From an uncultured Thermodesulfobacteriota bacterium (lineage in GTDB: Bacteria > Desulfobacterota > GWC2-55-46 > JADFVP01): a stretch of 64,000 nt of DNA. The first letter of the stretch is position 1; each line of letters starts with the position of its first letter. The position numbers were made by a program, and so were the translations under genes. This document shows, one piece after another, positions 1 through 64,000 of the stretch. The stretch is taken from assembly GCA_964567185.1 (NCBI GenBank), contig CAZMKZ010000002.1, positions 4,466 through 68,465 on the forward strand, in the 5' to 3' direction. The notes under the pieces are model-generated. The model had not been told where the DNA came from. It searched no databases and saw only the letters and a program-made list of their open reading frames with translations.

Positions 1-135
1 TGTAACCGGCTTGGCAACGGCAACTTTTGGATGCGCCCTTTTAGGCACAAAGTTATTCGTTTCATTTGAGCCGCAGGCCATCACGAAAAGTGGCAAGAGG
101 ATTATAAATAAAATTTTCAGATACCTGAAGGCCAT
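1..135 (-). CDS. pilP: Type IV pilus assembly lipoprotein PilP, N-terminal part (gene continues past the window start)
   Basis: Reverse-strand ATG at 135-133 overlaps the pilO stop (TAATG). Its translation, MAFRYLKILFIILLPLFVMACGS..., has a lipoprotein signal with a lipobox Cys, and it sits directly downstream of pilMNO. Confidence 0.6.
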   Translation of the reverse strand, partial: MAFRYLKILFIILLPLFVMACGSNETNNFVPKRAHPKVAVAKPVT

Positions 136-734
136 TATTTCTTCTCCGCCTTTTCAAGCGCCCCGGGGATAAACCTGAAGGTAGTCGCCACGAAGTCGGC
201 CTTCAGATCAGGCATGCGGTTCTTATGCCCCCGGGAGATGATATCCATGGATGTAAGGTTGACTATACGCGGAAGATTACCAACCTTTACGCTGAAGTCA
301 AAGAGGCTCTCGAAACGGCCCTCCACTGACATATTTATCGGCAGGTCCGCGTAAAAACCTTTATTTACCTCACGTGAGGGCCTGAAGAGCAATATCTTGA
401 GACCGCTCTTTTTCGCGGCGTTGCTCACCGCGTCAATAAGGTCGGGTATCTCCTTTTCATTTGGAAGGCGCGCCACGGCCTCGGCGAGCCTTGCCTCCAT
501 TTCCTTTTTTTCCTTGAGGTACCTCGGAAGATCTGAGGCCACCCGCCTGTTTTCCTCAAGCTTTGCAGAGAGCCTCTGCATATCTCCCCTGAGAGTCTTG
601 ACTTCTTCTCTCTCGGGCCCGGTGAAGAACCAGTAGATTCCGCCTCCGATGAAAAGATTTATAACCACGAGAATGGCTATCTTCTTTGGAAGGGATAACT
701 TTAATATGGAATCGAATTTGTCTCTGAGCGCCAT
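135..734 (-). CDS. pilO: Type IV pilus assembly protein PilO
   Basis: 199-aa ORF with one N-terminal TM helix and a coiled-coil region, in the conserved pilM-pilN-pilO position. Confidence 0.8.
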   Translation of the reverse strand: MALRDKFDSILKLSLPKKIAILVVINLFIGGGIYWFFTGPEREEVKTLRGDMQRLSAKLEENRRVASDLPRYLKEKKEMEARLAEAVARLPNEKEIPDLIDAVSNAAKKSGLKILLFRPSREVNKGFYADLPINMSVEGRFESLFDFSVKVGNLPRIVNLTSMDIISRGHKNRMPDLKADFVATTFRFIPGALEKAEKK

Positions 735-751
735 ATGCCTGTACCGGAAAT

Positions 752-1291
752 TTATTTTGCGAGATTTATAACGAACTTGACAACATCCGCGCCAGTCTCT
801 TTTTCCTTTATCCTCTGGACCACATCAAGCTCCACTGCGCCCACCTTCAGCTCTCTCTGAAGCCGTCTCATATACTCGGCCACAACCTCGTCGTTGTAGG
901 CGTAGCCGTTAAGCGTGACAACACGGCCCTGGTCCTTGAAGGCGGAGAGCCATGCCTTTTGCGGTATGGCATTGCTCACGATTCTGAAAAGCGTGGTAGG
1001 CCCGGTACGGGCGGCCTCAAGGCTGTTTATTACCCTGAGTTTCTCTTCCACCACCTTCTTCTGCTGTTTTATCCGGGAGAGCTCGCCTACCTTTCTCTTG
1101 AGCTGCACGAGCTCATCCTGCCCGCTCACTATATTATCCTTGAGCATGCCGGCCTCGCTCCTCACTATAAAAAAATAGGCCAGTGAAAGGCTTATTACAA
1201 ATATGGTCACCAACCCGGCTATGGTAAGCTGAAAACGTATGAACTCCTTCTTTTTAGCGGCCCTTACGGGCAGAAGATTTATACGAATCAT
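752..1291 (-). CDS. pilN: Type IV pilus assembly protein PilN
   Basis: 179 aa with a short cytoplasmic N-terminus (MIRINLLP), a TM helix and a periplasmic domain. It overlaps pilM by 4 nt. Confidence 0.85.
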   Translation of the reverse strand: MIRINLLPVRAAKKKEFIRFQLTIAGLVTIFVISLSLAYFFIVRSEAGMLKDNIVSGQDELVQLKRKVGELSRIKQQKKVVEEKLRVINSLEAARTGPTTLFRIVSNAIPQKAWLSAFKDQGRVVTLNGYAYNDEVVAEYMRRLQRELKVGAVELDVVQRIKEKETGADVVKFVINLAK

Positions 1292-2358
1292 CTGTCTCCG
1301 GGCCTCCTTATGCCAAGCCCCACGCCTACGCCGAAAAATAGCGAGAGGCCCTTAATCTCATCTTCGCTCATCTCACTTACGGCAAGGTCCACGTTCCTGA
1401 AGGGGTCTATGAATTCCACCGGTATAGCGGTCTTGTCCTGCATAAGCTCCTTCAGTCCCTTTATTTGCGAACCGCCTCCGGACATATATATCTTGTTCAC
1501 GTTGAGGTCATGGCCTCCGGCAAGAAAAAAGTCAAGTGATCTCTTTACATCCATAATGAGGTTATTCGTCACAAGGGCGATGGCGGGCGCTGTCTCGGCC
1601 TCTCTATCAGACTCGCCGCTACTTGTCTTCAGGGCCTCGGCCTCGGCAAAACTGACGCCGAGCACACGCTGAATCTCTTCTGTAAACTGGTTTCCGCCCA
1701 TGGGGATGGACCTCGTAAAGGCCGTAACGCCGTCCACTATAACGGTAAGACTCGTTATGCTCGCCCCTATGTTTACCACGGCTATCATCTCGCCGGATAC
1801 GACAGGGTAATTTATCTCCATCATATTCTCAAGGGCAAAGGCGTCCACGTCTATGACCACCGGGTTCAGCCCGGCCTCTCGGAGGACACTGGTATAATCG
1901 CTGATAACGTCCTTCTTGACGGCAACGAGCATGACGTCCATCTGCCCCCTGCCCTCTGTGTCTGCGCCGAGTATCTGAAAATCGAGGTTAACCTCTGTAA
2001 CGGGAAAGGGTATGTACTGCTCGGCCTCCCACTGTATGGACTCGGCAAGCTCGTCTTCGGTTGCCGCCGGAAAGGTAACCTTTTTTATGATTACATAATG
2101 GCCAGTCAGCGCGGAAACGGCCTGATTTGTCTTTATATTCTCTTCCTTCAGGAGCTCCTTTACCGTATTGATAACGGTCATGGAGTCTATTATGGAACCA
2201 TCCACGATAGCCTCGGGCGGCAATTTCTTCATGCCTATCTTCTGTATCTGCCAGCCCTGCTTGCCCATGACCATCTGAACAAGCTTTATGGAGCTTGAGC
2301 CTATGTCAAGGGCAACGGTTTCTTTTGAACCGAAGATACCTGAAAGGGACAATGCCAT
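1288..2358 (-). CDS. pilM: Type IV pilus assembly ATPase-like protein PilM
   Basis: 356-aa actin-like protein (VALDIGSSSIKLV), the first gene of the pilMNOP block. Confidence 0.9.
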   Translation of the reverse strand: MALSLSGIFGSKETVALDIGSSSIKLVQMVMGKQGWQIQKIGMKKLPPEAIVDGSIIDSMTVINTVKELLKEENIKTNQAVSALTGHYVIIKKVTFPAATEDELAESIQWEAEQYIPFPVTEVNLDFQILGADTEGRGQMDVMLVAVKKDVISDYTSVLREAGLNPVVIDVDAFALENMMEINYPVVSGEMIAVVNIGASITSLTVIVDGVTAFTRSIPMGGNQFTEEIQRVLGVSFAEAEALKTSSGESDREAETAPAIALVTNNLIMDVKRSLDFFLAGGHDLNVNKIYMSGGGSQIKGLKELMQDKTAIPVEFIDPFRNVDLAVSEMSEDEIKGLSLFFGVGVGLGIRRPGDR

Positions 2359-2369
2359 TGGTTATCGCC

Positions 2370-2567
2370 TCACGTCTTGAAGACCTTATCCTTCTCGGAT
2401 ATATTGAGCCCCAGGGCCTTTATTATCTTACGCTTCGTATCGAGCCTGCAGGGAAAACCCTTTTCAATCCTGTCTATGGTCAGCGTCGATAGTCCCGCCT
2501 TTCTCGCAAGCTCAGTCTTGCTTAAAAGGATACGTTCTCTATACTCTTTTAATGTATTTTTCGACAT
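2370..2567 (-). CDS. XRE-family helix-turn-helix transcriptional regulator, 65 aa
   Basis: HTH_3 signature LSKTELARKAGLSTLTIDRIEKG. It lies 12 nt upstream of pilM on the same strand. Confidence 0.75.
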   Translation of the reverse strand: MSKNTLKEYRERILLSKTELARKAGLSTLTIDRIEKGFPCRLDTKRKIIKALGLNISEKDKVFKT

Positions 2568-2635
2568 AACTCAAGCACCTAAGTCACATGGCGGGATTTG
2601 CATGGCCCTCTTCATAATATGCCATGTCAGTGATA

Positions 2636-2664
2636 TTTTTATTGCATTTTAACTTAATTGTCAA
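2636..2664 (-). promoter_or_regulatory. Putative sigma70 promoter for the XRE gene and possibly pilMNOP
   Basis: The minus strand carries a perfect TTGACA at 2664-2659, a 17-18 nt spacer, and TAAAAAT. Confidence 0.4.
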
Positions 2665-2687
2665 CAGTTCTTTTAACTTAAAGCGAA

Positions 2688-2717
2688 TTATACGTAATTA
2701 TGTATAATTACGTATAA
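2688..2717. promoter_or_regulatory. Perfect 13-4-13 AT-rich palindrome, a candidate operator
   Basis: TTATACGTAATTA-tgta-TAATTACGTATAA. It contains TGTATAAT and lies about 25 bp upstream of the predicted -35, between the pilX-like stop and the XRE gene. Confidence 0.5.
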
Positions 2718-2824
2718 AAAAACCCTCTTTCTTATCTCCTCAGATGCCATGCTTCAGGTGATTTATCAGGGGTCAATGCGCTTATTTTTCTTCAACTCAA
2801 TGTTTCCTTTTCATCCGGGTCTCT

Positions 2825-2847
2825 CCCCGCCGGCCTTGCCGGCGGGG
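2825..2847 (-). terminator. GC-rich stem-loop, a possible terminator of the minor-pilin operon
   Basis: A 10-bp perfect stem (ccccgccggc / gccggcgggg) with a 3-nt loop, about 50 nt downstream of the pilX-like stop. It has no clear U-tract. Confidence 0.3.
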
Positions 2848-2895
2848 AGGTTCCGGCATCTTATGCATATATGAGAAAGGGCGAAGCCTCTACTC

Positions 2896-4575
2896 TCAAC
2901 TTAGCTCCCTCCATTCCCTTCTCTCAATGGTCATGGTTCCGTAGTCCTGCCACCCCTGCGGCAGGTTCGTAACTGGTGTGTAGGTAAAGTTGGCGCTGGT
3001 ATTGCCGTCTCCGCCTACGTCAAGCTCACCGGGCTCTTCCGCCTCATTGCCGACAAGAAGGGTACCGTTCATGTTGAAGGTGGCCATTGTATTTGCTCCA
3101 TGGTCGTGTTCGGCCTCCACCTCCATCTCTTCGGTGGCTATTACTACGGCGCCGTTGACGGCGGTGCCCACGTTCACGTTAATGTCGCTGTACTCGGCCT
3201 TTATTTTTACTTCCTGGGCCACTAGGGCAAGGCTGTTGGCGGGCTTGAAGTTCATGGTGCCGGCCCCGCCCACTATCTCAAACTCGCCGGCCGGCTGGGA
3301 GTTGTTGGCCGCAGTGCCCACAAGTATGCTGGCCGTTATGTCCACCGAGGCATTGGAATCCGCTGGGCCAAAGAATTTAAAGTCATCCTGCGGGTCTATG
3401 ATGTTGACAACGCTGCTCGTGTAACCCGCGCCCGTGGGGTTGGTGTAGCTGTTGAACTGGTTGGCGTTCATGAAGGGCTCATCATCCTTGAGCTCGTCGG
3501 TACTAAAGGAGTAGGAACCTGACGTGCCCGAGCATGAGCCGATTACACCGTTCCAGTTCGGGTCCGTGCACCAGTAGACCGTATGGTTATAGGTCCCGTG
3601 ATGGTCATGATGATGGTCGCCGTTACAGGTGGTGCATACGGCCTGCACCGTGGCCTGCACCGTATAACTCGTTCCCATGGTGGTTATGGCGTAGTTTATG
3701 GGCCACTGCGTGCAGTTGGACCCGCAATCCGATGTGCTTCCCACCGCGGGCGTCATCATGAAGACCTGCTGATCCGCGAAGTTGGCCTGATTCTGATAGA
3801 AGGCAAAGTCAAGGACCGGCGGCACTACCACGGCGGCCGCGTCGTCACAGGACTGGAATTTGCCGCTGTTGCAGTTCGGCGTGATTTTTTTGTTGGATTG
3901 GGCCAGGGCCGCGCCAAGGTCGAAGTTGCCCTGAAGGGCAATCTCATTGCCGCCGTACATCTTGCCCGTGAATTTGCCGGGGTTGGAGCCTACGCCTTCA
4001 CCCTCGATACTGCCGTTACTGAATGCGGCGTAATCAAAGGCCGTTATGGCGTTTCTTACGATAAGGCCCGCCTTCCGCGTAACACCGTTCACGCTTCCAG
4101 TTGCCTCTACAAGAACGTCATTGGGGCCAAGGGTGGTATACTTATCGGGACGCGTGGAGTTAACACCCCTCCCGTAAGACCCGTTGGCGTCATAGACCTG
4201 TATGGCATAGGAGCCGTTAACAGCGCCCATGGCTATGGTGCCCTGTGTCTGGGCGGCCCACTGTGCGGCGTCGTCGGCGAGATTGCCGTCCTTGTTAAGA
4301 TCAGGGGCCCAGTCCGGGTCGTTTCTTATGTAGTTAATGGCGTTGCTCATGCCTGCCTCTGCCGTATTAAGGGCCTGCATGGACCTTGTTACATTACCGG
4401 CCACCTTCACATCCGTTGTGGAGGTGGTGATAATGGCCGCGCCGATAACGGCCATTATGCCCATTATCATCAGGGTTATGGCAAGGACCACACCCCTCTC
4501 GTCGCCGAGAAACCCGGCTATGGATATGCCGGCCTTTCTTTTTTTATGCTCTCTAACAGTTCTCATCATTATCAC
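2896..4575 (-). CDS. pilX: Giant PilX-like T4P minor pilin, 559 aa, with a Cys-flanked His-rich cluster
   Basis: The N-terminus matches the PilX_N pattern (hydrophobic segment, then AGN and AEAG). The long Thr/Ser/Gly-rich C-terminal extension includes CTTCNGDHHHDHHGTYNHTVYWC. Confidence 0.65.
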   Translation of the reverse strand: MIMMRTVREHKKRKAGISIAGFLGDERGVVLAITLMIMGIMAVIGAAIITTSTTDVKVAGNVTRSMQALNTAEAGMSNAINYIRNDPDWAPDLNKDGNLADDAAQWAAQTQGTIAMGAVNGSYAIQVYDANGSYGRGVNSTRPDKYTTLGPNDVLVEATGSVNGVTRKAGLIVRNAITAFDYAAFSNGSIEGEGVGSNPGKFTGKMYGGNEIALQGNFDLGAALAQSNKKITPNCNSGKFQSCDDAAAVVVPPVLDFAFYQNQANFADQQVFMMTPAVGSTSDCGSNCTQWPINYAITTMGTSYTVQATVQAVCTTCNGDHHHDHHGTYNHTVYWCTDPNWNGVIGSCSGTSGSYSFSTDELKDDEPFMNANQFNSYTNPTGAGYTSSVVNIIDPQDDFKFFGPADSNASVDITASILVGTAANNSQPAGEFEIVGGAGTMNFKPANSLALVAQEVKIKAEYSDINVNVGTAVNGAVVIATEEMEVEAEHDHGANTMATFNMNGTLLVGNEAEEPGELDVGGDGNTSANFTYTPVTNLPQGWQDYGTMTIERREWRELS

Positions 4576-4620
4576 CTCTTCTTATGGTTACTCGTTCAAA
4601 AAAATCCATGGCTGCGTTAA

Positions 4621-7600
4621 TCAGTTACAGCTCGTAGTTGACTGGGTGGTATTCTTATCAATGCCCGTAATACCGCAGTTTGCGTCCGTAAAGGCGCTCC
4701 TTGAAGCCGTGAGGCTCACGTTGATGGTCTTGTCATGATAGAGCTGGCCGGCGGCATATGTATATGTGCCGGGGTTCTGGCTGTCCTCCACCATTGTGCC
4801 GGTCTCCACCGTAGCGGCAGGCAGGCCCGTTATCACCGCCGATATCTTGGCCCCTGAGACAGGTAGCGAGTTTTCATCGGTAAGCACCACGGTGAGGCTC
4901 ACATTCTGGCCGCCGCTTCCGGTCCTGTCAACGGTCATGGCCTCCTTGAACCTCGAGTCCTGGTCATATGTATAGATACCCACGGAGGGCTCGGGCTGGA
5001 TATCATAATTGGCGTTGCTGTCCGTCATCATTACGTAATACCAGACCCTCTTGCCCGTGAGGGTTGGGATATGACTTGATGTGCAGGCCCCTGAAGAGGC
5101 CGTCTCATATGTATTTGTACTGCCCACCTGGCACATGGTAACGGCATTCCACCCTGAGGGAGTCGAGGAATAATCCGTAGCCGGAGCGGAAAAAGTAGTC
5201 TTATCCGTTGTGCTGTAGTAGAGCGTAGCCCCGGTTACAGCTATGCCGGTATCAGGGCTCACCGTGTCCTCAACGCTCACGTCATAGGATGTCCATGTGT
5301 AATTAGGGTCCTGGGTCCCCGTCTCCACGGTTACGTTCGCCGGGTTCACATTGGATATAGTGGGTGTTACGGGCCTGTCCTGCACGCTACCCGTTATGGT
5401 GGGTCCTACGGTCACGGGCACGGTAAAGGTGCTCGAATTGCAGGCCGCGCCGTCAAGGTCATTTGTATAGTTAAGGGTTACTATTATATTTTCGGAGCGC
5501 ATGTCCACGTAACCGGTCCCCGCGGAATCCCTGAAGTCGAGGGTGAACTCGTTGAGGCCCGTCGAGCCGTTAAGCCTCCTCAGCGAGGCCGTGGGCTCAA
5601 AGGTGGCAAAATCAACTACAAAGCCCGATGCCACGTCCGTATTGTTCCAGAGCGTATTGGCGCTGCCGCCAAAGGGTTTTAATACTACCTTGTGGAGCTT
5701 TGCCGTAGCATTGGCCCAGACAAAGGTAGCCGAGTTTATGGTAACAGAGCTATTTCCCGTGTTCTGTATCCCAATGGTTACCACGTTGTGCTGACCGCCG
5801 TTCAGCGGCGGGCTCACCGTGCCCGAAGTTACTACGGTGATAGCGGGATCCCAGGTTATGTTTGTGGGCATGACCGTCACCTCGGGGGAACTTGCGACGC
5901 TCTCATTAAGGGCGCAGTCAAGGGCCTTCACCGTGTAATAATAGGTGGTGCCCGCCGTTACCGTACTGTCGGCGTAACTCGTTGCCGTTACAGGCATGGA
6001 GTTGATCTTGGTATAAGGGCCGCCCGAAGTTGTGGCCCTGTACACATAGTACCCCACCACGTCGTTCTCCGAGGCTGGATTGAAGAGGTTTCCGTTCTCA
6101 CTGCCCGCAGAGGCCGTCCAGTTAACCGTGGACGTTGAGCACGTGGCCGTGGTAAGACTCGCCGGCGCCGATGGCGGCCCATAGTGCTTGGAGCCGGGCG
6201 AGCCGTCGCCGCAGGGGGCGGCCGTGGCCAGAGACGTGGCCCCTGCGCTGAAGTTTCCGCACCTGTCGTAGGCAAAGGCCCTGTAGTAATAGGTAGTGCC
6301 GAGGTATATCCCGTACGTATCTATAAGGGGATAGGTCTGCGCGGGAACAAGGGGCTCATAGTCCTTTACGTTGTTTGGTCCCACGGCGCCGGAGTCCTGC
6401 GCGCTCACGGGATACTGGTCCGTTCTTCGCAGTATCCTCACACCCTTGAGATCCGTGTCCGTGGGCGTTGCGTCGCTCATATATATCTTGTCCGAGGCCG
6501 GAACCGCAAGAAAGGGCGTGGGGTCGGCAGGCGGCACGGTCTCAAAGGGGCTCGTATTTGTCAGGCCGCTTGTGGGCGTGTCCGTGCCGCTCTTGGAACC
6601 ATCACCATAAACACCGCTCTGCATTGACAAGTTCTTTTCATTACCGGCGCAATCCCAGGAAAGAACCCTGTATATGAAGGGATAGGAAGGACAATTCGTT
6701 ACGGTAATATCGGCGTAGGTCAGGTGAGTGGAATCCAGCTCCGCCACCTGCGCGTATGTATCCCCGCCGTCATCGCTCCTGTAGACATGGTAGCCGCCCG
6801 TGTCTACGGAGACGCTGGGGTCCCAGGTCAGGGTCACAAGGCCGTCGCCGGCCGTGGCGTCAGTATTCGTCGGCAAATCAGGGCTCGTAACGTCATTTGG
6901 CTTTGTGTCCGCGGTTCCGCCCGTACCCGATATGGGCGTGGTAAAGGAGGTGTTCACATTGCCCGATGTGTCGTAACACTTCATGGCTATGTCATATTGA
7001 GTGCCGTTGGTAAGGCCCGTAAGGGTATAGGACTCCGTGGACCCGCCCGGAATATCTATAAGGCCCGTATAAAAACCCGCTCCAGTCGGCTTGTAATACA
7101 CCTTGTACCCCGCGGCGTCGGAGCTTGAGCTCTTTGTCCACGCCAGGTTAAGCCTGCCGCAGAGACCCGGGTCTGTTGACTGAATATTGGTGGGAAGGGC
7201 GCACTCCGTAACGTCCGTGGATTGCTGTATCCCCATGCACCTTAGCGAAACACTTGTTTCGAGGTTTACGGTATCTATCTTGTTGGTAGCTGGGTTGGGG
7301 TACTCCGTGGAGGCCGTAAGGGCTATGCCCACCCTGCGTATCCTGTCCCTGTTGGCCTGCGACTGTATGGGGGCCGGGATAAGCGCGCCCGTTTCGTCGT
7401 AATAGGTAAACTGAAGCCCCGTGATGTTGCCAGCAAGGTCAACGCCTGTGCCGTAGGCCCCGTAGCTGCTGCCGCTCCATACGGCGGAACTCCTCATTAA
7501 CTCTTTTGCCGCCGCGTCAAGCTCGTACTTTATCTTCCATGGTCCCAGATTGGGGTCAGGGTCCGAGTCGGACTCGAACTCAAGGACAGTGGAGTCGGCT

Positions 7601-7839
7601 GTGTTAATGGGCGTGTCCTTGTAATAACACCCGGCGGCACGCACCTCTTTGACCACCTTCTCCATGGTTATCCTGGTCTCCTGCTGTATCTCAAGGAGCC
7701 TGTCCTGACCCGTGGAGGCTCGCAAAAAATAATTATAAAGCGAGTAAACCGCCCCTATGACGGCCACGCCTATGGCCATGGCCACGAGAAGCTCTACAAG
7801 GGTGAAGCCTTTATCTCTTTTTAAAAGACGTATGTTCAT
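4621..7839 (-). CDS. pilW: Giant PilW-like T4P minor pilin, 1072 aa, with FN3-like repeats
   Basis: The N-terminus KGFTLVELLVAMAIGVAVIG is a prepilin cleavage/methylation motif followed by PilW-like sequence. Downstream are at least three FN3-like modules and many Cys pairs. Confidence 0.7.
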   Translation of the reverse strand: MNIRLLKRDKGFTLVELLVAMAIGVAVIGAVYSLYNYFLRASTGQDRLLEIQQETRITMEKVVKEVRAAGCYYKDTPINTADSTVLEFESDSDPDPNLGPWKIKYELDAAAKELMRSSAVWSGSSYGAYGTGVDLAGNITGLQFTYYDETGALIPAPIQSQANRDRIRRVGIALTASTEYPNPATNKIDTVNLETSVSLRCMGIQQSTDVTECALPTNIQSTDPGLCGRLNLAWTKSSSSDAAGYKVYYKPTGAGFYTGLIDIPGGSTESYTLTGLTNGTQYDIAMKCYDTSGNVNTSFTTPISGTGGTADTKPNDVTSPDLPTNTDATAGDGLVTLTWDPSVSVDTGGYHVYRSDDGGDTYAQVAELDSTHLTYADITVTNCPSYPFIYRVLSWDCAGNEKNLSMQSGVYGDGSKSGTDTPTSGLTNTSPFETVPPADPTPFLAVPASDKIYMSDATPTDTDLKGVRILRRTDQYPVSAQDSGAVGPNNVKDYEPLVPAQTYPLIDTYGIYLGTTYYYRAFAYDRCGNFSAGATSLATAAPCGDGSPGSKHYGPPSAPASLTTATCSTSTVNWTASAGSENGNLFNPASENDVVGYYVYRATTSGGPYTKINSMPVTATSYADSTVTAGTTYYYTVKALDCALNESVASSPEVTVMPTNITWDPAITVVTSGTVSPPLNGGQHNVVTIGIQNTGNSSVTINSATFVWANATAKLHKVVLKPFGGSANTLWNNTDVASGFVVDFATFEPTASLRRLNGSTGLNEFTLDFRDSAGTGYVDMRSENIIVTLNYTNDLDGAACNSSTFTVPVTVGPTITGSVQDRPVTPTISNVNPANVTVETGTQDPNYTWTSYDVSVEDTVSPDTGIAVTGATLYYSTTDKTTFSAPATDYSSTPSGWNAVTMCQVGSTNTYETASSGACTSSHIPTLTGKRVWYYVMMTDSNANYDIQPEPSVGIYTYDQDSRFKEAMTVDRTGSGGQNVSLTVVLTDENSLPVSGAKISAVITGLPAATVETGTMVEDSQNPGTYTYAAGQLYHDKTINVSLTASRSAFTDANCGITGIDKNTTQSTTSCN

Positions 7840-7841
7840 CT

Positions 7842-8288
7842 CTATCTCGCTATGTAGGTCCTGAATATGGTATTGTGCGACCCTACGGCGTCATTCCATA
7901 CCACCTTTACGGCAATGTCCTTGGCGTTTACGGGAAGGGCGCTATTGGTTATATAGGTCTCTCTCCTGAAAGAGGCGTGCCCCGCGATAGTGCCGAAGTC
8001 CTCTACCTGGTCCGGATTCACGCCGGCCAGGGGGTCGCTTGCCGCCACGGAGTCTACCACGCTGTCAAAGTTCAGCGCCGCGGTGCGCTCTATGCTCTCT
8101 ATGGTCTCACGTGCGAGGTTGGCGGCCTCAGTGGCGCGCCGTCCGTAATCCGTACTCCTTATAGTGCTCGTCATAAGCCCTGAGAGCGTTATAAGGGCCA
8201 CGCTTAGGATTACTATGCTTATCATTACCTCTATGAGCGTAAAGCCTTCTTCTCCTGAAACAGCTTTTTCTTTCATTAGTTTCACCAT
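7842..8288 (-). CDS. pilV: Type IV pilus minor pilin PilV
   Basis: EEGFTLIEVMISIVILSVALITLSGL, a class III signal followed by the PilV-type hydrophobic segment. 148 aa. Confidence 0.75.
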   Translation of the reverse strand: MVKLMKEKAVSGEEGFTLIEVMISIVILSVALITLSGLMTSTIRSTDYGRRATEAANLARETIESIERTAALNFDSVVDSVAASDPLAGVNPDQVEDFGTIAGHASFRRETYITNSALPVNAKDIAVKVVWNDAVGSHNTIFRTYIAR

Positions 8289-8905
8289 GCCGTTAATATC
8301 TTCACGCGGCCGCTTGCCGATGATACGGTAACCTTGTACTTGTCCGCGCTGTTGGCAGAGCCGTTCAGCTTTATCTCGGCAAGGGTGGCCGAGCCAAAGG
8401 GGTCAAAGGCAATTACCGCCGTGGTTCCGGTAGTATATGTAACTCCCCCTACGGTGACGCTGAATATATTCACTCCAGCCTCAAGGTCTTTTGCCGCTAT
8501 CTGCGGGTCCGCTGTCCATGGGTCCGTATCAGCGGCCCTTGTTACTACAAGATACCTCTTCGGAGCGGCGTCAAGGTCAAAACGCACGCCATACTTCTGC
8601 GTTGAGTTCACCGCCTTGCTCCTTGCGTACTGGAGCATGGAAAAGATATCCCTTGATGTGCTCTTGAGTTTCATATGGGGAAAGGTGGACGTCAAGAATG
8701 TAGGCGCGGCTATGGCGATGAGGGTGCCGAATATGGCCAGGACCACGAGTATCTCAACGAGGCTGAAGCCTCTCTGTGCCTTTTTCCCCCACCGGCGCGC
8801 CCTTCCGGAGCACCTGAGGGACAAAATCCCCATGAGGCCGAAAGCCCCTTGCAGGGGCGCCGCCGGAATACCGGCCTGTCTTCTGTTATCAACTGAACTC
8901 TTCAT
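8282..8905 (-). CDS. FimT/GspH-like T4P minor pilin with an unusually long (about 45 aa) leader
   Basis: QRGFSLVEILVVLAIFGTLIAIA pilin motif. A strong SD (AAGGAG) sits 7 nt before the ATG at 8905. An alternative internal start at MGILSL cannot be excluded. Confidence 0.65.
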   Translation of the reverse strand: MKSSVDNRRQAGIPAAPLQGAFGLMGILSLRCSGRARRWGKKAQRGFSLVEILVVLAIFGTLIAIAAPTFLTSTFPHMKLKSTSRDIFSMLQYARSKAVNSTQKYGVRFDLDAAPKRYLVVTRAADTDPWTADPQIAAKDLEAGVNIFSVTVGGVTYTTGTTAVIAFDPFGSATLAEIKLNGSANSADKYKVTVSSASGRVKILTAW

Positions 8906-8947
8906 AAAATACTCCTTACCATGGGTATATTCCCGTCATATAAACAA

Positions 8948-8962
8948 GCAACACCTGTGCCA
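8948..8962 (-). promoter_or_regulatory. sigma54 (RpoN) -24/-12 promoter for the minor-pilin operon
   Basis: The minus strand reads TGGCAC-AGGTG-TTGC, an exact consensus with 5-nt spacing. The predicted TSS near 8937 is about 30 nt upstream of the 8905 start. Confidence 0.75.
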
Positions 8963-8971
8963 AAGCATAAC

Positions 8972-9017
8972 CAACTGAAAAAAAAAGAGTTTTCCCCCAT
9001 GAGAGAGGGGAAAACTC
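8972..9017 (-). terminator. Rho-independent terminator of pilS-pilR
   Basis: An 11-bp perfect stem (gagttttcccc / ggggaaaactc) with a 9-nt loop, followed on the minus strand by nine Ts. It lies just downstream of the pilR stop. Confidence 0.8.
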
Positions 9018-9079
9018 CGCAAAGTTTTCACAAGTTGATTACTTTTTATATGAATGCGCCCCCTTTTCAGGAGGCCATC

Positions 9080-10432
9080 TCAGAGACCGTAGGTCTTTAT
9101 CTTGTACAGAAGCGCCCTCTGGCTTATCTCCAGGAGCTCAGCGGCGCGGGTCTTGTTGTTCTTGGTGGCCTCAAGGGCCCTCTTTATAAAGTCCCTTTCC
9201 ATGGCCTCGTGGGCCTTTTTAATGGAAAGGCCCACTGAAGACCCATCTCCGGGGTCCACCCTCGGTGAGGATACGCCCATTGGAAGAGATGACTTTTGTA
9301 TGAGATTGGCCTCCTCAAGTATCATGGCCCTCTCAATGACGTTCTCCAACTCGCGGACATTGCCGGGCCAGCCGTACTTCAGCAGGGCCCCAAGGGCGTC
9401 CTTCGAGAGGCCCTTCACCTTTTTTCTGAACTTTTTCGCGTACTTGCCGGTAAAATACGCGGCAAGCCTCTCTATATCTCCGGGCCTCTCCCGAAGCGGA
9501 GGCAAATCTATCTCAATGACGTTAAGCCTGTAATAAAGGTCTTCCCTGAACCTGCCCTTGCGTATCTCCCCGGCAAGGTCCTTGAGCGTGGCCGCCACTA
9601 CCCGCGTATCTATCTTCACGGACTTTGTGCCGCCCACACGCCTTATCTCGCCCTCCTGCAGGACGCGCAGGAGCTTTACCTGAAGCTCCATGGGCAGTTC
9701 GCCCACCTCGTCAAGGAATATGGTGCCTCCCACGGCCTCCTCGAAGAGCCCGGCCTTGTCGCGTCTGGCGTCCGTAAAGGCGCCCTTCACATGACCGAAG
9801 AGCTCGCTCTCAAGAAGGGGGCCGGGTATGGCCCCGCAGTTGACCGCCACAAAAGGCCCTCCAACGCGCTCCCCGCAGGTATGCAGGGCACGGGCCACAA
9901 GCTCCTTGCCCGTGCCGCTCTCGCCGCTTATGAGAACGGTGGTGCTGTAACTGGCTACCTTCTTTACAAGCTCCAGTATATCAAGCATCCTCGCGTCAAC
10001 GGTTATTATGTTATTAACGTCAAAACGCCGGGCAACCTCCTTCTTGAGCCTCCTGTTCTCCCGCTTGAGCTTTTCCCTCTCCTCGGCCTTTCTGAGGGTA
10101 AGTATAATTTCATCGGACTTGAAGGGCTTGGAGACGTAATCATAGGCCCCGAGCTTCATGCACTCTATGGCCGTCTCAATAGTGCCGTAGGCGCTCATCA
10201 TGATAACGGTATGATCTCCCGTCTTGCTCTCCTTGAGGGATCTAAGAAACTCAAGGCCGTCCATCTTGGGCATGCGTATGTCGCAGAGGATAAAGTCAAA
10301 GTCATCGGAGGCCAGGGCCTTGAGGGCGCGTGAGGCGTCTGCAAAGGCAGTGGCGTCATAACCCTCCCTCTTAAGCATTAAAGAGAGCACATGGCGCAGG
10401 CTCTCCTCGTCGTCTATAATCATAACATTCAT
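9080..10432 (-). CDS. pilR: Sigma54-dependent response regulator, NtrC family, PilR-like
   Basis: Receiver domain (IIDDE...DIRMP), AAA+ sigma54 activator domain (GESGTGKELVARALH, GAFTDA), and a C-terminal Fis-type HTH. Confidence 0.85.
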   Translation of the reverse strand: MNVMIIDDEESLRHVLSLMLKREGYDATAFADASRALKALASDDFDFILCDIRMPKMDGLEFLRSLKESKTGDHTVIMMSAYGTIETAIECMKLGAYDYVSKPFKSDEIILTLRKAEEREKLKRENRRLKKEVARRFDVNNIITVDARMLDILELVKKVASYSTTVLISGESGTGKELVARALHTCGERVGGPFVAVNCGAIPGPLLESELFGHVKGAFTDARRDKAGLFEEAVGGTIFLDEVGELPMELQVKLLRVLQEGEIRRVGGTKSVKIDTRVVAATLKDLAGEIRKGRFREDLYYRLNVIEIDLPPLRERPGDIERLAAYFTGKYAKKFRKKVKGLSKDALGALLKYGWPGNVRELENVIERAMILEEANLIQKSSLPMGVSSPRVDPGDGSSVGLSIKKAHEAMERDFIKRALEATKNNKTRAAELLEISQRALLYKIKTYGL

Positions 10433-11967
10433 CTTTGTCCCCTCCCGCAGGGCAATCTTACCGTAAAGGTAGAGCCCTCTGCCACCTTTGATTCAAAATC
10501 TATCTGCCCGCCGTAGGTCTTCAGGATGCTCTCTGAGACAAAAAGACCGAGCCCCGTGCCTTTTCCCACCTCTTTGGTCGTATAAAAGGGGTCGAATATC
10601 TTTCTGGCGTCTTCCTCGCTTATGCCGGTGCCGCTGTCCTTTATCCTTACGGAGACAAAATTCCGGTAGATCTCCTCTCCGGCGCGCAGGGGTTTGTCGC
10701 CCTTGCGCCTGCGAAGATTCGCGCCCTTGACGGGCATCTTCTGGAGCTGTGACTCCACCACTATCTCTCCGGCGCCGTCGGCGGCGCTCATGGATTGAGC
10801 AGCGTTTACGAGGAGATTGATAAAAACCTGCCTCAGCTTGCCCTCGTTTATCTTTACCGCAGGAAGGCTATCGCCAAGGCTGGTCTTAAGGACAATATCC
10901 TTGAAATCGGGATGTCCCTCAAGGCCGGCGATACTCTCAAGGAGCAGGGCGTTCACGTCAACAGGCTGAAGGGGTTTTTTCTCGGCCCTTGAAAACTCCA
11001 GAAATTCCCTCAATATGGAGTCTATCCTCGTAACCTCCCTGCCCGCCCTTACTATTATATCCTTCTCATCGGCGCTATCAAGAGAGCCGCTCTCAAGTAT
11101 CTGAAGATACCCGCCCACGGCTCCCAGCGGGTTGCCTATCTCGTGTGCTATACCGGCGGCAAGCCTTCCCACGGCCGCCAGCGTCGAAGACCTAAGGACC
11201 TCTTCCTGCGCGCTCACAAGCTCGCTATTGACCCTCTCAAGGGTGTTTATCTCCTCCTCTATTTTCCCGGCCATCTTGTTAAAAGACGAGGCCATAAGAC
11301 CTATCTCGTTATCGGAGTGTATATCCACCCTCTCGCCAAATGACCCTCCGGCGATGCGTGAGGCCGCCTCGGTGAGCCTTCTGATGGGGTTTATGATGGA
11401 GCCGGAGAGAAAGAAAAACCCGAAGCCTATTATTATGGCGCTATCCAGTATGATGTAGATTATAAGGAATTTTTTCACCCCCGCGAGCTCGCCCTTGATA
11501 TCGGCAAGCGAGATGGTGAAATCGAGGCGTCCCGCAATGGGCCCGCCATCCTTGAAGACGGCGCTTACATTGAGCAGACGCCCCGGCCCGGCCAGCCATC
11601 CGCCGCCAAGACGCCTTATCCTTATGCCGTCAAGCGCGCTTAGGGCCTTGCCGCCCCCCTCGGGCAACTCACCTTCTTTTACAACAATACGGCCCGATGG
11701 CGTGGTAAGGCGGTAGTCCCTTACCCCGGCACCGCGCATGACAACGCCGAGGAGCTGTAATGCCTTGTACTCATCGAGCCAGGGGCTTAACTTCGCCATG
11801 GATTCCCTGGCGAGGCGCGCCGTCTTTTCCGCCTCGCCGACCTTCCAGTAAAGGGCCCTCTCCTCTACAATCTTAATGCTCATGAGCCCTATGAAGCCCA
11901 CACCCGCAAGGGTGATAAGGGCGATTCCAAGCCCGAGCTGGGCGCGTATGCCTATCTTGAGGTTCAC
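10429..11967 (-). CDS. pilS: Sensor histidine kinase, PilS-like
   Basis: Two TM helices, HAMP, a HisKA H-box (AHEIGNPL) and HATPase_c (GTGLGL). It overlaps pilR by 4 nt. Confidence 0.8.
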   Translation of the reverse strand: MNLKIGIRAQLGLGIALITLAGVGFIGLMSIKIVEERALYWKVGEAEKTARLARESMAKLSPWLDEYKALQLLGVVMRGAGVRDYRLTTPSGRIVVKEGELPEGGGKALSALDGIRIRRLGGGWLAGPGRLLNVSAVFKDGGPIAGRLDFTISLADIKGELAGVKKFLIIYIILDSAIIIGFGFFFLSGSIINPIRRLTEAASRIAGGSFGERVDIHSDNEIGLMASSFNKMAGKIEEEINTLERVNSELVSAQEEVLRSSTLAAVGRLAAGIAHEIGNPLGAVGGYLQILESGSLDSADEKDIIVRAGREVTRIDSILREFLEFSRAEKKPLQPVDVNALLLESIAGLEGHPDFKDIVLKTSLGDSLPAVKINEGKLRQVFINLLVNAAQSMSAADGAGEIVVESQLQKMPVKGANLRRRKGDKPLRAGEEIYRNFVSVRIKDSGTGISEEDARKIFDPFYTTKEVGKGTGLGLFVSESILKTYGGQIDFESKVAEGSTFTVRLPCGRGQR

Positions 11968-11982
11968 GGGAATAAGACCGCC

Positions 11983-12768
11983 TTAAAAACCTTGAGTCAC
12001 ACTTCTTATATACCACTCTATCAAAGAGCCGCCATAAAAAAAATAAACCGTCGCGCCTATGGCCAGAAATGGTCCGAAGGGCAAGGCGTATTTACTGTCC
12101 CTTGAAAAGAGGACCATGACGGCGACACCGGAGAGCGCCCCGATAATAGAGGCGCTAAAGAGCGTAAAGAGGACGCCCTTCCACCCGATAAAGGCGCCTA
12201 TCATGGCAAGAAATTTAATGTCCCCCACACCCATGCCCTCCTTGCCCGTAAGGTAGTGATAGACAAGGGCTATGCTTATGAGTATGCCGCCTCCGGCCAC
12301 TATGCCCGTAAGAGAGTCCACCACGCCCGGGGCGGGCATGAAAAAAGAGGCTATAAAGCCTATTACTATGCCGGGAAAAGTAATGACATTAAGGATAATC
12401 TTGTATTTCAGGTCTATGAAGGTACTTACGATAAGGGCGCAGAGGAAGAAAAACGGGATTACAATCCTCACATCCGGGCCGTAGCGGTAGTAGAGCGCGA
12501 TGGCGGCAAGACCGGTCAATGCCTCCACAAAGGGATATTGAATAGATATGGGGCTCTTGCACCGGCTGCACCTGCCGCGAAGGAGCAGATAACTGATAAT
12601 GGGTATATTACAGTAAAAGGGTATATACCTCTTGCAGACCGGGCACCTCGATGGCGGCGAAACGATGCTCAAGCCCTCGGGAAGGCGGTATATGCATACG
12701 TTAAGAAAACTGCCCACTATTGCACCGAATATGAACGGCAGGGCGAGGATAAGGTATTGCGGATACAA
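11983..12768 (-). CDS. pilD: Prepilin peptidase/N-methyltransferase PilD (A24 family)
   Basis: CPVCKRYIPFYCNIPIISY...RCSRCK zinc tetracysteine plus a polytopic membrane domain. Confidence 0.85.
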   Translation of the reverse strand: MYPQYLILALPFIFGAIVGSFLNVCIYRLPEGLSIVSPPSRCPVCKRYIPFYCNIPIISYLLLRGRCSRCKSPISIQYPFVEALTGLAAIALYYRYGPDVRIVIPFFFLCALIVSTFIDLKYKIILNVITFPGIVIGFIASFFMPAPGVVDSLTGIVAGGGILISIALVYHYLTGKEGMGVGDIKFLAMIGAFIGWKGVLFTLFSASIIGALSGVAVMVLFSRDSKYALPFGPFLAIGATVYFFYGGSLIEWYIRSVTQGF

Positions 12769-12838
12769 GGAACCTCCCTTTATTATCTCTTAAGCTCATA
12801 CCAGCCCCTGACGCGGGGCCCCGTCTGCGCGGCCCCTC

Positions 12839-13261
12839 TCACAGTGTGTCGGGGAGGTAATCCTTTCTTATCTTTTCCACCATGGCAACTATATTGGTGG
12901 CCTGTTTTATGGCGTCCCTTGAGTCCTTTTCCGAGATAACCTCGGCCGGTATTCCGCCGGGCAGGGCATCGGGAAAGCGTGAGGTCTTGTAGTAGATGTC
13001 AAGGGACGTAGTGCCGCCCACAAAGACCTTGAAGGACTCGTCATAGGTCATGGCCCTGTCAAGGAGATCGGCCACGGACCTGGTAACAAGGGCGTCCTCT
13101 CTCTGCAGGAAGAGAAAACCCCGCAGGGCCTTTGCCGCGGACTGCTGAGCCCAGAAACAGGCCGGCGCATGAAAACCGCCCTGCTGATTCCACTCCGAAA
13201 CCTTCAGGTCATACTCTGCCTGCCGCAGCCATCTGGCCGCCTCTTTAAGAAGAATCTCCAT
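12839..13261 (-). CDS. Orphan HEPN-domain protein
   Basis: Classic HEPN N-terminal pattern (AARWLRQAEYDLKVSEW...ACFWAQQSAAKALRGFLF) and C-terminal YYKTSRFPDALP. No adjacent nucleotidyltransferase gene. Confidence 0.75.
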   Translation of the reverse strand: MEILLKEAARWLRQAEYDLKVSEWNQQGGFHAPACFWAQQSAAKALRGFLFLQREDALVTRSVADLLDRAMTYDESFKVFVGGTTSLDIYYKTSRFPDALPGGIPAEVISEKDSRDAIKQATNIVAMVEKIRKDYLPDTL

Positions 13262-13309
13262 AATACCCCCATCGTCTTCAAGGTTTCAGGGTAATACCAT
13301 TACGCAGTA

Positions 13310-14533
13310 TCAGGTCCTGTACGCCGAATTTATCCTTACATAATCATAGGAGAGGTCTGTTGTCCAGAAGGTAGCGCTGCCTCGGCCCATGTTGAGGTTC
13401 ACTCTGAGGACGACGTTCTTTCTCTTCATGGCACGCGCCGCCTGCCTCTCGGCCCCTGCGTCAAGCCCTTTCAAGGCCGCTGCCACGCCGTTAAAGTATA
13501 TATCCAGAGAGGCCTCGTCCATCTTTACGCCGGCCCTGCCAATGGCCGCCGCCACCCTGCCCCAGTTGGGGTCGGCGCCGAAAAAGGCCGTCTTTACAAG
13601 GTACGAGCCGGCTATGGTACGCGCCGCCTGCCTCGCATCACCATCCGTAGCGGCCCCTTCTATGAGTATCTCTATGAAACGCGTGGCGCCCTCGCCGTCC
13701 TTTACTATCATCCTGGCAAGCCGTTTCGTTGCTTCGTTGAGTAACGAAGTAAACGCATCGTACCCCTCTGTCCCCCTCTTTATCACTGCCTCGCTCTGCC
13801 CGTTTGCGAAGATAAGCACCGTGTCGTTTGTAGATGTGTCATTATCCACCATGATGCTGTTAAAAGAGGTCCTGCAGGCAGACTTCAGGGCAGACTTCAG
13901 GGGCGCCTTTGATATCGCGGCGTCTGTCATGAAAAATGCCAGCATGGTGGCCATGTTCGGGTTTATCATGCCCGCGCCCTTGGCGATACCCAGTATGGAA
14001 ACCGGTTTTCCGTTAATTTTCTTCTTGACCAGAGCGGTCTTTGTAAAGGCATCGGTAGTGAGTATGGCCTTTGAGGCCTCGCAGAACCCCTCTTTAGAGA
14101 GCCCCTCCACCAGCCCCGGCACACCGGCCCTTATCTTATCCATGGGCAGGGGCACGCCGATAACGCCCGTGGAGGCCACGAGCATCTCACCGCCGCCGAG
14201 TCCAAGGGCCTTCTCTGCAAGCCCGGCGGTCTCGCGGGCAGACCTCAGCCCCGCCTCGCCTGTGCAGGCGTTGGCGTTGCCGCTGTTTATGATAACGCCC
14301 CTCGCCGTACCCGCGGCCGCCCTTTCCATATCCAGAAGCACAGGCGCGGCCTTCACCGCGTTGGTGGTAAAAAGCCCGGCCATTGTAGCGGGCGCATCGC
14401 TTACGATAAGGGCCATGTCAGGGGCGCCGCGCTTCTTTAAACCCGCCGAGAGGGCCGAGGCCCGAAAGCCCGGCACACGCAGTGAGCACCTTTGCTTCCC
14501 GCCCCTTGACTTTAAGACCTTCTTTAAGACCAT
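13310..14533 (-). CDS. argJ: Bifunctional glutamate N-acetyltransferase / amino-acid acetyltransferase ArgJ
   Basis: VPGFRASALSAGLKK near the N-terminus, and the C-terminus LSYDYVRINSAYRT is typical of ArgJ. Confidence 0.9.
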   Translation of the reverse strand: MVLKKVLKSRGGKQRCSLRVPGFRASALSAGLKKRGAPDMALIVSDAPATMAGLFTTNAVKAAPVLLDMERAAAGTARGVIINSGNANACTGEAGLRSARETAGLAEKALGLGGGEMLVASTGVIGVPLPMDKIRAGVPGLVEGLSKEGFCEASKAILTTDAFTKTALVKKKINGKPVSILGIAKGAGMINPNMATMLAFFMTDAAISKAPLKSALKSACRTSFNSIMVDNDTSTNDTVLIFANGQSEAVIKRGTEGYDAFTSLLNEATKRLARMIVKDGEGATRFIEILIEGAATDGDARQAARTIAGSYLVKTAFFGADPNWGRVAAAIGRAGVKMDEASLDIYFNGVAAALKGLDAGAERQAARAMKRKNVVLRVNLNMGRGSATFWTTDLSYDYVRINSAYRT

Positions 14534-14761
14534 GGGGAATATACCTTATGAAATTGAAATAACCTATGAACGCAGGTTTTGTTTAGAGCGGACTTGGTAT
14601 GCGGCTATTACAGGACTAACCCTCGGCAGGGACATATCAACGTAAAAGGAGGGTTCACTTCCCTTGCCGCTATTATCAAAGGCCCAAAAAAAACGGGCCG
14701 CTCACGGAGACACATAAAAATCTACGGGAGTAAGATACGCCGTTAAGGGAACGAGCGCACG

Positions 14762-17476
14762 CTACACGGCGGCCCCGCAGCATTTTTTGTACTTTTTGCC
14801 GCTTCCGCAGGGACAGGGGTCATTGCGCCCTATTTTTTCTCCCGTCCTTGTAACGGGCTTTGCCTTCTCCTCACCGGGCTCATCATCGCCGTGGCCGTAA
14901 CTCACATCCACGGGAGCGCTCGGCGGCGGAGGCGGCGGAGCGGAGACGTCTTCCTCCCCCTCTTCTATCTTTATCTGAACCTTGAAGAGTCTCTCCACTA
15001 TCTCGGACTTGAAGTTGAATATCATGGTGACAAAGAGGTCATAACCCTCCTTCTTGTACTCCTGAAGGGGGTCTTGCTGGCCGTAACCCCGCAGCCCTAT
15101 GCCGCCCTTGAGGTGATCCATGGAGAGCAGATGGTCCTTCCAGAGATTGTCCAACGTGTTCAGTGTGATGATACGCTCGAACTCGGAGAAATTCTCCTCG
15201 CCCGCAAGCTCCACCTTCTCCTCATAGAGAGGCCAGGCCTTTTCTATTATAAGAGCGGCGAGGGCATCGCGATTATCTACGTCCCGTGCGCTCTGCTCGG
15301 TGAGTTCACTGCCGAACTGCCCCAGTATGCCCTCGTTAAGAGACTTGATGTCCCACTCATCAGGGCGTTCTTTATCCTCGATGCGGGTGCTCACTACCTC
15401 TTCGGCCATCTCAACGGCAAACTCCTTCACCATATCGCGAAGGCCCTCTTTGGCGAGTATCTGCCTCCTGTATCCGTAGACCACCTCTCTTTGCTGGTTC
15501 ATCACATCGTCATACTCAAGCAGATGCTTTCTTATGTCAAAGTTGTGAGCCTCCACCTTTTTCTGGGCGTTTTCTATGGCCCTTGAGACAAGGCCGTGCT
15601 CAATGGGCACGTCTTCCTCAAGGCCGATCTTGCCCATTATGGAGGCTATGCGGTCGCTACCGAAGATGCGCAGGAGGTCGTCTTCAAAGGAGAGATAAAA
15701 CCTCGACGAACCCGGGTCGCCCTGACGGCCCGCCCGGCCCCTCAGCTGATTGTCTATACGCCTTGACTCGTGGCGTTCCGTACCCAGTATGTGCAGGCCG
15801 CCGAGCTCAAGGACCTTTGCTTTTTCCTCGGCGCACTGTTTGGCCGCCTTCTCGTAGGCCTCTTTATAGGCAGGCGTGGACTCGTCCTTTCCGGCAACGG
15901 ACATGGCCATGTGCTCCGGGTTTCCGCCAAGGACTATATCGGTGCCTCGCCCGGCCATGTTGGTCGAAAGCGTCACGGCTCCGAGCCTGCCGGCCTGTGC
16001 TATAATCTCGGCCTCGCGCTCGTGGTGTTTGGCGTTGAGCACGTCGTGGCGCACGCCCTGGTCCATCAGCATGCCCGACAATCTCTCGGAATCGTCAATG
16101 GAGATTGTGCCCACAAGAACGGGCCTGCCCTTCTCGATAAGCCCCTTTATCTCCTTGATTACGGCATTAAATTTTTCGTGCTTTGTCTTATAGACAAGGT
16201 CCCTGTTGTCTATCCTTATCATGGGTTTATTCGTGGGGACGACAACGACCTCGAGCTTGTAGATGGAATTAAACTCCGCGGCCTCTGTATCGGCGGTACC
16301 GGTCATACCGGCGAGTTTCTCATACATCCTGAAGTAGTTCTGAAAGGTAACGGTGGCAAGGGTCTGGTTCTCGCTCTCTATCTTGACGCCTTCCTTTGCC
16401 TCTACGGCCTGATGGAGGCCGTCGCTCCAGCGCCGCCCCTCCATGAGCCTTCCCGTAAACTCGTCAACTATAATCACGGCCCCGTCCTTGACCACGTAAT
16501 CAACATCTTTCTGAAAGAGGACATGGGCCTTGAGGGCCTGGTTCACGTGGTGGAGCGTCTCAATATTCGCTATGTCATAGAGGTTGCTTATGCCCAGAAG
16601 AGACTCCACCTTCTCCACTCCCTCGTCCGTCAAAAGGACCTGGCGGGCCTTCTCGTCAACGGTAAAGTGGGCATCTTTTTTCAACCCCGGTATGACCCCG
16701 TCAATGGAGTAGTACTTGTCCGTGGAATCCTCCGTGGCCCCGGAGATGATAAGCGGCGTCCTCGCCTCGTCTATGAGTATGGAGTCCACCTCGTCGACTA
16801 TGGCGAAATGCAGTTCGCGCTGAACATACTCCTCTATGGAAAACTTCATATTGTCGCGCAGATAATCAAAACCAAACTCATTGTTGGTTCCATAGGTAAT
16901 ATCGGCGTAATAGGCCTCGCGCCGCGCAACGGGGCGAAGATGATAATGTCCGCTCGCCTCATCCGTATAGGTGGGGTCGTAGATAAAGCTCACCTCATGC
17001 TGAATGACCCCAACGGAAAGTCCGAGCTTGTGATAGAGGGGCCCCATCCATACGGCGTCCCTTCTTGAGAGGTAATCATTGACCGTAACAAGGTGCGCGC
17101 CCTTGCCCGTAAGCGCGTTGAGATAGAGGGCGAGGGTGGCCGCGAGGGTCTTGCCCTCACCGGTCTTCATCTCCGCTATCTTGCCTTCATGGAGGACCAG
17201 GCCGCCGAGTAACTGCGTATCAAAATGACGCATCTTCAGCACCCTGCCAGAGGCCTCCCTCACGGCGGCGAAGGCCTCGGGAAGAAGCTCGTCTATTGTA
17301 ACCTTATCGTTGGCGAGGCGTTCCCTGAACCCCTCGGTAAGGGCTATGAAGCCGTCGTCGGGAACCCCCTTCATGGCCTCTTCAAAAGAATTGACCTTCT
17401 CCACAACCGGGTTCATGCGTTTTATGTCGCGTTCGTTCTTACTGCCGAAAACCTTCTTTAAGATTCCGTTAAACAT
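14762..17476 (-). CDS. secA: Preprotein translocase ATPase SecA
   Basis: 904 aa with DEAD-like motor motifs and the C-terminal zinc finger [14 protein letters not shown]. Confidence 0.95.
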
Positions 17477-17665
17477 TTTACTCCCTGTACTTTAAGACAA
17501 ATATTTTTTCAATAATTCTAACACGCCTCAAGCTCTGATTCCACATCAAAGGGATATGAGGCGTCTGTATTTGCGTGAAAAACAAAACAACGGGGGTATA
17601 ACGCTGCCATGCCTTTCGTGGTTATGGAAGGCCTTAATGAAAACTGGCACGGGTAAAGGGGATGG

Positions 17666-18652
17666 TCAGTTAAGTATATACCTTGCGGGGTTAACGAATA
17701 CACCGTTAACAGCAACGGCATAGTGCAGGTGCGAGCCAGTGGAGCGCCCTGTGTTGCCCAGCGCCCCTATCTTCTGTCCTCTCTTGACCCTCTGACCGGT
17801 CTTGACAAAGGTCCGTGATAGATGGCCGTAAACCGTCCTTATTCCATAACCATGGCTTATGCTGATAAACCTGCCGATGTTCGCGTCACGCCCTATCCTG
17901 GTGACCCTGCCGTTGGCCGTGGCCACAACGGGAGTGCCGATGCGGTTTGCTATATCAATGCCCCTGTGAGCGTGTTTAAGGCCCGTAAAGGGCGAGATCC
18001 TTGTTCCGAAAACCGAGGTGACCCATCCTTTCACAGGCCTGATGGATGGCGTTGAGGCCAGCAGACTGGACTTTTTCATGAGGCTTTCGCGCAGATCCGT
18101 AAAACTCTCTTCCTGCGAGTCGGCCTTTATCTCAAGACCCGTGAGGTCCGAGCGTATCTGTCCGATAAGCTCATCGACGCGCGCCCCCGGCGTGAGGAGA
18201 TAATCCGCGCTATCTGCTGAAGAGCCCCCGCCTATGCCCTTGACCACGGCCTTTGCGGCAAACTTGCCCTTTGGCTCGATATGGGCTATTATACGGAGCT
18301 TCTTGTCAAATATCTCAAGACGGGCCATCTGCGACTCGAGGTCCCGCACCCTTGAGGAAAAACTCTGCAGGTCTATCTTCTGAGTGGCGTTCTCCCTCTT
18401 CAATCTGTACAGCTCCATGGAGTCGCCGCGCAACTTTACATAATCATAGACCATAAAGGCCAGGGCAAGGCTCAGTATCACCGAGGCCGCGCCAAGGACC
18501 TTCGCGGCCCTCATGTTTATCTTCAGACGCCTCGGCGCCGCGCTGTCATTGGTAAGAAAAAAGACAGTAAGATACCTGCCGGCGGGCCGCCGCAACGTCA
18601 CCCCGCCTGATGTGCCCTTTCCTGATCTCCTGAACAACGAGAATAACTTCAA
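17666..18652 (-). CDS. M23 family metallopeptidase (LytM/EnvC-like) with a coiled-coil N-domain
   Basis: C-terminal HRGIDI...HLHYAV M23 motifs. The real start is probably the internal MRAAKVLG. Confidence 0.8.
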   Translation of the reverse strand: MKLFSLFRRSGKGTSGGVTLRRPAGRYLTVFFLTNDSAAPRRLKINMRAAKVLGAASVILSLALAFMVYDYVKLRGDSMELYRLKRENATQKIDLQSFSSRVRDLESQMARLEIFDKKLRIIAHIEPKGKFAAKAVVKGIGGGSSADSADYLLTPGARVDELIGQIRSDLTGLEIKADSQEESFTDLRESLMKKSSLLASTPSIRPVKGWVTSVFGTRISPFTGLKHAHRGIDIANRIGTPVVATANGRVTRIGRDANIGRFISISHGYGIRTVYGHLSRTFVKTGQRVKRGQKIGALGNTGRSTGSHLHYAVAVNGVFVNPARYILN

Positions 18653-18783
18653 GGCCGCATCCCTGTATCGAGATTATGAGTATGGGAAGATTGCATTTTT
18701 GCCCTCAAAATTAGCATAAGCCCCCTTACAAGTCAAGCACTTATACGGTCTATCATTATCAGATAAAAATATCTTGAAAAACC

Positions 18784-18797
18784 GTGATAAAGGTCAC
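18784..18797. promoter_or_regulatory. CRP/FNR-type inverted repeat GTGA-N6-TCAC
   Basis: cGTGAtaaaggTCACt, about 15 nt after the crp-family stop and about 135 nt upstream of the M23 peptidase start. Confidence 0.35.
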
Positions 18798-18810
18798 TAC
18801 CGGCGCGGTC

Positions 18811-19491
18811 CTACTGGTGCATGTAGAGGAAGATTCTCTTCTTTTCTATCTTTATATAACCCTCGCCGCTCATCTTCTTCAACGCCCTGCTCACAACCTC
18901 TCTTGAGGAGCCTATCATGGCGGCGAGCTCCTCGTGCGTGGGCCGTTCTATCTCCACTATCTCCTCATCGCCCGATGCCTTGGCCATGCCTATGAGGGTA
19001 TGGGCGATCCTTCCGCATACATCAAGGAGCGCAAGTCCGCCTATCTTCCTCGTAGCCTCCCTCAGCCTTCCCGTAAGATAGGAGAACATCGTCGTATATA
19101 CCCTGTGATGAACGCTCAGATACTGAAGAAAGGCCTCCTTCTTTACAACAAGGCACCACAGTTCTTTTACGGTCTCAACATTGGCGGACCTCGGTTTGGC
19201 GTCCATTATGGACATCTCGCCGAACATATCCCCGCCCTTGAGGACAGCGAGGACAATCTCACGGCCCTGTTCGCTGTAAAGCGTCACCTTTGCCCTGCCC
19301 GAGACGATAAAGTAGACGGCCTCGCCGCAATCTCCCTCGCATATGACCTGCCCGCCCCTTGGCCATGACTTCATATCGCCCATGGCGAGCAGGTCGTCGA
19401 TATAAAACTCCTCAAGCCCCGCAAAAAGGGGGTTTATGGAGAGCGCCTTCTTTATAACCAACAAGTCCTCTTTATCTGTTTTTTTTATCAT
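18811..19491 (-). CDS. Crp/Fnr family transcriptional regulator
   Basis: cNMP-binding fold (GDMFGEMS) plus a C-terminal HTH with a SREVVSRAL recognition helix. It overlaps tldD/pmbA by 4 nt. Confidence 0.85.
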   Translation of the reverse strand: MIKKTDKEDLLVIKKALSINPLFAGLEEFYIDDLLAMGDMKSWPRGGQVICEGDCGEAVYFIVSGRAKVTLYSEQGREIVLAVLKGGDMFGEMSIMDAKPRSANVETVKELWCLVVKKEAFLQYLSVHHRVYTTMFSYLTGRLREATRKIGGLALLDVCGRIAHTLIGMAKASGDEEIVEIERPTHEELAAMIGSSREVVSRALKKMSGEGYIKIEKKRIFLYMHQ

Positions 19492-20858
19492 GACCCGCTC
19501 GCCTCTAACTCCTTTATTAATATCCCAGGGGCTCCGATAGAGCCCAAAAACCTCATCTCCGATGAAGCGGCAATAACCCTGTTAAATAATTTCAAGAGGT
19601 TTCCGGCGATGGCCAGCCCCCTTACGGGATAGCGCAGTTTCCCGCCCTCTATCCACAACCCCGAGGCACCCAGCGAAAAATCTCCTGTAACGGGGTTTAT
19701 GGTGTGCACACCGAGGAGTTCCGTTATAAAAAGCCCGCGGCCGGCCTCGCCAAAGAGGTCCTCAATGGTCCCTGCGCCTGAGGGGACCTCCATATAAAGG
19801 TTGGTTATACCTACGCCGGGGGTATCCATATATCCCGAGCGCACCGCATTGCCCGTAGATACGGCCTTCATCTTTGCCGCCCAGTATGAATCAAAGAGAT
19901 ACCCCTGCAGGACGCCATCCTTTACAAGGGCCGTCTTCTGCACGGCAAGGCCCTCGGCGTCAGAGCTTGAAGTGGACCAGCCTCCACTCATGGAGCCGTC
20001 GTCCCATATATTCACTGCGCCGGAAAAGACCTTTTCCCCTACCTTGTCTCTCAACATGGATTTACCCTTTGCGAGATTGTCTCCAAGAAAAGAGCCTGAA
20101 AGGACCTCAAGCAGCTCGCAGACAACGGTATTTTCCAGCACTGCCGGGAGCTTTTCCGAGGTTATGGAGCGGGCGCCTAACATCCTCACCGCACGGACGG
20201 CGGCGCCTCGGCCCGCCTGATAGGGGTCTACATTCTTCCCCAGATGGTTAAGCGCCATGTCCCAGCCCATCTGCGCCTCGTCGCCGCGCTCGGCCACGGC
20301 GGTTACGTGGGCCGTATAAAAAGTCGCGCTCTGCCCTGCGTCCACCCCTTTTGAGTTAAGGACCCTTGTGCGCACCCTGCTAGCCTGATAAGAGGCCTTC
20401 CGCACCCTTGCCACCTCATCTGAATACTCCATGGCCCCCTTTTCCACGAGGATTGCCCCTTCTATGGCCGCATCGGCGAGCCCCGGCGCGTAAGAATCGT
20501 CATATACTCCCGAGGCTTCGGCAATAGTGCCGCCGCCGGCCTTTGGAATGGTCATAAAGGCGTCCCTGTCCGTGCCGAGGCTTCCCGAAAGCGCGTTTTT
20601 AACGGTTTCTTCGAGGGCTCTGGTCGAAAAATCGCTTGAAAAGGCAAAGCCCGGCCTGCCATCGAGTATTACCCTTACGCCTACGCCATGGCCGCTGTGG
20701 ACCTTAAGCGAGTCCACAACCTCGCCCCTGGACTCCGCGGACACGCCGTCATCATCCATGAAAAAGAGCTCATACTCATCGGCACGGCCCTTGAGGAGCC
20801 CCATCAGGCTATCAGCGGGACCAATAAATATCTGGTCATCAAGAGGATTTTCTTTCAT
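19488..20858 (-). CDS. TldD/PmbA family metalloprotease
   Basis: 456 aa with PmbA/TldD-type N- and C-domains. Confidence 0.8.
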   Translation of the reverse strand: MKENPLDDQIFIGPADSLMGLLKGRADEYELFFMDDDGVSAESRGEVVDSLKVHSGHGVGVRVILDGRPGFAFSSDFSTRALEETVKNALSGSLGTDRDAFMTIPKAGGGTIAEASGVYDDSYAPGLADAAIEGAILVEKGAMEYSDEVARVRKASYQASRVRTRVLNSKGVDAGQSATFYTAHVTAVAERGDEAQMGWDMALNHLGKNVDPYQAGRGAAVRAVRMLGARSITSEKLPAVLENTVVCELLEVLSGSFLGDNLAKGKSMLRDKVGEKVFSGAVNIWDDGSMSGGWSTSSSDAEGLAVQKTALVKDGVLQGYLFDSYWAAKMKAVSTGNAVRSGYMDTPGVGITNLYMEVPSGAGTIEDLFGEAGRGLFITELLGVHTINPVTGDFSLGASGLWIEGGKLRYPVRGLAIAGNLLKLFNRVIAASSEMRFLGSIGAPGILIKELEASGS

Positions 20859-20898
20859 AGCTCACCTTTTTTTCATAACGCCCATGGGCACGCGGGGC

Positions 20899-21414
20899 TC
20901 AACCCAGCACACGTTGCACAGCCGTCTCGTCACAACCGGGAAACTTTCTGCATAGTTTACAGTCTCCCCATATCTTCTGCGGCAAAAGCGACTTGTCCAC
21001 CACGCTAAAGCCCCTCTTTACAAAAAAATCAACGGCATATGTGAGGGCAAAGACCCTCTTCAGCCCGAGCGAAAGGGCTTCGCCAAGGGTGGCCTCCACA
21101 AGGGCGGACCCCGCGCCAAGACATCTAAAAGGCTCGGCCACGGCAAGGGAACGGACCTCGGCGAGGTCCTCGCCCCAGATATGAAGTGAGGCTATGCCCA
21201 CTATCGCCCCATCGCTCTCGGCTACGAAAAAATCTCTCAGCCGCGCGTATATCTCCTCAACGGGCCGTGCAAGCATCTCGTCTTTAGCGGCAAACTCCTG
21301 CACAAGGGCGAAGATGGCCCTTACGTCTCCTACCCTGGCCTTTCGCACCACTATCCCGGCAGGGGTTGCCTCTGGGCTTACGCCACGCCCTTCTCTTTTT
21401 AAGGATATTCCCAT
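20899..21414 (-). CDS. GNAT family N-acetyltransferase
   Basis: Acetyl-CoA binding motif (RCLGAGSALVEA). The start is trimmed to MGISLK at 21414, which overlaps the recN stop by 1 nt. The ORF-track start at 21501 would overlap recN. Confidence 0.7.
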   Translation of the reverse strand: MGISLKREGRGVSPEATPAGIVVRKARVGDVRAIFALVQEFAAKDEMLARPVEEIYARLRDFFVAESDGAIVGIASLHIWGEDLAEVRSLAVAEPFRCLGAGSALVEATLGEALSLGLKRVFALTYAVDFFVKRGFSVVDKSLLPQKIWGDCKLCRKFPGCDETAVQRVLG

Positions 21415-23126
21415 CAGGACAACCTCTCCCGGGCCGAGCCCATAAGCTCTCTCGCGTGCCCTCTTGTAGTATCCGTTACATTTTCGCCGCCAAGCATCCA
21501 TGCAATCTGCTCAAGACACTCTTCGTTATTCAGCCGTTGCACCGTAGCAACGGTCCTCTCGTCCACCCCGCCCTCTGCACCTTCAGCGGGAACAATCTCC
21601 TTTTTCACCACAAAGTGGTCGTCGGCAGAGGCCGCTATCTGCGGCAGATGCGTAATACATAGCACCTGATGCCCGCTTGAGAGGGCCTTGAGCTTTGCCC
21701 CCACCACATGGGCCATGGCCCCGCCGATGCCCGTATCTATCTCGTCGAATATAAGGGTAGGTACCCTTCCGGCGGAGCTGATGGTCTTGATGGCGAGCAT
21801 TATCCTTGAAAGCTCCCCGCCTGAGGCCACCTTTGAGAGGGGTTTTACCTCTTCGCCGGGGTTTGCGGAAATATAGAATGAGGCCCTCTCGGCCCCCCTT
21901 GCAGTGAGCCTCGGCTGGGCATTGTCCTGCTCCGCCCTCATGACCACCTCAAAGACGGCCCCCCTCATGCCCAGGGTGGCAAGCTCGCTCTCCATCCTTG
22001 CCTTGAGTTCCGCGGCTGTCCGGCCCCTCTTCTCCGAGAGCCTGACGGCAACCTCTCTTGCCTTCTGTTCCCTCTGTTCAAGCTCTTTGCCAAGGGCGGC
22101 CATCTTATCGTCAAGGTCTGTCATGCCCGCAAGCTCGCCGTCTATCTTTTCTTTTAATTTCGCGATGCCCTCAAGGGTGGGGGCATATTTTTTCTTAAGT
22201 TCCTCAATGCGAAAGAGCCTATCGTCAATTTGCTCAAGCCTCGCACCGTCGAACTCCACGCTATGGGCGCGGTCCCGCAGAACCGTGCCTGCGTCCTCAA
22301 GCTGATAGAGGCTTGACTCAAGGCCGGTGATGGTCCCGGCTATCCCGGCGTCAAAGGGTGCGACATCTTTCAACTCCCTTAAGACCGCTCCGAGGCGCTC
22401 CGTAATGGCGCCTGAATCCGAGTATATCACCCTCTCGGCATTAAGTGCCGCGCCCTTTATCTTTTCGGCGTTTACGAGCATATCCCTTAATTTTCCAAGC
22501 TCTTCATCCTCTCCCGGAACCAGTGCCGCCTCTTCTATCTCCTTTGACTGAAAGGCAAGAAGGTCACGACGCGCGGCCGTGCCTCCGGCACCGCGCAAAA
22601 GTGAATCACGCTCTCTCACGATAGAGAGATAATCTTCATAGGCAGAGCGCATCTCCCGCCTCAAGGGCAAAAGCCCGCCAAAGGCGTCAAGGACATCAAG
22701 GTGCTCATCAATGCGGGTAAGGCTCTGGTGCTCGCTCTGGCCGTATATGTCGATAAGGTTTCGGGTAATTTCGGTCAGGGTGACAAGGGTGGCGAGGCTC
22801 CCGTTGATGTATATCCTGTTCCTTCCGGCCCGGGCCACGATGCGTTTAACGACAAGGTCTTCGGCAGGTTCGATACCGGCCTCATTGAGGATATGGGCCA
22901 GGCCCTTTACACCGGAGACATCAAAGAGGGCCTCAACCTCGGCTGACCCGCAACCCGTGCGGACCACCTCTCCGGCGGCCCTGTCGCCGAGGACAAGGGC
23001 GATGGCGTCTATGATAATGCTCTTGCCCGCGCCGGTCTCGCCAGTAAAGACATTAAAACCCCCGCCAAAATCAATGACGAGGTTCTCTATGATAGCAAAG
23101 TCTTTTATCCTCAGTTCTACAAGCAT
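21414..23126 (-). CDS. recN: DNA repair protein RecN
   Basis: N-terminal Walker A (FTGETGAGKS), long coiled coil, and C-terminal signature/Walker B (LIFDEIDTGIGG). Confidence 0.92.
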   Translation of the reverse strand: MLVELRIKDFAIIENLVIDFGGGFNVFTGETGAGKSIIIDAIALVLGDRAAGEVVRTGCGSAEVEALFDVSGVKGLAHILNEAGIEPAEDLVVKRIVARAGRNRIYINGSLATLVTLTEITRNLIDIYGQSEHQSLTRIDEHLDVLDAFGGLLPLRREMRSAYEDYLSIVRERDSLLRGAGGTAARRDLLAFQSKEIEEAALVPGEDEELGKLRDMLVNAEKIKGAALNAERVIYSDSGAITERLGAVLRELKDVAPFDAGIAGTITGLESSLYQLEDAGTVLRDRAHSVEFDGARLEQIDDRLFRIEELKKKYAPTLEGIAKLKEKIDGELAGMTDLDDKMAALGKELEQREQKAREVAVRLSEKRGRTAAELKARMESELATLGMRGAVFEVVMRAEQDNAQPRLTARGAERASFYISANPGEEVKPLSKVASGGELSRIMLAIKTISSAGRVPTLIFDEIDTGIGGAMAHVVGAKLKALSSGHQVLCITHLPQIAASADDHFVVKKEIVPAEGAEGGVDERTVATVQRLNNEECLEQIAWMLGGENVTDTTRGHARELMGSARERLS

Positions 23127-23138
23127 CTTGAAGAGGGC

Positions 23139-24011
23139 TCAGCCCTTGTTTACCCTTGAGTCCCACATGAGTCTCTGTCTGAGTATATCAAAATAACTTT
23201 TCCCTTCATACTTAATTAAGTAGACGCTCGTCTCGGCCCGCTTGATGGTAATCACATCGCCGCACTCCAGAGAGGCGTCTTGCTCTCCGTCAAGGACGAG
23301 GACGATATTATCCTGCCCCGGACAGACGCTAATCTCAACGACCATCCAGTCAGGGATGACCACGGGGCGGTTCATGAGGTTAAATGGGCATATGGGCGCA
23401 ACCGTTATGGAATGTATGGTGGGGTAGAGTATGGGGCCTGAGGCCGATAGTGAGTATGCCGTAGACCCCGTGGGGGTGGCTACTATAAGGCCGTCGGCCC
23501 TGTATGTAGTGACATATTCCCTGTTAATGCTCGTCTCCAGCCTTATGAGGCGCACGGAAAGCCCCTTGACCACGGCCTCGTTAAGGACATTGTAAGAAGA
23601 GACGAGATCGCCTCCGCGTCTGTGTTCCACGGAAAGCATCATGCGCTGCTCTATGGAAAAGTCTCCGCTGAGGACCTTTTTCACCATGGCGCGGGCCTCT
23701 TTTACCGTAACGGAAGTAAGAAAACCAAGCCCCCCGAGGTTTATGCCCAGAACAGGGATATCCCTGCCCGCCACAAGCCTTGCCGCCCGCAGCATGGTGC
23801 CGTCTCCGCCAAGAACGATAAGCACGTCTATGGCATCGAAGAGGTCCTCCGGGGCGCCGCCTCCTGCCACAATGGAGGGGTCGATAAGGGATCCAAGCCC
23901 CTTTGTGACGTAAAGCTCGCCGCCGCACTTTTTTATCCAGCCTGCAAGCTCACAGCCAAAGCTCAGGGCCTTGGAGTTGGACTCATTGACTATCATCCCT
24001 GTTTTTTTCAC
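23139..24011 (-). CDS. nadK: NAD(+) kinase
   Basis: GGDGTML motif. The nadK-recN gene pair is a conserved arrangement. Confidence 0.9.
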   Translation of the reverse strand: MKKTGMIVNESNSKALSFGCELAGWIKKCGGELYVTKGLGSLIDPSIVAGGGAPEDLFDAIDVLIVLGGDGTMLRAARLVAGRDIPVLGINLGGLGFLTSVTVKEARAMVKKVLSGDFSIEQRMMLSVEHRRGGDLVSSYNVLNEAVVKGLSVRLIRLETSINREYVTTYRADGLIVATPTGSTAYSLSASGPILYPTIHSITVAPICPFNLMNRPVVIPDWMVVEISVCPGQDNIVLVLDGEQDASLECGDVITIKRAETSVYLIKYEGKSYFDILRQRLMWDSRVNKG

Positions 24012-24080
24012 TGGAAGCCACCTCTACAGTCAACCACACGAAGAAAAAGGACAAAAGGGCGAAGAAAAGGAACGGAAAAA

Positions 24081-25103
24081 CTACGTATTCGGCTCTATGA
24101 TTACCTTTATGGAATCATCGGCCTCGCTGACAAGGGCAAAGCCCTTTGCGGCCTCATCAATGCCGAGCCTGTGCGTAATCATATCAGATACATCAACCGC
24201 GCCCCCCTCGATAAGGTCAAGGGCCGTGAGGGTATCCGTGGGCGGTGAGGCATAGGTGTTTATCATGGTGATGTTATCGCGCCAGAGCTCGAATAGGGGC
24301 AGGGGAAAGGTCTGGCCGGGCATGCCGGGGGCAAAAAAGAGGAGCGTTCCCGCCCTCTCAACAGACCCTATGGCCTGCCTTACGGCCGCCGGGCTTCCGG
24401 CGCATATGGCCACAATGTCGGCCCCACGGCCAAAGGCCTTACTAACCATTGCGGGAACATCAAGACGGGCGTTAAAGACAAAATCCGCTCCCGCGGCCTC
24501 GGCCATCTTCAGCCTCGTATCATTTATGTCCGTAGCCGCCACGGCAGAGGCGCCGAGGGCCTTTGCGAGTTTAATATGAAGAAGCCCCGAGATGCCGCTC
24601 CCCAGGACAAGCACATTCAAGCCCGCCGTCATACCTGCCTTACGGAGGCCGCGCACCACGCACCCGAGGGGCTCGGCAAAGGTAGCGTCCTCGAAGGTCA
24701 TGTCAGGGGGAAGGATAAACGTGCCCCTCTCCACATTAATGGCGGGCACTCGGATATACTGAGCGAATCCGCCGGGATAGAAGTTCGTTGTGCGAAGGGT
24801 ATCGCATACAGAGAACTCGCCGCGAAGACAATACCTGCACGTATTGCAGGGCACATGGTGGGCCACGGTAACTCGGTCTCCGGGGACGAACTTCGTAACG
24901 CCCGCGCCGGCCTTTTCAACCACTCCGGCCACCTCGTGACCGAGCACAAGGGGGGCCTTTTTAATCCTGTACCACTCCATGACGTCGCTGCCGCAGATGC
25001 CGCTTGCCATGACCTTGACGAGCATCTCGCCGCGCCCGATTTCCGGCACGGCCATCTCCTCGACGCGCACGTCGCTGTTATTATAATAAACAGCCGCTTT
25101 CAA
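24081..25103 (-). CDS. Zinc-dependent alcohol dehydrogenase, MDR family (threonine/sorbitol dehydrogenase-like)
   Basis: GHEVAGVVEKAG with catalytic and structural zinc Cys ligands, plus a Rossmann fold (GSGISGL). Confidence 0.8.
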   Translation of the reverse strand: MKAAVYYNNSDVRVEEMAVPEIGRGEMLVKVMASGICGSDVMEWYRIKKAPLVLGHEVAGVVEKAGAGVTKFVPGDRVTVAHHVPCNTCRYCLRGEFSVCDTLRTTNFYPGGFAQYIRVPAINVERGTFILPPDMTFEDATFAEPLGCVVRGLRKAGMTAGLNVLVLGSGISGLLHIKLAKALGASAVAATDINDTRLKMAEAAGADFVFNARLDVPAMVSKAFGRGADIVAICAGSPAAVRQAIGSVERAGTLLFFAPGMPGQTFPLPLFELWRDNITMINTYASPPTDTLTALDLIEGGAVDVSDMITHRLGIDEAAKGFALVSEADDSIKVIIEPNT

Positions 25104-25117
25104 TAGTTCTTTTCCTT

Positions 25118-25918
25118 TCAGGCCCGGGCAGGGGCCTTTTCGCCTGCCAGCGTATTAAAGAGCTCAAAGGCCTTTGCCGGCTCCATGTTGTTATGCACCA
25201 CCTCGCGCACGGCCTTTATCATGGCCACGGGGTGAGTGGACTGAAAGATATTCCTGCCCATATCAACGCCGACGGCGCCGTCATTCACGGCCCTGTAGGC
25301 GATATCAAGGGCGTCGCGCTCGGCCACCTTCTTGCCCCCTGCGATGACCACGGGCACCGGGCAATTTCTGACGACCTTCTGAAAATCATCGCAGTAATAG
25401 GTCTTCACCACATTCGCCCCGAGCTCGGCGGCTATCCTGCAGGCAAGGCCAAGGTACCGCGCGTCCCTTGCCATCTCTTTACCAACGGCGGTTACGGCAA
25501 GGGTGGGGATGCCGTATGAGCCGGCAAGGTCTACAAGCTCTGCAAGGCCGAGAAGAGACTGCTTTTCAAGCTCCGAGCCCACAAAAATTGAAAGCGCCAC
25601 ACCGGCCACGTTGAGGCGCACGGCGTCTTCCATGGCCACGGTCCTGCCCTCGTTGGCAAGGTTGCCGAGTATGCTCGTGCCGCCTGATACGCGGAGCACT
25701 ATGGGCGTATCCGTCTCCGGGGAGATACAGGTGCGCAGAACGCCCCTTGTAAGCATGAGGGTATCGGCGTGCGGCATAAGAGGCGCGGCAGTTTTACCGG
25801 GCTCTTCAAGCCCTGTCGTGGGGCCGAGAAAATATCCATGGTCAATGGCAAGCATGACGGTCCTGCCCGTATCGGGCCTTATAATCCTTGATAAACGGTT
25901 CTTCATACCCCAGTCCAT
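25118..25918 (-). CDS. Class I aldolase of the DhnA/LsrF/AroA' family
   Basis: TIM-barrel DhnA-type sequence (MLAIDHG...VKT...IAGG) that aligns by eye with the archaeal ADH synthase and fructose-bisphosphate aldolase class I family. Confidence 0.7.
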   Translation of the reverse strand: MDWGMKNRLSRIIRPDTGRTVMLAIDHGYFLGPTTGLEEPGKTAAPLMPHADTLMLTRGVLRTCISPETDTPIVLRVSGGTSILGNLANEGRTVAMEDAVRLNVAGVALSIFVGSELEKQSLLGLAELVDLAGSYGIPTLAVTAVGKEMARDARYLGLACRIAAELGANVVKTYYCDDFQKVVRNCPVPVVIAGGKKVAERDALDIAYRAVNDGAVGVDMGRNIFQSTHPVAMIKAVREVVHNNMEPAKAFELFNTLAGEKAPARA

Positions 25919-26197
25919 AATGTAGTCCTCCTTGAATTAGCTGTACTGCAAAACTTGGATTATTATCAAAATAAAATATGCCGGCAGGCCCTTCATGCCG
26001 CTTTTTTTGGCGGGCAAAGCCCGCCCTGCAAGGCTATCCTGTCCGCTCCATATTCCCCATCATAAGGCAGGCAAATTATCTGCGCCTTTCCCGGTATAAT
26101 GGGGCCTCTTTATCTTAAACAGAATATCAGCACAGCGCCGCCGCGTCAAGACCGGCAGAGCCGCGCAGGCCCCTGCATCCGTAAAGACCAAAAAATA

Positions 26198-26470
26198 TCA
26201 GGCGTCTTTATCGGCAAAAAACTTTTCCTTGCACTCAGGGCCGCAAAAATACACCACACCCCGCCGGGACCTCACCTTGAGGGCCTCGCTCATGGGGACG
26301 TAGCTCTTGCAGACGGGGTCCTGCACCATCTCTTCCTCTTCTCTGGCGGGTTTCGGAGGCGCGGGCGTGGCGTGGCCCCGCCCTTGCTGAACGCGCCGTT
26401 TCGAACCGAAACGTCCCTTCAGTATCATATAGATGAGATAACCAAGGAGTATGTAAAAGAGAAATTTCAT
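26198..26470 (-). CDS. Small membrane-anchored YHS/TRASH-domain protein
   Basis: N-terminal TM helix, then DPVCKSYV...YFCGPECKEKF. It overlaps the folK stop by 4 nt. Confidence 0.6.
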   Translation of the reverse strand: MKFLFYILLGYLIYMILKGRFGSKRRVQQGRGHATPAPPKPAREEEEMVQDPVCKSYVPMSEALKVRSRRGVVYFCGPECKEKFFADKDA

Positions 26471-26973
26471 ATTTTATCCGGGATCAGCCTCTTAACCCTC
26501 GCCCCTCCCCCTGGCCCGCCAATAAGCCCCCTTATGGACTCATTAAAAAGGGGGTGAATAAAATCAGGGGCAATATCCACCATGGGGACCATGACAAAGG
26601 CCCTCTCGTGGAGACGCGGATGGGGCACCGTAAGGCACGGCCCGTCTATTACGCGTCGGCCGAAAAAAAGTATATCAAGGTCAATGACCCTTGGCCCCCA
26701 TCTCCTGCCGCGCTCCCTGCCAAGCCTTCGTTCAAGCCTCTTAAGATATGTCAGTAACCCATAGGGGCCAAGCGTTGTGCGCGCCTCGATTACGGCGTTG
26801 ATAAAGGGCCTCTGCCCGGGGAGCCCCCAGGGGGGCGTCTCGTAAAAAGGGCTCGTCCTTATGAGCCTCAGCTCAGGGGCCTCATTCAGGGACTTCATGG
26901 CGAAAAGGCAGTTCTTACGGCGAGAGCCCCTGTTGGAGCCAATGCCTATGAAGACCCTCTCTCTACTATCCAT
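26467..26973 (-). CDS. folK: 2-amino-4-hydroxy-6-hydroxymethyldihydropteridine pyrophosphokinase (HPPK)
   Basis: VFIGIGSN...ETPPWG HPPK motifs. The start is trimmed to MDSRER to avoid overlap with dapL. Confidence 0.85.
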   Translation of the reverse strand: MDSRERVFIGIGSNRGSRRKNCLFAMKSLNEAPELRLIRTSPFYETPPWGLPGQRPFINAVIEARTTLGPYGLLTYLKRLERRLGRERGRRWGPRVIDLDILFFGRRVIDGPCLTVPHPRLHERAFVMVPMVDIAPDFIHPLFNESIRGLIGGPGGGARVKRLIPDKI

Positions 26974-27001
26974 TACTTGTACTTGCAGGCCCGGTGGGCC
27001 G

Positions 27002-28237
27002 CTAAAACTCAAGGGCAAGGGCAGATAGCCTCGAGCGGAGCTCGCCCACCACCCTCTTTTCATCGGCCTCGTCAAGGGCCGCAAAGGTAGCCGAAAAACG
27101 CAGATAGGCCCCGGCGTTATCCCAGGGCACGGTGGAGATATGCGCTTTTTTAATCAAATACTCCGAGGCGTCCTCGGCACTGCCAAACCTCGCCCCATCC
27201 GCGGCGCCCACAGGGGCCTTCACATAGAGATAAAAGGTCCCGCCAGGCATTTTTGCGTTAAAACCGCAGGCACCAAGGGCCTCTGCCATATGCGCGAGCC
27301 TGCGCTTGTATTTAGCTGATATTTCTTCGGTTATTTCAGGGTTTGCCAGTGCCTCCATGCCGGCCTTCTGTATGGCCTTGAACTGGCCGGAATCATAGTT
27401 GTCCTTCACATGGGCAAAGGCGCCGATGACCTTGCTGTTGCCCGCGAGAAAGGCGAGCCTCCAGCCCGTCATGTTATAGGCCTTTGAAAGAGAATGAATC
27501 TCTACGCCAACGTCCATTGCACCCGGTGTCGAGAGAAAGCTCAGCGGCGCGCCTGTATGGCTAAGCGCCGCGTAGGCCGCGTCATGGACTACGATAATAC
27601 TGTTGGCGCGGGCAAACTCCACGACTCCGCGAAAAAATTCCTCTGTCGCCGCCGCGCCCGTGGGGTTGTTGGGATAATTGAGATAGAGGAGTTTTGCCCT
27701 CTTGAGGTCTTGCCCGCTTATGGCCTCAAGGTCAGGCAAAAAGCCGTTAGTTTCCAGTAGCGGCAGCTCTATGACAGAACCGCCGTGCCAGAGCGTGTGC
27801 GTTGCCATTACAGGGTAGCCCGGCGTGGTCATGAGCATGGCGTCGCCTTCATTTATAAAGGCGTCGGGCAGCATGGCGAGGGCGCATTTGGAACCTATGG
27901 AGTGTATGACCTCTTTATCGGGGTCAAGCCCATTTACGCCAAAGACACGCCCCATGTACTTTGCGGCCGCTCCCTTGAACTCGGCTATGCCGTTATCGGC
28001 GTAGCCCCTGTTCTCCGGCTTTTCGCATTCCCTCTTCAGGGCCTCCACCACTACGGGAAATGCCATGGCGTCAGGCTCGCCTACGCCAAAGTCAAGGAGC
28101 TCGCGCTCCGGGTCCGCGGCCATGGCCGCGGCCTTGGCCCTCTTTATCTTCTCGAACTTGTATATCTTCGTGGATTTTCCAAAGGAACTTCCGCCGAGCC
28201 TCTCGGCGATGAGCCCCTGCATGTAGTCTTCGGTCAT
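27002..28237 (-). CDS. dapL: LL-diaminopimelate aminotransferase-like class I/II aminotransferase
   Basis: 411 aa, PLP fold with SKAYNMTGWR, and a DapL-type N-terminus (LDFGVGEPD). Confidence 0.75.
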   Translation of the reverse strand: MTEDYMQGLIAERLGGSSFGKSTKIYKFEKIKRAKAAAMAADPERELLDFGVGEPDAMAFPVVVEALKRECEKPENRGYADNGIAEFKGAAAKYMGRVFGVNGLDPDKEVIHSIGSKCALAMLPDAFINEGDAMLMTTPGYPVMATHTLWHGGSVIELPLLETNGFLPDLEAISGQDLKRAKLLYLNYPNNPTGAAATEEFFRGVVEFARANSIIVVHDAAYAALSHTGAPLSFLSTPGAMDVGVEIHSLSKAYNMTGWRLAFLAGNSKVIGAFAHVKDNYDSGQFKAIQKAGMEALANPEITEEISAKYKRRLAHMAEALGACGFNAKMPGGTFYLYVKAPVGAADGARFGSAEDASEYLIKKAHISTVPWDNAGAYLRFSATFAALDEADEKRVVGELRSRLSALALEF

Positions 28238-28294
28238 CTATTTTCTCCTGAACGTATTATTACGGGGCCCAAAGAACGGCCCAGCGCCAACTCC

Positions 28295-29074
28295 TCATGC
28301 AACGGTATTTACGAGAGCGCCTATGCCCTCTACGCGTATCTCTACGGTATCACCCGATTTCATCTTGCCGACCCCGGGGGGCGTGCCAGTGGCGATTACG
28401 TCACCGGGCAGCAGTGTCATTACCTTCGAGACAAAACTCACCAGCTCAAAGACATTGAAAATCATATCAGCGGTATTGGCGCCCTGCCGTCTCTCGCCGT
28501 TCAAAAAGGCCTCAATAGTGACGGCATTCGGGTCAAGCTCTGTCTCTATCCACGGCCCCATGGGGGCGAAGGTATCAAAACTCTTTGCCCTGGTCCACTG
28601 CCCGTCCCTGCCCTGAAGGTCCCTTGCCGTAACGTCATTAAAGGCCGTGTAGCCGAGTATGCAGGACCGCGCCCCAGAGGGGCTTACGTCCTTTGCTCTC
28701 CTGCCCATAACAACTGCAAGCTCTGCCTCGTAATCCACCCTGTGAGACATATGCTTCGGGTAGATTATCTCATCCCCGGGGCCTATTACAGCGGTAGAGG
28801 GTTTTATGAAGAACAGGGGCTCACAAGGCAATTTTTGATTAAACTCCGCGGCGTGCGCCCTGTAATTAAGCCCTATGGCCGCTATCTTTGAGGGTAAGAC
28901 CGGGGCAAGAAGCCGCACATCCTCAAGTTTGAAATAATCGCCTTTCTGCGGGTTTTCAACGCCCCCTCCGAAAAAATCAACGGCGGATATTTCATAAAGC
29001 CCCTCACTCTTGCCATCATTTTCCATAACGGCGAAATGAGTTCCGTGCCCCGAAGAAAAACGCGCAAGCCTCAT
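28295..29074 (-). CDS. Fumarylacetoacetate hydrolase (FAH) family protein
   Basis: FAH fold signature in a 259-aa ORF. Confidence 0.8.
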   Translation of the reverse strand: MRLARFSSGHGTHFAVMENDGKSEGLYEISAVDFFGGGVENPQKGDYFKLEDVRLLAPVLPSKIAAIGLNYRAHAAEFNQKLPCEPLFFIKPSTAVIGPGDEIIYPKHMSHRVDYEAELAVVMGRRAKDVSPSGARSCILGYTAFNDVTARDLQGRDGQWTRAKSFDTFAPMGPWIETELDPNAVTIEAFLNGERRQGANTADMIFNVFELVSFVSKVMTLLPGDVIATGTPPGVGKMKSGDTVEIRVEGIGALVNTVA

Positions 29075-29132
29075 GTGACAGGGGCCTCAAGACCTGTGGC
29101 CATGGTCATGAAATGACCTTCACAGGCAGACA

Positions 29133-30347
29133 TCAGGAGCGTCCCTTCTTATTCATAAGGCTCTCAAGCTTGAGAGAAAGGGAGCTGATGCTTATAAAAC
29201 CCTCGGCATCGCGCTGGTCATAGACTTTATCGGCCTCAAAGGTGGCAAGCTCCGGGTTATAGAGGCTCTTATCGGCCTTTCTGCCGACTATTACGCAGTT
29301 GCCCTTGTAAAGTTTAAGACGGGCACGGCCCGTAATAACAGAGGCGGCCCTGTCAAAGAAGGCCTGCAGGGACTTTCTTTCCTCAGAGTACCAGTATCCG
29401 TAGTAGATAATCTCGGCGTAACGGGGGATAAGGGAATTTCGTAGATGCATGACATCCCTGCTCATGGTAATGGACTCCACGGCCCTTCTGCCCTGGTGCA
29501 GTATGGTGCCGCCGGGGGTCTCGTATATGCCCCGCGACTTCATGCCAACGTATCTGCTCTCCACCATATCAACCATGCCCACGGCATTGGCCCCGCCAAG
29601 GGTATTGAGCCTGGCGAGTAGCTTTGCCGGGCTCATCCTCCGCCCGTTAAGGGCCACGGCGTCGCCGCCCTCGTAATCTATCTCTATATAGGTGGCTTTG
29701 TCAGGGGCCTTTTCCAGAGGCACGGTATAACGGAACATATCCTCGGGCGGCTCCACATAGGGGTCTTCAAGGACGCCGCCCTCAAAGCTCAGGTGCAAGA
29801 GGTTTCCGTCACAGCTGTATGGCTTTTTCCTCGTAACAGGCACATGGATGCCGTGAGTCTTTGCATAGGCGATGAGGTCGCTCCGGCCCTTCAAGTCCCA
29901 CTCGCGCCACGGGGCGATTACCTTGATATCGGGGTTGATGTAATAATAGGTAAGCTCGAACCTCACCTGATCGTTGCCCTTGCCCGTTGCCCCGTGGGCA
30001 ACGGCGTCAGACCTTGTCTTTTTCGCCACTTCCATCTGCGCCTTTGCGATAAGGGGCCTCGCTATGGCCGTGCCGAGCAGATACTCACCCTCGTATACGG
30101 CCCCGGCCCTTATCATGGGGAATACAAAATCACGGGCGAACTCTTCCTTCAGGTCCAGTATATGTATGCTCTCGGCTCCCGTCTTCATGGCCTTTGCCCG
30201 AAGGCCCTTTATCTCGCCGCCCTGACCTACGTCGGCCACAAAGGCCACGACCTCGCAGCCGTAGTTTTCCTTAATCCATTTTATTATTATGGAAGTATCA
30301 AGACCGCCGGAATACGCAAGGACAACTCTTTTTACCTTCTTATCCAT
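29133..30347 (-). CDS. argG: Argininosuccinate synthase
   Basis: [11 protein letters not shown]-loop and full-length similarity. Confidence 0.95.
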
Positions 30348-30493
30348 CTCTACCCCTTTATCCCGTTTTTTTTGAATAGCCGAACCTTGAAAAGGCGGCT
30401 CCTCTCAAGCCATCAGAAGATGGCGAAATTCCTTATCCCTCGAATCACTCCCCCCCTTACCCGAAACATCACAGGGGGGCATAAGCCCCCTGC

Positions 30494-31411
30494 CTAATCG
30501 CCGGCCCCCTCACCGCAGAGAAGCCGCTCAAGGACGGCCTTCTGCATATGCAGCCTGTTCTCCGCCTGCTCCCAGACAACGGAATGGGGCCCCTCTATGA
30601 CATCATCGGTAATTTCCTCGCCCCTGTGGGCCGGAAGGCAATGGAGGACAATGGCCTCTTTATCGGCCAGAGCCAATAACTCGTCATTTATCTGATACCC
30701 CCGGAACACGGCCTCTCTCTTCACCTGCTCCTCTTCCTGCCCCATGGAGGCCCAGACATCGGTGCTTATGACGTCTGCACCGCGAACGGCCTCTTCCACG
30801 CTCTCCATTACCCTGATATTATCCCCTCCGCCGACCTCCGCAAGGAGCCTTTTATCAGGGGTGTAGCCCGAAGGACAGGCGAGCCTCAACTCGAAACCAA
30901 GCCTTGCGGCGGCCTCTATCCATGAGTTTGCCATGTTATTTCCATCGCCTACCCAGCAGGCCTTTATACCCTCATAGCTCCCCTTTTGTTCCACAACCGT
31001 AAGTATATCGGCAAGTACCTGACAGGGATGATGGGCGTCGGTAAGGCCGTTTATAACAGGCACCGTGGAGTAGCGGGCGTATTGCTCCAGTTTGTCATGG
31101 CCAAAGGTTCGTATCACCACAACATCCACATAACCTGACATGACCCGCGCCGTATCTTTAATGGGTTCGCCGCGGCCTATCTGCGAGTCCTTGGGACTTA
31201 AGAATATGGCGGAGCCCCCAAGGTGATACATGGCCGTCTCAAAAGAAACGCGCGTACGAGTCGATGATTTTTCGAAGATAAGCCCCATGACGCGGCCCCG
31301 CAGAGGCTGGTGCGGTATGCCCCTCCTGTGCCGCTCCTTGAGGCTCGCGGCCATGCTCAAGAGCTCGTCTATATCCTTTTTTTCAAGATCAAATACCCTT
31401 AATAGATGCAT
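30494..31411 (-). CDS. argF: Ornithine carbamoyltransferase
   Basis: STRTRVSFE and HCLP motifs. Confidence 0.93.
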   Translation of the reverse strand: MHLLRVFDLEKKDIDELLSMAASLKERHRRGIPHQPLRGRVMGLIFEKSSTRTRVSFETAMYHLGGSAIFLSPKDSQIGRGEPIKDTARVMSGYVDVVVIRTFGHDKLEQYARYSTVPVINGLTDAHHPCQVLADILTVVEQKGSYEGIKACWVGDGNNMANSWIEAAARLGFELRLACPSGYTPDKRLLAEVGGGDNIRVMESVEEAVRGADVISTDVWASMGQEEEQVKREAVFRGYQINDELLALADKEAIVLHCLPAHRGEEITDDVIEGPHSVVWEQAENRLHMQKAVLERLLCGEGAGD

Positions 31412-31512
31412 ATAACCTCATGGCTTTTTTTATTTTGTATTCTTGCGGCGCTTTGCGCCGATGCAATGGTGATACGTCCATGCCCAATTGGTTTTATTTG
31501 CCAGACTTTTCC

Positions 31513-32724
31513 CTAAAAAGAACCAAGAACCCTGCCGAGTATATCGGCCATCTCGTCCACCTCTTCTGATGTTATGGTAAGGGGAGGCAAAAACCGAAGG
31601 ACATTCTCTCCCGCGCCAATAACAAGAAGAGCCCCGGCAAGGCACGCGCTCACTATCACCGCCACCGGGACCTCTACCTCCATGCCGATAATAAGGCCCT
31701 TGCCCCGCACGTTTTTTATAAAAGAGTACTTTTCTTTAAGGGCCAGCAATTTCTTAAGGATATACTCACCCATCTTTACGCAGTTGGAAAGGACGTCATC
31801 GGCCAGTATGGTCTTCACGGTGGCCACCCCGGCGGCGGTTGCAAGGGGATTACCGCCAAAGGTCGATGCGTGGCTTCCCGGCCCAAAGGCCCCGGCAACT
31901 GAATCGTCCACCAGCATGGCCCCTATGGCCATGCCCCCGCCAAGGGCCTTGGCAAGGGTCATTATGTGAGGCGCGGCCCCAAAGTGCTCATAGGCGAAGA
32001 GCCTGCCCGTCCTGCCGACGCCCACCTGCACCTCGTCGAAGATAAGCAGGGCGCCGGTCTTCTCGCATATGGCCTTAAGGCCCTTCAGATACGCCGGGTC
32101 AGGCACGTTCACACCGCCCTCGCCCTGTATGGGCTCCACCATTACGGCGGCCGTATCCGCGTCAATGGCATTTTCCACGGCGGCCAGATCATTAAAAGGC
32201 AGGTAGGTAAACTTTTCAAGAAAGGGCTCGAAACCCTTCCTCACCTTGTCCTGACCCGTAGCCGAGAGCGTGGCGAATGTCCTGCCGTGAAAAGACCTCT
32301 CCATGGTAAGGACCTTGAAACGGCGCTCGCCCCTGTCGGCAAAAAACTTCCTCGCCAGCTTTATGGCCGCCTCGTTGGCCTCGGCCCCGGAGTTGCAGAA
32401 AAAGACCTTATGGGCAAAGGAATTTTCCGTAAGGAGTTTTGCCAGCTCGGCCTGCGGCTTGATGTGATAGAGGTTGGAGATATGGATAAGCCTTTCGGCC
32501 TGCTCCTGAATGGCCCGCACCACGGCGGGATGGCAGTGCCCCAGGTTGCATACGGCTATGCCGGAAGTAAAATCAAGATACTCCTTACCCGAGGCGTCCC
32601 AAACCCGCGCGCCCTTGCCGCGCACCATGGCCACGGGAAAGCGCTTATAGGTATTGAGCACATGGGCTTCAGTAATCTCTATTATATCTTCGTTCGTCAA
32701 TGAATCACGCTCCCCGGCGCGCAT
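31513..32724 (-). CDS. argD: Acetylornithine aminotransferase
   Basis: Class III aminotransferase with PLP lysine region (TLAKALGGG). Confidence 0.9.
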   Translation of the reverse strand: MRAGERDSLTNEDIIEITEAHVLNTYKRFPVAMVRGKGARVWDASGKEYLDFTSGIAVCNLGHCHPAVVRAIQEQAERLIHISNLYHIKPQAELAKLLTENSFAHKVFFCNSGAEANEAAIKLARKFFADRGERRFKVLTMERSFHGRTFATLSATGQDKVRKGFEPFLEKFTYLPFNDLAAVENAIDADTAAVMVEPIQGEGGVNVPDPAYLKGLKAICEKTGALLIFDEVQVGVGRTGRLFAYEHFGAAPHIMTLAKALGGGMAIGAMLVDDSVAGAFGPGSHASTFGGNPLATAAGVATVKTILADDVLSNCVKMGEYILKKLLALKEKYSFIKNVRGKGLIIGMEVEVPVAVIVSACLAGALLVIGAGENVLRFLPPLTITSEEVDEMADILGRVLGSF

Positions 32725-32744
32725 ATGGGCGGCACCTCCGCCGT

Positions 32745-33626
32745 TCAGGCAGGCACAATCTCTTCGAGCTCTTTTTTAAGGGCCATAACCGTGCCTATGC
32801 CCGCGTCGGTAAAGACCTCAAGAAGCACGGCGTGCTCTACCCTTCCGTCTATGATATGGGACCTCTTCACGCCATCGGCCACGGCCCCGACGCAACACCT
32901 TATCTTCGGTATCATGCCGCCCGTTGCCACGCCCGTGGTTATGAGCCTGCGCGCGTGCGCCAGAGTAAGGGTGGAATGAAGTTTTCCTGCCTTTGAAAGC
33001 ACACCTGCCACATCGGTAAGAAGTATTAGTTTCTCGGCCCCAAGGGCCGAGGCAACGCGGCCCGCCACTGTATCGGCGTTGATGTTATAACTCTTGCCGC
33101 CCTCACCACAGCCGACAGGGGCTATGACGGGTATAAAACTACTATCTTCAAGTGAGCGTATTACGGCGGGGTTGATGGACTCCACCTCGCCTACCCGCCC
33201 CATCTTCTCGCCCTTTATCTTCAGCCTCTTCGCCTTGATAAGGCCGCCGTCCTTTCCGCCTATGCCCACGGCCTTTCCGCCGTAATGGTTAATAAGCCCC
33301 ACTATCTCTTTATTAACCTTGCCCACAAGGACCATCTCCACCACATCCATGGTCTCGTCATCAGTAACACGGATGCCCTTGACAAAGCGGGTCTTCATGC
33401 CCAGCTTGCCGAGTAGCCCGCCTATCTGCGGGCCTCCTCCGTGAACAATAACGGGGTTGAGGCCCACGTACTTCATGAGTACAATGTCGCGTGCAAAGCT
33501 CTTTTTGAGGGACTCGTCCACCATGGCAGACCCGCCGTACTTGATGACAATGGTCTTGGAGCGGAACTTCCGTATATAGGGAAGGGCCTCGAAAAGTGTC
33601 TTTATCTTCGCTATCTGCGTCTTCAT
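32745..33626 (-). CDS. argB: Acetylglutamate kinase
   Basis: Amino-acid kinase fold ([15 protein letters not shown]). Confidence 0.93.
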
Positions 33627-33737
33627 TTTTTTTACAATCCGTCTGTCTTCAGCCCGGCATGGGCCTCAAGGAGGGCCGCCCATATTCCCCTCAAAATCCA
33701 TGAGCCGCCGCGCGCCTCTATCCCCCCGCCGAATGGC

Positions 33738-35093
33738 TTAAAGAATATACCTTGAGAGGTCCTCGTCCTCAACTATATCAGCGAGCCTGCTGGTTACATA
33801 CTCCTTGTCCACGACTACCTTCTCGCCGCTCATGTCTGGGGCCTTGAAGGATACCTCGTCAAAGACCCTCTCCATCACCGTATGGAGTCTTCTCGCGCCG
33901 ATGTTCTCCATCCTCTCATTTACAAGGGTGGCTATCCGGGCCATCTCCACAACGGCGTCGTCGGTGTACTCTATGGTTATGTCTTCAGTCTCAAGGAGCT
34001 CCTTGTACTGCTTGAGAAGAGCGTTTTTCGGCTCCTTGAGTATCCTTACAAACTCCTTCTCTCCAAGGGTGGTAAGCTCCACCCTTATGGGAAACCTGCC
34101 CTGAAACTCGGGTATAAGGTCCGACGGTTTTGCCACGTGAAAGGCCCCTGAGGCCACAAAGAGTATATGGTCCGTCTTCACCATGCCGTACTTGGTGTTC
34201 ACCGTGGAGCCCTCTACTATGGGCAGAAGGTCGCGTTGCACGCCCTCGCGCGAGACATCGGGGCCCTGGCCGGACTGGCGGCCCGCAATTTTATCTATCT
34301 CGTCGATAAAGACTATGCCCGACTGCTCGACCCTGTCCACGGCCTTTTTCATGACAACATCCATGTCTATGAGCCTTGCCGCCTCTTCCTGCGTAAGGAG
34401 CACAAGGGCCTCCGGGACCTTGAGCTTCCTCTTCTTGCTTTTCTTGGGAAAGATGTTCGAGAACATGTCCTTGAGGTTCATATCCATGTCATCGGCGCCT
34501 GAGGCAGAGAGAATCTCGATAACGGGCGTCTTCTGCTCCGAGGTCTCTATCTCCACGACCCTCTCGGAGAGCTTACCCTCGCGCAGAAGTTTGCGGAGCT
34601 TGTCCCTTGTCTTTCTCTGCAGGTCACGCTCCCCCTCGCGCCTCTCCTCGTCAACTTCCTGATAGGGCGGCGAAGTGGCGGGGGGCAGGAGGCAATCAAG
34701 GAGCCTCTCCTCGGCAAATTCCTCGGCCTTTGCCTGAACCTTTAGCTTTTCCTCATCTTTTACCATCTTTACCGATAGCTCCGTGAGGTCCCGTATGATG
34801 CTCTCCACGTCACGGCCCACGTAGCCCACCTCTGTGAACTTACTGGCCTCCACCTTTACAAAAGGGGCCTCGGCGAGCTTGGCGAGACGGCGCGAAATCT
34901 CAGTTTTGCCCACGCCTGTGGGGCCTATCATGATGATGTTCTTCGGGGCTATCTCGTCGCGAAGCTCCGGCCTTACCTGCTGGCGGCGCCACCTGTTGCG
35001 AAGCGCTATGGCAACGGCACGCTTGGCCTCGCCCTGCCCTATTATATATTTATCAAGCTCCGAGACTATCTCCCTCGGCGTAAAATTTTTCAT
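33738..35093 (-). CDS. hslU: ATP-dependent protease ATPase subunit HslU
   Basis: [17 protein letters not shown] Walker A and a C-terminal AAA+ lid. Confidence 0.95.
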
Positions 35094-35116
35094 CTTAACA
35101 ATCCCTTCCTATGCGA

Positions 35117-35653
35117 TTATAGTTCTTCGATTGAAATATTATTATTCGTGTAGATGCATATCTCCGAGGCCATGCCGATGGCCTCCATTGCTATGCCCTT
35201 TGCGTCGAGCTCCGTATGCTTGAGGAGCATGCGCGCCGCGGCCATGGCATATGGGCCGCCTGAGCCTATGGAGGCGATGCCGTTCTCCGGCTCGATAACA
35301 TCGCCGCTGCCGGAGATGATAAAGCTGTGGTCCTTATCGGCCACTATAAGCAGGGCCTCAAGCCTGCGGAGTATCTTGTCTGTTCTCCAGTCTTTGGCGA
35401 GCTCAACGGCGGCCCTTGCGAGGTTGCCGCGAAACTCGCCGAGCTTGGACTCGAACTTGTCATAGAGGGTCATGGCGTCGGCCGTTGAACCGGCAAAACC
35501 GGCAAGGGCCTTTCCGCTCTTCATCCTCCGTATCTTTATGGCCGAACTCTTCATCACCGTGGCGCCGAGGGTCACCTGCCCGTCACCGGCTATGGCTACC
35601 TTGCCCCCTCGCCTTACGGCTATAATAGTGGTTCCGTGAAAGCCCTTCTTCAC
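35117..35653 (-). CDS. hslV: ATP-dependent protease subunit HslV
   Basis: N-terminal Thr (after Met removal, TTIIAVRRG). 178 aa. Confidence 0.95.
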
Positions 35654-35723
35654 CTTTGACGCTCCTTATCATAAAAAAAGTTCAAATTCACCCCTCACCC
35701 CCCCCTGCCCCCGGCAGGCCCCG

Positions 35724-36686
35724 TCATTTACCGCCCTTGCCGTGCCCTCCAGCGCGCGGATGGGCCCGGTCATATACCTTCATAAGCCCCTCTATGCCCA
35801 CGCTGGTGTATCTCTGCGTGGTGGAGAGCTTGCTGTGCCCCAGCATCTCCTGAATAGACCTCAAGTCAACGCCTGCGTCAAGGAGATGGGTGGCGAAACT
35901 ATGCCTCAGCGTATGGGGCGTAGGTGTCTTGTTAATGCCGCTTGAAATGGCGTACTTTCTCACCAGCCTCTGAACCGTCCTTGGAGATATTCCCCTGCTC
36001 CCCTTCAGCCCGGCTATAAAGAGGCGCGAATCACCCCCCGAGGCTCCATCGGCACCATTGACGGCCTCGCGTGCCTCAAGATAGGCGCCAAGCGCGGCCA
36101 TGGCCCTGGCGCCGAGAAAGGCAAGCCGCGTCTTTGAGCCCTTGCCGAGGACCCGTATGACCCCGCCCTCCATGTCAAGGTCACGGAGCCTTAACCCCGT
36201 GAGCTCCCCGACGCGAATGCCCGATGAATAAAGGACCTCCAAAATGGCCGAGTCCCGCAAGGCCCTGAAGCCCCCGCCGCCCCGGGCTACGGGAACCGAG
36301 TCGATAAGAGAGCCGGCCTCCTCGGCCGTAAGGGCCGAGGGAAGAAAACTGCCCGTCCTCGGCGAGGGCACAAGCTCCGCCGGGTTGGATGTAAGATCTC
36401 CTTTTCTTACGAGAAATCGAAAAAAACTCCTTATTGATGAGAGTTTTCTCGCTATGGAGACCTTTGCGCATCTATGATAGAGGTCCTGGACAAATGCCCT
36501 CACTTCGCTGCTCGTAACGCGGAGCGCGTCAACGTCTTCAGTTCGGGGGCCTTCGGCAGTGGAGACAAGGAATGCACGAAACTGTCTTAAATCCCTCGCG
36601 TAGGCGGCCCTGGTATGAGAGGACGAGTTCCTCTCTACGGCGAGGTATGTCAAGAACCTGTCAATAGAGGATAGCATATCTGTCAT
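35724..36686 (-). CDS. xerC: Tyrosine recombinase XerC/XerD
   Basis: Catalytic R...HxxR...Y (HTLRHSFATHLL...TQRYT). The xerC-hslV-hslU gene order is conserved. Confidence 0.88.
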   Translation of the reverse strand: MTDMLSSIDRFLTYLAVERNSSSHTRAAYARDLRQFRAFLVSTAEGPRTEDVDALRVTSSEVRAFVQDLYHRCAKVSIARKLSSIRSFFRFLVRKGDLTSNPAELVPSPRTGSFLPSALTAEEAGSLIDSVPVARGGGGFRALRDSAILEVLYSSGIRVGELTGLRLRDLDMEGGVIRVLGKGSKTRLAFLGARAMAALGAYLEAREAVNGADGASGGDSRLFIAGLKGSRGISPRTVQRLVRKYAISSGINKTPTPHTLRHSFATHLLDAGVDLRSIQEMLGHSKLSTTQRYTSVGIEGLMKVYDRAHPRAGGHGKGGK

Positions 36687-36801
36687 TAGCGGCCCCGCAG
36701 TGCCTTTTGTCCGGCTATACGTAAGACCTCAATAAAGATTTTTTCATAATAACACCTGCATAAGGAACCTTCAACCGTTTTTGCCGACAACCCCTCTAAC
36801 T

Positions 36802-37518
36802 CTAATGCAGGCGTTTCATAAACCTGCGGCCCCTTAGCCAGTGAGAATTATTATCCCACGAAAAATATATTATGAAGGCCCTGCCCTTTATGTCGCGCAT
36901 GGGCAGGGTTCCCCAGAAACGCGAATCATAACTATTCTCCCTGTTGTCTCCCATGGCAAATATGCGCCCCGCCGGCACAAGGTAGGGCCCGAAGTTATCG
37001 CCCTCTTCCGTGCTGTTGCCGTACATATTTCCCTTATGAACGGCGTAAGGGTCCTTTATCGGTTCTCCGTTGATGTATATGACACGGTCACGCACCTCTA
37101 CGGTGTCTCCGGGAAGCCCTATGGCGCGCTTTATATAATCCTTTCTCCTGTCCCCGGGAAAACGGAATACTATGATATCCCCGCGCTTCACGCCGCCCCA
37201 GACGTTAACAAGCCTCGTCTCAAAAAAGGGCACCCGCATACCAAAAACAGATATCATGGCTGGCCTTGGGATCTGTATGCCATAGGCAAATTTACTCACA
37301 AGGATATGATCGCCGATAAGGAGGGTATCCTCCATGGAGGGCGAGGGAATCTTGAAGGCCTGCACAACAAACGTGCGTATAATAAGGGCAAGGACAATGG
37401 CGATGATTACGGCCTGCGACGTATCCCTGAACTGGCCCTTCTTGGGCTTTTTAGCCTTGCCCGACGGCGGTGCGCTGAACCTGCCTTTTATCTCAACATC
37501 TTCGTCTGTTTTTTTCAT
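36802..37518 (-). CDS. lepB: Signal peptidase I
   Basis: Catalytic SPSMEDTL box B and GDNRENSYDSR box E. Confidence 0.9.
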   Translation of the reverse strand: MKKTDEDVEIKGRFSAPPSGKAKKPKKGQFRDTSQAVIIAIVLALIIRTFVVQAFKIPSPSMEDTLLIGDHILVSKFAYGIQIPRPAMISVFGMRVPFFETRLVNVWGGVKRGDIIVFRFPGDRRKDYIKRAIGLPGDTVEVRDRVIYINGEPIKDPYAVHKGNMYGNSTEEGDNFGPYLVPAGRIFAMGDNRENSYDSRFWGTLPMRDIKGRAFIIYFSWDNNSHWLRGRRFMKRLH

Positions 37519-37641
37519 ATATACCTTTTTTACTACAATAAAATACCGTAAAACAACGAGAGGGCCGGATAGAAGCCGGCAATGGCGTGGTTTTCACCGG
37601 CATGGCCCTGCTTTTTTACCGACTACGCCCGCCCCCCCCTG

Positions 37642-39471
37642 CTAATCCACCTTCAATACGGCAAGAAAGGCCTCCTGCGGGATATCCACCCGGCCAACCT
37701 GTTTCATCCTCTTCTTGCCTTCTTTTTGCTTCTCAATAAGTTTTCTTTTTCGCGTAATATCACCGCCGTAGCACTTGGCCGTGACGTTCTTTCGCATGGC
37801 CTTCACCGTTTCTCTGGCGATGACACGGCTCCCGATGGAGGCCTGAATAACCACCTCGAACATCTGCCTCGGTATTATGGACCTCATCTTCTCGGCGAGG
37901 AGCCTCCCGCGCGCATAGGCCCGCTCTCTTGGTACGATTAGAGAGAGGGCGTCCACGACCTCGCCGTTAATGAGGATATCGAGCTTTATAAGGTCCGCGG
38001 GCCGTGAATCAAGGTACTCGTAATCCATGGAGGCATAACCCCTTGTGAGGGTCTTCAGTCGGTCGTAGAAGTCCAGCACCACCTCGTTAAGGGGCAACTC
38101 ATAGATGAGGAGCGCCCTTGCCGGGGTAATGTATCTTATCTCCTTCTGTATGCCGCGGCGCTCCTCGCAGAGCTTGAGCACCGCGCCGAGATACTCCGAG
38201 GGCAGGTGCACGGTGGCCTCAATAAAGGGCTCTTCAATAAAATCTATGTACTGCGGGGTGGGCAGGTTTATGGGGTTATCCACCTCCAGCACAGTGCCGT
38301 CCGTCTTCGTGACCCTGTAGCTCACCGTTGGCGCCGTGGTAATAAGCTCAAGGCCGTACTCACGCTCTAACCTCTCCTTTATTATCTCCATGTGAAATAG
38401 CCCTAAAAAACCGCACCTGAAGCCGAAACCAAGAGCAAGGGATGTTTCGGGCTCGAAGCTGAAGGACGAGTCGTTGAGGCGGAGCTTCACCATGGCCTCC
38501 TTGAGCCCCTCGTACTGGCCCGAGTCCACGGGATAGAGCCCTGAAAAGACCATGGCCTTTACGGTCTTGTAACCCTCAAGGGGGCGCTCCACGCCGCCCA
38601 CGGCACAGGTTATGGTGTCGCCTACATGGACGTCCCTTACATCCTTTATGGCCGCCGTGAAAAAACCTACCTCTCCGGGGCCGAGCTCGTCCGTGGGCGT
38701 GGCGCCCGGTGAAAAAACGCCTACGCTCTCCACGTTGAATACCTTGCCGGTGGCGTAAAACTTTATCTTCATGTCCTTTTTGATAAGACCGTCATAGACC
38801 CGAATCTGCACGATGACGCCCTGATAGGTATCATACCAGGAGTCAAAAACAAGGGCCTTCAGGGGCGCGGACTCCTCTCCCACAGGGGGAGGTATGCGCG
38901 CCACAATGGCCTCAAGGGTCTCCTCGATGCCGATGCCCTGCTTGGCGCTGGCAAGCACGGCCTCTGAGGCGTCAAGACCGAGGATATCCTCTATCTCGCC
39001 CTTCACCCGCTCGGGCTCTGCGTGAGGCAGGTCAATTTTATTCAGCACGGGGACTATCTCAAGACCCACGTCCACGGCCGTATAGAGATGGGCAAGGGTC
39101 TGGGCCTCCACGCCCTGCGAGGCGTCAACAATGAGCACGGCTCCCTCGCATGCCGAGAGCGAACGGGAGACCTCGTAGCTGAAATCCACATGGCCCGGCG
39201 TATCAATGAGGTTCAGGACGTAATCCTCTCCGTCTCTTGCGTGATAGATAAGCCGTGCGGTCTGCGCCTTTATGGTGATGCCGCGCTCCCGCTCAAGGTC
39301 CATCTTGTCAAGGAACTGATTGGCCTGCTCGCGCTCCGTAATCGTGCCCGTATGCTCAAGGAGGCGGTCAGAGAGCGTGCTCTTGCCGTGGTCTATATGG
39401 GCTATAATGGAAAAATTTCTTATCTTGTCTATATCTGTCATGCTTTTTTGCCGGCCTTCAGGCAGATTCAC
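37642..39471 (-). CDS. lepA: Elongation factor 4 (LepA)
   Basis: GTPase motifs (AHIDHGKST) and the LepA-specific C-terminal domain. Confidence 0.95.
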
Positions 39472-39619
39472 CCCTCATAGAGGGCAGGTCCTCCGCTTAC
39501 GTTATAATTTTAAAAACAAATTATCATTTTAATCCATACAGTTACTTCCTGTCAAAGTAAAAGGAAACTATCTTACGGAAGATAAAAATCTGATTAGAGA
39601 CAACGGGTATGGCGGGAAG

Positions 39620-39653
39620 AAAAAAAACGGGCCGGCAAATCATCTACCGGCCC
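39620..39653 (-). terminator. Rho-independent terminator of the SBBP gene
   Basis: A gggccgg / ccggccc stem with an 11-nt loop, followed on the minus strand by eight Ts. Confidence 0.7.
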
Positions 39654-39680
39654 TGATTCATGTATTTACAAGATAAGGAG

Positions 39681-42188
39681 TTATCTTCTGAAGCCGTTTT
39701 CCATAAGACGCCACGACCTGTTGGGACGCTTCCCGGCAGGCGCCACAAAGGCCGTCAGATTGAAGTTAAAACTTGCCGAGTTCATGACACTGGGGTAGGG
39801 AGACCCGATGAAGGCGTTAAAGGTATAGGACCCTACCGGGGCTGTAAGGGGCACGGCCTGGGTAAGATGGGCCGACCTGGTGGCATTGGCGTTAAGACAC
39901 ACGTTCATGGGGCCGAAAAGAGCGCCGCCTGGAGGATAAGTCCCGCCGCCGGGAAGCGTAACTGTCTCCCAGAAGTCAACGCACTGCTTGGCGGCCGTGG
40001 TATTTACCGCCGTCACCGTATAGCCGAGGCTCCCGCCCTGGGCTACGGTGGTGGCGTCAGGGGTTATACTCAGTGTAACGGGAGACCCCGCGCCATCGCT
40101 TATCTTCGCAACAAAAACATCGTTAAGCCCGGCGTTAGTCCCCTGAATAGGGTTAACCACGGGGAAATTAGTGGAATCAGCCCCGCCCACCACATGGATG
40201 GCTCCGGAGCCGTCAATGGCTACGCCCCTTGCCGTGTCGTTACCGAACCCGCCAAGATAGGTGGAGTAGATAATGCTTGTGCCCGTGGAGTTAATCTTTG
40301 CTATAAAGGCGTCCCTTATGCCTCCGAAGGTCCCCTGTATGGGATTGACCATGGGAAAATTAAATGACCATGTGTGACCCGCCACGTAGACGTTATCGGC
40401 GCTGTCAATGGCTATGTCCCTGCCGCTGTCGCTGTCGACGCCGCCAAGATAGGTGGAGTAGATTATACGCCTGCCCGGAGGGGCGATCTTAACCACAAAG
40501 GCATCCTGTATGCCGGCAAAGGCCCCCTGTATGGGATTGACCATGGGAAAATTAGTAGAGGTGGTCCAGCCCGTAACGTAGATACTGCCGTTGCTGTTAA
40601 GGGCTATGCCCTTACTCTTTTCAGTGGCCGCGCCCCCGATGTATGTGGAAAAAACAAGGGAATTGCCAGCGGGGGTCAGCTTGAAGAGAACAACGTCTTT
40701 TACGCCTCCGAAGGTCCCCTGAAGGGGGGTTACAAGTGGAAAATTAGAAGACCAGCTATGGCCCGTAACATAGGCGGCCCCCGTGGCGTCAATGGCTATG
40801 GCGCGGCCGCCGTCAATGTTGGTTCCGCCAAGGTATGTTGAATATACAATGGCCGATCCGGCCGAATTTAACTTTGTTACAAAGGCGTCCTGAAGGCCCG
40901 CCATGGCACCCTGCACAGGGGTGCGCACGGGAAAATTAAAGGAAGAGGTCCATCCCGTAAGGTATACGGCGCCTGCGCCGTCAAGGGCTATGTCTTTACT
41001 TTTGTCGTCGCCCGACCCACCGAGGTACGTTGAAAAAACAAGGGCGTTGCCGGCGGGGCTCAATTTGGCCACAAAACCATCTTTCAGACCACCTCCAAAG
41101 GTCCCCTGAAGGGCCTTTGCCACGGGGAAGTTAAAGGACTCCGTATCACCGGTGATATAGGCGGCCCCTGTGGAGTCGACGGCGATAGCCAGGCTGTCCT
41201 CGTCATTGGTGCCGCCGAGGTATGTGGAATAAACAACAGCCGTACCGGCCGCATTTATTTTTGTTACAAAGGCGTCGCCCGTAAGGAGCCCGCCCCTGTT
41301 GATACCCTGCACAGGAGTGACTTTGGGGAAATTAGTGGACAAGGTCCATCCCGTTATATAGACCGCCCCGGAGCCGTCGACGGCTATGTCACGGCCAAAA
41401 TCAGCGGCGCTTCCGCCAAGGTAGGTGGAGTAGTTAAGCACCGGGTCTATTACAAGGTCTTTATCCTTCTCATAGGAGCCCACGACAAAGCCGTAGGAGG
41501 CCCTACCGTCACTGCCGCTCTCTATAACCCTGTAGCCGCCCTGCACCTCCACCCTTTTTCCATCTATCTCCTGATAGATAACGGGTTTCTCCTCTACGAT
41601 AACGCCGTTGTCAAGGGCTACCTCAAGGCTGCCGGCTTTTGTTATATTGATAGCCTTCACGCCTTCATAAGAAAACCTTACATCCGCCGGGTCGCCGCCG
41701 GACTTTACGATGATGTCGTGCTCTATCTTACGGTTATTCCCGTAGAATTTTACGTCGATATTCCTGTATACGTCCCTGTAGACCACGGCTCCGTAAACCG
41801 GCACGTCGCTTTGCCAGTTTTTGGCGTCTTTGCCCGTAAAGTAATTTACCCTGGTCTTCAGAAGCCCCTCGGCGCTCAGGTCCATGTCTTTTGCGGCGCC
41901 TGCGAAAGAGAGCCTGACTGCCTTTACCTTCTTGTCCTTAACAAGGGATAAGACAACGCCCTTATCCGTAAAAAAGGTTGCATGCCTTGCGCCTTTCTCG
42001 TAAAACCTTACGGACTTATCGGTCTGACCCTCGTTTCTGACAAAGTAGAGCGGGAGCCTGCCGTAAGATTCCATGACCGCGGCCTTTTGCATGGCCGTGG
42101 CCTTCGGGGCCTCTGCCGCGTAACCCGTTAAAGGGAGTAAGACAAAAAACTGTAAAAGCAGTAAGATGAACAACCTCATGACGCACAC
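39681..42188 (-). CDS. Large secreted protein with about 11 tandem SBBP beta-propeller repeats
   Basis: N-terminal signal peptide. Repeated about 48-aa units of the form STYLGG..D.a..IAvD..G.aYvTG.T.S.NFP. A C-terminal non-repeat domain. Confidence 0.8.
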   Translation of the reverse strand: MCVMRLFILLLLQFFVLLPLTGYAAEAPKATAMQKAAVMESYGRLPLYFVRNEGQTDKSVRFYEKGARHATFFTDKGVVLSLVKDKKVKAVRLSFAGAAKDMDLSAEGLLKTRVNYFTGKDAKNWQSDVPVYGAVVYRDVYRNIDVKFYGNNRKIEHDIIVKSGGDPADVRFSYEGVKAINITKAGSLEVALDNGVIVEEKPVIYQEIDGKRVEVQGGYRVIESGSDGRASYGFVVGSYEKDKDLVIDPVLNYSTYLGGSAADFGRDIAVDGSGAVYITGWTLSTNFPKVTPVQGINRGGLLTGDAFVTKINAAGTAVVYSTYLGGTNDEDSLAIAVDSTGAAYITGDTESFNFPVAKALQGTFGGGLKDGFVAKLSPAGNALVFSTYLGGSGDDKSKDIALDGAGAVYLTGWTSSFNFPVRTPVQGAMAGLQDAFVTKLNSAGSAIVYSTYLGGTNIDGGRAIAIDATGAAYVTGHSWSSNFPLVTPLQGTFGGVKDVVLFKLTPAGNSLVFSTYIGGAATEKSKGIALNSNGSIYVTGWTTSTNFPMVNPIQGAFAGIQDAFVVKIAPPGRRIIYSTYLGGVDSDSGRDIAIDSADNVYVAGHTWSFNFPMVNPIQGTFGGIRDAFIAKINSTGTSIIYSTYLGGFGNDTARGVAIDGSGAIHVVGGADSTNFPVVNPIQGTNAGLNDVFVAKISDGAGSPVTLSITPDATTVAQGGSLGYTVTAVNTTAAKQCVDFWETVTLPGGGTYPPGGALFGPMNVCLNANATRSAHLTQAVPLTAPVGSYTFNAFIGSPYPSVMNSASFNFNLTAFVAPAGKRPNRSWRLMENGFRR

Positions 42189-42570
42189 TCCTCTTTCTTA
42201 AAGTATGTATAAACCGGCTTTGTTGTCTTTATTGCCGCAAATGACACTATCAGTTTAAATAACTTATTGCTAAACCATAAAAAAATAAGGACCCATGATT
42301 TATCAAGCCCTTTACCTGCATGTATAAATCTATCATACAGGTGAGGGTTCGTCAATCCCCCGAACGGGGGGGGAAGGACAAAAAAAATAAGGGACTCCTG
42401 TATTCTTACGGACAAAACTTGCTTTGTCTGTAACAGGAGATTTCCATGCTTGACAGAAGCATAGGCGGGTTATATCCTTATTTTATCGCTATTATCACGC
42501 TGAGTCCCCAAGCCTCGCCATGAGCGTAGGCAAGTTGACCGGATTAAACCATATTAAAGATTAAAAGACC

Positions 42571-43095
42571 ATGAGAAGAGATCTTACCCCGCTACTGAGC
42601 GCTCATGATATATCCGGCGTGGTAGAGGACCTCGCAGAGAAGATACGAGAGGACTACAACGGCAAGGTGCCCGTACTCATCGGCCTCCTCAAGGGGGCAT
42701 TCGTCTTCATGGCGGACCTTGCCAGGGCCCTTGATATGGACCTTGATGTAGAGTTCATACAGCCGTCATCGTACTCAAAGGGGAGGTCATCGGCTGAGGA
42801 AGTAGAGCTTGTGCACAGCCTGAAGGGTGATGTCAAGGGCAGGCACGTCCTTATTATCGATGGCATCGTAGACAGAGGCGCCACCTTGCGAAGGGTGGTT
42901 AAAGAGGTCTCGGCCCTGGGGCCGGCCTCCATAAGGGTGTGCAGTCTCCTTGTAAGAAAGGGAGTAGAGCACGGTGTTAAGGTAGACTACATGGGTCTGG
43001 CCATCCCCGCTGGTTTTGTCGTGGGCTACGGCATGGATTTCGGCGGAAGATACAGGCAGTTAAAGGGCATATACACTTTGCGGCAGGAGGACTAA
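42571..43095 (+). CDS. hpt: Hypoxanthine phosphoribosyltransferase
   Basis: PRPP-binding motif VLIIDGIVDRGATL. Confidence 0.9.
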   Translation: MRRDLTPLLSAHDISGVVEDLAEKIREDYNGKVPVLIGLLKGAFVFMADLARALDMDLDVEFIQPSSYSKGRSSAEEVELVHSLKGDVKGRHVLIIDGIVDRGATLRRVVKEVSALGPASIRVCSLLVRKGVEHGVKVDYMGLAIPAGFVVGYGMDFGGRYRQLKGIYTLRQED

Positions 43096-43101
43096 GGGGA
43101 T

Positions 43102-44718
43102 ATGGGCCTTGAGGGTCGTGTAGATGAGCTCCTGAAGCCAGAGGCCTACCCTGACGCCCCCGCAGGCGTAGACCTGCTCCAGACGCATATATCCTATCTC
43201 TTTCTCACCCCCTCATTTGTCTACAAGGTAAAAAAACCCGTAGACTTCGGCTTCCTTGACTTTACCACCCTTGAAAAGCGGCATCACTACTGCACAGAAG
43301 AGGTGCGCCTGAATAGAAGGCTCGCCCCTGACGTATACCTTGGCGTGGTGGAGATAAAAGAAGAGGGCGGCCGCCTCGCCATGGAGGGAAAAGAGGGGGT
43401 AACGATAGAGTACGCCGTAAAGATGCGCCGCCTTGACACGGATACCATCCTTGAGGAAAAGATAAGGCGGGGTTCCGCCTCCATAAAGGACGCCCGGAGG
43501 GTGGCCGAGGCCATAGCCCGTTTTCACGGGGGGGCCGAAAGGGGCCCTCATATCTCGGAGTTCGGGGCCCCGGAGATGATAGAAAAAAACATCAATGAGA
43601 ACTTTACACAGACAAGACCTTTTGCCGGCAATCTAATGAGCCGGGCCTCCTATGAGGCCATGAGGTCTTATGCGCTTGGGTTTATTGAAAAAAACAGGGA
43701 CCTTATCCTCGCACGCGTTGAAGGCGGCTTCATACGCGACTGTCACGGGGACATACACTCCGAGCATATATCCATTGATGGAGGCATAGAGATAATAGAC
43801 TGCATCGAGTTCAACGAACGCTTCCGCTACTGCGATACCATAAGCGACATGGCCTTTCTCTCCATGGACCTTGATTTTCATAACAGAGCCGACCTTGCCC
43901 GCGCCTTTGAGGCACGTTACCTTGAGGCCGCAGAAGACCATGCAGGAAGTGGGCTCATCAATTTTTACAAGTCTTACCGCGCCTATGTAAGGGGCAAGGT
44001 AGAGGGACTAAAGGCCGCCGAGACCGAGGTAGGCGAGGGGGAGCAGGAGGAGGCCCGCATAAAGGCGGCCCGTTACTTCGACCTTGCCCGCGCCTACGCG
44101 CAGGGCCGACCCCGCCCCCGGCTCATCGTCATATGCGGGCTCTCGGGCACGGGCAAATCCACACTTGCAAAAGAACTCGGACGCGTCCTCTGGACTGAGC
44201 CTCTGGCAACGGACATGATAAGAAGAGGGCCAGGAGCCCCAGCCGTGCCAGGCGGCCGGACTCCCTACGGAAAGGGACGCTACTCCCTTGAAGAGAGAAA
44301 AAAAACATACATAGAGCTTATCCGACGCGCCTGCGCTGATTATCTGCAAAAGGGGCGCACCGTAATACTTGACGGCACCTTCTCGAAAAACAGCTTTTTA
44401 AGGTCCGCAAAAAGCTCGGCCCTTGAGGCGGGATTGGCCCCGGAGGAGATCATCGTATTTGAATGCAGGGTGGATTTATCCATACTTGAAGAACGCGTCC
44501 GGAGCCGTGAGACCAGAGGCCCTGCCCCGGGGACGCCCCTCTCGGAGATGAGAATCGATATATTCAAGGCCCATGTAGAGGAATACGAAGAAAAACAAGG
44601 GGATATAATACCCGTTGATACGGCCTTGCCCGCAGAGGACAACCTGCCCGCCATGATAAAGGCCATAGTGGGGAAGGGAAAGAACATGGTGCCGGGGGGC
44701 GTGAAAAAATCCCTTTGA
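43102..44718 (+). CDS. Fused aminoglycoside-phosphotransferase-like kinase and P-loop (AAA_33/zeta-like) kinase
   Basis: The N-terminal half has a Brenner-type HGDIHSEHI catalytic loop. The C-terminal half has the P-loop ICGLSGTGKSTLAKELG. Confidence 0.7.
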   Translation: MGLEGRVDELLKPEAYPDAPAGVDLLQTHISYLFLTPSFVYKVKKPVDFGFLDFTTLEKRHHYCTEEVRLNRRLAPDVYLGVVEIKEEGGRLAMEGKEGVTIEYAVKMRRLDTDTILEEKIRRGSASIKDARRVAEAIARFHGGAERGPHISEFGAPEMIEKNINENFTQTRPFAGNLMSRASYEAMRSYALGFIEKNRDLILARVEGGFIRDCHGDIHSEHISIDGGIEIIDCIEFNERFRYCDTISDMAFLSMDLDFHNRADLARAFEARYLEAAEDHAGSGLINFYKSYRAYVRGKVEGLKAAETEVGEGEQEEARIKAARYFDLARAYAQGRPRPRLIVICGLSGTGKSTLAKELGRVLWTEPLATDMIRRGPGAPAVPGGRTPYGKGRYSLEERKKTYIELIRRACADYLQKGRTVILDGTFSKNSFLRSAKSSALEAGLAPEEIIVFECRVDLSILEERVRSRETRGPAPGTPLSEMRIDIFKAHVEEYEEKQGDIIPVDTALPAEDNLPAMIKAIVGKGKNMVPGGVKKSL

Positions 44719-44749
44719 GGACTCCACCTTATTATGATTTAATCTTATT

Positions 44750-45454
44750 ATGAAAGCACACTCCATAGTACTTCTAAGCGGCGGCCTTGACAGCACCGTC
44801 ACCGCGGCACTGGCCCTGCAGGAGGGCCCGGCGGCCTTTCTCCACGTGAACTACGGCCAGAGGACATGGGAAAGAGAAGAGCGGGCCTTCAACGAGATAG
44901 CCGATTACTACGGCATCCGTAAGAGGCTCACAGCTGACATTAGTTATCTCAAGGCCATAGGCGGCTCGGCCCTCATTGATACCTCCATTGAGGTCCCCGC
45001 TGGAGACCTCGCCAGAGAGGGTCTGCCCCTTACCTATGTGCCCTTCAGGAACGCCCATCTCCTCTCCATAGCCGTATCGTGGGCAGAGGTTACAGGGGCC
45101 GCTCATATATACATAGGCGCCGTGGAAGAGGACAGCTCCGGATACCCGGACTGCAGGGAAGGGTTTTTCAGGGCCTTTAACCACGTTATAGAGCTCGGCA
45201 CCGGCGCGGGGGCGGCGATTGAGATTAAGACGCCTCTCATACACAAAAACAAGTCCGAGATAGTACGGCTGGGGCTGGAGCTCAAGGCCCCGCTAAGGCT
45301 TACATGGTCCTGCTACAAGAATTCGGCAGAGGCCTGTGGAGAGTGCGACTCATGCCTGCTGAGGCTGCGGGGTTTCACGGAGGCCGGGGTGGCGGACCCC
45401 ATTCCATATGCCGCGCCCAAGGCCTTAATCAAAACATCGGGAGGTAACCTATGA
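44750..45454 (+). CDS. queC: 7-cyano-7-deazaguanine synthase
   Basis: [11 protein letters not shown]-loop and the C-terminal zinc Cys cluster (CGECDSC). Confidence 0.93.
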
Positions 45455-45591
45455 CATTTATGGAATTTCTGAAGGTAAAAAAAGATATCGACCCGGAGGG
45501 TAAGAACCTCGCCGACCTCATGGACGATTATTACGAAGAGTATCAGGAATTTCTCATGGGCATAAAAGAGGGATGCGGCACTGATAAGTAA
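45451..45591 (+). CDS. Acidic 46-aa micro-protein translationally coupled to queC
   Basis: Its ATG overlaps the queC stop as ATGA. Translation [46 protein letters not shown]. Not in the supplied ORF track (below its length cutoff). Confidence 0.35.
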
Positions 45592-45667
45592 GGGGCCCGG
45601 AGGGGGAAAGGGCAATAGAAGGTTGCGATTATGATAGATAGAGATAAGGGGCGCCCTGGATAAGCAA

Positions 45668-45689
45668 AGGGCCTCTTTATAAAGAGGCC
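45668..45689. terminator. Bidirectional stem-loop between the convergent queC unit and slp
   Basis: gggcctcttt-at-aaagaggccc, a 10-bp perfect stem. The U-tract is weak on both strands. Confidence 0.45.
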
Positions 45690-45716
45690 CGCAACTGCAA
45701 CCGGGAGGCCCTCGGC

Positions 45717-46307
45717 CTAATAGCCATGGCCGTAAAAGCCGCGGCCATAAAAGCCATAGGGGTAATAAGGCGTATAGGGGCCATAATAATAGGGCGAACC
45801 TCCGTAATAGGGGCCGCCGTAGTATGGGCCATAGTACGGGCCGTAACCATAGGGGGAGTTATAGTTATAATCCTCTGTGTAAGGCTCCGAGACCTTTAGC
45901 TCTATGGGGGTTATCACGGGATAGGCGTAATCCATCTTACCTATCTTTCTTACGCTGACGCCCTGAACGACACCGGCCACGGTAAGGCCCTTGCCCTCTT
46001 TATATACGGCGGCATCAAGAAAACCGCTTACCCTTACGATGAACCTGCCCCGTGATTTACCATCCGTGGGCACATCATTGTAGGCAAGTGCAGTCTCAAG
46101 GACCTCTATCTCCGTTACGGTCTCAAGGTTAGTCGTACTCACTATGAGGCCGCCCCAGAGGACCCTTTTATCTTTAAAGGCCTCTGGTTTTGCCTGCACA
46201 AGCTCAAGCGTGAGCCCCCTGTCCACTTCTTTCAGGACGTTACTGGACATTATGGAGGCGCAACCGGATAAGAGAGCTATCATTACCAGGAGAAGAATCT
46301 TTCTCAT
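45717..46307 (-). CDS. slp: Slp-family outer-membrane lipoprotein with a C-terminal Tyr/Gly/Pro-rich tail
   Basis: Lipobox LLSGC. The core aligns with E. coli Slp (RFGGKV.., QSGFLDP..). The about 45-aa tail is YGYGPYYGPYYGGPYYGGSPYYYGPYTPYYPYGFYGRGFYGHGY. Confidence 0.8.
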   Translation of the reverse strand: MRKILLLVMIALLSGCASIMSSNVLKEVDRGLTLELVQAKPEAFKDKRVLWGGLIVSTTNLETVTEIEVLETALAYNDVPTDGKSRGRFIVRVSGFLDAAVYKEGKGLTVAGVVQGVSVRKIGKMDYAYPVITPIELKVSEPYTEDYNYNSPYGYGPYYGPYYGGPYYGGSPYYYGPYTPYYPYGFYGRGFYGHGY

Positions 46308-46334
46308 ACCTTAATCTTAATACATAAGAGGAAT

Positions 46335-47501
46335 TTGTCAACGTTGAAAATAAAAGGATACATCGAAAGAGAGGCCGAGACGCTGGCGCCCTACGCCGCC
46401 AAGAGCGCAGGCTCAAGGGGCCGTGTCCACCCTGAAAAGGAGCACCCTTTCAGGAGCCCCTTTCAGCGCGACAGGGACCGCGTAATCCACTGTCACGCCT
46501 TCAGAAGGCTTGAGTACAAGACACAGGTCTTTGTCTACCACGAGGGCGACCATTACAGGACACGTCTTACCCACTCCATTGAGGTGGCGCAGATTTCAAG
46601 GACCATAGCCCGTGCCCTCGGTCTTAACGAGGACCTCTCCGAGGCCATCGCCCTTGCCCACGACCTCGGGCACCCGCCCTTCGGCCATTCCGGCGAAAAG
46701 GTCCTTAACAGGCTCATGAAGGACGCGGGGGGCTTTGAGCACAACGCCCACAGCCTGAGGCTTGTAGACGAGCTTGAGAAGAGATACCCCGGCTTTAACG
46801 GCCTCAACCTCACATGGGAGACAAGGGACGGCATTGCCAAACACTCCACGGAGCACGATACGCAGCTGCCCGGAAGAGACCTTGACGACGGCCTCTCCGC
46901 CTGCCTTGAGGCGCAGATAGTGGACCTTGCCGATGAGATTGCCTACAACAACCACGACATAGACGACGGGCTGAGCTCAAGGATGCTCGACCCCCTTACC
47001 CTGAACGGGCTGGAGATATGGCGGACCAACATGGAGAAGGTCCGCGCGCGTGGAGAGACAGTTGATGAAAAAATACTTACCTACCAGACCATCATAGGGA
47101 TTATAAACGCCCAAGTCACAGACCTTGTGAGCCTTGTGAGCACCCGGATAAGAGAAGAAGAGATAGTCTCCCTTGAGGATGTGCGGAGACGAAAGGGGCC
47201 CATCGCGGGGTTCAGCCCGGAGATGGCCCGCATGAACAGGGAGCTCAAGGCCTTTCTGATGAAAAACCTCTATCACCACTACCGTGTCATCAGGATGGCG
47301 GACAAGGCGGAGAGGATAATATCCGAGCTTTTCGGCGCCTACGCAAGGGAGCCCAAACTCCTTCCGCCCGGCAACTACACACGCATTGAGAGCAAAAAGG
47401 ACCCCGCAAAGCGGGTAATATGCGATTACATCGCCGGCATGACGGACAGGTTCGCCTTAAAGGAATACAGAAGACTTTTCGACCCCTTTGAGAAGGTCTG
47501 A
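46335..47501 (+). CDS. dGTP triphosphohydrolase-like HD-domain protein
   Basis: HD motif (HSIEVAQISR...HDLGHPPFGH), dgt family. Confidence 0.85.
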   Translation: MSTLKIKGYIEREAETLAPYAAKSAGSRGRVHPEKEHPFRSPFQRDRDRVIHCHAFRRLEYKTQVFVYHEGDHYRTRLTHSIEVAQISRTIARALGLNEDLSEAIALAHDLGHPPFGHSGEKVLNRLMKDAGGFEHNAHSLRLVDELEKRYPGFNGLNLTWETRDGIAKHSTEHDTQLPGRDLDDGLSACLEAQIVDLADEIAYNNHDIDDGLSSRMLDPLTLNGLEIWRTNMEKVRARGETVDEKILTYQTIIGIINAQVTDLVSLVSTRIREEEIVSLEDVRRRKGPIAGFSPEMARMNRELKAFLMKNLYHHYRVIRMADKAERIISELFGAYAREPKLLPPGNYTRIESKKDPAKRVICDYIAGMTDRFALKEYRRLFDPFEKV

Positions 47502-47622
47502 GCTTGACAGGCGGCCTATGGCCGTGCCTTCCCCGCGCCGGGCCTCACAGAGAAGGTGCGGAACCTGCGTAAAAAGACCCCTCTTTCAGAAGATAGCCCA
47601 ACCCAAAGGGCATAGAGCGGCC

Positions 47623-47650
47623 TTGACATAAATCGACGAGGGGTTATACT
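47623..47650 (+). promoter_or_regulatory. sigma70-like promoter for the DUF948-YtxH pair
   Basis: TTGACA, a 16-nt spacer, TATACT. A good SD lies 20 nt before the ATG at 47673. Confidence 0.5.
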
Positions 47651-47672
47651 GGAATGTAATAGAGGGGGTGAT

Positions 47673-48083
47673 ATGATTACAGCCAATATCTACGAAATCG
47701 TTGCCGTTATTCTCGCCCTCGCCTTCCTTATACTCATAATTTTCGCCATACCCGTCCTGCTTCAGATAAAAAAAACAGTACGCTCCGTCGAGGAGCTCTC
47801 CATTGAGAGCAAAAAGTCTCTTGAGACCTTCAATGGTCTCATGAAAAAAACCGGAGACACGGCGGGCGAGCTTGATAGGCTCGTCAAGAGGCTTAAAGAC
47901 CTTTCCGCCTCTTTTACCGGCATGAGCGAACTCATCAGCGGAAATCTCAAGAGCACCCTTATAACCCTTCTGAGCCTGATCATAGGGCTGCAGTACGGGT
48001 TGAAGTATTTCATCAACAGCTCTACCGCGGAAACGAAAGCAGAAGAAAAAAAAGGAGGAGATGATGTCAAAGGGCAAGAGTAA
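47673..48083 (+). CDS. DUF948-family membrane protein
   Basis: N-terminal TM helix plus a coiled-coil region. Typically paired with a YtxH protein. Confidence 0.65.
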   Translation: MITANIYEIVAVILALAFLILIIFAIPVLLQIKKTVRSVEELSIESKKSLETFNGLMKKTGDTAGELDRLVKRLKDLSASFTGMSELISGNLKSTLITLLSLIIGLQYGLKYFINSSTAETKAEEKKGGDDVKGQE

Positions 48084-48372
48084 TACTCTGCTGGCCTTCC
48101 TCTTGGGAGGTGTGGCCGGAGCGGCCATCGCCCTTCTCTGGGCCCCGGCCACGGGAGTGGAGACGAGGAAGAAGATTCGTGACGGCATGGACGATGCCGG
48201 CGACTGGACAAAAGACCGGTTTGAGAACGCGAAGGATAGCCTTGACTCGGGCGCGGAAAAGATACGGGATATCATGGAGGATAAAAAGGACGATCTGCGC
48301 GCGGCCTTTGACGCCGGCAGGGACGCCTTTCAGAAACGAAGAGAGAGTTTTTTGAAGAAAAAAGAGGGCTGA
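48061..48372 (+). CDS. YtxH-domain protein
   Basis: LLAFLLGGVAGAAIALLWAP followed by a charged helical region. It overlaps the DUF948 gene. Confidence 0.7.
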   Translation: MMSKGKSNTLLAFLLGGVAGAAIALLWAPATGVETRKKIRDGMDDAGDWTKDRFENAKDSLDSGAEKIRDIMEDKKDDLRAAFDAGRDAFQKRRESFLKKKEG

Positions 48373-48527
48373 GCCGTAGGCAAAGATATCCTCTCTTCCT
48401 TGCCTGCGGCCTCTGTCCATGAAAGTACGCAACGACTGGCCTGTCTCGCGCCTTGCTTTAAATGCCTGCTTTTTCCCGGCCCTTTTTTCATCAAGGCCTG
48501 CCCTGAACAGAAAGGGGGTGCCTCTTA

Positions 48528-49556
48528 GTGACGAAAAAAACCCGGCTTAAGGCCGGAAAACTGCCTTCCCCTGTACTTGAAAGACTCCTTAAAAAATACA
48601 CATCCGGCTCCGGAAGCCGCGGCGTAGTCGTGGGACCGGGCATCGGCATTGACGCCGCTGTCATCGATTTTACCGTCGGCTATCTACTTGCAAAGACAGA
48701 CCCCGTCACGCTAACCGCCGATAGCGCCGGACTCTATGCCATACATGTAAACGCCAACGACATCGCCGTCATGGGAGGGGTGCCGAGGTGGTTTCTCGCC
48801 ACCATACTCCTGCCCGAAGACGGGGCGGAAGAGGCCGATGCTGAGCGTATATTTTCGGACCTCAAGAAGGCCTGCGACGACCTTGGCGTAAGCCTCTGCG
48901 GCGGGCACACAGAGATAACGCCTGTGGTAAAGGCCCCGGTCATCGTGGGGCAGATGCTTGGCGAGGTGGCAAAAGACGGCCTTATCACCTCGACAGGGGC
49001 TTGTGGCAAAGATGTGCTCATATTAACAGAGGGCATCGCCATTGAGGGCACCAGCATCATAGCGAGGACCCTGGGGCCGGGGCTTATTAAAAAAGGCGCA
49101 TTCACGAAGACCTTTATCACAAGGTGCTCCAATCTACTTTCAAGGCCCGGCATCAGCGTCTTGAGGGCCGCGAGGATAGCCTCAGCCACGGGCCGTGTTC
49201 ACGCCATGCACGACCCCACGGAAGGCGGGCTCGCCGCGGCCATACACGAGATGGCCGCGGCCTCAAAGCACGGTATTATCATCGAGAGAGAGGCCATACC
49301 AATCCTGCCTGCCACAAAGAGGCTCTGCGATCACTTCGGTATCGACGCCATGGGGCTAATCGCCTCCGGCGCGCTACTCATATCGGCCGCCCCGAAGGGG
49401 GCCGAAGAAATTATAAAGGAGCTTACCCGCGCAGGCATACCCGCAGTGGCCATAGGCCGTATAGAGGACAAAAAAAGCGGCGTAAGAATACGCTCACATG
49501 GTGTGAGCGCGCCCCTGCCCCTGCCGGAAAGGGACGAGATTACAAAGATACTGTAA
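48528..49556 (+). CDS. AIR synthase-related protein (PurM-like superfamily)
   Basis: GIGIDAAV N-domain motif and a PurM-like C-domain. 342 aa. It lacks HypE or ThiL signatures. Confidence 0.7.
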   Translation: MTKKTRLKAGKLPSPVLERLLKKYTSGSGSRGVVVGPGIGIDAAVIDFTVGYLLAKTDPVTLTADSAGLYAIHVNANDIAVMGGVPRWFLATILLPEDGAEEADAERIFSDLKKACDDLGVSLCGGHTEITPVVKAPVIVGQMLGEVAKDGLITSTGACGKDVLILTEGIAIEGTSIIARTLGPGLIKKGAFTKTFITRCSNLLSRPGISVLRAARIASATGRVHAMHDPTEGGLAAAIHEMAAASKHGIIIEREAIPILPATKRLCDHFGIDAMGLIASGALLISAAPKGAEEIIKELTRAGIPAVAIGRIEDKKSGVRIRSHGVSAPLPLPERDEITKIL

Positions 49557-49599
49557 GCCCCCCGTGCCATGAGGGGGCCTATCAAAGACAAGAGCACAG

Positions 49600-49608
49600 T
49601 GGTATAAT
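49600..49608 (+). promoter_or_regulatory. Extended -10 promoter (TGgTATAAT) for the zinc-ribbon/radical SAM operon
   Basis: TG at 49600-49601 then TATAAT at 49603-49608. A strong SD (AAAGGAGG) precedes the ATG at 49679. Confidence 0.5.
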
Positions 49609-49678
49609 AAGGTATAGGTTAGAGGGTGTAAGTACATATTAACTACCGGGCAATCCTGCCCCGGGAAAGGAGGCACAT

Positions 49679-50176
49679 ATGAGAGTCATGAGATATGGCA
49701 GAAAAAAATCCATAGATACAGCAACAGATTCTTATCTCAACAAGATGAGCCTGAGAGATAATACGTCCTGCGGAGGTTGCGGCGCGCTTTATCATAACAA
49801 GAGATGGAGCCTCACCGTAACGGAAGTGCCTCTCCATAAAAAGACAACCATAGGCGGACTATGTCCGGCCTGCCAGAAGATCCGTGACGGCTTTGCCAGA
49901 GGTTTTGTCACTCTGGAAGGCGACTTTGTCAGGGCTCACAGCGAGGAGATCAGGCGCCTCATCCACAACAAGGAAAAACGCGCCATCTACCATAACCCCC
50001 TTGAGAGAATCATAAAGATAAAAGAGACAGAGGGGCGCATGGAGGTGACGACAACAACGGAAAAATTCGCCCAGAGGCTCGGGGCCATGATTAAAAAGGC
50101 CTATAAAGGAGAGCTTGAATACAAGTGGAGCGACGGTGTCAAGCTCGCCCGCGTAAGGTGGCACAGGGACTCGTGA
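49679..50176 (+). CDS. Zinc-ribbon protein of unknown function, 165 aa
   Basis: Two CxxC pairs (CGGCG, CPAC) then a basic helical domain. Its stop overlaps the next start as TGATG. Confidence 0.6.
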   Translation: MRVMRYGRKKSIDTATDSYLNKMSLRDNTSCGGCGALYHNKRWSLTVTEVPLHKKTTIGGLCPACQKIRDGFARGFVTLEGDFVRAHSEEIRRLIHNKEKRAIYHNPLERIIKIKETEGRMEVTTTTEKFAQRLGAMIKKAYKGELEYKWSDGVKLARVRWHRDS

Positions 50177-51186
50177 TGAGAGAGGCTCTTCTCTATAGCA
50201 AGAGGCCCGATGGAAGCGTGGACTGCGGCTTATGCGCCTTTCGCTGTCATATAAAGAAGGGCCGGCGCGGGATATGCGGCGTAAGGGAGAATAACGAGGG
50301 CGTCCTCAATACCCTTGTTTACGGTTCCCTTATTGCCAAAAACATTGACCCTGTTGAAAAAAAGCCCCTCTTCCACTTTCTTCCCGCCACCGAGACCTAC
50401 TCCATAGCCACGGCGGGGTGCAACTTCAGGTGTCTCCACTGCCAGAACTTCGAAATATCGCAGATAACCCGTGAGTCAGGGGAGATACCCGGCGTGGCGG
50501 CAACACCGGAGTCTGTGGTGAGCTCGGCCTTTAGCGCGGGGTGCGCCAGCGTCTCCTACACCTATACAGAGCCCACCATATTCTTCGAGTTTGCCCTTGA
50601 TACGGGTTTAAAGGCAAAGGAGGCAGGGCTGAAGAATATCTTCGTCACCAACGGATACATGACAGGTGAGTGCCTTGGCGCCTTGAAGGGCGTTCTGGAC
50701 GCCGCCAACGTGGATATAAAATCTTTTTCCGATGATTTTTACCGAAAGGTATGCGGGGCAAGGCTCGCACCTGTGCTTGACAGCATCGTAGAGATGCGGA
50801 GGCTCGGGATATGGGTGGAGGTGACTACCCTTATTATCCCAGGAAAAAACAGCTCCACTGAAGAGCTTCGCGAGATTGCGCGCTGGATATACAAGACAGA
50901 CAAGGCCATGCCCTGGCATATAAGCGCCTTTTATCCTACATATAAACTTCTGGACGCCCCGCCAACGAGCGCGCAAGACCTTGTAAGGGCCCGTGAGATA
51001 GGGCTGGCCGAGGGCCTCCGGTATGTATACACAGGCAATATACCCGGCCTCAAGGGCGAGTCCACATACTGCTACAACTGCCGCGCCCCCCTTATAGAGA
51101 GAAGGGGCTTCGGCATAGGCGAGGTCAGGCTTGAAGGCGCAAAGTGCCCGGATTGCGGCACCCTTATCGACGGGGTCTGGTCCTGA
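50176..51186 (+). CDS. AmmeMemoRadiSam-type radical SAM enzyme (PFL-activase-like)
   Basis: CNFRCLHCQN (a CxxxCxxC radical-SAM cluster), a characteristic N-terminus (RPDGSVDCGLCAFRC) and C-terminal CPDCG. The start was moved to the internal ATG at 50176. Confidence 0.8.
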   Translation: MREALLYSKRPDGSVDCGLCAFRCHIKKGRRGICGVRENNEGVLNTLVYGSLIAKNIDPVEKKPLFHFLPATETYSIATAGCNFRCLHCQNFEISQITRESGEIPGVAATPESVVSSAFSAGCASVSYTYTEPTIFFEFALDTGLKAKEAGLKNIFVTNGYMTGECLGALKGVLDAANVDIKSFSDDFYRKVCGARLAPVLDSIVEMRRLGIWVEVTTLIIPGKNSSTEELREIARWIYKTDKAMPWHISAFYPTYKLLDAPPTSAQDLVRAREIGLAEGLRYVYTGNIPGLKGESTYCYNCRAPLIERRGFGIGEVRLEGAKCPDCGTLIDGVWS

Positions 51187-51277
51187 TGCTCAAAAAACCA
51201 ACGTGGGCAGGCCACTTACCGCTTAAAAGGCCCCCCGCGCCTCGCGGCAAAACAAAAAAAACAAGGGAGGGGCCATA

Positions 51278-51586
51278 GTGATAGCCCAGTTCAGCGTCAT
51301 ACCCATTGGGGCCGGAGAGAGCCTTGGAGAATTTGTGGCCCTTATCCTGAAAAAAGTAGAGTGTAGCGGCCTGCCTTACAGCCTCAACGCCATGGGCACA
51401 GTGGTGGAGGGCCAATGGGACGAGGTAATGGCCCTTGTAAAGGAGTGCCGCGCCGAGGCCCTTAAAAAGACAGGACGCGTCTTTATCAATATGACAATTG
51501 ACGAGAGGCCCGCTAAACCCATGGACCGCATGACTGAAAAGGTGTGTTCCGTGAAAAAAAGGCTGGGAGGTGCGCTTAAGGCATAA
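51278..51586 (+). CDS. MTH1187/YkoF-family (DUF77) protein
   Basis: 102 aa, starting at GTG. Family pattern FSVIPIG...MGTVVEG. Confidence 0.75.
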   Translation: MIAQFSVIPIGAGESLGEFVALILKKVECSGLPYSLNAMGTVVEGQWDEVMALVKECRAEALKKTGRVFINMTIDERPAKPMDRMTEKVCSVKKRLGGALKA

Positions 51587-51635
51587 GCCCCTTTCATCCC
51601 CTGCCGCCCCCATTCAACTCATTCAACTACCCGAC

Positions 51636-51670
51636 AAAAAAAAGGGCCCCCATATGGGGGCCCTTTCGTA
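51636..51670. terminator. Bidirectional rho-independent terminator
   Basis: A gggccccc-atat-gggggccc stem, flanked by eight As on the 5' side and TTTCGT on the 3' side. It serves the plus-strand MTH1187 gene and the minus-strand carbonic anhydrase gene. Confidence 0.8.
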
Positions 51671-51696
51671 GTGCATATCATCTGAAGTTCTTTATT

Positions 51697-52497
51697 CTAT
51701 AACCCGGATGTGGTGATAACCCTGCCGTTAAGGGGCTGAACAGGCCTGTTATCGCCGTGCATTATCTCAGCGAATTCCTTGAGCTGATGACCTGAGAGAT
51801 GTACCTTATTCTTCATTACAAACCACTTTACCTCTTCGGTGCACGGAGGCGTGGTAAAAGAACCCGTGTAGTTGTAAAAAGACTTATTACGGGGCAGAAG
51901 GTCTTTTACGTTGACGGTGGCGCTGAGTTCCTTTTCCTCACCGGCCTCTTCGGGTAGATTCTTCCACATACCGGAGAATGCCTTGTTCTTTGCGCCCTTT
52001 TCTATGAGCACGCCCACAACGGCATAGCCGCCGTCTTTACTCTTATGGACAAGGTGCATCTCCATGGCAGAGTGCTTGCCGTTGACGGTGTGCTCGCTGG
52101 GGCCGTGAAAATGGAACTGCGCAAGGTCGTAACGCTTGCCGTTGACCTTTATGTAACTACCCTTGTCATAGACAACCTCGATGCTGTGCCCGTTATTTTC
52201 GATATTTATCTTCGTATCTCCGTAGTGCATCTCCAGCTTGTTCCGTGAGGTCCCGTGGGCGCCCTTTATGTCAATGGGAGACTGCATCTTGCCTTCTCCA
52301 CAGGCCTTGAACTTTTTACTCATCTCGCCCCAGTGCGCCGGGCCGTGCTCGCCCACGTAGCCCCAGTGCGCCTTATGCTTGGCGTGATGTCCCTCCTCGT
52401 GATGCTCTCCGGCAAAAGCCGGGACCGCCACAAGGGAGGCGACAAAGAACATCACGAGTAAAGCCGTCCAGTTAAAAAATCTCTTCTCGCCGTTCAT
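51697..52497 (-). CDS. Alpha-class carbonic anhydrase, secreted
   Basis: Signal peptide. Zinc His triad context (HFHGPSEHTVNGK...EMHLVH) and the SQSPIDI-like motif. Confidence 0.9.
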   Translation of the reverse strand: MNGEKRFFNWTALLVMFFVASLVAVPAFAGEHHEEGHHAKHKAHWGYVGEHGPAHWGEMSKKFKACGEGKMQSPIDIKGAHGTSRNKLEMHYGDTKINIENNGHSIEVVYDKGSYIKVNGKRYDLAQFHFHGPSEHTVNGKHSAMEMHLVHKSKDGGYAVVGVLIEKGAKNKAFSGMWKNLPEEAGEEKELSATVNVKDLLPRNKSFYNYTGSFTTPPCTEEVKWFVMKNKVHLSGHQLKEFAEIMHGDNRPVQPLNGRVITTSGL

Positions 52498-52579
52498 GTC
52501 AGACTCCTTGATAGTGGTTTAACTGCTTTCAGGGCGCCACGATAACCGGGGGCCGCTTTACATGCCGGGATACCTTCTC

Positions 52580-53068
52580 TTACCCGTCACCCTCTTTGAG
52601 AAGATCGTGGAGGGTCTTAAAACCCGTAATAACATACTCCTTAAGCCCGGTGGGGAGCTTTACCGTTACCTCATCTTCTACCTTCTTGCCCATCATGGCC
52701 CTCCCGATAGGGCTTGCCACGGAAATCTTTCCGTTACGCGCGTCAACCTCCTCGGGGGTGACGAGATAGTAGGTCTTAAGCTCGCCGGAGTTCATATCCT
52801 CAAGCTCTACGCGCGATCCGAAGCCAACGGAATGAGCGGGGATGCTGGAAATCTTAAGGGCGGAGAGGGAATTTATCCTGTCCGCAAGATGCGCGGCCCT
52901 TGCCTCCAGAAAGACCTTGCGCTCCTTTGCCGCGTCGTACTCGGCGTTCTCGCTGAGGTCGCCGTGGGCCGCGGCAATGCGAAGCTCCCTGGGGACATCG
53001 AAGCGCAGCTCCCTCTCAACCTTCTTGAGCTCTTCCTCCAACTCTTTTACAATGGGCAAATTACGCAT
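52580..53068 (-). CDS. greA: Transcription elongation factor GreA
   Basis: Coiled-coil N-domain and FKBP-like C-domain. 162 aa. Confidence 0.93.
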   Translation of the reverse strand: MRNLPIVKELEEELKKVERELRFDVPRELRIAAAHGDLSENAEYDAAKERKVFLEARAAHLADRINSLSALKISSIPAHSVGFGSRVELEDMNSGELKTYYLVTPEEVDARNGKISVASPIGRAMMGKKVEDEVTVKLPTGLKEYVITGFKTLHDLLKEGDG

Positions 53069-53087
53069 AGGCTTATCCTTACCGGTG

Positions 53088-53193
53088 TGCTTTGTCTTGG
53101 TTTCTTTATCAGGGGACTACGTGGGCGCAAGGTGCAAGTTCAAAGGTCTTGAGCCTTATCCCCCTACTGGTTTTCTTTGTCTTGGTTTCTTTT
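53088..53193. repeat. Two copies of the 18-nt direct repeat ctttgtcttggtttcttt, about 85 nt apart
   Basis: Copies at 53090-53107 and 53175-53192, spanning the greA 5' region and the rlmD 3' end. Confidence 0.6.
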
Positions 53194-54493
53194 TTCCAAA
53201 AGAAAGTAAGGCCACACCCTCAATATGACCGGTCTGGGGGAATAAATCTATCATAGAGGCCCGCATGACCTCATACCCGGCCCCTGCGAGTATCTTCATA
53301 TCTCTGGCCATTGTGGGAGGAGCGCACGAGACATATACTATACGCCTCGGCCTCAACCTGCCAAGCCATTCAATGGCCACACTGTCGCCTCCACGCGGGG
53401 GGTCTAATACTACCATATCAATAGAAGCGGTTTCAAGGGTTTTGAAGTTCTCCTCAAGCCACTTCCCGGCCTCCATGGTAAAGAACTCTACGCCGTCAAG
53501 GGCCTCGCCATGAGACTTTGCCGAGCGCATGGCAGAGGCTATGGCCGCCCTGTCCGAGTCCACGGCAAATACACGTCCCGCGGCACGTCCAAGGTGAAGG
53601 GTAAGGTTGCCGGCGCCGGAAAAAAGCTCCACTACGGTCTCACTGCCCTTTAAGGAGGCGTACTCAAGGACCCGCTCTATGAGCCTCTCATTTTGCCCCC
53701 TGTTTATCTGAGAAAAGGAACTTACCTGTGAACTCATACTTACCCCGGCGGTATCATAACAGAGCTCCGTCTCACCGACGCGGTAATCCTTCCGGCCCCT
53801 TGCCCGCCCCGGGACATAAGAGACCTCAAGGCCCTTTAGCCCATCTACGGCATCAAGGAGGGCCTTCCACGGCACCCCCTTGCAGGGGCGCCTTAAGACA
53901 AAAGATGCCACAACACGATTGTCCGCAGTGCTAACCCCTAACTCAAGCGAACTTAGCGCCCCCTGCAGTGGATGCATCACCTCTTCATCCGCCATAAGGG
54001 CCCTTATCCGGGCAAAGGCCCTGTTGATAAGAGGGTCCACGATGGGGCACTCGGATATATCCACGACATCCACGCTGTGTCTCCTGAAAAAACCCCACCT
54101 CCCGCCCTTTATCTGAAACCTCGCCTTTGAGCGGTAATGGTATTGCTTCGCGCAGGGCTGGGGCGGGTCCAGCGGCGGTAGACTGAGCCCGCCTATCCTC
54201 TTTAGGGTCTCGCGGAATATCTCTTGCTTCCAGAATACCTGGTCATCATAGCGGATATGCTGGAGGTCACAGCCCCCGCAGGTCCCGTAAACAGCGCATG
54301 GGGGCTCAACGCGAAGAGCAGAGGGCTCTATGATACCCGCGAGCCTGCCATCGGCGTAGCGTTTTTTCTCTTTCAGGATTTCCACCTCCACAACATCGCC
54401 GGGCGCGGTAAAGGGGACAAAGACCACGTGGCCCGAATCCCGGCCAAGGCCGGCCCCGCCATAGGCAAGAGCGGTTATCTCGATGGTAATCAC
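53156..54493 (-). CDS. rlmD: 23S rRNA (uracil-C5)-methyltransferase RlmD/RumA
   Basis: TRAM domain, 4Fe-4S Cys cluster (CAVYGTCGGCDLQH), and a SAM MTase fold. Confidence 0.88.
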   Translation of the reverse strand: MITIEITALAYGGAGLGRDSGHVVFVPFTAPGDVVEVEILKEKKRYADGRLAGIIEPSALRVEPPCAVYGTCGGCDLQHIRYDDQVFWKQEIFRETLKRIGGLSLPPLDPPQPCAKQYHYRSKARFQIKGGRWGFFRRHSVDVVDISECPIVDPLINRAFARIRALMADEEVMHPLQGALSSLELGVSTADNRVVASFVLRRPCKGVPWKALLDAVDGLKGLEVSYVPGRARGRKDYRVGETELCYDTAGVSMSSQVSSFSQINRGQNERLIERVLEYASLKGSETVVELFSGAGNLTLHLGRAAGRVFAVDSDRAAIASAMRSAKSHGEALDGVEFFTMEAGKWLEENFKTLETASIDMVVLDPPRGGDSVAIEWLGRLRPRRIVYVSCAPPTMARDMKILAGAGYEVMRASMIDLFPQTGHIEGVALLSFGKKKPRQRKPVGG

Positions 54494-55092
54494 CTGTTGA
54501 CCTCGCGTGAGAGGCCCTCAAGGGCCATCTCGTGAATTCTTTTGAGGAGGTCTGCCTTGCCAAGGCCGCTTGCGGCCGAAAAGACCACGGGGTTATGGCC
54601 GGGCAGAAGCGTCCCTATCTCGCGCGCCTTAACCGCCCTGCGCGAGCGGGAGAACTTATCGGCCTTGGTAAGGACCGTAAGAAGGGGTATCTTAAGGGCC
54701 GTGAGCCAGTTGTAGAGCCCCTGCTCCGCATCACCGGGGGTCCGCCTTATATCAAGGACAATGATGGCCCCGGCCACATTACGGCCCGAATCCATGTACT
54801 GCTCCACCATGGGACCCCAGGCCTTTTTCACATCGCGGGGCACCTTTGCGTAGCCGAAACCCGGCAGGTCCACGAGAAAAAAACCGTTGTTAATCCTGTA
54901 AAAGTTCACGGTCTGCGTCTTACCCGGCGTAGAGCTTGTGCGGGCGAGCTTTTTCCTGTTTACCAGCTTGTTTATGAGGGAAGATTTACCTACGTTGCTT
55001 CTTCCGATAAGGACTATCTCAGGCAAACCCGCCGCTGGGTAGTCTTTTTTCCCCACAGCCGAGGCCGTAAACTCGGCCTTTGTAATTTTCAT
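54490..55092 (-). CDS. engB: Ribosome biogenesis GTPase EngB/YihA
   Basis: GRSNVGKSSLIN G1 motif. 200 aa. Confidence 0.92.
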   Translation of the reverse strand: MKITKAEFTASAVGKKDYPAAGLPEIVLIGRSNVGKSSLINKLVNRKKLARTSSTPGKTQTVNFYRINNGFFLVDLPGFGYAKVPRDVKKAWGPMVEQYMDSGRNVAGAIIVLDIRRTPGDAEQGLYNWLTALKIPLLTVLTKADKFSRSRRAVKAREIGTLLPGHNPVVFSAASGLGKADLLKRIHEMALEGLSREVNR

Positions 55093-55143
55093 GATTTTTT
55101 CTTCAGCTCTTCAGGGTGTAATGGGCGCAGACGTCTGGAAAAA

Positions 55144-55503
55144 TTAAAAGTCACGAGGCTCGTCATCTATGGTCTTTATCTCCGGCAGGTCCCTTTCCCT
55201 CACAACCCTCTCCCCGTTAGTCTCCATCATCTTTTCAAGCAGGGCGTTCGTTTTTTTCTGTTCGGCGATGCATTGCCTGAGCAGTCTTTTAAGGCCGAAG
55301 ACGGAGAAGGGCATGATTATCCAGAGCACAAAGACGAGGGCCCCAAGGGCCAGGACAAAAAATACGAATATCGTGAGAAGGACGGGTATGCTCTCACCCT
55401 GAGAGTATAGAAAATAGGCGCCCTGATCGTGAGTCCAGAGGGCGGGCATGATGTTTGAAAGGGCCTTAATCACCACGGCAGAACCTCTCATAAAGCCCCT
55501 CAA
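55144..55503 (-). CDS. Small membrane protein of unknown function
   Basis: One strongly hydrophobic TM segment. The ORF overlaps the hisS 3' end, so the real start is probably the internal Met. Confidence 0.4.
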   Translation of the reverse strand: MRGFMRGSAVVIKALSNIMPALWTHDQGAYFLYSQGESIPVLLTIFVFFVLALGALVFVLWIIMPFSVFGLKRLLRQCIAEQKKTNALLEKMMETNGERVVRERDLPEIKTIDDEPRDF

Positions 55504-56710
55504 GGGGCACCTTTTCCTGAATGGCGGAGGCCATGTCCTTTACGGCGGCCACGCCATCTGTAAGCTCGTCGTCGCCGATGATGACAGTCCAGCGCGCCCC
55601 GAGCTTATCGGCCCTCTTCATCCTCTTTTTAAGGGCAGTCTCGGAAAAGTCCTCTATCACCCTCATGCCCTTCTCACGAAGTCCACTGATAAGCCCAAGG
55701 GCGCGCGCCCTCGCCTCGGCGCCAAGGGTTAAAAAAACCACAAGGGGAGCGGGGCTAAGAACACCGGCGTCTTTTATGAGCATGACAAGCCTCTCAAGGC
55801 CGATGGCAAAACCGATGCAGGGCGTATCAGGGCCGCCAAGCTCCTTTACAAGAGCGTCATAACGGCCCCCGGCGGCAACGGTATTTTGCGAGCCAAGGCC
55901 CTCGGCCACTATCTCAAAGGTAGTCTTCGTGTAATAATCAAGGCCCCGCACCATGCGGGGGTTGATCGTAAAGGGGACCTTCAGCATGGAAAGAGCTACG
56001 CGCACCTCCTCGAAGTGAGCGGAGCAAGACCCGCAGAGCGAGTCCACTATGGAGGGGGCCTCCCCTGTGGCGGTAACGCATCCAGGGACCTTGCAGTCAA
56101 GGGCACGTAGCGGGTTAAACTCCATGCGCCTTACACAGTCAGAGCAGAGCGTTGGTTTTTTTTCAAGGAGGAATGAGTAAAGGCTATCCCTGTACCCGGG
56201 CCTGCACTCCGCACAGCCAAGGGAGTTTATCTGAAGGGAGACGTGCTTCAGGCCGAGGCGGGCAAGATAGCGCGTAAGCATCTCGAGCATCTCGGCCTCG
56301 GCGCGGGGGCTCGCATCGCCGAGCACCTCGGCCCCTATCTGATAAAATTGTCTGTATCTGCCCTTCTGCGGCCTCTCATAACGAAACATGGGCCCCATGT
56401 AGTATATCTTCTGCAGGGGCACATCAGAAAGCCTGCGCTCTATGTAGGCCCTTACCACCGATGCCGTGCCCTCCGGGCGCAGCGTTAGTGAAGAGCCCCG
56501 CCTGTCGGCGAAGGTATACATCTCCTTCTCAACTATGTCCGTTGTCTGCCCTATTGAACGGGAGAAGAGCTCCGTCCTCTCCACCACGGGTATCTTCATG
56601 AGTTCAAAGCCGTAGGCAGCAAAGAGGCTTGCGGCCTCGTCCTCCACGGCCCTCCAGAGAAAGCCCTCAGAGGGCAGTATGTCATTAAAACCCCTAACCG
56701 CCTTTATCAT
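55466..56710 (-). CDS. hisS: Histidine--tRNA ligase
   Basis: Class II aaRS motifs and a HisRS anticodon-binding C-domain. Confidence 0.93.
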
Positions 56711-56889
56711 TATTATCAGCGCCCCTAAATAGTATTTTGATAAAAATTTTTAACATATCCACTGCCTTTATGCAAGGACGCCCCGCCCCGGCGGCAGAGG
56801 CTTCATGCTTAGCAGAGAGCTTTTCTGTTGACTTGAAAGCCCCTATAAAGTATTTTTTTACGATAACCCTTCAAAAAGGAGACCTTCCG

Positions 56890-58896
56890 ATGAGTGAAGA
56901 CAAGACAATGCAAGACGAAGGTATAGACGTTCTTTCGCATGAAAAGAGGCTTTTTCCGCCGACTCGGGCCATCTCTGAAAAGGCATACATAAAAGGCCCC
57001 GAAGAGTACGAGGCCCTTTACAACGAATCCATATCAGACCCCGAGGGCTTCTGGGCGAGGATGGCCGAAGAGCACCTTCACTGGGATAAAAAGTGGGATA
57101 AGGTCCTTGAGTATGACTTTAATGAACCGAGCGTAAAGTGGTTTATTAACGGCCGGCTTAACGCCTCGTACAACTGCCTTGACAGGCATCTTTCGTCATG
57201 GAGGCGCAACAAGGCCGCCATAATATGGGAGGGCGACGACGGCTCGTACAAGACATACACGTATCAGGAGCTACACTTTGAAGTAAACCGCTTTGCCAAT
57301 GTCCTGCAGGCCAAGGGCATAAAAAAAGGCGACCGTATCACCATATATCTGCCAATGATACCGGAGCTCGCCATAGCCATGCTCGCCGCGGCGAGGATCG
57401 GGGCCGTGCATAGCGTGGTCTTCGGCGGTTTCAGCGCGTCTTCGCTTGCCGAGAGGATTATTGATTCCGGCTCGTCTCTACTTATAACCTCTGATGAGGG
57501 GGTTCGCGGCGGAAAGCACATAGCCATGAAAAAACACGCCGATGAGGCCCTTCTTTCCTCTCACAATGTAAAAGACGTCATAGTGGTAAGAAGGACGGGC
57601 GGCGAGGTCCCCATGCAGGAAGGCCGCGACACGTGGTGGCATGACGAGGTCTCGGCACCGGGCATGAGACGCGCCTGCGCCCCCCTTGCCATGGACTCCG
57701 AAGACACCCTCTTCATACTCTACACGAGCGGCTCCACGGGAAAACCCAAGGGCGTGATTCACACAACGGGCGGGTACCTCCTCTACACGTCCCTCACCTT
57801 CAAGTGGATATTCGACTACAAGGAAGAGGACATATTCTTCTGCACCGCCGACATCGGCTGGATAACGGGGCACAGCTACATCGTATACGGCCCCCTTGCC
57901 TGCGGCGCAACGACGCTCATGTTCGAGGGTGTTCCCACATACCCCGGACCCGACAGGTTCTGGGAGATAGTGGAAAAATTCAAGATAAACATCTTCTACA
58001 CGGCCCCTACGGCCATAAGGGCGCTAATGAGGCACGGCTCCGCCCCGGTTGAGGCTCATGATCTATCGAGCCTCAAGCTCCTGGGCTCCGTGGGCGAGCC
58101 CATCAACCCCGAGGCATGGATGTGGTATCACAGCGTTGTGGGCGCCTCGAAGATACCCGTAATCGACACCTGGTGGCAGACCGAGACGGGCGGTATACTA
58201 ATAACTCCTCTACCCGGGGCCACGACGCTTAAGCCGGGTTCGGCGACAAGGCCCTTTTTCGGCGTACTGCCAAAGGCCCTTAAGGCAGACGGGACCGCGG
58301 CCAAGACCAACGAGGGCGGATGGCTTGTCATAGAAAAACCCTGGCCGGGCATGCTCCGGGGCATGTATGGAGACGAGGATAACAAACGCTTCAAGGATAC
58401 CTATTTTTCCATGTTTCCGGGCTGTTATCTAAGCGGCGACGGCGCGCGGCAGGACGAGGACGGGGACTGGTGGCTCATGGGCAGGATAGACGACGTGCTT
58501 AACGTCTCCGGGCACAGGCTCGGCACGGCGGAGATAGAGAGCGCGCTGGTATCTCACCCTCTGGTGGCCGAGGCCGCCGTGGTGGGCTACACTCACGAGG
58601 TAAAAGGCGAAGGCATATACGCCTTCGTAGTCCTTACAGAAGATGCCGATGGAGATGAGGGGCTGAAGAAGGAGCTTATAAAACATGTGGGGATAGAGAT
58701 AAGCCCCATCGCGAGACCGGATAAACTCCAGTTCGCGTTGGGGCTACCTAAGACCAGAAGCGGTAAGATAATGAGAAGGATACTGAGACAGATTGCGAGG
58801 GGCCGCACAGATGACCTTGGCGATACATCCACTCTTGCTGACCCGAGTATCGTTACAACGCTTGTTGAGGGCTCGCAGGCCGCTCAATCAAAATGA
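56890..58896 (+). CDS. acs: Acetyl-CoA synthetase (AMP-forming)
   Basis: [14 protein letters not shown]-binding motif and the acs-type N-terminus. The start was trimmed to MSEDKT. Confidence 0.93.
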
Positions 58897-59090
58897 CGCC
58901 TTGATGACTTTTTCAGGGCCTTGGCGCGGCGCTTTGCCGCTTCCTGACGCTTTCTCTTTTTCTTTACGCTTGGTTTTTCATAAAACCTTCTCTTCTTTAT
59001 CTCCTTGAAGGTTCCGTCCTGGGCCAGTTTGCGCTTGAGTATCCTGATGGCTTTTTCAAGCTGGCCTTCATAAACCTTAACCTCTGACAA
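58884..59090 (-). CDS. rpsU: 30S ribosomal protein S21
   Basis: 68 aa with a highly basic C-terminus and a typical S21 sequence. Confidence 0.92.
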
Positions 59091-59454
59091 GAAATAACAC
59101 CCCCTCTACAAAAAAATTTTCTTTTTACCATATATTGTTCGGTCCCTCTGCCGCACCTTACGCAGCGGACCCGAGACCGCTAAATCAAAACAATCTTATC
59201 GTCCGAGTGGCCCAAAAAAGACCTGCACCCCGCCTTCCACCCGACAATTGCTCTACAACAGACCTTATCACTGTTGGCGTTGATAAGCCCCATTCGCCCG
59301 GCTCATACCCACTGCCCGGCCCCGGGGAAAGATGGTGATTATAACAGAAAAAGGTTATAAGTCAAAATATTTAAAGGTTCTGTTACCTGAATCCTCAAAA
59401 AAGCAGATAACAGAGCAAGACCCTGCTGTCGAAGCGTAAGACATGCTCTACGGG

Positions 59455-59494
59455 GGTATAAAAAGACCTGCCCTGTTTTTCATAAGGCAGGTCT
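59455..59494 (-). terminator. Rho-independent terminator of the cytochrome gene
   Basis: A 9-bp stem (agacctgcc / ggcaggtct) with a 13-nt loop, followed on the minus strand by TTTTTAT. Confidence 0.75.
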
Positions 59495-59525
59495 TGATTC
59501 AATCACCCTCAGGGGTGAATAATTT

Positions 59526-60551
59526 TTATTTATCGTGACAGGTTCTGCAGACTCCGCTACCGGTATTGCCGCCAACCCTTCTAAGGAAAAAGCCGTCAAC
59601 GCAATCCTCGCCGCTGCACCAGAACTGAAAAGAGGCTCCGTTCGAGTGATTGGCATACTGGTATGTGCTGTCCACCTCATCGTAGCTGAGGTTACGGAAG
59701 TGCGGGTCGTGGCATGAACTGCACTCCACCTTGTTGTTCCTCAAGAGAGAGCCTATGGTAGCCGTGCTTGAGATAAAGCCCGATACGGCCCAACGGTTCT
59801 GCGAGAGGTTGTTAACAAAAAAAGGCGTTGTATTAAGAAGGCCGGCAGAGAGGTCGATATTGCCTATTACTGTGCTCGTAGGCCTGAGGCTCGCCTTTGA
59901 TGAGGCCGAGTAAGGTATGGAAACGGGGTGGTCGTTTGAAAGGTCAACTCCAATATTGAGGCTCTGCACCGTATCTCCGGTGGCAAACGACGGACTTGCG
60001 CCATGGCATGTAAGACAACTGGTGGGGCTTGTAGGTGTATTAGTATTAAAATGGTCAAAATCAGTGCTTTGATAAGTAGTACCCGGCATGCTGAAGGACC
60101 AGTTCTGGTCTGCGCCTCCCGGCACAACGCCGCCCTTACCCGGGGCGTTTACAAGGCTATCGAAGGTAGTGACGCCGTCATGACAGCTCAGGCAGGCCAG
60201 TGTTGCCCCTCCGAGGTCGGCGCTATTAACGTTGGTTCCGGCTATGGTGGAACCATAGCCGATATAGCTTGATGAGTTGGCAGTAGACCTGTTCCAGAGA
60301 GGGGCTGCCGTTGTATTGGAATGATGGGGAGTATGACAAAAGATACATACCTGAGTAGTGGCGCCTGTCCTTAAAACCCTGCCGAATTTGCCAAGGTTGT
60401 GCCTTGACATCAGGATGCCATTGGCCACTACGCCATCCGGATAATCGGACACCGTGGTAGCCGCCGATGAGATACCCGGCCCTAAAAACACTACGGCCGT
60501 AAGCACCGCTATGGTTGTCAATAATAATCTTTTCATAATATTATCCCCCAC
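59526..60551 (-). CDS. Secreted pentahaem c-type cytochrome
   Basis: Signal peptide plus five CxxCH motifs (CIFCH, CLSCH, CLTCH, CSSCH, CRTCH). Confidence 0.85.
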   Translation of the reverse strand: MGDNIMKRLLLTTIAVLTAVVFLGPGISSAATTVSDYPDGVVANGILMSRHNLGKFGRVLRTGATTQVCIFCHTPHHSNTTAAPLWNRSTANSSSYIGYGSTIAGTNVNSADLGGATLACLSCHDGVTTFDSLVNAPGKGGVVPGGADQNWSFSMPGTTYQSTDFDHFNTNTPTSPTSCLTCHGASPSFATGDTVQSLNIGVDLSNDHPVSIPYSASSKASLRPTSTVIGNIDLSAGLLNTTPFFVNNLSQNRWAVSGFISSTATIGSLLRNNKVECSSCHDPHFRNLSYDEVDSTYQYANHSNGASFQFWCSGEDCVDGFFLRRVGGNTGSGVCRTCHDK

Positions 60552-60853
60552 CCATACACTAACAGCCGCCCTACTTTTTTATCGGGTTTCCACAACGCCT
60601 GATCTCTGAAAAAATAAAAAAGCCATCCTTACGACCTGTGCGGCTCGTAGAATGGCATTCATTACCCCGCGCCCTTAAGCCCTCCATGAGCGTAAGGATC
60701 TTTATGTACAAACACTATCTTAATTAACATTTTAATGATTTGAGGTCAAAAGTCAAGACAAATTTATCTTTTTTTAATAAAAATTATAAATTATTTTAAA
60801 AAAACCGCCCAACCACCCTTTTTTTGAAAGAAAAGTGTAATCAGCGGTAGCCC

Positions 60854-62380
60854 TCATGAAAAGGACTTTAATTTTCTGCATCTCTTCGGATGTCTCAGCT
60901 TTCGGAGCGCCTTTGCCTCTATCTGGCGTATCCTCTCCCTTGTTACCTCAAAATAGGCGCCCACCTCCTCAAGCGTATGGTCCCTTGTCTCGCCTATGCC
61001 GAACCTCATCCTCAGGACCTTTTCCTCTCTTGGCGTAAGCGTTGAGAGGACCTCGTTCATGCGTCCCGTAAGGTCATTGAGCATCATCTCGTCATGGGGG
61101 ACAGAGGCGTCCTTATCCTCTATGAAGTCTCCGAGAAGGCTGTCCCCGTCTTCTCCCACAGGCGTCTCAAGAGAGATGGGCTCCTTGGCCATCTTTAGGA
61201 TCTTTCTCACCTTATCCACGGGCAGGAGCAGGGACTCTCCGAGCTCTTCCACGGTTGGCTCCCTGCCGCGGTTCTGCACAAAATAATGAACCGTGCGAAG
61301 GAGTTTATTTATGGTCTCTATCATATGGACCGGTATGCGTATGGTCCTTGCCTGATCCGCTATGGCGCGCGAGATGGCCTGACGTATCCACCATGTGGCG
61401 TATGTGGAAAACTTGTACCCGCGCCTGTACTCGAACTTCTCTACGGCGCGCATCAGGCCTATATTGCCTTCCTGGATAAGGTCCATGAACTGCAGGCCCC
61501 TGTTCAGATACCTTCTCGCTATGCTCACCACAAGGCGGAGATTGGACTTTATGAGCAGTTCCCTTGCCGCCCCTATCTCGTGTTCATGAAGACATATGGC
61601 AGTAAGCGTATTCCCCAGGCCCTCATAGTCAAGGCCCACCCTGGCGGCAAGCTCCTCTTCTCTCTTATGGTTCTGCCGGGCCTCACACATCACATCCTTA
61701 ATGGTCCTGCCGCGCAACAGCGGCCCTGCCGGACCCTTGCCGCCTTTTTCGGCGCGGGCCACCATGTTCTCAAGGCGCCGTATCTTTCTCCTTATCCTCT
61801 TGAAATCCCCCTCATATCCCGTAAGCCTCTCAATGGACGCTCCGAAGATATTACTGCGTTTATCTATGTCAAGGAGAAGGTTAAGGCACTTCTCTGTCGG
61901 TCTCTTGCCGGCCTTCCAACTTGCCGCGGACCTGCCGTAAATCTTCTTTATATTATCTATCTTATGGAATACATCCTGAAGGTCTGACTCCGCCTCGCTT
62001 AAAATCCTCTCATCGTCGTCATATTCTATTACCTCACGGCCCTCGGAGCTTTTCCCCCGTAGCCTCTCCTTAAGCGAATCAAGTTCTTCTATTATCACCT
62101 TCGTCTTCAGCAACTCTATGGCCACGCCGAACATGCCCTGCTCAACGGTCCTGGCAAGACGCACCTCTTCGTCCCGCGTAAGGAGCCGTACGGCACCCAT
62201 CTCTTTCAAGTAGGCCCTTACAGGGTCTTTGACGGCGCTGGGCTGCGCCACGGCAAGGGGCGGGGCGGACTGAATGGGTTCGGAGGCCACAGGCCTTGCG
62301 GGCATGGCCTTGACTGCCTTCTTATCCCCCTGCATATCTCTTGATCTAGCCATAATAAAAGTATCGAACCATACAGGCAA
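60854..62380 (-). CDS. rpoD: RNA polymerase sigma factor RpoD (sigma70)
   Basis: Regions 1.2 through 4 are present. Confidence 0.95.
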
Positions 62381-62395
62381 AAGATGAAGGAAAAC

Positions 62396-64000
62396 TTAGC
62401 GGCCTTTTTTCTCTATCCTCTTCTTTATCTCTTGTGCAAGCTCAGCCTGCCCCGAGTCTGCAAGCCTGCCGAGCATCTCCTTTGTAGCCTTCTTAAGTTT
62501 ACCCCTGTTCAGTATCTTTTTCAAACTATCTTTGAGCATCTTCTCCGGGTCCCCTATAAAGTCGTCATCGTCCCTTAAGAGCCCTGTCTTTATAAAACCG
62601 TCAATCTCAGCCCCGTGCAGGGCCTCGGCTATCTCATCAATCCTTACGGGGCCGGGACCCTCCATGGCCTCGCATATAATGGCCCCCGCCTTTTTAAGGC
62701 CATTGTCCCTGAACGCGGCCACGGCCTCACGGGCCTCAAGACAGTATAGATCAGGCCGGTTAACGAGAACCTTCAATACCGTAAACTCCACGAGGGTCGA
62801 GCCCCTTAGCGAGGCGATGCTGGCGGCCCGTGGCGCGGCATGGGCCTTTGCCTTTACCCCGGGACGCGCCGCGCCGGAACGCAGGGCCTCGTAGACCGAG
62901 GCGGGCGGCATCTGCAGAAGAGAGGCCACATAAGAGGCGTAGTGGTCCCTCTCCGCCACATTCGCCAACCTTGATATATACTGCAACGCGCCCTCAAAAA
63001 AAGCGGCCTTACCCTCGGGGCCTGTAATATCAAGGCTTGACTCCAGCCTCTTGAGATAAAACTCCAGTATGGGCACGGCGGACTTCAAGACCTTTTTCAT
63101 CTCCCCGGGGCCTTTATTCAGCAAAAATTCATCGGGGTCCTTGGCCCCTGTAAGGGCGACAACACGGCATCTCATATCCTCATCAATAAAGAGCTCCATA
63201 CTCCTCAGGGCCGCCTTTACCCCGGCCTCATCGGCGTCAAAAAGGGTATAAATGCTCCCGGCATATCCACGCAGTATCCTTATATGCCCCTTTGTAAGCG
63301 CCGTTCCAAGGGTGGCCACCGTGTTGGTGAACCCCGCGGAATGCATGGCCAGCAAGTCAAAATACCCCTCAACAACGATGGCAGAGCCAAGCTCCTTTAT
63401 GGCCGGGCCGGCCTGCGATAACCCGAAAAGGGTCTCGCCCTTCTTGAAAAGCTCTGTCTCCGGCGAGTTCAGATACTTTGGCCCACGCTCTCCAAGCTCC
63501 CTGCCGCCAAAACCTATAATCCTCTCTCTAATATCTGTTATGGGAAAGATGAGCCTCTCTCTGAACCTGTCGTAATAGCCCTTATCCCCCCTGCTTACAA
63601 GCCCTGCCTTTGCGGCGAGCCCCGCTGGATATCCTGCCCTCTCAAGATAACGGACGAGGCCGCTCCACCCCGGCGGGGCGTAGCCAAGGGCAAAACGCTC
63701 AAGAAGCCCCCTGTCCTTAAAACCCCTTTTTTGGAGATATTTCCTTGCATTCGCGCCCTCGCCGGAAAAAAGCCTCTTTACAAAGTAATCCCTTGCCGCA
63801 CTGTTAACCTGATAGAGAGAATCCTTTTGGCCGCCTCTTTTTCCCCTATCCTCCTTTATGGTGACGCCGCAACGCGAGGCCAACTCCCTCACGGCATCGG
63901 GAAAGGGCAGGCCGTCTTTTTTCATAAGAAAGGTGATGGCGCTTCCTGTCTCATGACAGCCGAAACAGTGAAATATCTTCTTATCCTCATTAACGGAAAA
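62396..64000 (-). CDS. dnaG: DNA primase DnaG (N-terminus runs off the window end)
   Basis: TOPRIM domain. The in-frame extension to the window edge encodes the zinc finger FSVNEDKKIFHCFGCHETGSAITF. Confidence 0.9.
   Translation of the reverse strand, partial: FSVNEDKKIFHCFGCHETGSAITFLMKKDGLPFPDAVRELASRCGVTIKEDRGKRGGQKDSLYQVNSAARDYFVKRLFSGEGANARKYLQKRGFKDRGLLERFALGYAPPGWSGLVRYLERAGYPAGLAAKAGLVSRGDKGYYDRFRERLIFPITDIRERIIGFGGRELGERGPKYLNSPETELFKKGETLFGLSQAGPAIKELGSAIVVEGYFDLLAMHSAGFTNTVATLGTALTKGHIRILRGYAGSIYTLFDADEAGVKAALRSMELFIDEDMRCRVVALTGAKDPDEFLLNKGPGEMKKVLKSAVPILEFYLKRLESSLDITGPEGKAAFFEGALQYISRLANVAERDHYASYVASLLQMPPASVYEALRSGAARPGVKAKAHAAPRAASIASLRGSTLVEFTVLKVLVNRPDLYCLEAREAVAAFRDNGLKKAGAIICEAMEGPGPVRIDEIAEALHGAEIDGFIKTGLLRDDDDFIGDPEKMLKDSLKKILNRGKLKKATKEMLGRLADSGQAELAQEIKKRIEKKGR

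What the first reader, a model, noticed from the sequence alone, without database searches (positions are those of the whole stretch)
59455..60853. Pentahaem c-type cytochrome inserted between rpoD and rpsU
The universal rpsU-dnaG-rpoD macromolecular-synthesis cluster is rearranged on the minus strand as dnaG-rpoD-[cytochrome]-rpsU. The inserted gene is a signal-peptide-bearing, five-CxxCH cytochrome with its own terminator. It is preceded by a 150-bp AT-rich upstream region (60700-60850) in an otherwise GC-rich genome. Embedding a secreted multihaem cytochrome in a core housekeeping locus is unusual, and it may relate to the pilus and extracellular-electron-transfer theme of the window.
Basis: partly seen in the sequence, partly recalled or inferred. 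Interest (0 to 1): 0.55.

Follow-up and report, generated by a model that had tools for sequence, protein, structure and literature searches.

The report
OmcE-like five-haem cytochrome with RNA switch
The gene between rpoD and rpsU encodes a secreted five-haem relative of the Geobacter "nanowire" cytochrome OmcE, carried in a self-contained expression cassette whose leader holds a conserved, undescribed RNA element ending in a terminator that probably switches the gene on and off.

Summary
A 336-aa ORF (59526-60536, minus strand) has five CxxCH motifs and a Sec-type N-terminus. It has its own terminator and the most AT-rich tract of the window upstream. It lies between rpoD and rpsU.

The placement is not a one-off. 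The same order occurs on 13 distinct contigs of uncultured Thermodesulfobacteriota/"Deltaproteobacteria", with RpoD identity down to 58%. The three genes are separate transcription units, each bounded by predicted terminators and promoters.

The protein is a homologue of the filament-forming tetrahaem OmcE (PDB 7TFS, profile E 2e-21; 9YUQ, E 2e-16). All four OmcE haem motifs and all four distal histidines are kept. A ~40-residue insert carries a fifth CxxCH and a conserved His. A 2025 preprint already flagged such "5-haem OmcE-like" proteins as a possible new nanowire family.

The new result is a ~90-nt structured leader RNA (60700-60609). It follows a near-consensus promoter and ends in an intrinsic terminator. 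It has two hairpins with AUGR loops. It precedes about 30 genes of this cytochrome subfamily at four different genomic contexts. It shows strong covariation and has no Rfam match. I read it as a factor-dependent antiterminator. No functional link to the distant pilus genes was found.

The parts
62396..64000 (-). dnaG (DNA primase); the N-terminal zinc-ribbon part runs off the window end
   Evidence: Pfam DNAG_N, Toprim and DnaB_bind. On the same contig the full gene is 580 aa with Zn_ribbon_DnaG.
60854..62380 (-). rpoD (primary sigma-70); start codon uncertain, with public gene calls of 483-499 aa against a 508-aa ORF
   Evidence: Pfam Sigma70 r1.2, r2, r3 and r4; gene calls.
60797..60848 (-). 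terminator-like hairpin plus U7 directly after the rpoD stop codon
   Evidence: Fold of 60785-60860 (-): ACCGCUGAUUACAC...GGGUGGUUGGGCGGU followed by UUUUUUU, dG -16.1 kcal/mol, z -1.75, so modest.
60757..60796 (-). AT-rich tract upstream of the -35 hexamer, with the conserved pattern ATTAA-N7-T(N)AAT-TTT. It looks like an UP element or a regulator site.
   Evidence: GC 0.25. The same pattern lies upstream of the -35 in most of the 25 related loci inspected. Function is inferred.
60729..60756 (-). sigma-70-type promoter TTGACT-16-TAAAAT (10 of 12 matches) of the cytochrome cassette
   Evidence: Consensus scan. A TTGAC(A/T)-N16-18-TATAAT-like promoter lies at the same distance before the RNA element in at least 22 of 25 loci. 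No transcript data.
60609..60700 (-). Conserved structured leader RNA. P1 is 60699-60693 paired with 60678-60672. The P1a hairpin is 60691-60679 (loop AUGGA). The P2 hairpin is 60666-60654 (loop AUGAA). The terminator stem is 60656-60622 and the U-run 60621-60609. P2 and the terminator share the bases GCC (60656-60654).
   Evidence: Covariance-model hits: 89 bits, E 3e-20 with R1; 76 bits with R2. Covariation on 24 sequences: 89% of cells paired against 68% in shuffles, 21 of 23 pairs with double changes, score 0.607 against 0.223 (0 of 500 shuffles reach it). Loop conservation, coordinates, no Rfam match.
59526..60536 (-). Five-haem OmcE-like c-type cytochrome, 336 aa. Residues 1-25 (60536-60462) form the predicted Sec signal.
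   Evidence: Five CxxCH motifs. PDB sequence search: 7tfs_A E 1.6e-14, or E 2.1e-21 with a profile; 9yuq_N E 8.7e-11, or 1.8e-16 with a profile. All five motifs and H46, H71, H203 and H279 are invariant in 39 homologues. AF2 pLDDT 80.4.
59967..60095 (-). Insert relative to four-haem OmcE-type proteins (residues ~148-190). It carries FxMP (M150), a conserved His (H162) and the fifth CxxCH (C174-H178).
   Evidence: Alignment of five-haem against sister four-haem proteins. A His lies between M150 and the motif in 39 of 39 sequences. This segment has low AF2 confidence.
59458..59495 (-). intrinsic terminator of the cytochrome gene
   Evidence: 12-bp G+C-rich stem plus U5, dG -28.6 kcal/mol, z -5.86. 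CAAGACCTGYC...GRCAGGTCTTTTT is conserved in the closer loci.
59338..59365 (-). rpsU promoter TTGACT-16-TATAAT (11 of 12 matches, with an extended -10 TG)
   Evidence: conserved in all syntenic loci.
58884..59090 (-). rpsU (ribosomal protein S21), TTG start. Its 3' end overlaps the convergent acs gene by 13 nt.
   Evidence: Pfam Ribosomal_S21, E 3e-19; ORF table.

Best explanation
What the locus is. The rpoD-rpsU spacer holds an autonomous expression cassette for a secreted five-haem cytochrome of the OmcE family. The protein keeps the complete OmcE core. That core is four CxxCH haem sites plus the four distal histidines, one of which in OmcE ligates a haem of the neighbouring subunit. A ~40-residue loop adds a fifth haem site with its own His (H162).

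Most likely role of the protein (inferred). It is exported by Sec and serves as an abundant extracytoplasmic electron-transfer protein. Most plausibly it is the subunit of an OmcE-type filament whose main haem chain is insulated while the fifth haem branches off it.

Expression. About 20 nt downstream the transcript forms a stable P1/P1a stem-loop. It then forms a short P2 hairpin whose 3' strand (YGCC) is also the first part of a long intrinsic terminator. P1a and P2 carry the same A-U-G-R loop.

Proposed switch (inferred). By default the terminator wins and transcription stops about 75 nt before the start codon. A trans-acting factor that recognises the two AUGR loops together holds P2 closed, blocks the terminator and lets RNA polymerase read into the cytochrome gene, making this an ON switch. 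The factor could be a small ligand that docks the loops, as in guanidine-II, or a dimeric RNA-binding protein, as with ANTAR regulators.

The position. The cassette's place between rpoD and rpsU is old, conserved synteny in this clade. Terminators and separate promoters isolate the three genes, so it is not co-transcription with the housekeeping genes.

Shown: the homology, the motifs, the synteny, the RNA structure and covariation, and the RNA-gene association.

Inferred: export, filament formation, promoter activity, the direction of the switch and the nature of the factor.
For: Protein.
- OmcE homology with all four blocks colinear. 7TFS is OmcE (PMC12954529) and 9YUQ is D. soudanensis OmcE.
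- Five CxxCH motifs and H46, H71, H203 and H279 are invariant.
- The insert carries the fifth motif and a His in 39 of 39 sequences.
- AF2 with a deep alignment gives pLDDT 80 and pTM 0.81.
- Petersen et al. 2025 predict that 5-haem OmcE-like proteins keep the insulated chain plus an exposed haem.
- The sister four-haem genes sit in clusters with an NHL beta-propeller lipoprotein, cytochrome c7, TPR/PMT_2 and a SurA-like PPIase. These resemble the published OmcE clusters.
- Tandem arrays of up to five paralogues behave like structural-subunit genes.

Cassette.
- Promoters and terminators are predicted at the expected places.
- The promoter module is conserved across loci.

RNA.
- The covariance model built from 9 syntenic loci finds the element upstream of subfamily genes at non-rpoD loci, always on the gene's strand and roughly 25-170 nt before the start, with one outlier near 270-400 nt.
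- Only the first gene of an array is preceded by it, or each gene when the genes are spaced apart.
- Covariation is strong.
- P2 forms in nascent-RNA folds and is replaced by the terminator in full-length folds, while P1/P1a do not change.
- Loop positions 1, 3 and 4 are 96-100% conserved in both loops.
- In L011 and L012 only 45-50 nt separate the U-run from the ATG, leaving essentially no room for a second promoter.

Synteny: 13 contigs.
Against: - No transcript, protein or filament data exist for this organism.
- No porin, beta-propeller or other multihaem gene lies within 10 kb of the five-haem gene, unlike the published OmcE clusters.
- The Foldseek search of PDB with the good model returned nothing, not even 7TFS. 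This is expected for these coil-rich proteins (PMC9473688), but it gives no structural confirmation.
- The fifth-haem insert is modelled at low confidence, so the claim that the haem is exposed is borrowed from the preprint.
- P2 has only one-sided changes and no double compensatory change, so the antiterminator is plausible but not proven.
- The covariation counts come from an alignment fitted to the model.
- No regulator gene is conserved next to the cassette, and the factor is unknown.
- The physiological role of cytochrome filaments is itself disputed (PMC11077965, listed).
Confidence: 0.6

Rival explanations
1. The cytochrome is a soluble periplasmic or cell-surface monomeric electron carrier that shares ancestry with OmcE but does not polymerise. 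The extra insert and the absence of accessory genes would reflect a different, non-filament role.
For: No porin, beta-propeller or accessory cytochrome genes lie near the five-haem genes at the rpoD or ligA/rplM sites. The protein is ~100 residues longer than OmcE, with three inserts. The structure search gave no filament match.
Against: All four OmcE distal histidines are invariant across 129 diverse homologues, including the N-terminal RH(N/D)L histidine. The very strong promoter and the tandem arrays fit a bulk structural subunit. Closely related four-haem sisters sit in OmcE-type clusters. Accessory genes may lie elsewhere in the genome.
Confidence: 0.35
2. The leader is a metabolite- or ion-sensing riboswitch of a new class. 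Ligand binding docks the two AUGR loops, as in the guanidine-II (mini-ykkC) kissing hairpins, which stabilises P2 and prevents termination without any protein.
For: Two hairpins carry near-identical loops, with A1, G3 and R4 96-100% conserved, joined by a linker of variable length. No regulator gene is conserved beside the cassette in four different genomic contexts. P2 and the terminator are mutually exclusive. Geobacter offers a precedent, since cGAMP riboswitches control extracellular cytochromes (PMC6456294).
Against: The conserved core is very small and there is no conserved junction or pocket. Position 2 is U rather than the C of ACGR. The Rfam mini-ykkC model does not match. No candidate ligand follows from the gene context.
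Confidence: 0.3
3. The leader is the target of a dimeric RNA-binding antiterminator protein (ANTAR-like logic). The P1a hairpin recruits the protein and P2, embedded in the terminator, is captured next.
For: The architecture matches the ANTAR model: the first hairpin is always folded, the second overlaps the terminator stem, and the two loops are alike (PMC8934654).
Against: The loops are 4-5 nt with A1/G3/R4, not hexaloops with A1/G4. P1a sits on an extra outer stem and the linker is long and variable, whereas ANTAR needs a short linker. No ANTAR or other RNA-binding regulator gene was seen in any fetched locus. Whole genomes could not be searched.
Confidence: 0.3
4. The element is a constitutive attenuator or an independent ~110-nt small RNA gene that merely lies upstream. 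The cytochrome would be expressed by basal read-through or from another promoter, and nothing would be sensed.
For: The terminator is much more stable than P2 in every sequence. P2 lacks double compensatory changes. A promoter-to-terminator unit is what an sRNA gene looks like.
Against: The element is found only in front of this cytochrome subfamily, always co-oriented, in four unrelated contexts, and once per transcription unit. There is no room for a second promoter in L011 and L012. The invariant loop bases are unexplained by a plain terminator.
Confidence: 0.12
5. The position next to rpoD and rpsU is functional. The cytochrome would be coupled to growth-rate-controlled housekeeping expression, for example by read-through from rpoD or into rpsU.
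For: The position is conserved over deep divergence (13 contigs). A second recurrent site is also directly upstream of ribosomal protein genes (rplM-rpsI), without an obvious terminator in between.
Against: At the rpoD site, terminators follow rpoD and the cytochrome, and rpsU has its own near-consensus promoter. In 7 of the 13 loci an opposite-strand gene separates the cytochrome from rpsU. The same cassette works in non-housekeeping contexts.
Confidence: 0.1

Closest known systems
OmcE, the tetrahaem cytochrome nanowire subunit of Geobacter sulfurreducens (PDB 7TFS), and its Desulfuromonas soudanensis homologue (PDB 9YUQ)
   Same: There is significant sequence homology (profile E 2e-21 and 2e-16). 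The blocks are colinear: RH(N/D)L..CxFCHTPH..PLWNR..CxSCHDG; LGxDLSNDHPV; CSSCHDxH; FLR..GS.CxxCHxK at the C-terminus. All four haem motifs and all four distal His are kept.
   Different: This protein has five haems instead of four and 336 aa instead of 218-232. Three inserts are present, one of which carries the extra haem. The gene is solitary, without the porin, beta-propeller and cytochrome accessory genes. Filament formation is untested.
'5-haem OmcE-like proteins' of uncultured bacteria, proposed as a possible new nanowire family (Petersen et al., bioRxiv 10.1101/2025.10.22.684050)
   Same: OmcE similarity plus a fifth CxxCH, and an origin in uncultured bacteria. This protein fits that description.
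   Different: The preprint describes proteins of 'similar length' to OmcE, whereas this subfamily is ~100 aa longer. The preprint reports no genomic placement, promoter or leader RNA for them. I could not check whether its examples include this subfamily.
OmcZ 'leaky' nanowire (PDB 8D9M)
   Same: The only shared idea is one haem per subunit branching off the main chain and exposed to solvent.
   Different: There is no sequence relationship. OmcZ is octahaem with no inter-subunit His.
E. coli-type macromolecular synthesis operon rpsU-dnaG-rpoD
   Same: The same three genes lie within 5 kb on one strand.
   Different: The order is dnaG-rpoD-X-rpsU. yqeY-NIF3-mutS2 lie upstream of dnaG. A terminator follows rpoD and rpsU has its own promoter, so this is not one operon.
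ANTAR-target dual-hexaloop antiterminator RNAs (EutV, NasR, AmiR)
   Same: Two hairpins carry alike loops. The first is always folded, while the second shares its 3' strand with an intrinsic terminator.
   Different: The loops are 4-5 nt (A-U-G-R-N), not hexaloops with A1/G4. An outer P1 stem is present, and the linker is long and variable. No ANTAR gene was seen.
Guanidine-II riboswitch (mini-ykkC)
   Same: Two small hairpins with the same conserved purine-rich loop (ACGR there, AUGR here) are joined by a variable linker. A few loops here are literally ACGR.
   Different: Position 2 is U in 17 of 24 P1a loops and 20 of 24 P2 loops. The Rfam model does not match. The expression platform is a terminator rather than Shine-Dalgarno sequestration. 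The associated genes are cytochromes, not guanidine exporters or carboxylases (the features of mini-ykkC are from my own knowledge).
GEMM-Ib cGAMP riboswitches upstream of Geobacter extracellular cytochromes (pgcA, omcST, omcAHG)
   Same: They provide a functional precedent: a leader RNA with a conditional terminator gating extracellular and nanowire cytochrome genes (PMC6456294).
   Different: The fold and sequence are unrelated, and no GEMM hit was found anywhere in the window or in six related loci.

Membership tests
OmcE-type cytochrome (nanowire subunit family, PDB 7TFS / 9YUQ) | Significant sequence similarity to OmcE over the haem-binding blocks | tested here: met
   phmmer E 1.6e-14 and 8.7e-11; profile E 2.1e-21 and 1.8e-16 with four colinear blocks.
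OmcE-type cytochrome (nanowire subunit family, PDB 7TFS / 9YUQ) | Four CxxCH motifs plus four conserved non-motif histidines as distal ligands | tested here: met
   The motifs at residues 64, 115, 272 and 330 align to the OmcE motifs. H46, H71 and H203 are invariant and H279 is at least 90% conserved in 129 homologues. One extra motif lies at residue 174.
OmcE-type cytochrome (nanowire subunit family, PDB 7TFS / 9YUQ) | Polymerises into a filament, with one haem ligated by a His of the neighbouring subunit | not testable with these tools
   Only a haem-free monomer model could be made. It needs an AF3 multimer with haems, or cryo-EM.
OmcE-type cytochrome (nanowire subunit family, PDB 7TFS / 9YUQ) | Same protein fold as 7TFS | tested here: inconclusive
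OmcE-type cytochrome (nanowire subunit family, PDB 7TFS / 9YUQ) | Gene lies in a cluster with two multihaem cytochromes, two beta-propeller lipoproteins and a large beta-barrel/porin (Petersen 2025) | tested here: not met
   None of these lies within 10 kb here or at the 12 other syntenic loci. The four-haem sister genes do have NHL propeller, cytochrome c7 and TPR/PMT_2 neighbours.
5-haem OmcE-like proteins (Petersen et al. 2025) | OmcE similarity with five CxxCH motifs | tested here: met
   The five motifs are invariant in 39 homologues.
5-haem OmcE-like proteins (Petersen et al. 2025) | Extra haem solvent-exposed beside a conserved insulated four-haem chain | not testable with these tools
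   The insert (residues 160-195) has pLDDT 53-57 in a haem-free model.
Macromolecular synthesis operon rpsU-dnaG-rpoD | Order rpsU-dnaG-rpoD, transcribed as one unit | tested here: not met
   The order is dnaG-rpoD-cyt-rpsU. A terminator-like hairpin follows rpoD, and separate promoters precede the cytochrome and rpsU. These are predictions only.
ANTAR-target RNA | Two hairpins, the second overlapping the terminator stem | tested here: met
   The 3' strand of P2 (YGCC) forms the first bases of the terminator, and the two folds alternate.
ANTAR-target RNA | Hexanucleotide loops with A at position 1 and G at position 4 | tested here: not met
   The loops are 4-5 nt, with A1 in 24/24 and 23/24, G3 in 24/24 and 24/24, and R4 in 24/24 for both.
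Guanidine-II riboswitch (mini-ykkC, RF01068) | Two hairpins with ACGR tetraloops, matching the Rfam covariance model | tested here: not met
   No Rfam hit at E up to 10 on the window leader or E up to 5 on six other loci. C occupies loop position 2 in only 2 of 24 sequences for each loop.
GEMM-I / GEMM-Ib cyclic-dinucleotide riboswitch | Match to the Rfam covariance model | tested here: not met
   No hit.

The most novel reading that the evidence does not exclude
The dual-AUGR-loop leader is a new riboswitch class: a minimal kissing-hairpin aptamer coupled to a terminator. It directly senses a small molecule or ion relevant to extracellular respiration. Through that it gates production of a new 'branched' five-haem OmcE-type nanowire in uncultured subsurface Thermodesulfobacteriota.
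Probability: 0.25. Interest if true: 0.8.

Novelty: new variant of a known kind. Interest (0 to 1): 0.58.

Why it matters
Cytochrome nanowires have been solved structurally in only a few organisms, and how cells decide when to make them is largely unknown outside Geobacter's cGAMP riboswitches. This locus contributes three things.

1. A well-defined, abundant subfamily of five-haem OmcE relatives from uncultured groundwater and sediment bacteria. It has a clear evolutionary step: a four-haem sister group plus one haem-bearing insert. That makes it a concrete target for testing the predicted hybrid between "insulated" and "leaky" wires.
2. A compact, portable expression cassette consisting of an UP-like tract, a near-consensus promoter, the leader and a terminator.
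3. An undescribed, strongly covarying leader RNA specific to these genes.

If the RNA senses a ligand or a regulator, finding that factor would reveal what signal controls nanowire-type cytochrome production in these organisms. The rpoD-rpsU position itself appears to be conserved synteny rather than a mechanism, so it should not be over-read.

Tried and rejected
- Rfam, at gathering threshold on the whole window and at E-value threshold on 58800-61000 and on six related loci, found nothing on the leader.
- The first AF2 run, with 39 close homologues, was unusable at pLDDT 48. The second, with 129 diverse homologues, was good.
- Leader-peptide attenuation is rejected. The AUG in the P1a loop is replaced by AAG, ACG or AGG in several loci, and there is no conserved ORF.
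- CsrA-type GGA loops are rejected, because many loops read AUGAC or AAGAC.
- A long-range pairing of the P1 5' strand with the terminator 3' strand gives 9 of 10 complementary bases in the window. It is not conserved elsewhere (my reading of the sequences).
- Mobile-element insertion: there are no flanking direct or inverted repeats around the cassette beyond low-complexity AT runs and the shared terminator half GCAGGTCTTTTT.
- The rpsU leader (59085-59332) is not unusually structured, z +0.47.
- The improved RNA model R2 found no copies near distant (28-35% identity) OmcE-like genes.
- The listing of cluster members gave no organism names.
- An outgroup test of 'insertion' was not attempted. 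The remaining genome scans were exhausted, and a RpoD homology search would return only close relatives.
Full report
**1. The observation**

On the minus strand the window carries dnaG (62396 to the window end), rpoD (60854-62380), a 336-aa ORF (59526-60536) and rpsU (58884-59090). A convergent acs gene and hisS follow.

The ORF starts at an ATG preceded by GGGGGA. It has five CxxCH motifs, at residues 64, 115, 174, 272 and 330. Its N-terminus, MKRLLLTTIAVLTAVVFLGPGISSA|A, looks like a Sec signal without a lipobox. That is my reading; no predictor was available.

A 12-bp G+C-rich hairpin plus a U-run follows the stop codon at 59495-59458 (dG -28.6 kcal/mol, z -5.9).

The tract 60700-60850 has 25% G+C against 54.5% for the window. 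It is the most AT-rich stretch in the 64 kb, and only 2551-2800 comes close.

Every factual element of the finding is therefore confirmed.

**2. Three insulated transcription units, not one operon**

- rpoD is followed by a hairpin plus U7 at 60848-60797. The hairpin is modest, z -1.75.
- The cytochrome has a TTGACT-16-TAAAAT promoter at 60756-60729.
- rpsU has a TTGACT-16-TATAAT promoter at 59365-59338.

These are consensus predictions and no transcript data exist. They are conserved in all syntenic loci.

**3. Synteny**

The order mutS2-dnaG-rpoD-cytochrome-rpsU-acs(convergent)-hisS recurs on 13 distinct contigs from different samples:

- the window;
- L004, L007, L008, L009 and L025, with RpoD 72-75% identical;
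- L011, L012, L014, L088, L170, L172 and L174. Where measured (L011, L012, L014, L088, L170), RpoD is 57-60% and DnaG 45-48% identical.

The records are labelled only as uncultured Thermodesulfobacteriota or "Deltaproteobacteria bacterium" MAGs from groundwater and sediments.

In the more distant group a small opposite-strand gene lies between the cytochrome and rpsU. In L011, L012 and L014 it has a lipoprotein-like N-terminus.

No flanking repeats suggest recent mobility. I could not obtain an outgroup to test whether the gene was inserted into an older rpoD-rpsU junction.

**4. What the protein is**

*Family-level searches.* Pfam and NCBIfam give only weak generic multihaem hits.

*Homology to OmcE.* Against PDB sequences the best matches are 7tfs_A (E 1.6e-14; E 2.1e-21 with a 39-sequence profile) and 9yuq_N (E 8.7e-11; 1.8e-16 with the profile). 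7TFS is the G. sulfurreducens OmcE tetrahaem filament (PMC12954529). 9YUQ is the D. soudanensis OmcE bundle (bioRxiv 10.1101/2025.10.22.684050).

The four OmcE blocks align colinearly:
- RH(N/D)L...CxFCHTPH...PLWNR...CxSCHDG
- LGxDLSNDHPV
- CSSCHDxH
- FLR...GS.CxxCHxK at the C-terminus

*Conserved ligands.* All five CxxCH motifs and H46, H71, H203 and H279 are invariant in 39 homologues. In a 129-sequence alignment reaching about 30% identity, H46, H71 and H203 stay invariant and H279 is at least 90% conserved. These four correspond to the four non-motif histidines that the preprint reports as conserved haem ligands in OmcE homologues. In OmcE filaments one haem is completed by a His of the adjacent subunit.

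*The fifth haem.* I compared the five-haem proteins (52% identity or more, 325-350 aa) with a sister group of four-haem proteins (41-51% identity, about 300 aa). The fifth motif lies in an insert at residues ~148-190. The insert also brings an invariant FxMP and, in 39 of 39 sequences, a histidine (H162 here). Five bis-His haems are therefore possible.

*Structure prediction.* AF2 with the deep alignment gives pLDDT 80.4 and pTM 0.81. Confidence is low only in the insert and at residues 295-301. A Foldseek search of PDB found nothing. The literature reports the same failure for OmcE itself, so this result is uninformative.

*Prior description.* Petersen et al. already noted many OmcE-like proteins with a fifth CxxCH in uncultured bacteria. 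They predicted an insulated four-haem chain plus one exposed haem, "an uncharacterized nanowire family". The present protein fits that description, although it is about 100 residues longer than OmcE.

*Family size.* The superfamily is large: 4027 clusters at 50% identity with E up to 1e-3, and 111 with E up to 1e-30.

**5. Genomic contexts of the subfamily**

Besides the rpoD|rpsU site, five-haem genes occur in two other contexts:
- between ligA and rplM-rpsI-argC, as one to five tandem copies (L010, L013, L015, L171). L171 and L012 come from the same MAG.
- downstream of the cytochrome-maturation genes resB, ccsA and dsbD, as two copies (L173).

The four-haem sisters sit in clusters with a TPR/PMT_2 glycosyltransferase, cytochrome c7, an NHL beta-propeller lipoprotein, a SurA-like PPIase, a monohaem cytochrome and an FGE-sulfatase-like protein. 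These recall the OmcE clusters of Desulfuromonadia: multihaem cytochromes, beta-propeller lipoproteins, glycosyltransferases and TPR proteins, near resB/ccsB.

None of these accessory genes lies within 10 kb of the window gene. The window's type IV pilus cluster (pilMNOPQ, minor pilins, pilSR, prepilin peptidase) is at ~1-13 kb, more than 45 kb away, with only housekeeping genes in between. I see no evidence for a functional pilus link.

**6. The leader RNA, the new element**

*Discovery.* Aligning the rpoD-cytochrome spacers of nine syntenic loci showed a conserved promoter. It is followed about 20-40 nt later by a conserved ~90-nt element ending in a U-run.

*Association with the gene family.* A covariance model built from those nine sequences finds the element in the following places:
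- upstream of subfamily genes at non-rpoD loci: L010, L013, L015, L016, L018, L022, L023, L026, L027 and L030;
- L088, L089, L096, L099, L100 and L160;
- L170 and L171;
- L172, L174 and twice in L173.

E-values run from 1e-5 to 1e-13 for most; L099 and L100 are weaker, at about 3e-3 and 8e-3. The element is always on the gene's strand. It ends roughly 25-170 nt before the start codon, except in L014 (about 175-270 nt) and L026 (about 270-400 nt, depending on the start codon chosen). It precedes only the first gene of a tight tandem array, and each gene when the genes are spaced apart.

The element does not occur elsewhere in the ~1.4 Mb of fetched DNA or elsewhere in the window. It is absent near distant OmcE-like genes of 28-35% identity.

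*Covariation.* On 24 sequences:

| Measure | Observed | Control |
|---|---|---|
| Pair cells that are standard pairs | 89% | 68% in shuffles |
| Pairs with changes on both sides | 21 of 23 | not applicable |
| Covariation score | 0.607 | 0.223 in shuffles (0 of 500 reach it); 0.06-0.14 for slid partners |

The caveat is that the alignment was fitted to the model.

*Architecture.* The parts, in order, are:
- an outer stem P1;
- an inner hairpin P1a (GCUC-AUGRN-GGGC);
- a variable linker;
- a 4-bp hairpin P2 (GGYR-AUGR(N)-YGCC);
- a 13-15-bp terminator whose first bases are the GCC of P2;
- a U-run.

P2 is paired in 92% of cells but shows only one-sided changes. In folds of the nascent RNA without the terminator's 3' strand, P2 forms in most sequences. 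In full-length folds the terminator replaces it, while P1/P1a are unchanged.

Both loops share A1 (24/24 and 23/24), G3 (24/24 and 24/24) and R4 (24/24 and 24/24). Position 2 is U in 17 and 20 of 24.

*Not a known family.* Rfam 15 has no match at E up to 10 on the window leader or E up to 5 on six other loci.

*No second promoter.* In L011 and L012 only 45-50 nt separate the U-run from the ATG, so a second promoter is unlikely. The scan finds none in the window.

*The promoter module.* The pattern ATTAA-N7-T(N)AAT-TTTyC-TTGAC(A/T)-N17-TATAAT is conserved across contexts.

**7. Mechanism**

Shown: there is a strong-looking promoter. There is a structured leader with a terminator that competes with a small hairpin. 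Two identical loop motifs are present, and the element is strictly associated with one cytochrome subfamily.

Inferred: the terminator is the default state, and a factor that recognises both AUGR loops stabilises P2 and allows read-through.

The logic matches ANTAR antiterminators, where the first hairpin is always folded and the second is embedded in the terminator (PMC8934654). The defining hexaloop with A1/G4 is not met, and no ANTAR gene was seen.

The design also resembles guanidine-II (two hairpins with ACGR loops that dock on ligand binding; my own knowledge). The loops differ, however, and the Rfam model does not match.

No regulator gene is conserved beside the cassette in four unrelated contexts. 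That leans slightly towards direct ligand sensing, but I cannot separate the two options.

Geobacter's cGAMP GEMM-Ib riboswitches upstream of omcST, pgcA and omcAHG are a functional precedent (PMC6456294).

**8. Verdict**

The cytochrome is a new member of a recently flagged but uncharacterised kind, the 5-haem OmcE-like proteins. Its placement between rpoD and rpsU is real but is conserved synteny of an insulated cassette, not an operon rearrangement with evident functional meaning.

The conserved dual-AUGR-loop leader with its terminator is, as far as Rfam 15 and the papers I read show, undescribed. It is the part most worth following up.

Noticed in passing
L171:8892-14118 (JACPGB010000044.1); also L010 and L013/L015: One to five tandem five-haem paralogues, five in L171, sit between ligA and rplM-rpsI-argC. 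One leader RNA precedes the first gene, and no obvious terminator lies before rplM. This is a second recurrent site directly upstream of ribosomal protein genes. L171 comes from the same MAG as the rpoD-site copy L012.
   Followed up: partly
L173:6867-9506 (JAJCZH010000026.1): Two paralogues, each with its own copy of the leader RNA, lie directly downstream of the cytochrome c maturation genes resB, ccsA, dsbD and thioredoxin. A PAS histidine kinase and a sigma-54 response regulator follow.
   Followed up: partly
L016, L022, L023, L026, L019 (around position 6000 in each): The four-haem sister proteins (41-51% identity) carry the same leader RNA. They sit in clusters with TPR/PMT_2, cytochrome c7, an NHL beta-propeller lipoprotein, a SurA-like PPIase, a monohaem cytochrome c, an FGE-sulfatase-like protein and a spermine-synthase-like protein.
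   Followed up: partly
window:60757-60796 and the equivalent position in about 20 loci: A conserved near-palindrome, ATTAA-N7-T(T/G/A)AAT, lies immediately upstream of the -35 hexamer, and a conserved TTTTAA lies in the promoter spacer. This could be an UP element or a transcription-factor site.
   Followed up: no
L011:6988-8213, L012, L014, L170:11897-12331, L172:8239-8676, L174:6369-6860: In the more distant syntenic loci a small opposite-strand ORF (144-225 aa) lies between the cytochrome and rpsU. The L170 copy has no Pfam hit. In L011, L012 and L014 the N-terminus is lipoprotein-like (...GCVSRGAY...) and the rest looks like a coiled coil.
   Followed up: partly
window:59085-59365: rpsU has a near-perfect promoter (11 of 12 matches plus an extended -10), a ~240-nt leader and a TTG start. 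The leader is not unusually structured (z +0.47) and is poorly conserved. It contains a copy of GCAGGTCTTTTT, the same 12-mer as the 3' half of the cytochrome terminator.
   Followed up: partly
window:58884-58896: The 3' ends of rpsU (-) and acs (+) overlap convergently by 13 nt.
   Followed up: no
window:2551-2800: This is the only other tract in the window with G+C of 0.33 or less. It lies in the type IV pilus cluster, upstream of a small HTH gene and pilMNOPQ, and is probably another promoter region.
   Followed up: no
window:60690-60699 and 60623-60632: In the window copy only, the 5' strand of P1 (GATCCTTACG) is 9 of 10 complementary to the 3' strand of the terminator (CGTAAGGATG). This allows an alternative long-range helix that is not conserved in the other loci.
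   Followed up: partly
window:39681-42188: An 832-aa protein with DUF7948 and SBBP beta-propeller repeats is the only beta-propeller-type gene in the window, about 18 kb from the cytochrome. No link to the cytochrome was examined.
   Followed up: no
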